Below, piece by piece: positions 1 through 25,120 of a DNA stretch of 25,120 nucleotides (position 1 is the first letter of the stretch; every line of letters starts with the position of its first letter). The notes under the pieces are model-generated. The model did not search any database, was not told where the DNA came from, and saw nothing but the letters and a program-made list of their open reading frames with translations. The translations under genes and the position numbers were made by a program. The DNA is from a virus (lineage: Duplodnaviria > Caudoviricetes): positions 1-25,120 of IMG/VR virus record IMGVR_UViG_3300044300_000899; one strand, 5' to 3'.

Positions 1-42
1 AACTAATAAAGATATAGACAACGTTACAGGCCGCTTAAAAAA

Positions 43-537
43 ATGAAAAACTCTCTTTTCTTCCTCGCTGCTTTCCTCGTATCAACTCCTCTTAGGGCTG
101 ATATACATCACACTATTTCGGCGTCGGCGAGTCTCACTACTACAGCGGCGGCAACTCAGGCAACCCGCGTCGGTTCAAGTTTTTCGATTTCGGGTACTGG
201 GGTTGATACTGCTATAGGAGATAACGCCGGGCAATTATCAGCGGGTACGATCACATCAGGAATCTATAGCCCCGGCACTGTAGTCGCGACGCAGAATAGT
301 TCAAATGGGGAGGCGTATTCCTTCAGTTCTACATATTTGCAGGGCGATGTAGTCCCAACTTCGGCATTAACAACAGGAGCATCACCTAATTTCAGTGACG
401 TAATTTCTACCGCCGCAGGTTCAGCAGGTGACGCCGCAGCAACCTTGACTTCTGCGCAGGCTGTAGGTTTAACAGCCGGAGGGCCGGGTAGTCAGGTCGT
501 GGGCCAAATAATTTCAGAAATAAAAATTACCGACTAA
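43..537 (+). CDS. Secreted Ser/Thr/Ala/Gly-rich protein of unknown function (cassette protein 1)
   Basis: 164-aa ORF. Sec-type signal peptide (MKNSLFFLAAFLVSTPLRA/D). The mature part is rich in small residues with beta-strand patterning at both ends and no Cys. Resembles, from memory, a conserved cyanophage hypothetical family. Confidence 0.8.
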   Translation: MKNSLFFLAAFLVSTPLRADIHHTISASASLTTTAAATQATRVGSSFSISGTGVDTAIGDNAGQLSAGTITSGIYSPGTVVATQNSSNGEAYSFSSTYLQGDVVPTSALTTGASPNFSDVISTAAGSAGDAAATLTSAQAVGLTAGGPGSQVVGQIISEIKITD

Positions 538-632
538 TGCACGTTCCAATTCTTGCCTGTTCTATAGCTGTCTTAATTTTTTGTTTAATTAACTTTTTAA
601 TGTGGAAACATTACATGGATATTCATAAATAA
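537..632 (+). CDS. Unannotated 31-aa single-pass membrane peptide (MHVPILACSIAVLIFCLINFLMWKHYMDIHK)
   Basis: Read by hand. The ATG overlaps the upstream stop (TAATG, 535-539) and its stop overlaps the next ATG (TAATG, 630-634). It contains a hydrophobic stretch of about 20 residues. Confidence 0.7.
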   Translation: MHVPILACSIAVLIFCLINFLMWKHYMDIHK

Positions 633-1060
633 TGAAACGAGTTTTTTTGTTGTTATTGATATTTAATGAGCCAATAGCAAAGGCAGAGAAAATTGTTCCT
701 AATTTTCAACAAGGAATATTAACCCAACACAGCGAGACTAAAAGCGTTATTTTGCGCGACATGAAAATATTTGATATGAGGTCAGGATACCAATTCACAG
801 TTGGCGGTGCTAACGTTAAACCTTCTACAGATAATATTGCACCAACAGGATTTACAGAACAAACAGGAACAATAGGGGGAACAGCTACAACGTATGTATT
901 ACCTGATTTATCAAATAAACCTGCTTATTCAATCGTTAATGAAGGCGCGGCGTTTTCTTACTATGAAACACTAGAAACCCCCGGAATCCAGACATATACA
1001 CATCTAGTAGAAGAACACACTATTGAAAATATTACTGACAGTACAAGTACTTTTCAATGA
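632..1060 (+). CDS. Secreted protein of unknown function (cassette protein 2)
   Basis: 142 aa. Signal peptide MKRVFLLLLIFNEPIAKA, then IVPNFQQG. Thr-rich with beta-strand-like termini, ending STSTFQ. Confidence 0.8.
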   Translation: MKRVFLLLLIFNEPIAKAEKIVPNFQQGILTQHSETKSVILRDMKIFDMRSGYQFTVGGANVKPSTDNIAPTGFTEQTGTIGGTATTYVLPDLSNKPAYSIVNEGAAFSYYETLETPGIQTYTHLVEEHTIENITDSTSTFQ

Positions 1061-1080
1061 GAAAAAATGTTATTTAGTTA

Positions 1081-1764
1081 ATGAAAAAATATTTATATTT
1101 AATCGCTCTATTTATCCCTGTTAATTCTTCTTTTGCAAACACGATTAATACAACTAGTCAATCCTCCGGGTCCGTCGTTAATCAGGCCGTACAAGTGGTG
1201 CCAGCAAGACAATTTCAGTACGCTATTTCTAACACAAGTTGTCAGGGCGCGACATTAAATATTAGCCCATTTCTTTCTTCTACCTATAGTTTTGGTTCAC
1301 CTTATGAACCTTATTATGATCGGCCAATCTATTCAACAAAAGATATACTTGGTGACTTTGACGACGCTGGAAATCCGACAGGTGACGGTGATGTGGATGA
1401 GCCAAATTTAATTTTAAGAACAGAACGAGTACGAACAGGTATGCAAGCCGGGAACACTTCTTTAAATGGTGGGATTACAGCAACCTTCTCTATACCTATC
1501 GGGAACCAATCAGCATTAAGAAGTTGTAGGAAAGCCATGAAAAAGCAAGTCGAATTATATGAAGCTTCCCTAGCATCTAAAAGATTAAATTATGAAATGA
1601 CGCGGTTGGCTACATGCGGCAAGCACTTGAAAGAGGGATTAGTTTTTATTGGTGAAATGGCTAAAATCTGCGCCGATGTTCGTTTAGTAACGCCGCCTAA
1701 TGTTAAACATACACACGCTATTTCTTTAACGGGGGAAGATCCCGTTTCTGACGATAAAGATTAG
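1081..1764 (+). CDS. Secreted or outer-membrane candidate protein with 4 Cys (cassette protein 3)
   Basis: 227 aa. Signal peptide MKKYLYLIALFIPVNSSFA. Amphipathic strands (GATLNISPF; NGGITATFSIPIG) are followed by a helical region. An acidic loop DFDDAGNPTGDGDVDE is present. Confidence 0.8.
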   Translation: MKKYLYLIALFIPVNSSFANTINTTSQSSGSVVNQAVQVVPARQFQYAISNTSCQGATLNISPFLSSTYSFGSPYEPYYDRPIYSTKDILGDFDDAGNPTGDGDVDEPNLILRTERVRTGMQAGNTSLNGGITATFSIPIGNQSALRSCRKAMKKQVELYEASLASKRLNYEMTRLATCGKHLKEGLVFIGEMAKICADVRLVTPPNVKHTHAISLTGEDPVSDDKD

Positions 1765-2332
1765 TTTTAATTTCTGATCGGGTTAATTTCTTTTCTTTTT
1801 TACCTAATAACTTTTTAACTTTCCCAACTAATTGTTTGAATAATGGTTTTAATGCTTTCGTTAAAATTGGCGTTAATGTTGCCGCACTTGTCGCGACTAT
1901 TGTTATTCCGAAAGTAGTAGCAGCAACCGACGCACTTGGTAAATATTTATCAGCTATATTTGTTGGCCCCCATATCTCAACACATTTTTTATTAACAACT
2001 TCAAAACCAATGACCTTTTCTTTTGCTTTGGTACTTAAATCTCCTAATCGATAAGCCTGATCTTTTGCAGGACAATCAATTTCTTTTTCCTCTGGTAAGA
2101 CATCCTCGCCGGGTAAATCAGCATCAGGAGGATTAGCAGGATCAGGAGGGTTAGGCGGTTGAGCCTTTTGCACATATTGCATTTTCTTCGGGTTATATTC
2201 GATCGGCGTATAACTAGGAATTAAAAAGTCTATCCCCGGTTTTTGTACGTTTAATTGTCTTGTGATATGGGGTGTATTAATTAAGGTGTTAATCTTTGGT
2301 ATCTGTATTTTTTGAATCTTTTCTATTTCCAT
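1718..2332 (-). CDS. Pro-rich membrane protein of unknown function
   Basis: 204 aa. Pro-rich linker (PPNPPDPANPPD), a Cys pair, a hydrophobic segment (VAATTFGITIVATSAATLTPIL), then a Lys-rich amphipathic helix. Confidence 0.75.
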   Translation of the reverse strand: MEIEKIQKIQIPKINTLINTPHITRQLNVQKPGIDFLIPSYTPIEYNPKKMQYVQKAQPPNPPDPANPPDADLPGEDVLPEEKEIDCPAKDQAYRLGDLSTKAKEKVIGFEVVNKKCVEIWGPTNIADKYLPSASVAATTFGITIVATSAATLTPILTKALKPLFKQLVGKVKKLLGKKEKKLTRSEIKTNLYRQKRDLPPLKK

Positions 2333-2343
2333 TCATACAGCTT

Positions 2344-2778
2344 TCAAGTAGGAGCAACGGGCCAAGTAATATTAAATGGATCTGATTGAGTTGTTATATC
2401 TCTCAACGCTTGTCTATAAGTTTTCCAAGCATCACTAAGCGTTAGATCAGAAGAAGCTCGCCAATCTGTTTCTTGTAGTTTTAAATTTCTTTGAAATCTA
2501 ACATCATGCCATTTTGCTGTATTTAAAGCTGTTACTTCATCTGATGTTGTTGATTCAACTTTAACGCTATAAGCTTTACCACTATCAACATAAGCATCAA
2601 CTTTAGATAACTTCTCAGAAGGGCTAGAATAACTTAAGTTTTCAATAAGTTCAACAACAGAATTATCGGTTAAAAATTGACTATTAGGCCCAGATTTTGG
2701 AAAGGATGTATTAGGAAAAAGTGTTTTTAGTGATCCTGTTTGTTTGACGGTTGCTCCATCTAAAATTGCATAGTTCAT
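2344..2778 (-). CDS. Tail fibre assembly chaperone-like protein
   Basis: The C-terminal W..VR..RN..L..TDW...D......W..YRQALRDIT...WP..P motif is typical of phage tail assembly chaperone (Tfa-like) proteins. It follows the fibre genes. Confidence 0.8.
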   Translation of the reverse strand: MNYAILDGATVKQTGSLKTLFPNTSFPKSGPNSQFLTDNSVVELIENLSYSSPSEKLSKVDAYVDSGKAYSVKVESTTSDEVTALNTAKWHDVRFQRNLKLQETDWRASSDLTLSDAWKTYRQALRDITTQSDPFNITWPVAPT

Positions 2779-3576
2779 TTAAGTGTACCTCGAAGATTCT
2801 TGGGAATAATTAGTAGACACCTCAGATGAAGTTAAGGCCTTACCTTTGTATAGTCTAACAATTGAAATCCTGTCTTGAAATGAATAGCTTGACGCCCAGC
2901 CACCTATTCCACCGACATAAAATTTAGTACCTGAATAAAAAGGCATAGTTGTTATAGAAGTATAATTGTTTGTACTGGCCAAAGAATTATTAATATATAC
3001 TTTTCCAATATCATAACTACCTGATTTATCTAAACTAAAGACCAAATGGTTCCAACCATTATCGTTTAAAGAATGATCTTCATTACTAGGTGTAGAAAAG
3101 GCGGAAGTAGTTCTCACGTATTGCACCCTCTGCACGGCACCGTATGAGGTAGAAGTGTTGAATGAATAAGCAAAGAATGACCAACCATATTGACCAGCAT
3201 CTGCAGCATATGGATATATACCAGCTATAGTTTCTATATAAGAATACTCAAGCTTAAACCACGCCTCGAAAGTAAAACTTCCATCGTCAAAATCAAAATA
3301 ACTAGCATTAGGAAACTCTATCCCTGAACCTGTCGCATTAGATGAACCTTGACCATCAAAGACCCATGCTCCACCATCATCTGAACTATAAGTAATGTTG
3401 GAATTAAAGGCATCGTTAGTAATACTTCCTACTAAAGAATTAACTGTTGTACCTGATCCTGAATAGCTTGAGGTATTACCTGCATCAATATGAAACACTA
3501 AATTATCAGTAACACCACTAAACGCACCACCACCAGCAGAAGGAACGCCACTAGCTCTTAAAAAGTGGTTTCGCAT
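2779..3576 (-). CDS. LamG/concanavalin A-like lectin-fold virion protein (putative receptor-binding)
   Basis: Motifs LVFHIDAGNTSSYSGSGT, FTFEAWFK, WNHLVF, KVYINN and ISIVRLYKGKALTSSEV. Start moved to the ATG at 3576 (MRNHFLRAS), which overlaps the upstream stop as TAATG. Confidence 0.8.
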   Translation of the reverse strand: MRNHFLRASGVPSAGGGAFSGVTDNLVFHIDAGNTSSYSGSGTTVNSLVGSITNDAFNSNITYSSDDGGAWVFDGQGSSNATGSGIEFPNASYFDFDDGSFTFEAWFKLEYSYIETIAGIYPYAADAGQYGWSFFAYSFNTSTSYGAVQRVQYVRTTSAFSTPSNEDHSLNDNGWNHLVFSLDKSGSYDIGKVYINNSLASTNNYTSITTMPFYSGTKFYVGGIGGWASSYSFQDRISIVRLYKGKALTSSEVSTNYSQESSRYT

Positions 3577-4172
3577 TATGCAACATCCCCAACATGACAA
3601 CCATATAAAGTACTAGCTATTTTCCAAAGTTCTATACAGCTATAACCACTCGTTGCCAATGTTGGAGCACTACCACCCACCCAAGTCATTGTAGGCCAAG
3701 TAATTGTATAAGCGCTGCCATCATCAACCATTAATAACATTGATTGACCTGCTGTAAGACTTTCTGTAAGTGTTGTATTAGCTCCTAAAGCTTTATATTG
3801 AACTGTTCCGTTATCAGGGTCTAATGCTGTACCAGTACAGTTATAAACATTTTCATTTATTGCATCTTCAAAGGTGACTGACCCTGTAAATGTTCCTCCA
3901 GTAAGGTTTACTTTTAATGCATCAGCCGTATCAACATACGCTTTAACTGACTGTTGAGATGCTGCTTTTGTAGCACTATTTGTAGCAAAATTATCTTCAT
4001 CTAATAATGCGGTCGTTAATTGAATCAATGATGATCCTTCTTTTACATATAACGTATCTTCATCTTGAGCATAAACAATTTCACCTTCTTGTAAATCTGA
4101 AAGGCTACTATTTAAATTTGAATAAGAACCTCTTGCGATTCTTACAGGTGTTCTGGTACTTGGTGTTGGCAT
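3576..4172 (-). CDS. Fibre-like protein with an Mtd_N-like N-terminal domain
   Basis: The N-terminus PVRIARGS...LQEGEIVYAQDEDTLYV resembles the major tropism determinant/hyaluronidase N-terminal domain. It also has a SQQSVKAYVD fibre motif and a C-terminal TITWP..TWVGGSAPTL domain. Confidence 0.7.
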   Translation of the reverse strand: MPTPSTRTPVRIARGSYSNLNSSLSDLQEGEIVYAQDEDTLYVKEGSSLIQLTTALLDEDNFATNSATKAASQQSVKAYVDTADALKVNLTGGTFTGSVTFEDAINENVYNCTGTALDPDNGTVQYKALGANTTLTESLTAGQSMLLMVDDGSAYTITWPTMTWVGGSAPTLATSGYSCIELWKIASTLYGCHVGDVA

Positions 4173-4543
4173 AATTAGGTTCCGAAATCGCCCCCGTCAA
4201 AGATATTACTTGTTGTTATTGTAGAGGTTCCATTTGCAAAATTCCCCCCGTCAATTAATAACGTTGTTGATGTAGATGTGTTAGTAAAAGTAATTTTGTC
4301 GCCTGATCTTGCCACAGATAAACCCGTACCAGCTTCTAAGACAACATCATCAGTACCTGAACCGCTACCGCCTGCCGTTAAACGTATTTTCTCCTCATCT
4401 GTGTTATCTCCATCAACGCAGGAAATACTATAAGTAGTATTTGTATTTGCCCCGCCTGCATTTGCATCAACGTATGCTTTAACAGACTGTTGACTAGGTA
4501 CTTTTGTAGCTGAATTACTTGTGAAATCATCTTCATCTAATAA
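3930..4543 (-). repeat. Two copies of a 78-nt / 26-aa fibre motif (3930-4007 and 4466-4543)
   Basis: LLDEDNFATNSATKAASQQSVKAYVD versus LLDEDDFTSNSATKVPSQQSVKAYVD: 21/26 identical aa with many synonymous differences. Confidence 0.9.
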
Positions 4544-4993
4544 ATCAGAAGCTATAGAATAATTATTTGCGGAGGTTGCAACACCATCTAATTTTGTTTT
4601 TAACGCATCAGTAAAATTATTTTTGGTTAAGCCTCCATCTCCTATTGCATAAGTTGTATTTGTATCAGGAGGGACGGCCCATTCCATCCCATTACTTGTA
4701 TAACCTAAAAATTTATTTGTCCCTGTTGGCGCTGCGTGTATATCTAATTTAGATTCGGCAATTGTGTCATCAAGAATCTTTGCATTATTAACAGCATCAT
4801 TATCAATGGTCCAAGTTGCGGAACTATTAGAAACAGTTATATCACCTTTATCACCATCCGAAACACTTGGGCCTTGTGCTCCTGTTGCTCCTTGTATTCC
4901 TTGCGGCCCGGCTGCTGTAACTTGAACAGTCGAAACGCTATCATTTAAGATCTCAACTGTATTTTTTTGTTCTGTGATACTTACGGAAGTCAT
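4175..4993 (-). CDS. Tail fibre/adaptor protein with short collagen segment
   Basis: GPQGIQGATGAQGP collagen triplets, DGDKGDITVS and NNFTDALKTKLDG fibre motifs, the SQQSVKAYVD repeat, and two C-terminal DGG.F motifs. Confidence 0.7.
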   Translation of the reverse strand: MTSVSITEQKNTVEILNDSVSTVQVTAAGPQGIQGATGAQGPSVSDGDKGDITVSNSSATWTIDNDAVNNAKILDDTIAESKLDIHAAPTGTNKFLGYTSNGMEWAVPPDTNTTYAIGDGGLTKNNFTDALKTKLDGVATSANNYSIASDLLDEDDFTSNSATKVPSQQSVKAYVDANAGGANTNTTYSISCVDGDNTDEEKIRLTAGGSGSGTDDVVLEAGTGLSVARSGDKITFTNTSTSTTLLIDGGNFANGTSTITTSNIFDGGDFGT

Positions 4994-5325
4994 GATGTAT
5001 AGCCTTCTTTAGCTGTTACTGTTCCGACCAACCAATAATCACTATTGCTACCAGTTGTCAGCCTTAAATCGTAATATGAAAGATCCGGTAAAATGCTTGT
5101 TTCCGTATCCGTCAAACTTAGAGTAATTGAGCCAGTAGAAGCATTGGTGATAGTACAAGTTACATCAACATGTTTTTTTGTTCTTTCTTTGTTCCAAATT
5201 TGAGCCAACGCTGAATAAGAACTTAAATTAACTGCTGAACCGGTTGAATCTTTTAAAACAATAGGTTGACTCCAATCGCTGCGACGATAAAGCGTAATAT
5301 TAAAAGTTCCAGGGCTGACGGACAT
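4990..5325 (-). CDS. BppU_N/collar-like small beta-sandwich virion protein
   Basis: 111 aa. The pattern FNITLYR..DW....LKDSTG.AVNL..Y...AQI...G.ITLSLT..ET..L....YDL matches fibre-attachment/baseplate upper proteins. ATGA overlap with the next gene. Confidence 0.65.
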   Translation of the reverse strand: MSVSPGTFNITLYRRSDWSQPIVLKDSTGSAVNLSSYSALAQIWNKERTKKHVDVTCTITNASTGSITLSLTDTETSILPDLSYYDLRLTTGSNSDYWLVGTVTAKEGYTS

Positions 5326-5464
5326 CTAATTTTTGCTATGCAAGCATATTAACAGTTTTGATCTTTCTTTTCTATTTTATTTTTTTGATTATTTAATAGA
5401 ACAGATTCTTTTAACCGTAGTAAAGCCTCTTTGATTGCTTCGGCTTGCAAAGAATTTACCCATA

Positions 5465-5671
5465 TTAAAAAGGAAGGGCGGGGCCGGTTGATGTAGGAAG
5501 CTTTATGTCAGGAACAGGTATTAGCTTTGTAATTTGATTTGTCAAATAAGCTTTTGCTTTAGCTTGGTTGGTTGGGTTCTTAGCGTAGAAATAAAGACCC
5601 GTACCGCCTGCCAGCACTCCCACTATAAAGACTGAATTAGCGATAACAAGGACATTAATAACTTTTTTCAT
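5465..5671 (-). CDS. Small single-pass membrane protein of unknown function
   Basis: 68 aa with an N-terminal hydrophobic helix (VINVLVIANSVFIVGVLAGGTGLYFY) and a Pro-rich tail. Confidence 0.7.
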   Translation of the reverse strand: MKKVINVLVIANSVFIVGVLAGGTGLYFYAKNPTNQAKAKAYLTNQITKLIPVPDIKLPTSTGPALPF

Positions 5672-5686
5672 AGCTAGACAAGTTCA

Positions 5687-6013
5687 CTAAGACCAAGGGA
5701 CACCAACTCTTTCAGTTGGAGTATTAATTAAATCAATTTCAGCTTTTAAGCCGGCTTCAATAGCTGTCACTTGTGTTGCTCCTACTGCAGTTTTCACCCA
5801 TTCCAAGCACTTAGCAGCGGTCAAAGAGTCATACGCGACGAAATCAGAAGGCAGAGAAGAAGGCTCCGTAAATTCAACTTGACCGGTTGCTCTTGCTTTC
5901 TCTTCGCTTCCGTCCATACCCTTTACCCTGTATACAATGGTTTTGACGAATCCATTTGAAACGTTTGCAACCATGTTTTTGTCGTTAATTTCCCAACTGT
6001 AAGAAATAGCCAT
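5687..6013 (-). CDS. Conserved phage hypothetical protein associated with fibre genes
   Basis: 108 aa. The MAI.Y.W.I...G.V..I.YRV...FV.YD.LT...CLEWVK...GVPW pattern is recurrently seen after marine phage fibre genes (from memory). Confidence 0.7.
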   Translation of the reverse strand: MAISYSWEINDKNMVANVSNGFVKTIVYRVKGMDGSEEKARATGQVEFTEPSSLPSDFVAYDSLTAAKCLEWVKTAVGATQVTAIEAGLKAEIDLINTPTERVGVPWS

Positions 6014-6036
6014 TAGTCGATGATTTTAGTAATAGT

Positions 6037-6201
6037 TTAGTCGCCTTCTGCGACTTGTTCTTGTAATAATTCTACCCTTGCCTGCTTCTTTGTGATTGCT
6101 TGCAGTTTTTCTTGTTGAGAAGAAGCAATAACATTATATTCTTCCACTAAGGCTTTCAGATCTGCTGATTCAATATCAAGGCGTTCTTGAGGTGTAGGCA
6201 T
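6037..6201 (-). CDS. Unannotated 54-aa coiled-coil protein (MPTPQERLDIESADLKALVEEYNVIASSQQEKLQAITKKQARVELLQEQVAEGD)
   Basis: Read by hand: ATG at 6201, TAA at 6037-6039. It fills the gap between two co-oriented genes, has a heptad pattern, and lies just downstream of a promoter-like sequence. Confidence 0.75.
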   Translation of the reverse strand: MPTPQERLDIESADLKALVEEYNVIASSQQEKLQAITKKQARVELLQEQVAEGD

Positions 6202-6222
6202 TAGATTTTAATATGTCTACGT

Positions 6223-6251
6223 AGCATAGGGTCAACTCTCGTTATTGACAA
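6223..6251 (-). promoter_or_regulatory. Sigma70-like promoter TTGTCA-N17-TATGCT
   Basis: Intergenic, 17-nt spacer, near-consensus boxes, 21 nt upstream of the ATG at 6201. Confidence 0.55.
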
Positions 6252-6258
6252 GTACGGA

Positions 6259-7782
6259 TCATTTCGCTTCCAATGCAGCTACCTTAGCTGATAATTCTTT
6301 TACTGATTCAACCAACGCACCTATTAGACCACTGTATTGAAGTGATTTAGATCCTTCTGAACCATGAACAAGTTCAGGAAATACTTTTTCTACATCTTGA
6401 GCGATAACGCCCATTGATTTCATTCCGTTAGTTTTCCAAGTGAAGTTAATACCTCTAATTTGTTCAATCAAATCAAGTGGATTTTGAATCGTATTAATAT
6501 TATTTTTTAAACTAATATCCGATGTTTCAGTAACAGTTCCAGTAACTGCGATCCCCGATGTATTTGTATTTAGGCGAAGATTGTTATCCCAGTAGAGTTC
6601 ACAAGAACCATTTGCTGTTCCTATTAAATAATTTTCTCCATTTGCACTTGTTAGTTTAAGACTATCTCCTCTAATAAAGAAAATACCAGTATCATTTTTT
6701 ATTTCTGAATTTGTTGCATTATGGTATATTTTAAGATCTTGACCTGTGCCAAGTTCAATCATTCCATTGTCATCACAACGTAACCTAGTCGTACCCCAAG
6801 ACACACCTGTTGTAGTTGTCTCAAAATGTTTAGCGTTGTTGAAATAGAGTTCTACAGTTCCATTAGAATCAGACACGAAAGATTTTTTCGTACCATCTAA
6901 GCTATACATTTCAACTTGTGGACCATAAAACTTAGTTGTATGTCCTCCTACTGCACCAATAACATTACCTAAAGTATCAGAATGGTAAATCTGAAAATCT
7001 CCACTAGCTCCTAAATTTAACTTTGCATCATCTCCACCTTTATAATCTCCATTAGTTATATAAACACCATTACTTATAGTTTGTAGTTTCAAACTGTTGT
7101 CGTAATAGAGTTCTACTGCTGCATTTTCTGTAGCTTTAATCTGTATTTCACTATTAGCTTCATTAACAACTTTCCAAATAGCTGCTCTATTCTTTAACTC
7201 TCCTGTTCCAGATTGATGTAAGTATGAATGAGACCCATCATGGTAGATTTCTAGATCCGATCCAGTTCCGACTAATAACTTCTTATTATCTCCTAGATGA
7301 ATATGTTCACTACTTGTAAACGCATCGGTTGAATTTACCCAGTTAAATGTTTTATCTGTTGTTCCCTTAATTGTTATTCCACCACCATCGGCGAGAGAAT
7401 CAGAAGGTGAACTTACCTTCGCTAAAGTTATATTTTTATCCTCTACATCTAAATTAGTTGTGTTTATCGTGGTCGTGGTTCCGTTAACAGTTAGATTTGC
7501 ACTTAACGTGACATTTTGAGAACTATCTATTGCAATTGCAGATGCTCCACCGGTTACGAAATTAAGTGTATCTGAACCGCCGCTAATTCCTGAATTTTGA
7601 TCAGATAAAAAACTTAAACTTGGAGTAGCAACACTTCCATCGGGAATTTTACTTAATAGATTTGCGTAAGTAATCTTTTTATTCTTATCCGCACCTGATT
7701 CACTTTGATCAATTATTGCTAAAACGTCTGAGCTATCAGGAGCCGTTAAAGCAGTAAATTCTGAAATTTTGCGATTTGCCAC
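6259..7782 (-). CDS. Tail fibre protein with C-terminal intramolecular chaperone (peptidase S74)
   Basis: GTG start, N-terminal MANRKISEFTALT anchor, three internal repeats (DL.IYH ... ELY.DN..KL.T), and C-terminal SD..LK.NI...GVIAQDVE.VFPELV plus a coiled coil. Confidence 0.85.
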   Translation of the reverse strand: MANRKISEFTALTAPDSSDVLAIIDQSESGADKNKKITYANLLSKIPDGSVATPSLSFLSDQNSGISGGSDTLNFVTGGASAIAIDSSQNVTLSANLTVNGTTTTINTTNLDVEDKNITLAKVSSPSDSLADGGGITIKGTTDKTFNWVNSTDAFTSSEHIHLGDNKKLLVGTGSDLEIYHDGSHSYLHQSGTGELKNRAAIWKVVNEANSEIQIKATENAAVELYYDNSLKLQTISNGVYITNGDYKGGDDAKLNLGASGDFQIYHSDTLGNVIGAVGGHTTKFYGPQVEMYSLDGTKKSFVSDSNGTVELYFNNAKHFETTTTGVSWGTTRLRCDDNGMIELGTGQDLKIYHNATNSEIKNDTGIFFIRGDSLKLTSANGENYLIGTANGSCELYWDNNLRLNTNTSGIAVTGTVTETSDISLKNNINTIQNPLDLIEQIRGINFTWKTNGMKSMGVIAQDVEKVFPELVHGSEGSKSLQYSGLIGALVESVKELSAKVAALEAK

Positions 7783-7830
7783 AATTTAAACCAAAAGAAA
7801 CAACAGATTTTGTACTTAGTCTACGTAGGC

Positions 7831-8721
7831 TTAGTACTTAATGACAGGCAATAAAGCCCTATTTCTTGGTCTAGTCTCTGAGCTACCTGAATTTGTACTG
7901 TCGTTTTTAGTTCTCATCCTTTGACCAGTTCCTGTATTTGTTGATGTGGCATCATATGAAAAAACGCCCAGTTCTGTATATCCTCCTTGTGTTCTAACTT
8001 GGTCATCCCCGCCAAATTCATGTTGATGTGTTTTAAATTCATCGCCTTGAGGCGTGGCGAAATTACGACCTGAATCAACGCCTCTTCCGTTATCCCATCC
8101 TCTTACAAATTCACCTCTTAAATCAGGAACATTAAAAGTACTTGATCCATTACCACTTCCAAACACAGTTCCAAGGGCATCAAATAATTGAGAATAAGTT
8201 GTTCTACTAACCGCCGCACCATTACATTCTAAATAGCCAGTTGGGACAGTACTAGAACCAAACCAAAAAATTGATCCAGCCGGAACACCACCAACCCTTT
8301 CCCAACTTGTACCGTTATAAATTTCTTGTTGACTTAAGGTCGTATTCCATCGACTGTCACCCGTAGCAGGAGAGCCGGGGCGCTGCGCCGTTGTACCAAC
8401 AGGTAATTTTAAACGACCCGTAGAATTGCAAACAATATCACCGCCACTTGTAACCGTTCCAGTGAAGGTAGGAGAAGCAAGCGTCGCAAACCCCATATTG
8501 GCCGTATTACTAGAACCAAGAGTGACCCAACCGTTATTAGCTGTATTTCTAATTTTGATTAAATTATTACTCGTATCAATCCATAATTTGCCTGCAACTT
8601 TTGTTGTTGGTTCAGACGCCCCACTATTTGTCGACTGAATATCATCTAAGGCATTATTTAAATTTGCCCTAAAGTTTGCGCCGTTGGCGTTTTCAATGTC
8701 GAAATCGTGTGTGTTACTCAT
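7831..8721 (-). CDS. Tail fibre protein with phage tail collar domain
   Basis: The VPAGSIFWF....PTGYLECNGAAVSRTTYSQLF..LGT.FG.G.GS.TFNVPDLRGEFVRGWDNGRGVD and ETRPRN.ALL..IKY motifs define the tail collar domain. It lies directly after the J-like gene. Confidence 0.88.
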   Translation of the reverse strand: MSNTHDFDIENANGANFRANLNNALDDIQSTNSGASEPTTKVAGKLWIDTSNNLIKIRNTANNGWVTLGSSNTANMGFATLASPTFTGTVTSGGDIVCNSTGRLKLPVGTTAQRPGSPATGDSRWNTTLSQQEIYNGTSWERVGGVPAGSIFWFGSSTVPTGYLECNGAAVSRTTYSQLFDALGTVFGSGNGSSTFNVPDLRGEFVRGWDNGRGVDSGRNFATPQGDEFKTHQHEFGGDDQVRTQGGYTELGVFSYDATSTNTGTGQRMRTKNDSTNSGSSETRPRNRALLPVIKY

Positions 8722-11700
8722 TAGGAAGCCTCCTTACCAAAACCAGATGCAGCCCAAACAAAAGAACGAGCAACTGTACTTGAACCATTCTTAAATGTTA
8801 CTTGAAAACCAGTACGAGAGATACTAGCCAATTCATAAAAATCACCACTTTGAGCGTTGGTTTGTGTCACTACAACATTAGGCGTATCTTTAAACGGCTT
8901 TGTAAAACTAACTGTATAAGCAGAAGAACCAGTTGTAACAGGGGTTGATATGCTTTCTGTTCTACCTTGTAATTCTAAAAATGCACCTAATTCCGTAATA
9001 GCAATATTTTGATTTGTATCTGTGCTTGTTAGTTTTGCTTTAAATTGAAACGCTCGACCTCTTAGCAAAATATTAGAAAATTCTCTCCACGGCCCCCAAC
9101 TACTATTGTCATTTGACGCCCGTACATAGACTATTGCATTACACTTATCAGCACTTGTTGCGCCTGTTCCATCAATATCACCCCATGTATCAATTAAATC
9201 TGTTCGAGAATCCCATAAGCTATTAAGAATGTAAGAACTAGATTTAAGATTACGACGAATATTGACATCATAAACTTGTGTTAAATCAACAGACGTATTA
9301 AAAGCATATTCACCGCTTGCCGCTACGACGCCGCTAGTTTCTGTAAGTTTTAATGCATCTAAATCTGAATCATAAGTTGTTGTTGTTTTTGTACCTGCGA
9401 AATTACCTGTATGTTCATTTACTGTTTGAACTAATAAACGTTCTGAAGGCGCTGGTAAATCAATTGTAACCCTTGTATCATTCCAATCTGAATCGTTGCT
9501 ACCAGGTGCAGGTGACTCTCTCCCCCCATCATCACGGAATTTTAAAAGGTAAGTACCGGTCAAAAGTGGAACTTGTTTTTGTGTCTGGTTCCCTGATGCT
9601 GCAACAACAATTTCAGTTGAATCTTTCCATATTGCCCCAGTTTCTAATTCAGAATGTCTAATTAACACCTGACCACCTAACAAAACATCTTTTTCCGTTG
9701 CTCTATTCCAGCTAAGGATTGCGCTTGCTTCATCAATTGGGACAAGACTAACTCCAGAAACTTGTGCCGGTAATGCTGTTTTACCCTGAGCAATAAACGG
9801 GTTCAACTGGGCAGGAGTTGTTGAACGTAAACCCGATGCACTAATGCTATAAACTTCAATCGTGTAATTTCCATCAACAGTATCTAAAATTTCATATTGC
9901 TTTGATCCTTCAACTGTTCGAGATTCCCAATTGCCGCTGTCATACCTCCACCGAACGAGAACATTATCAGTTGATGTTGTCCAAGTAAGAATAATTTTTA
10001 CTCTTGCAATTCCTGTATTTTCATAAATAACCTCGGTACCATTTAAGCCAGTGGGAGATTCAGGCGGAACATTTAGATTAGTAATATCTCTTGTCGTTAA
10101 AGCAATTCCATCTTCTATATGTGCATATTTACCAGAATGATATTCAACACAAGACACCGCATAATTTGATTGTTCTTGTTCCTCGACTGATACAACTCGC
10201 CAAGTAGAAGTTTGAATATCGGTTGTTTGATAAACCCAAATTGAATTAGGATTTGGCGCCGAACTATAACCAGAACTAACTGTAATAACTCCAGAAGAAA
10301 TACTAGCTACATTTTTTGTTTCAACGGAGCCATCAGAAAGAACAACTGAAAGAGTTGGACTGCTTTCTATCGTTAACCCCGTAGAATCATCTATAGGTAT
10401 TTGAGTTGTCGTTGGCGTTGGTGATGCTTTAATTCTTCCTGATCTTCTTTCACCTGCTTTCATTTCATCAGCTATTTCTATGATTTGCCCCGGTCTTACA
10501 ACAACACCTGCATCAACTGAAGTAACAAAACTGCAAGTACTATTTTCAACGTGCGCCATATATAAAAGCCATTTTCCCAGTCTGACGGCCTGACCTCGGC
10601 TGGTACATGCAAAAGCTTCTACGTTTCGCACCGATGAACCATAGCGAGCAATGTTGGCGCTATCCTTTACTTCTTCAAAGGCATAATCTCTAAGTTCATT
10701 ATCAAAGTATTTAACGACTGCAACCGTTGGCCTTGTCTTTTGACTGCTATTGGAATATGTAAAACCCGGTTCTAATACATTTGAAATTGAGAATAAATAA
10801 CTTGAATCAGCTGGTGAGTCTTGAGTGATCGTCACCGCCCCGGCTGACCAATAAGACATAGCTCTAAAAACTGATGTCATTTCATTTATAACGGTATAAG
10901 CTTCTTTTGCTGTTTGAATATTGATGTTGCAAGTAAAACGAGGTTCAGTTGAACCTGTACCTGTCCCATCATCAACTTGCTCAGAACAATATTGACTAGC
11001 AGCGTAAAAAGAGAATTTATCTAAATTAGCTTCTTGTAAATGATCACCTAGCCCGAACCTTGAGCTTGTAAGAAGCGAATATAAACACCAAGCCGGATCA
11101 TTGGTATTAACAGCAGCGCCTAAAGTACCATTAAAAGTACCGCTATATGAAATTGATCCATCAGAATTAACACTCCCGTTATGAGGAATTTGAACTTTTA
11201 TTCCCTTAATTAAATATTTACGTTCGGGGATACTTGTAAATTGTTCTGCATCAACTCGCATTCCAACTAATGCAGTATTTGGATATGATCTCTTATCATA
11301 AATTATCTCCGTATATGTGTTCCACTGGAAAGCATTTGCTAATTTTGAACTTGTTGAATCATCTGTGATTCTAGTAACTTTAATATTTACAGGAAAATCA
11401 CCATCAAGGCGTATTAAATAATCACGTTGATATAAATCACCTGTTCTACCTGCAATTTTTCCGCTATCACCTGAAACTTTTGGTGAATAACTACCTCCGT
11501 TATATTGAACCTCTATTTGTAATTGAATCTGCGTTCCATAAATGTCACCCTTATCACTTAATCTTTGTAATAAAGGAACTGTAATTGTAACTTTTACAGC
11601 ATCAACATCTGTATCTGTAATTTGAACAACTCTTGTATCTGTTTTAGCAACAGTACTAAAGCCAGTAGATTTAACAGTTGATGTATTCTGAGTTAATGGA

Positions 11701-11987
11701 ATAAACGTTTGACTCGATGTTCCTGTCCTTTGCGCCCAACTTACATCTTTGAAGTTATAAGAACCATTAGCATTTTGTAAGGGTGTATTGTTTAAAAAAA
11801 TAGATTTTGCGCCATCAACTAGACCACCCGTTTCACCTTCTGAAATCAGGTCAAGAACTTTTGCAAATTGCTTAGAATCAAGGTTGTCTCTGGCTTCCGT
11901 AGGCGTATGACCGCCACCGCTGCCACCACCGCCACCGCCTTTTCCGCCACCGCCGCCACCTGAACCAATAACTTGTGTTGTTGTCAT
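8721..11987 (-). CDS. Tail tip / host specificity protein (lambda gpJ-like)
   Basis: 1088 aa with a Gly-rich N-terminus, DLISEG...GL, YPNTAL.G...DAEQF, NDPAWCLY, EPRFTCN and ACTSRGQA.R.GKW motifs, then FN3-like domains. Synteny M-L-K-I-J. Confidence 0.93.
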   Translation of the reverse strand: MTTTQVIGSGGGGGGKGGGGGGSGGGHTPTEARDNLDSKQFAKVLDLISEGETGGLVDGAKSIFLNNTPLQNANGSYNFKDVSWAQRTGTSSQTFIPLTQNTSTVKSTGFSTVAKTDTRVVQITDTDVDAVKVTITVPLLQRLSDKGDIYGTQIQLQIEVQYNGGSYSPKVSGDSGKIAGRTGDLYQRDYLIRLDGDFPVNIKVTRITDDSTSSKLANAFQWNTYTEIIYDKRSYPNTALVGMRVDAEQFTSIPERKYLIKGIKVQIPHNGSVNSDGSISYSGTFNGTLGAAVNTNDPAWCLYSLLTSSRFGLGDHLQEANLDKFSFYAASQYCSEQVDDGTGTGSTEPRFTCNINIQTAKEAYTVINEMTSVFRAMSYWSAGAVTITQDSPADSSYLFSISNVLEPGFTYSNSSQKTRPTVAVVKYFDNELRDYAFEEVKDSANIARYGSSVRNVEAFACTSRGQAVRLGKWLLYMAHVENSTCSFVTSVDAGVVVRPGQIIEIADEMKAGERRSGRIKASPTPTTTQIPIDDSTGLTIESSPTLSVVLSDGSVETKNVASISSGVITVSSGYSSAPNPNSIWVYQTTDIQTSTWRVVSVEEQEQSNYAVSCVEYHSGKYAHIEDGIALTTRDITNLNVPPESPTGLNGTEVIYENTGIARVKIILTWTTSTDNVLVRWRYDSGNWESRTVEGSKQYEILDTVDGNYTIEVYSISASGLRSTTPAQLNPFIAQGKTALPAQVSGVSLVPIDEASAILSWNRATEKDVLLGGQVLIRHSELETGAIWKDSTEIVVAASGNQTQKQVPLLTGTYLLKFRDDGGRESPAPGSNDSDWNDTRVTIDLPAPSERLLVQTVNEHTGNFAGTKTTTTYDSDLDALKLTETSGVVAASGEYAFNTSVDLTQVYDVNIRRNLKSSSYILNSLWDSRTDLIDTWGDIDGTGATSADKCNAIVYVRASNDNSSWGPWREFSNILLRGRAFQFKAKLTSTDTNQNIAITELGAFLELQGRTESISTPVTTGSSAYTVSFTKPFKDTPNVVVTQTNAQSGDFYELASISRTGFQVTFKNGSSTVARSFVWAASGFGKEAS

Positions 11988-12574
11988 GCTTCTACCTGTA
12001 CTGTGTCAATGGCTGCTGAAATAACAACAGATCCAACTAAAACTTCTGTCCCATAAACAACTGGAACAGCCACACCTGCTCTTGATGTGTTTTGAATCCC
12101 GCTAAAACTAAAACTTCGCCTTGGATCTTGTTCATTATCAGGAACAGTTGGAACAGGTGTTAAGAGGCCCGAAATACCGCTAAGAGCTAAAGTAGCACCA
12201 ATACCAAAAACAGTCTTAGCGACAAAAGTCGCATTAGCAAAACCTTTAGCAGCAATACCACCAGGCACAAAAACAGCCGCCGCAATTAAAGCAGCTCCTA
12301 AAATAGTTCGACCTACATTCCCGCCGGCACCTCCAACAACAGGAACGATTGATATTTCACTTTGACCCGTTGGGTAATGCAATTCATCTTTCTCAATTTC
12401 CCAACTTCCTGCTGATACCTTGTAATACTGATCAGCCATATGTTTTTCAATACCTTTAAAGTTGACGCATAAAAACCGAACGGCTTGAGCCGCGCTTGAT
12501 ACGTCGGCTTCTAAAACACGTTCACCAACAAATTTTGCTAACTGGCCGTATAGTTTTATTTTACGCAAACTCAT
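11984..12574 (-). CDS. Tail assembly protein (lambda gpI-like)
   Basis: IKLYGQLAKF N-terminus, ISIVPVVGGAGG, a hydrophobic Gly/Ala segment, and SFSFSGIQNTSRAG.AVPVVYG...VGSVVIS. Start probably the ATG at 12574. Confidence 0.9.
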   Translation of the reverse strand: MSLRKIKLYGQLAKFVGERVLEADVSSAAQAVRFLCVNFKGIEKHMADQYYKVSAGSWEIEKDELHYPTGQSEISIVPVVGGAGGNVGRTILGAALIAAAVFVPGGIAAKGFANATFVAKTVFGIGATLALSGISGLLTPVPTVPDNEQDPRRSFSFSGIQNTSRAGVAVPVVYGTEVLVGSVVISAAIDTVQVEA

Positions 12575-13268
12575 ACCGAATCCTCTTTCCAATACATTTT
12601 AATAGCCATTCGTCTAATAAATCACGACTAGACAAACGATTTTGTAAATGATGTAAAACCAATTGATTCCCTAAATAAAGGCCGATGTGATTTAAGCCAG
12701 GTGATCCAATACTCATTAATAGTAAATCATTTTTTGCTAATTCTTCTGTTGGTTGAAGTTCTCTAAAACCTGTAGAAACAAAAGAACGTTCAAAGGTTGG
12801 ATTTAATAAAAAAGCATCTGAACTTGTCGGTCTATCCCAATCCCTTAATGTAATTCCTAATTCTTCTTGGTAATAGTCACGGCATAAACTCCAACAATCT
12901 TGAACTGCCCAAGTCCACGTTCTACCGATTAATGGCGCTTTATATCCGCAAGGTTCATACTCAACCCATTGTTCTAAATTTGGTTGAATAACATACCATT
13001 TTAATTTTGTCTTTTCACAAGCAACTTTGTCGGCTTCTGATAATTGAGGTGATGTTGTTGGGTGGCTATGTATAACGGCTGTAATCTCTCCAGTATCTTC
13101 TGCTGCCGCCCAATCTCCGGGGTCAATAATAAACATATTTTTTGGCTGATCTGCCAAATTCTTACAAGCAAAATATTTTTCTTTGCCTTTAACAACAACT
13201 AATAAACCACATGATTCTCTTGGCTCTTGTTCTTTTGCGTGTGCTAACGCACTATCTTTCCAGGTCAT
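12561..13268 (-). CDS. Tail assembly protein (lambda gpK-like; JAB/MPN + NlpC/P60)
   Basis: PRESCGLL and HSHP...SEAD (JAB) followed by DCWSLCRDYY and NHIGLYLG...LHH (NlpC/P60). Confidence 0.92.
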   Translation of the reverse strand: MTWKDSALAHAKEQEPRESCGLLVVVKGKEKYFACKNLADQPKNMFIIDPGDWAAAEDTGEITAVIHSHPTTSPQLSEADKVACEKTKLKWYVIQPNLEQWVEYEPCGYKAPLIGRTWTWAVQDCWSLCRDYYQEELGITLRDWDRPTSSDAFLLNPTFERSFVSTGFRELQPTEELAKNDLLLMSIGSPGLNHIGLYLGNQLVLHHLQNRLSSRDLLDEWLLKCIGKRIRYEFA

Positions 13269-13903
13269 GAATAGAAAGTACCAACACCAGGGAAATCATC
13301 TGGCAAGACCTGCCGTTTAGGTAATCGAACACCTGCCAAATCAGCACTTGCGGCTAGTTCAAATTCAACGATCTCTCTGTTTTCAATAGATTTACGATCA
13401 ATATAAAAGATTTCAGAAGGGAATAAAGCCGTTGAATCTGGCGTTCCATGTGGGTTAAGGCTTTCTTCTTGTTTAATAACATCGCCGTCTTCTTGAACAA
13501 TAAAATCAACGGTACTATTTTCTGTAAGGATGGGATCAGTAGGAAAATTTGAATTGTCAATGTAACGAGCTAAAGTTCTAAGTCGGGTTACTTTTGCCCC
13601 TTCAAGCCCCATTGGAAGCGTTGCTAAAATTGTTGTAAAGGTTCCTAAAATATTACTAATCCTTATCGTTGGCCTTGGTAATTGTTTTGATTCATATGAG
13701 AAACCATCAGCTTCTATTGGCATCCTCAAATATTCAATACCACCAAACACAATTGATCGTCCATCGTCTTCACTAACCCCGTTATGAAACCGCCAAGTCA
13801 TTTGTGGTTGTGTTCCATGAATCGTTGAATCCAACTCCAAAACGAACAATTCAATAATTGCGCTTGGATTTATTTTTTGTAATTCAGAAACAGGAACAGC
13901 CAT
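13265..13903 (-). CDS. Minor tail tip protein (lambda gpL-like) lacking the Cys-rich C-terminal domain
   Basis: IELF.L, Y...PIEADGF, LPRPTI.ISN, GAKVTR.RTLARY.D..NF, F.IDRK..EN..IVEFELA, PKRQ and terminal FPGVG motifs. Located between the M-like and K-like genes. Confidence 0.9.
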   Translation of the reverse strand: MAVPVSELQKINPSAIIELFVLELDSTIHGTQPQMTWRFHNGVSEDDGRSIVFGGIEYLRMPIEADGFSYESKQLPRPTIRISNILGTFTTILATLPMGLEGAKVTRLRTLARYIDNSNFPTDPILTENSTVDFIVQEDGDVIKQEESLNPHGTPDSTALFPSEIFYIDRKSIENREIVEFELAASADLAGVRLPKRQVLPDDFPGVGTFYS

Positions 13904-13907
13904 TTAC

Positions 13908-14243
13908 TTATGCTTCAAATACTTGTTCAAAAGTGGCATTAATTGTTGTGCGTCCATATCGCGGCATATTGGTTGACCATGACCGACAAATATATTTTCC
14001 AGCGCTACCAATTGGCGGCGTCCAATCAAATGATTCAGTTCCGGCTCTTGCTTCTAAGAACGTAAGAATATTTCCACGTTCGGTATCATCACGTTCAGCA
14101 AAAATTAAATTCCAATTTTTAGGGTCACGATTAAGGCCGAATTGGATCCGATGTTGATATGACTCATTAAAAACTGTTGTTTGAACAACGGGTTGACTTT
14201 GTTGTGTAGCTGGAAAGCTAGGGGTGTATGAAAAGGTTGCCAT
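13908..14243 (-). CDS. Distal tail protein (lambda gpM-like)
   Basis: 111 aa with F...Y.HR...GLN, FL.AR.G.ESF.WTPP and INATFEQVF motifs. It follows the tape measure gene. Confidence 0.9.
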   Translation of the reverse strand: MATFSYTPSFPATQQSQPVVQTTVFNESYQHRIQFGLNRDPKNWNLIFAERDDTERGNILTFLEARAGTESFDWTPPIGSAGKYICRSWSTNMPRYGRTTINATFEQVFEA

Positions 14244-14245
14244 AA

Positions 14246-15871
14246 TTAAGCAGGGCTGAGAAGTCCACCGGGGCGTTTTTGTCTTACTAATTCTTGTGTC
14301 ACTGCGGCAGAAATAGCACGACCTAAAGCCGCTGCCTGTCCTTGATCACCTTGTACTTGTGATTGTCCTTTTGCATCAACATTAACAACTACGTTTGTAT
14401 TTCCTAGTTGGTGATTTGGTGTAATATTTCCGCTTGTTCTTGGTGTGAATATTTCCATTCCCCGTTCACCTACAAGATAACTTTGCCCGGCACTAACTGG
14501 CCCCCCCATTGCCCGACCTGAAATTGTATTAGTAAAAGTTGTTGGTGCTTTTTTGTTGAATAAGCTACTAAACCAATTAGAGAACGGCGCGGTTATTGTT
14601 TGTTGTATTGCGATCCTTGCCATATCTTTAATAATGCTATTTGCTAAATCACGAAAATTTAATTTGCCGCCCGTCACGAAATTAAGTAAGGCGTCTTCCA
14701 TCCCTTTGATACCTTTAATCACTACATCAGACATTGATTGACCAACAGACTTAATGGAATCATTAAACGTCTTTAATTTAGATTGCATTTGAGGACCAAA
14801 AGTTTCGCTAATCTCTGTTTTAAGTTTTGCGGCCTCTTTTGTTCCTTTTGCAAAATAAGATTCCGGCGTTTCTTCTGTGCCTGTAAATATTTCTTTAAAT
14901 GTTTCCATATCTTTTTTAAATTGATTTTGTGTATCACTTAAACCCGCTTTTGCTATATCTCCAGCTCCACTGAAATCAAACTTTGAAGCCTTACCTAATA
15001 TTCTAAAAATATCTGTAATTGTTCTACTTAGAAATCTAAAGGCAGCTATTAACGAAAAAACAGTTGCACTAATTACCTTTAATCCTCCTTCAATTACTTT
15101 AAATAACGCTTGCCAATCATTTTCCGACTTGAATAAATCAGAGAAAACAGCAATTAAATTATTTAACGTTGGTAATAGTGCATCTGCCAACTGCTTTCTA
15201 AACCCATCAAAACGAATTGCAAGAACCGCAATTTGATCATTGAAGAACTCTGCGTTTTGTGCAAAATTCTGGCTTGTCTCATAATTAAATTCTTCTAAGG
15301 CTACCTTTCCACCGTTTAATAAATTAATTAAATTCGCACCGGATCGACCAAATATTTCCATTGCGATCGCGGCCTTTGTTGCACCATCGGGCATTTCCCT
15401 AAAACGATCTGCAATTTCTCCCAATACAGTTTCGGAAGCCTTTAAAGATCCGTCTGATTTGGTAACGCTTATGCCTAACGCCTCGTATGAATCGGAATAA
15501 GTAGCAACGCCCTGATTCGCTTCTCGCATTGACTGAGCTAATCGCCTTAACCCTTTATCAATCGTTGCCTGTTCAACACCTGCTAATTTTCCAGCGTTTA
15601 CATAAGCTTGTAATTTATCTGCTGCTATTCCTGTTTGATCACTCATCTTTCCAAATGAGTCGGCGCTATCAATTGCACCTTTAACCATTGCAGCAAAGGC
15701 GCCGCCACTAACGGCAAGACCTAAAGCAGCAAAACCCCTATTAACACCCCTAAGACTTAAGCCAACATTCTTTAATTTCCCTTGTAACCCCTGCATGGAA
15801 TTTCCCATGCGCTTGATTGCCGCCGAACCTGACGTCTTAGCTGCAATTAATAAATTAAATTTAGCCGCCAT
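14246..15871 (-). CDS. Tape measure protein
   Basis: 541 aa, helical and Ala-rich, with A.EIFGRSG..L..LLN, a lambda-type C-terminal MEDAL.NFVTGGKLNFRDLANSII.D motif and RAMGGPV....YLVGERG.E.FTP. Confidence 0.92.
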   Translation of the reverse strand: MAAKFNLLIAAKTSGSAAIKRMGNSMQGLQGKLKNVGLSLRGVNRGFAALGLAVSGGAFAAMVKGAIDSADSFGKMSDQTGIAADKLQAYVNAGKLAGVEQATIDKGLRRLAQSMREANQGVATYSDSYEALGISVTKSDGSLKASETVLGEIADRFREMPDGATKAAIAMEIFGRSGANLINLLNGGKVALEEFNYETSQNFAQNAEFFNDQIAVLAIRFDGFRKQLADALLPTLNNLIAVFSDLFKSENDWQALFKVIEGGLKVISATVFSLIAAFRFLSRTITDIFRILGKASKFDFSGAGDIAKAGLSDTQNQFKKDMETFKEIFTGTEETPESYFAKGTKEAAKLKTEISETFGPQMQSKLKTFNDSIKSVGQSMSDVVIKGIKGMEDALLNFVTGGKLNFRDLANSIIKDMARIAIQQTITAPFSNWFSSLFNKKAPTTFTNTISGRAMGGPVSAGQSYLVGERGMEIFTPRTSGNITPNHQLGNTNVVVNVDAKGQSQVQGDQGQAAALGRAISAAVTQELVRQKRPGGLLSPA

Positions 15872-16206
15872 TATTTTTTACCCTCTTTATTCAAAAGGCT
15901 CATAACCGTTACTTCTAAAACTTGAAGATCTTCAAACACTTCAACAAGATTCGGTATTGCATATAGTTTAGCTGTTTCTATTACGTCTGAATAGCAAAGT
16001 CCACAAAGATTACCAAGGCCGCCGATTCTCCATTGCGTTTGAACTTTTAAAAATAAATCTATTGCCGCCCAATTCTCTTCAAACACTAAAAAATCTTCTT
16101 CCGGTTCAAGTTCAGGAATAACAATCCCCAAAACCTCCGCGTCTTTCTGCGTCTCATCAATTACGCCACCGCGACAGTAGTACTCAGCGGCGTCTATTAG
16201 TTTTTT
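15871..16206 (-). CDS. Tail assembly chaperone, C-terminal (gpT-like) part reached by -1 frameshift
   Basis: This frame is open from the slippery site (KLIDAAEYYCRGGVIDETQKDAEVL-GIVIPELE...) and contains V.EENW.A..LF....TQWR......GL.Y. The track's TTG start at 16131 is probably not the real start. Confidence 0.85.
   Translation of the reverse strand, partial: KKLIDAAEYYCRGGVIDETQKDAEVLGIVIPELEPEEDFLVFEENWAAIDLFLKVQTQWRIGGLGNLCGLCYSDVIETAKLYAIPNLVEVFEDLQVLEVTVMSLLNKEGKK
16163..16206 (-). promoter_or_regulatory. Programmed -1 ribosomal frameshift signal
   Basis: Heptamer A AAA AAC (16200-16206) directly before the TAA of the upstream gene, a 6-nt spacer, then the stem ACGCCGCTG/CGGTGGCGT with a 13-nt loop. 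Confidence 0.85.
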
Positions 16207-16541
16207 CTTTTTGCTCCGGCTATTGAATCAAAGAAAGATGTTGCGATAGCAGTTGCAACCATTGGGACATCTAATAATTGTTTTAATTTTGCTTGTGAGA
16301 ACTTAAGCTCGTTTCCTTGGTCGTCTTCGATGCCCTCCCAACCAACGAGAACCTCTTTAACGAGATCAACATCGGTCAAATCTCCTGTTTCGATTAGCTG
16401 CCCCATTTCACGAATACGCGATTGAGTTATGCGTTTAAATTCACCGTCGAACTTTTGTTTGTCGTGTCTTCCATCATCGACAGGGACCTCTACAGTAACC
16501 GGCCATTTATAAGTACCTGATTGGTCAAGCTTAAAGCCCAT
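16197..16541 (-). CDS. Tail assembly chaperone (gpG-like)
   Basis: 114 aa between tail tube and tape measure, with WPVTVEVP and L.GWEGI.D..G....FS motifs, ending KRKN at the slippery site. Confidence 0.88.
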   Translation of the reverse strand: MGFKLDQSGTYKWPVTVEVPVDDGRHDKQKFDGEFKRITQSRIREMGQLIETGDLTDVDLVKEVLVGWEGIEDDQGNELKFSQAKLKQLLDVPMVATAIATSFFDSIAGAKRKN

Positions 16542-16564
16542 TTGTTTTGCTACGTTTAAGTATT

Positions 16565-16593
16565 AATGTAAGCCTAGCTTATCTTTTTAGCAA
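16565..16593 (-). promoter_or_regulatory. Sigma70-like promoter TTGCTA-N17-TACATT
   Basis: In the intergenic gap upstream of the chaperone gene with a 17-nt spacer. The AT-rich background lowers specificity. Confidence 0.4.
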
Positions 16594-16597
16594 TTAA

Positions 16598-17530
16598 TTA
16601 AGTATATGCGATTGATAGTTCCGTATTGCCTGCGCTTGTAGGTGTTGCTACGAATGGAAGATTTAACATCTGAACACCGTCTGAATCCTCATAAGTTGGC
16701 TGTCCTAAGTCAGTTTGTGGACAACTAACAGTCACTTTATTTCCTGCGGTTGTTCCATGAAGCCAAGTATTGGTTCCGGTTGAACTTCCTGTTGCATCTG
16801 TAAAGAAGTTATGAGCCGATAAAGCAACCGCCTCGACTGTTGCGCTACCGCTAGGTTTTCTATCTGTAATCATGACTTCTTGAGTACCGCCGACCAATTG
16901 ACGAACAACTGTTTCATTATTCATATCAAAATTCCATGATTGCAACGCGCCACTATATCCAAAAAGTGAAAACGCGCTTGTGTTACCTGTCTTGAATAAC
17001 AAAGGCTTAGTTGCGTTATAAGTACAAGTAGGCGCTGATGTATCTGTTGGGGCGTTATAGATTCCGGTCATAGAAAAACTAATTACAGGTATTTGATTTA
17101 ATTCGCAACTAATCGAAAAGCTACCGCGACAGCCTGTGACCTTATGTCTTACACCGTCAATATTGCAGTAAATAGTACATGAGCCAAAGGATGCACTAAC
17201 AGGGGCATACGTATTACTTGTTGAACTAACTGTTGTGACTGCTAAACCACAGGCCTTTAATAATGGTGCATAAGCCGGCTCTGTACCGGCTGCGCCTGAT
17301 CCAACCATTTCGACGTCACAACTTACGTTTACTCTTGTATTACTTAAAAGTGTTTCGTAATTACCTAAATAGCCGCGTATTAAATCCCTGCTGACCTCAT
17401 CGGACTGAACAGGTTCAATATTCAAATCACGAACAAGAATGGCATTGCTTCCGCCGGTTGGTGTGGGGTCGGTTCCATAGCTACTCTCAGTTTTCACAAG
17501 TAGCGTTCTTTTTCTAGTTAGCTTTGGCAC
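16598..17530 (-). CDS. Major tail tube protein
   Basis: 310 aa, GTG start, LL.K.E..YG.DP.P N-terminus, LLKACG, GCRG.F and ITDR motifs, beta-rich, in the canonical position. Confidence 0.88.
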   Translation of the reverse strand: MPKLTRKRTLLVKTESSYGTDPTPTGGSNAILVRDLNIEPVQSDEVSRDLIRGYLGNYETLLSNTRVNVSCDVEMVGSGAAGTEPAYAPLLKACGLAVTTVSSTSNTYAPVSASFGSCTIYCNIDGVRHKVTGCRGSFSISCELNQIPVISFSMTGIYNAPTDTSAPTCTYNATKPLLFKTGNTSAFSLFGYSGALQSWNFDMNNETVVRQLVGGTQEVMITDRKPSGSATVEAVALSAHNFFTDATGSSTGTNTWLHGTTAGNKVTVSCPQTDLGQPTYEDSDGVQMLNLPFVATPTSAGNTELSIAYT

Positions 17531-17597
17531 GACACAACAAGATCAACAATATGTTTACATCATAAATCATTCTTGCTATTTAGCCGTAGTAAATAAA

Positions 17598-18026
17598 TTA
17601 TTGGGTTATGTCGTCAACTTCTGTCCTATATCGGACTGTGTAACCCATACCAGTTACCCCAATTGGTGAATCCCCGTCTATTGCTTCAAAGGTGACATTA
17701 GTGGGTTGAACATCTATCGCCTCGCCGCCTAGCGTTAAATCTGCTGTCATCTTTGCGTGCGCTGAAACGACTGTTGCATCTGCCTGTTCGTCTGGTACAT
17801 CTCCAGAACTTAAAACCGTAACCGTTACAGATAAAGACCAATCAAGAGTAGGAAGAGAAGTGTTTTGTTCCGCTGCATCATTATTCCATTCAATAATTAA
17901 CGCGGGGAGTTGTGAACGTTGCGCTAATGGAATTGTTCTACTTCTATAAATCCTCGTAGAGACTCCAACGGTTCCCGCTAAAGCTGTTTTAATTGCGTCA
18001 AGTATGTCTTCCCGTTTCGATGCCAT
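17598..18026 (-). CDS. Tail terminator (lambda gpU-like)
   Basis: 142 aa, acidic, with RE.IL.AI...L, RIYRSR..P and LPAL motifs, immediately upstream of the tail tube gene. Confidence 0.75.
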   Translation of the reverse strand: MASKREDILDAIKTALAGTVGVSTRIYRSRTIPLAQRSQLPALIIEWNNDAAEQNTSLPTLDWSLSVTVTVLSSGDVPDEQADATVVSAHAKMTADLTLGGEAIDVQPTNVTFEAIDGDSPIGVTGMGYTVRYRTEVDDITQ

Positions 18027-18029
18027 TGT

Positions 18030-18308
18030 TTAAGTCTTCTGTAAGGAAATTTCACGGGTTAAATTATCAATTCCAGCTTCATTCGTTCTAACGGTATAAG
18101 CAACAGAATCCACCGTTATAGAATCACCTGTCACCAATGTTCCAAAGTCTGAATTTTTGCAATGAAAAACGTAGTCAACAAATATAACCTGATCACCTGC
18201 AACGACCGAAGTCGGTTGATCTAATATCCCATTTGCAGTCGTTCCGCCACTTGTCGCACTAACGGCAAAATCACTAAAAAAAGCGTCTAGGTCGTCACTC
18301 AATGCCAT
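18030..18308 (-). CDS. Head-tail joining protein (lambda gpFII-like)
   Basis: 92-aa acidic beta protein (GILD.P; L..GD.IT.D...YTVR) in the expected position after the capsid gene. Confidence 0.75.
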   Translation of the reverse strand: MALSDDLDAFFSDFAVSATSGGTTANGILDQPTSVVAGDQVIFVDYVFHCKNSDFGTLVTGDSITVDSVAYTVRTNEAGIDNLTREISLQKT

Positions 18309-18519
18309 CGTTTGTTTCTGTTTCTTCTACAACAACTTTTGCTTTTTTAGCCTTCTTGGCTTTTGGTGGAGTTGGAGGACATGCAGGCGCTTCGCTAGCT
18401 TCTACAGCCTTACCCATATTGATTAGGGTTACTGCGTCCTTCTCGCTTAAGTCGTGAGTTTCACCCGCTTCTAGGTGAACGCCGCCGACGGCGGTTGATC
18501 GTGTAATGAATACATCCAT
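18295..18519 (-). CDS. Small capsid-adjacent protein (gpFI-position, Lys-rich tail)
   Basis: Start moved to the ATG at 18519 (MDVFITRS) because the track's extension runs through the terminator. It has an AGE..DLS..DA..LI..GKA motif and a PPKAKKAKKAK tail. Confidence 0.7.
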   Translation of the reverse strand: MDVFITRSTAVGGVHLEAGETHDLSEKDAVTLINMGKAVEASEAPACPPTPPKAKKAKKAKVVVEETETNDGIE

Positions 18520-18522
18520 AAG

Positions 18523-18550
18523 AAAAAAAAAGGGGGGCAATAAAGCCCCC
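18523..18550 (-). terminator. Rho-independent terminator after the capsid gene
   Basis: The minus strand reads GGGGGC-TTTATT-GCCCCC-C-T9, starting 8 nt after the capsid stop. Confidence 0.85.
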
Positions 18551-18558
18551 GCGATCTA

Positions 18559-20535
18559 TTAAGTAGTTACGTCTAAGCAGGCTGCGAATGCAGAAGCTTG
18601 TCTTACAGCAACGTCGATTGTTGTAATAGCTCTAACACTTGTTAATGCCTTACTAAAGTCATCGGAGTCTGTACCGATTTCGATTTCTAGGCCATTGCCC
18701 CAAACGCCTAGAGCAACTTGTGAGAAGTCACCAAAGATAACAGCAGAACAAACACCTGAGCTAGAACCTTTTGTTAGGTTGCTTGGTACGTTTGTTGATA
18801 CTCCTATTGGGTAGCCGTTGATTACTCCGGGTGTTCCTGAACGACCAATGCCGCTTGGGTCAACATTCCAAAGGAAAGCACCATCACCAGCAGCAGAACC
18901 ACCGGCTCTAAGTTTCTTCAATTCAGAAAGAACTTTAGGGTTGGTTGCGTATGCCATAGAAGCACCGCCAGCATTATCAACTAAAACTTCCTCTTCTAGG
19001 TTGATGAGTGTTTCAAGTGTGATAGCACCCCCATTCGTGGCAATTCCGACTGATCCGATGCCAGCGGTTCCTGTTATGCCGGTCGGTTGGCCGGATGAGC
19101 CAGAACCAGCAATTACAGCGGCATCAATTCCAACGTTAATAGTGTCGGTTAGGTCACGTCTCACAAGCTCTTCAATTCCGGGTGTTGCTTGTAAAAGTGT
19201 TTGACGAGAGAACTTACTTAAGGCTGCATAGTTCTTAGGAGCCATTGTTACCTGATCAAAAGTAGATTCAGATTGTGTAATAGCTGTTGTCTCAGAACTC
19301 AACCAATAACCTGTAGAAGTTCCTGAACGTCTAGGAATTGCAACATCACCAACAAGGCCGGGAAGTGTTCTGATTCCTAATGAACCTGTAATTGTGTTAG
19401 CTCTTAAAGCCTCAATGAAATCATCAGCTAAAAGGTCAGTCGCTACTAGATTTCCTCCAGTTGTTGCGCCGGAAGTAACGTATGTTGCCCTTTTTGTTAA
19501 AGCAGAATAAGGAATTAAGAAACTACGATCAGCAGATCTTTTAACACCTGAACGCTCAACCTCTTGTGAAAGCTCACGAACTAAACCAGCTTCACGAGAT
19601 GACCAATCACCTGTAAGAACAGCTTTAATACCTGCGGCGATGCTATAGCGCTCTTCTGTCTTAGCGTCCATCTCTACAGGAGAGACAGTTTCAACAGACT
19701 TATTAGCCAATTTGTCGCAAACGACCTTACGAACATAATTGCCGTCAACTTTAGGATCATCACAGAATTTTTCTGTTGCCTCCTCTCCTAGCTCATGCTT
19801 TCTACATAAAGCAGTAATTTCTCTAATACGGTTACGCTCTTCGTTGGCTGCCTTTTTGGAAGCCTCAGAACGCACCACTTCTAAATCGGGTGTGTTGGAC
19901 ATCTGAGTTTGTAAATCAGGTTTACTATTTTGTGGTGCGCCAGAAGACGCAACGGCGCTTTCACGCTGTTCCTGCATATTACTTGATTCTTGCTTCGCAG
20001 GCATATTAGTTTCTAGTTTTTCTTCTTTTGACCGTCCTATGCCTGAACCTAAATAGTCTGCTGGCACCGTTACAATGCTAATTTCCGCGGGCTGGAAGCC
20101 AACTACTCGGTAGTAGTTCTTGTTAGGTTCATCTTTTCTTTCTTCTTCCTGCGTCTTGGTCACGCTATATCCCACGCTTACGTTTTTTAATATCCCATCA
20201 TTAATTAGGTTTAATATTTCTTCTCCGCGTTCATGTTTACCTAATCGAACTGTGACATAACCTCTCTTATCTTTTATCCACGACTTTTCTACTACTCCTA
20301 AAATATCTTCAGAATTGTGATTGTATAACAAAGGAGCCGACGCCCTTAACCTACTTTGATCAACAGATTCTTCTGTAAAGTCCAACACTTCATATCCTAG
20401 ATAGCCCCTATTTACTGGCTCTTCTGATCCATAGGGAAAAGTAAGAGTCCTTTTATCTTTATCAATTTGAAAATCAACAGGTTCTGATCGATGTTGAATC
20501 TGCGCCTCTAAATCACGTTGTTTCTTCTTTGTCAT
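18559..20535 (-). CDS. Fused prohead protease (HK97/S78 type), scaffold and major capsid protein (HK97 fold)
   Basis: Protease motifs LLYNHN (His), VSVGY (Ser) and EISIVTVPAD, a low-complexity linker, a helical EERNRIREI scaffold segment, then capsid motifs GGNLVATDL...FIEALR, G..NGYP...TN.VP and IFGDFS. Likely start is the ATG at 20535 (MTKKKQRDL). Confidence 0.92.
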   Translation of the reverse strand: MTKKKQRDLEAQIQHRSEPVDFQIDKDKRTLTFPYGSEEPVNRGYLGYEVLDFTEESVDQSRLRASAPLLYNHNSEDILGVVEKSWIKDKRGYVTVRLGKHERGEEILNLINDGILKNVSVGYSVTKTQEEERKDEPNKNYYRVVGFQPAEISIVTVPADYLGSGIGRSKEEKLETNMPAKQESSNMQEQRESAVASSGAPQNSKPDLQTQMSNTPDLEVVRSEASKKAANEERNRIREITALCRKHELGEEATEKFCDDPKVDGNYVRKVVCDKLANKSVETVSPVEMDAKTEERYSIAAGIKAVLTGDWSSREAGLVRELSQEVERSGVKRSADRSFLIPYSALTKRATYVTSGATTGGNLVATDLLADDFIEALRANTITGSLGIRTLPGLVGDVAIPRRSGTSTGYWLSSETTAITQSESTFDQVTMAPKNYAALSKFSRQTLLQATPGIEELVRRDLTDTINVGIDAAVIAGSGSSGQPTGITGTAGIGSVGIATNGGAITLETLINLEEEVLVDNAGGASMAYATNPKVLSELKKLRAGGSAAGDGAFLWNVDPSGIGRSGTPGVINGYPIGVSTNVPSNLTKGSSSGVCSAVIFGDFSQVALGVWGNGLEIEIGTDSDDFSKALTSVRAITTIDVAVRQASAFAACLDVTT

Positions 20536-22042
20536 CGGATTGATTACTATTTTCAACCATCTTACTGTCTTTTTGATACGTAGACATATCAGTGTCAAAT
20601 ACTAGCCCTAATTGTTGAGCTGCTTCTACCTCGGCTTTTCTTGCTGGAAGTAGTTCCTCTAAATCTCCACCGTTTTCACTAACGATTTGCGATTGTGTTT
20701 TCAGTCCGGCTTTGATTGCTTCTTTTGCTGCAACGATTTCTTTTTGTGGGTCGATCCAATCCCAACCGCGAGGAATCCAACGCACCTTTCTATATCTCTC
20801 TGGTTCTGTGTCGTATGACGGTAAAACCAAAGCCCCGCTTAAGGTTGCCATTTCTAACCAAGCATCAAAAACCCGACTGTGGAAATTTTCAATCAGATAA
20901 GTTTGAAGTGAACGGTAATGATTGCGATCTTCTAAAAGAGATAAACGGGAAGAAGAATAATTAGTTTTGCTGAAATCTTTAGAAACTGATTCGTAGGAAA
21001 TTCCACACCCTGAAGCAACACTTCTAAGCATTGCACTCATAAATTCAGGGAACTCGCTATTAGGTGAATCAAAGTCTGGAACCGTCACGGATTCGCCAGC
21101 TTGAAGATAGGAAAACTTGCCGGGTTCAAATTGTGAAACTCTTTCATTGTCGTAAACTTCGCCGCCTTGATCTAGTTCACCTTCGGGGCTGGTAATAAAT
21201 CCCATTAACGAACTTGCCGCCCTTGCCCTAATAACTGACGCCTCTTGGAAACCTGCTAAATGATGCAAAGACAAGATAGAAGAACTTAACCACGGTTCCC
21301 CTCTTGACTGGCTGGGCCTATTGCTAACAAAGATGTGACATATTTCACTAGCTGGAACAATCATGTGTTCCCGTTGACCAACAGGAGTACCAAAAGGGGT
21401 ATCTCCGGGGTGTTTCTTTAAGAACGCATATTGAACGGCTCTACCAAATTCATTCTGTTCTATTCCCATTCGCCAAGTGTTCTTTTTCTTAGAACTACGC
21501 CCCGTATATTCACTATCTAATTGATCAGCTTCTAATAATTCCAAAGCAAAAGGAATCTGTGATCTTCCAAAAGGTTTCCTTACAAATCGAACAAATATTT
21601 CACCATCAGTAACCAACGAACGGACAATTACTTTTTCAATATCGGTAAAGCATAAACGCCCTGCTGTATGGCAAGAATCGTACCGTTTCCAATTGCTCCA
21701 AGCTTGCTCAATTTGATTATTAATTTTTGTGTCTAGGCGTTTACCCCGTTGTTGTCTCACTTGCGCCTGTAGTTTTATTCCGTGCGCTCCAATCGTGTTG
21801 CTTTCAATCGCTCTTACTGCCTGACGTGCAAACGGACTATTTCTTACTAAGTCCCTCGACTTATATCGAAGTGGAGCAATGGCACCTTTTAAAGCAGCGT
21901 CAGCCGAAGAATTACTGACAGACCAATTAGAAGTAAGACGGCTAGAAGTTGCAGCATCGTAACCTCGCCTTCTTCTAGGTAACACCGTTGGGTTGGGTGG
22001 TTCTGATGTGAACAATCCTTTCCAAGCATTAACAAGACCCAT
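20513..22042 (-). CDS. Portal protein, lambda family
   Basis: LR..SRDLVRN, DGE.F, L.LLEADQL, GIE..EFGR...Y, RP.Q.RG.PW, NYSSSRL.LLE and W.WIDPQKE motifs. Confidence 0.95.
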   Translation of the reverse strand: MGLVNAWKGLFTSEPPNPTVLPRRRRGYDAATSSRLTSNWSVSNSSADAALKGAIAPLRYKSRDLVRNSPFARQAVRAIESNTIGAHGIKLQAQVRQQRGKRLDTKINNQIEQAWSNWKRYDSCHTAGRLCFTDIEKVIVRSLVTDGEIFVRFVRKPFGRSQIPFALELLEADQLDSEYTGRSSKKKNTWRMGIEQNEFGRAVQYAFLKKHPGDTPFGTPVGQREHMIVPASEICHIFVSNRPSQSRGEPWLSSSILSLHHLAGFQEASVIRARAASSLMGFITSPEGELDQGGEVYDNERVSQFEPGKFSYLQAGESVTVPDFDSPNSEFPEFMSAMLRSVASGCGISYESVSKDFSKTNYSSSRLSLLEDRNHYRSLQTYLIENFHSRVFDAWLEMATLSGALVLPSYDTEPERYRKVRWIPRGWDWIDPQKEIVAAKEAIKAGLKTQSQIVSENGGDLEELLPARKAEVEAAQQLGLVFDTDMSTYQKDSKMVENSNQSDDKEETT

Positions 22043-22045
22043 GAT

Positions 22046-22609
22046 TTAAAACCTGACAAAAAGTGAATGAGGATTACCAAGACCATTAGCGATCATGTTG
22101 GCTTTTCTTTCTCTGACGACTTCGGCTTTTAGTTGACTTTCTCTTGCTCTTAATTCTGGTAGATCTATTCTTTTAAATGTGCGCCCGCCGATTGAATATT
22201 CTTTTGCTTTATCACTAATTATTGAACGTATAGCAGCTTTTACATTGTCGAGGTCGACTTGTGCCGTTGATCTTCCGTCAAAACTTCCGGGCGTTCCTGT
22301 GTAGGTTAACTGCGCTTTTACTTCTACTTGTCCCTCATAAAGAGTTACCTCATCACCTGATTTAACGGCGCGGATCTGATAAAACCACGTTCCGGCATCC
22401 ATTGTTGAACTAGAAGCCTGCGGGATAACAAATTCCCAACCATCGGTGTAATCCGTTCCAACAATTGCTTTTGCTTCCCCGGAAGCGTTAAACCTTAAAT
22501 ACGCCGTACACGTATAATCGGCATTCGTTACCGATTCATTAAGCCAATTAACACCAGCAGGAATACGCCAACGGACAGTATCACCCGCGCGAAAAATACT
22601 AGGAATCAT
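22046..22609 (-). CDS. Head completion/adaptor protein (gpW-like) with N-terminal extra domain
   Basis: Between TerL and portal. The C-terminal KEYSIGGRTF...DLPELR hairpin-helix motif is gpW-like, preceded by a beta-sandwich-like domain of about 110 aa. Confidence 0.75.
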   Translation of the reverse strand: MIPSIFRAGDTVRWRIPAGVNWLNESVTNADYTCTAYLRFNASGEAKAIVGTDYTDGWEFVIPQASSSTMDAGTWFYQIRAVKSGDEVTLYEGQVEVKAQLTYTGTPGSFDGRSTAQVDLDNVKAAIRSIISDKAKEYSIGGRTFKRIDLPELRARESQLKAEVVRERKANMIANGLGNPHSLFVRF

Positions 22610-22615
22610 TTGAAA

Positions 22616-24496
22616 TCACCATTGGTTGACATACCCCTGCTTATGCGTAGTGCTATTCCGTAAGTTTAGCTTGTTTTTGCCACTTGAATTAGTTGGATTT
22701 AAGAGCTTATTAGTAAAAATTTGGAAGAATTTAGACCTTGGATAGCGTTGATAAAGATGATTTAGCGCAGAATAGGCGTAAACGGCACAATCTAACGCCT
22801 CAACATTCTGATTTTTCTTCTGAACGTATTGAGTACCCCTACCGCTTTTCTTTAATACCTTTTTTTCTCCCGTAAATTGTTTAAAATATTCTTCCGTAGT
22901 TTGCGCGTGAAAATGTAATTTATTATTGAACTTAAGCCTACTATACAACACGTCTTTGATAGTGTCAGTTCCTACCGAATAAACAACAACACCGCCTTTT
23001 ATTGGTCTACCTTTATAGTTCAAATCAACCCTAGAACCGCGCCCGATTGCTGGCTGTCCTGATTGACTACTTCCCTTGATTCCTATAACGCCTGAACCTT
23101 TTCTAGCTCTACAATAGTTATAAACCGAGTTTGTCGCCAATCCGCCGGTATCTATCGCACAACATTCAACTTTTAACTTGCCGCCGTTTGGGTGTTCCCA
23201 TTCAGAAGTCAAAAGAATATCAACACCATCCCAAACCGTCCCTTGATTTGGATCGCCATAAATAACATCATGCTGGATTAAATACATGTGTTCCTCGGCG
23301 GCTATTCCCCACGTTGAAACCTCAATACGTTCATCTTTTGTTCCTCCGCCACCTTGCACGTCAACCCCTTGAACTAAACAAACAACATCTTTAGGGATTG
23401 TTCCGGGTAAATATTTTTCGCACTTCTCTAACATCTCTTCCGCTGATAATTGCGATTGATACGATTCATCAAAGGTTTCTGCCATTCGGGTGTTAACCCA
23501 CGTTTTAAACAAAGGAGCATCATCCTTAGACCTTAAAAATTCCTCGACAATTTCCGGCCAAGTCAACCAACCCGCCGGACTATATAAAGAACTCATTTGA
23601 AAACCTGCCGTTTTCCTTGTCATCGGTTTCTCTGCCCTCCATTCCCCTTGTCTAAGCATTGAGGTTTTATGTGATTCGTCGAATTTTTCCCCGCAATGTG
23701 AACACTCATATTTAGCCGTTGAAGCGTCGCGGTTTTCCCATTTCATTTGCGACCAAACAAGAGTTTGATATTCTCCACAACAAGGCGCTTTAACCCAATA
23801 TTTCCGCATATCTGAAGCTAAATATTCATTTTCAACCCGACTAAAATCTTTTGTTGTTGGTGTACTTGTCATCAATATTTTTTTACGGCTAAAAGTTGAA
23901 GTTCTTTTTATTGCTAATTCGCAGGGGTCGCCTTCACTAACTCCCCCAGAAGTGGATGCATCCGCAGGGTAGGAATCTATTTCATCAAGAAATAAATAAC
24001 GAACTGGAGCGCTACGCAAACCCGCAGGCGAGTTACTACCTGTCAACATCAATATCCCATTTGGATACTCTTTTATAAACATCGAATTACTTGCATCCCT
24101 TGATCTTTGCGGGGCAATCTTGGCTTTAATAACTGGCGTTTCTTCAAATGCAGGCTCTAATCTTTGACGGCTCATCCGTTTCACCATATCCAACGAGGCA
24201 GCAACACAAAGCACAGGAGCCGGGCAATGATCAATCGTATAAAGGAGGAAATTTATACCCGCTTCTGTCTTCCCTGTTTGCGCTCCGAACATCATTACAA
24301 CTCTTTCAACATCTGTATTTGTCACAGATAAACAATTCATGGGCTCTTTTAAATAAGGCGTTCGATCTGTTCGCCATGGCCCCGGTTCACTAGACCCTTT
24401 TGAACTTAAACGCCTATGTTTATCACTCCATTCGCTAACCGTCATCGGGGGCGGCGGAATAATGCCCTCTAAAAATCCTTTTTCAAATGGGTTCAT
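22616..24496 (-). CDS. terL: Terminase large subunit (lambda gpA family)
   Basis: EPGPWRTDRTPY, Walker A GAQTGKTE, Walker B YLFLDEID, STPT motif, Cys cluster (PCCG/CSHCG), and nuclease GVDVQ, IDTGG and EALDC motifs. Start at ATG 24496 overlaps the terS stop (ATGA). Confidence 0.96.
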   Translation of the reverse strand: MNPFEKGFLEGIIPPPPMTVSEWSDKHRRLSSKGSSEPGPWRTDRTPYLKEPMNCLSVTNTDVERVVMMFGAQTGKTEAGINFLLYTIDHCPAPVLCVAASLDMVKRMSRQRLEPAFEETPVIKAKIAPQRSRDASNSMFIKEYPNGILMLTGSNSPAGLRSAPVRYLFLDEIDSYPADASTSGGVSEGDPCELAIKRTSTFSRKKILMTSTPTTKDFSRVENEYLASDMRKYWVKAPCCGEYQTLVWSQMKWENRDASTAKYECSHCGEKFDESHKTSMLRQGEWRAEKPMTRKTAGFQMSSLYSPAGWLTWPEIVEEFLRSKDDAPLFKTWVNTRMAETFDESYQSQLSAEEMLEKCEKYLPGTIPKDVVCLVQGVDVQGGGGTKDERIEVSTWGIAAEEHMYLIQHDVIYGDPNQGTVWDGVDILLTSEWEHPNGGKLKVECCAIDTGGLATNSVYNYCRARKGSGVIGIKGSSQSGQPAIGRGSRVDLNYKGRPIKGGVVVYSVGTDTIKDVLYSRLKFNNKLHFHAQTTEEYFKQFTGEKKVLKKSGRGTQYVQKKNQNVEALDCAVYAYSALNHLYQRYPRSKFFQIFTNKLLNPTNSSGKNKLNLRNSTTHKQGYVNQW

Positions 24497-25005
24497 GCTG
24501 CTTTTACAAAACTTTCTAAACAAGAATGAATTTCTTTTCTTAACACCCCATCAATTGCCGTTGAATCTGTTTCACTTGCAAATAAATTACTAACCCGATC
24601 AGGCAGAGTTAAAAACGCTTCACGAATACCAACCGCCAATTCAAAACTTTTCTTCTCAACTTCTTTCGCACTTATCAATTCTTTCTTTTGTTGCGCAACT
24701 TGAATCCTTGCTAACTCCGCTTTATAAAATTCGTTTTTCGCACGTGAAACATTGAAATCTGGTATTTGATCCGCTGGCATATCCTGAACCTGTTTCTTTA
24801 GTTCCTTTTTTGTCTCCGCTGTAATTGGGCTAGGAGCTGGAACACTATTTTTATCCCATAATTCAACCGCTAATTCTTTGTTAAGTAGTGTTTTGCCGTT
24901 GTGCTTAACAATCGCACCCTCCAAAATCCCTGTTCGTTTTCTTTGGCTAACTGCACTCCTAGACACGTTTTTTAACTGCGCTAAATCTGCAAAAGTTATC
25001 AGCAT
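24493..25005 (-). CDS. terS: Terminase small subunit (Nu1-like)
   Basis: N-terminal HTH (FADLAQLKNVSRSAVSQ), RAK.E.YKAELA coiled coil and L.LPDR motif, directly upstream of terL. Confidence 0.85.
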   Translation of the reverse strand: MLITFADLAQLKNVSRSAVSQRKRTGILEGAIVKHNGKTLLNKELAVELWDKNSVPAPSPITAETKKELKKQVQDMPADQIPDFNVSRAKNEFYKAELARIQVAQQKKELISAKEVEKKSFELAVGIREAFLTLPDRVSNLFASETDSTAIDGVLRKEIHSCLESFVKAA

Positions 25006-25032
25006 TTTTTATTTGTTAAGCAATACGCCTCC

Positions 25033-25061
25033 ATATTAGTTAAGTCTGTTAAGTAAGCCAA
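25033..25061 (-). promoter_or_regulatory. Sigma70-like promoter TTGGCT-N17-TAATAT upstream of terS
   Basis: 17-nt spacer, 27 nt upstream of the terS ATG. The spacer contains two CTTAAC repeats. Confidence 0.5.
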
Positions 25062-25120
25062 ATTTTTGACGCTAGAAAAATATCGAGTTCCCTCTCTCTT
25101 TCTTTTTTCACTTCTCCTTA

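Follow-up and report, generated by a model that had tools for sequence, protein, structure and literature searches.

Cyanophages of three unrelated groups carry a set of genes that travel together as a conserved unit and whose products appear to be aimed at the envelope of the host cell. Our preferred reading, which we hold tentatively, is that these genes encode a pathway that would secrete and assemble a β-fibre on the cell surface, with a logic resembling that of curli but unrelated in sequence. A first-pass annotation of the same DNA had listed four mechanisms without choosing among them; of these, we favour a filament on the cell surface that would be exported through a pore of its own and leave a channel standing, while an essential spanin-like role and early superinfection exclusion are weakened.

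The window analysed here (the whole 25,120-nucleotide stretch of IMG/VR record IMGVR_UViG_3300044300_000899) derives from a lambda-like cyanosiphovirus. The core of the module, corresponding to Syn9 gp164–gp167, is located at 43–2332, where the previously stated positions of the open reading frames (ORFs) were reproduced. The module reaches past this core on both sides, to the end of a gp161 homologue and to a gp162 homologue, which had been missed in the earlier membership list together with gp163. Its features are as follows:

2–46, plus strand: 3′ end of a gp161 homologue, matched to the C-terminus of L004 gp161 and truncated by the contig start.
43–537, plus strand: p1 (Syn9 gp167, 'OMP1', PHROG 564, T4-GC237), 164 aa; predicted signal peptide, then a 145-aa Cys-free all-β protein.
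537–632, plus strand: 31-aa hydrophobic peptide; lineage-specific insertion, outside the module.
632–1060, plus strand: p2 (gp166, DUF6322, PHROG 650, T4-GC236), 142 aa; predicted signal peptide, then a β protein, paralogous to p1, that has long strands at its N- and C-termini.
1081–1764, plus strand: p3 (gp165, PHROG 848 and 1755, T4-GC235), 227 aa; predicted signal peptide, amphipathic β-hairpin, dispensable acidic loop, 42-aa helix and four invariant Cys.
1718–2332, minus strand: p4 (gp164, PHROG 570, T4-GC234), 204 aa; it overlaps p3 at the 3′ end of the latter and has a linker rich in Pro, a membrane segment near the C-terminus and a basic tail.
5465–5671, minus strand: gp162 homologue, an accessory member with an N-terminal transmembrane (TM) segment, a helix and a Pro-rich end.

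The stop codon of the gp161 homologue overlaps the ATG of p1, and gp161 itself is a two-TM protein, the L004 copy of which matches DUF6450 (E 3.7e-7). At the opposite end, p4 converges on p3, as had been described, and forms the final gene of the minus-strand structural run ahead of the inverted block; the gp162 homologue is set apart from it by tail-fibre genes. The N-terminal TM segment and helix of gp162 recall the outline of an inner-membrane spanin subunit, yet gave no family match, and its GenBank label 'plasmid stability' is a mis-annotation, given without evidence, as was 'OMP1'. Both membrane genes, gp161 and gp162, are usual companions of the four-gene core. The 31-aa peptide, previously counted as a coupled member, occurs in just one locus (L005) among 62 related ones and is therefore a recent insertion and no component. 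We read an apparent p2–p3 fusion in L211 as a frameshift that enters the overlapping frame of p3, and left it unused. Among the Pfam and NCBIfam matches to window proteins, DUF6322 on p2 is the only passing one; all PHROG families matched by module proteins are without assigned function, and the ESM Atlas returned their own families and nothing else. That no characterised family claims any module protein is supported, and the matches to unrelated characterised families that the first-pass annotation had allowed for were not found.

All four genes occur together in 150 of the 152 loci with enough flanking sequence (p1 in 152, p2 in 152 and p4 in 150). Their order is identical in myo-, podo- and siphoviruses, in line with the earlier suggestions of neighbourhood co-occurrence and of a module common to unrelated phage groups. 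The carriers comprise T4-like myoviruses, a T7-like podovirus, siphoviruses and three freshwater cyanobacterial MAG contigs; the genes are represented in some 410 phage records of GenBank, and p3 in an estimated 3,500 IMG/VR stretches. A BFVD search with p3 returned mainly its own family, including P-SSP10 and P-SSP3, and relatives were looked for but not found for a p3-like protein in L234. The module genes were numbered T4-GC234–237, plus 218, 219 and 414, by Sullivan et al. 2010 (PMC3037559), where T4-GC234, 235 and 237 are listed in 15/16 cyanomyoviruses and 0/10 non-cyanophage T4-likes; the entries for these genes treat them as separate hypothetical proteins, with no module, envelope location or function given. 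They are thereby near-core in the most abundant ocean cyanophages (15/16 of the 2010 set). Literature searches on cyanophage OMP1, DUF6322, secreted or outer-membrane proteins, spanins, the Syn9 transcriptome and virion proteomics yielded no paper on the module, and these searches on other topics turned up no account of fibres induced by phage on infected cyanobacteria. The surroundings of the block vary between phages. In siphoviruses it is inverted inside the late operon, moron-like; in myoviruses it sits amid metabolic genes (psbA, hli, pstS, petE); and in small phages it lies between tail-fibre genes and genes that we read as putatively holin-like or peptidase-like (95/136 gp161-led loci).

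Signal peptides were called with our own heuristic, not SignalP. It passes p1–p3 and 0/19 other window ORFs, which agrees with the earlier description of three plus-strand signal-peptide genes whose products are aimed at the envelope. Among homologues, 110/110 p1, 74/87 p2 and 57/107 p3 sequences pass, the last rate being lowered, probably, by references with shifted starts. A lipobox was found, again heuristically, in none of 110 p1, 87 p2 and 107 p3 homologues. The characterisation of p1 and p2 as Cys-free and Thr-rich also holds: neither window protein has a Cys, the mature Thr+Ser fraction is 0.30 (p1) and 0.23 (p2), and Cys occurs in 0/110 p1 and 2/87 p2 homologues. Proteins that pass through outer-membrane pores in an unfolded state, CsgA for example, do not form disulfides, and the Cys-free p1 and p2, encoded next to a p3 with four invariant Cys, would fit this pattern. 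Both proteins are all-β and rich in Gly, Ala, Ser and Thr, which make up 58% of p1, an acidic protein of about 14 kDa when mature, encoded first in the operon. They are paralogous (hhalign E 7.6e-6), with DUF6322 found on p2 and on 9/112 p1 sequences. Sequence identities of p2 and p3 are tightly correlated (rho 0.86), whereas p1 is decoupled (0.2–0.3) and has been swapped in some lineages (3/26 independent clusters versus 1/26 for p4). Such decoupling and swapping are as expected if p1 were a surface subunit that can be exchanged while the base beneath it stays constant. Low complexity and an edge position are alternative causes of the low p1 correlation. A PDB sequence-profile search with p1 gave nothing below E 0.1, and a VIA wide fold search reached a best Z of 2.8, with no homology or fold match to known fibre subunits; because the p1 monomer model is of low confidence (pLDDT 59), this fold negative says little either way.

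The predicted model of p3 shows a long hairpin (residues 33–65 and 92–120), followed by the 42-aa helix. Together with four Cys that are invariant in 111 sequences, it matches the amphipathic strands, helix and 4 Cys noticed at first reading. Across these 111 sequences, the hydrophobic face of the hairpin is formed by L40, I42 and L46, and by L109, G111, I113, A115, F117, I119 and I121. Cyanobacterial p3 homologues are missing the inter-strand loop, resulting in a hairpin of membrane width. The Pfam family OEP (PF02321) matches the hairpin-helix in 2/111 homologues, both cyanobacterial (E 0.004 and 0.022), at sub-cutoff level (15 bits versus 22 for one homologue); the window p3 has no OEP match in Pfam. 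The monomer model has a pTM of 0.33 and fold searches return generic helices, the only hits of the VIA wide search (best Z 5.1). A Foldseek comparison of p3 found nothing in the PDB at E ≤ 0.001, sequence-profile searches of the PDB gave nothing below E 0.1, and no TolC chain was recovered by profile or fold search. These missing fold matches for p1 and p3 do not show a new fold. We propose that p3 probably assembles as an oligomer that forms a pore in the outer membrane.

For p4, the Pro-rich stretch and hydrophobic segment noted before were borne out (11% Pro; a moderately hydrophobic stretch of 19 aa that starts at residue 136 and has a mean KD of 1.45, with a tail rich in Lys behind it), while the Cys pair is not invariant among homologues. 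It has no signal peptide, and we propose that it serves as an inner-membrane anchor. A gp162-type accessory, and with it three or four inner-membrane-type partners, is present in 74/80 wide loci. Such partners would also suit a closed trans-envelope channel, in which a p3 ring and p2/p1 rings form a β-tube coupled to inner-membrane p4, gp161, gp162 and gp163, moving nutrients or ions inward late in infection. The TolC-like hairpin-helix of p3, the long and largely polar terminal strands of p2 and the metabolic neighbours of the myovirus block fit this arrangement. We nevertheless consider it rather unlikely, given that the partners tested (for gp163, one member) contain no transporter, ATPase or binding-protein domain, that gp161 and gp162 are not beside host-context copies in the incomplete MAGs searched, and that p1 allele swaps are unexpected for an internal tube.

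Regarding expression, a T4 late-promoter core lies about 35 nt upstream of myovirus-type copies in 40/69 loci, and T4-like late promoter motifs are listed upstream of at least 3 gp167 homologues (Sullivan 2010, PMC3037559). These motifs make a late-infection timing of the module likely. Late timing, and the tail-fibre genes beside the small-phage block, could be explained if the products were minor virion or membrane-associated assembly factors. This is highly improbable, as signal peptides, the occurrence in phages of three tail types and the host-context copies all speak against it. In addition, the proteomics column of the published table is empty for T4-GC218, 219 and 234–237, in agreement with the earlier non-virion assignment, in a 2010 data set that includes one phage without the genes (Sullivan 2010, PMC3037559).

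A second late function would be that of a lysis accessory, breaching the outer membrane or the thick cyanobacterial wall in place of spanins. The late motifs, the lysis-like neighbours in small phages and the presence of both inner- and outer-membrane parts would be in keeping with such a role, to which we assign a low probability. S-PM2, a lytic phage, is without p3 and T4-GC234–237, the heuristic finds no lipoprotein among p1–p3 homologues, and apparently intact copies reside beside host genes; these observations weaken an essential spanin-like role. Moreover, p1–p3 of the small phages are on the opposite strand and face away from the lysis-like genes, and spanins take one or two proteins, compared with four to seven here. 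A moron-like function in temperate phages, with a complex in the periplasm or outer membrane that excludes superinfecting phages or masks receptors, appears more improbable still. The inverted siphovirus block, the envelope targeting and the variability of p1 would accommodate it, and the copies in host context might be defence genes that were captured. However, known exclusion proteins, among them T4 Imm and Sp, act early and are each encoded by one gene, and the late motif in myoviruses weakens early exclusion.

In three freshwater cyanobacterial MAGs (L225–L227), the module adjoins host housekeeping genes, with p4 convergent as in phages. These contigs stop about 1 kb past p3, and a prophage may lie beyond that point. 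In a 5.99-Mb contig (G560), the gene after a p3-like gene encodes a secreted protein rich in Thr, Ser and Asn; compared within a set of three sequences, it matches the profiles of p1 (E 0.004) and p2 (E 0.014) only weakly. Overall, p3 is rare in hosts (6/301 order-level and 3/401 phylum-level genomes, several being phage contigs or seed genomes), and a scan of genome contigs with a single protein query gave no match. The copies beside host genes and the G560 arrangement fit a non-lethal structure that hosts can use.

According to our preferred fibre-export reading, the module products would be sent out to the envelope of the host, and p3 oligomers would probably make up the outer-membrane pore there. 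The p1 and p2 proteins would cross this pore unfolded and polymerise on the surface of the infected cell into a β-rich coat or fibre, with p1 as the putative major subunit and p2 as a nucleator or adaptor bound to p3. From the inner membrane, p4, with gp161 and gp162, would anchor or service the pore. Its composition, its first place in the operon and its poor model as a monomer count in favour of p1 as a fibre subunit. The most probable outcome would be an altered surface of the late-infected cell until progeny release, allowing it to stick to neighbouring host cells, or to resist grazers or further phage. Curli-type pathways have no anchor in the inner membrane, and the additional membrane genes, two or three in number, point to a machine that spans the envelope; both count against a fibre, as do the small number of clusters with p1 swaps (3/26), the missing match of p1 to known fibre subunits and the sub-cutoff OEP match of p3.

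More speculatively, and with greater doubt, the module might be a complete secretion system of a new kind, found in phages of all three tail types, in which a half-TolC ring exports a phage-made β-fibre that coats late-infected Prochlorococcus or Synechococcus cells and tethers them to uninfected hosts or shields them from grazers, and which freshwater picocyanobacteria have kept as an appendage system. If true, a fibre built by the phage would matter for the way in which progeny reach hosts in dilute seawater, and for the aggregation and sinking of infected cells; if a rival holds, the module may provide a step of cyanophage lysis at the outer membrane, or a channel for uptake of a new kind. 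The cultured carriers Syn9 and P-HS2/MED4-184, together with the part assignments, make the one-machine view testable.

Among known systems, spanins (lambda Rz/Rz1, T1 gp11) are late, envelope-spanning and close to lysis genes, as the module would be from its late motif in myovirus-type loci and its lysis-like neighbours in small phages, and gp162 and p4 resemble them in having a TM segment and Pro-rich stretches. The module differs in having no outer-membrane lipoprotein, in its secreted β proteins and pore-like subunit, and in its absence from S-PM2. Curli biogenesis, by CsgA/B/E/F/G, is known as type VIII secretion. In curli and in the module alike, paralogous, Cys-free, polar β proteins with Sec export, predicted for the module, are encoded beside the gene for a dedicated oligomeric pore, putative in the case of p3; however, no curlin-repeat or CsgG-family match was found in Pfam or NCBIfam, the CsgG-type pore is a lipoprotein whereas a lipobox was heuristically detected in 0/107 p3, and the module has two strands per p3 pore subunit, extra inner-membrane parts and is encoded by phages. 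For the appearance of a p1 fibre, the spinae of Synechococcus, Cyanobium and Roseobacter offer a lead by description alone, being protease-resistant, β-rich surface appendages of picocyanobacteria for which the published account does not settle on a subunit gene (PMC3517982). The spinin reported in that account is 42 kDa, well above mature p1. In the more speculative reading above, the freshwater module would possibly comprise the unassigned genes for spinae-like structures. Finally, p3 differs from TolC/OEP proteins in having one hairpin per 208-aa mature chain, where TolC has two repeats and four TM strands, in its invariant Cys, and in that the neighbouring genes tested include neither an adaptor nor a pump. 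It shares with them export (by the signal-peptide heuristic), an amphipathic β-hairpin, a conserved Pro and a long helix (by predicted model and column hydropathy). At most, p3 is a half-TolC relative or analogue; if so, a TolC-like pore built from single repeats would be relevant to how efflux barrels arose.

The four genes form a real, widespread and uncharacterised envelope machine, the mechanism of which is unproven; the genes themselves have long been known as separate hypotheticals. They lie at the end of a structural run that, on reading of the ORF translations, is lambda-like and occupies most of the minus strand of this single 25,120-base viral contig. ORF calls on the window recovered all four genes and the small peptide where the first-pass annotation had placed them:

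2-46: tail of the gp161 homologue
43-537 (+): p1, corresponding to Syn9 gp167 and T4-GC237 (PHROG 564)
537-632 (+): 31-aa hydrophobic peptide
632-1060 (+): p2, corresponding to gp166 and T4-GC236 (PHROG 650)
1081-1764 (+): p3, corresponding to gp165 and T4-GC235 (PHROG 848/1755)
1718-2332 (-): p4, corresponding to gp164 and T4-GC234 (PHROG 570)
2344-2778: tail-fibre assembly protein, confirmed by PHROG match
2344-25005 (-): structural run (terminase, portal, protease-capsid, tail tube, tape measure, tail tip, fibres), from ORF translations
5465-5671: gp162 homologue

The PHROGs of p1 to p4 are all listed as function unknown, and none of the four products was assigned to a characterised family. 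Judged from translation, the prohead protease and major capsid protein are apparently fused into one 679-aa ORF (18559-20598, minus strand). A six-codon ORF (1057-1077, plus strand) overlaps the p2 stop just ahead of the true p3 ATG (1081) and resembles the p3 start; close relatives have their p3 start codon right at the stop of p2, and the ORF looks like a short local duplication.

Searching 50,697 phage records by tblastn yielded p1 in 347, p2 in 409, p3 in 411 and p4 in 335, all of them cyanophage or marine. The order p1, p2, p3 and converging p4 is common to Kyanoviridae, one Autographiviridae record and the siphovirus lineage of the window, bearing out the suggestion of a module shared by unrelated phage groups. 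Relatives of p3 also occur in the 38-kb MED4-184, P-HS2 and MED4-117, and in P-SSP10 and P-SSP3. In the tabulated part of Sullivan et al. 2010 (PMC3037559), T4-GC234, 235 and 237 are found in 15 of 16 cyanomyoviruses and T4-GC236 in 12 of 16, all four are absent from the 10 other T4-likes, and their proteomics column is empty. The one cyanomyovirus of the 16 lacking T4-GC234, 235 and 237 there is S-PM2 (PMC3037559), and our p3 search of S-PM2 found none, in agreement. A role within the virion fits less well with this part of the source, where the products are not marked as virion proteins (PMC3037559), and we consider it very improbable.

The canonical order is present in 179 of 228 fetched loci, most others being interrupted by contig ends. 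The proposed check of neighbourhood co-occurrence came out in favour of linkage: measured from the end of p3, 152 loci have flanks of at least 1.8 kb upstream and 1 kb downstream, and every one of them contains p1 and p2, while 150 contain p4. As the loci were picked by p1 or p3 and lie on partly repeated contigs, these counts are not independent. Of the 80 wide loci, 74 contain gp161 (two TM), 74 contain gp162 (one TM) and 34 contain gp163. A closed trans-envelope channel would account for these extra inner-membrane genes better than the exported fibre or coat favoured below; on balance we regard it as unlikely. The convergent p3/p4 overlap is usual, not required. Rarely, p4 is moved upstream, flipped to the same strand or placed 2 kb away (loci L032 2-646; L201 4673-5473; L219 3875-4642; L217 5035-5856), and in a phage contig within a cyanobacterial assembly (L246 9687-14492, G181), whose p3 is close to that of MED4-184 / P-HS2, three or four unrelated genes are inserted between p3 and p4. 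In L211 (4215-5399, plus strand) p2 and p3 form one ORF via an apparent frameshift, either a sequence error or a broken allele.

Inheritance differs between the genes. Across 157 loci, pairwise identities of p2 and p3 correlate at 0.86, those of p4 with both at 0.57 and those of p1 at 0.2-0.3. Among pairs that are close in the other three genes (n=191), p1 is more than 40% different in 45, and p2, p3 and p4 in none. This suggests that p1 is swapped independently of the other module genes, with modest support because a small number of lineages accounts for the divergent pairs (of 26 independent clusters, 3 for p1 and 1 for p4).

Sec-type signal peptides had been proposed for the three plus-strand genes, and p1, p2 and p3 indeed pass an in-house heuristic (not SignalP) that none of the 19 structural ORFs in the window passes; so do 110/110 p1, 74/87 p2 and 57/107 p3 homologues. 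A heuristic scan of the same homologues (110, 87 and 107) found no lipobox. The hydrophobic peptide at 537-632 had been counted as part of the module; it is not a component, because a single one of the 62 loci has it. In 69 distinct loci, mostly myovirus-type, p1 is the first gene of the operon; 40 of them have TAAATA 8-70 nt ahead of p1, the motif lying at 30-39 nt in 38, against a background of 115 in 6,900 windows; upstream of gp161 it occurs in 2 of 98 small-phage loci. In the portion of PMC3037559 bearing on promoters, three gp167 homologues are preceded by T4-like late promoter motifs at distances of 25, 36 and 76 nt. From these signals, the products are probably exported and late.

In small phages (95 of 136 loci, neighbours assigned by reading), an inverted gp161-p1-p2-p3 block sits between tail-fibre genes with p4/gp162 and holin-like/peptidase-like genes. 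Assistance in lysis would agree with this neighbourhood and with the timing, yet it is at odds with S-PM2, a lytic phage, with the missing lipoprotein and with the host copies described below; we think it rather unlikely. On the late strand, the inverted block is followed by a gene resembling a peptidase (62 loci) and by two small membrane/helical genes (70 and 59 loci), a candidate cyanosiphovirus lysis cassette (L103 2512-3432 and L119 81-1280, both minus strand). A small signal-peptide protein with a Phe C-terminus and an 8-stranded outer-membrane barrel pattern (52 loci; L001 7631-7993, minus strand) often adjoins gp162 in small phages and lies elsewhere in myoviruses; it was not found in the first 8 kb of the window.

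The p3 monomer model (pLDDT 72, pTM 0.33) has a long beta-hairpin, a 42-residue helix and a short helix, preceded by 18 conserved residues without resolved structure. At the hairpin base, hydrophobic and polar alignment columns alternate over about 13 residues, and four cysteines are invariant across the family, likely forming two periplasmic disulfides; the amphipathic strands, helical region and four Cys of the first-pass annotation are all recognisable. A two-stranded amphipathic hairpin cannot lie in the membrane by itself, from which we infer an oligomeric barrel. Two p3 homologues match Pfam OEP across the hairpin-helix, under the cutoff; profile and fold searches with p3 returned no TolC chain. 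The acidic inter-strand loop varies in length and is missing from cyanobacterial homologues. In marine phage copies this loop (window 1138-1764, mature residues about 68-90) carries DxDxDG-like acidic motifs, a possible cell-surface calcium site; freshwater host copies lack the loop.

Profile comparison identifies p1 and p2 as paralogues. Both are acidic, all-beta by prediction or pattern, rich in Gly/Ala/Ser/Thr (58% and 41%, respectively) and essentially Cys-free, a trait noted earlier that extends across homologues. The p1 model (mean pLDDT 59) is confident at the terminal strands only and gave no fold match in a structure search. In p4, the expected Pro linker is present, and the proposed membrane anchor corresponds to a moderately hydrophobic C-terminal segment followed by a basic tail; the heuristic finds no signal peptide.

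On three contigs from freshwater cyanobacterial MAGs, p1-p3 come straight after genes read as ndhI/G/E, NAD kinase and a LuxR-type regulator. A converging p4-like ORF is present on two (weak match, E 1e-4), and the third ends before that position. All three stop at most about 1 kb beyond p3 and may adjoin a prophage; searches of these incomplete genomes turned up neither gp161 nor gp162. A more distant p3 on a 5.99-Mb contig (G560) is followed by a secreted Thr/Ser/Asn-rich gene and has 35 relatives, including proteins named from Nostoc, Fischerella, Merismopedia and Rivularia; this two-gene locus (L250 7081-8119, minus strand) may represent the system at its most reduced, in cells. Host copies of p3 are rare (6/301 and 3/401 sampled genomes). 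Other module matches in bacterial and archaeal genome records (L218, L214-L217, L219-L224) are largely on cyanophage-like contigs, probably reflecting infected cells or mis-binning; L218, the one contig read, has psbA together with further myovirus genes.

The best fit, which we favour tentatively, is a pathway for secretion and assembly of a beta-fibre or coat on the cell surface. The products are predicted to be exported, probably late in infection; they are not marked as virion proteins, are absent from lytic S-PM2 and are apparently tolerated in a host context. A pore-like p3 is inherited in close step with p2, whereas p1, encoded first, is coupled more loosely. Here p3 would be the pore-like subunit travelling with p2, and p1 the low-complexity, Cys-free paralogue at the head of the operon. 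From the machines initially listed, the surface filament with its own export pore therefore stands foremost, the channel and lysis device are less favoured, and a superinfection-exclusion complex, which fits less well, seems distinctly improbable.

Our full-text literature search, whose coverage leaves out most subscription papers, turned up no account of the module; spinae (PMC3517982) are a lead only. On the features tested, the module fails membership of the spanin, curli and TolC families, while its working logic resembles that of curli and p3 has the look of one half of a TolC.
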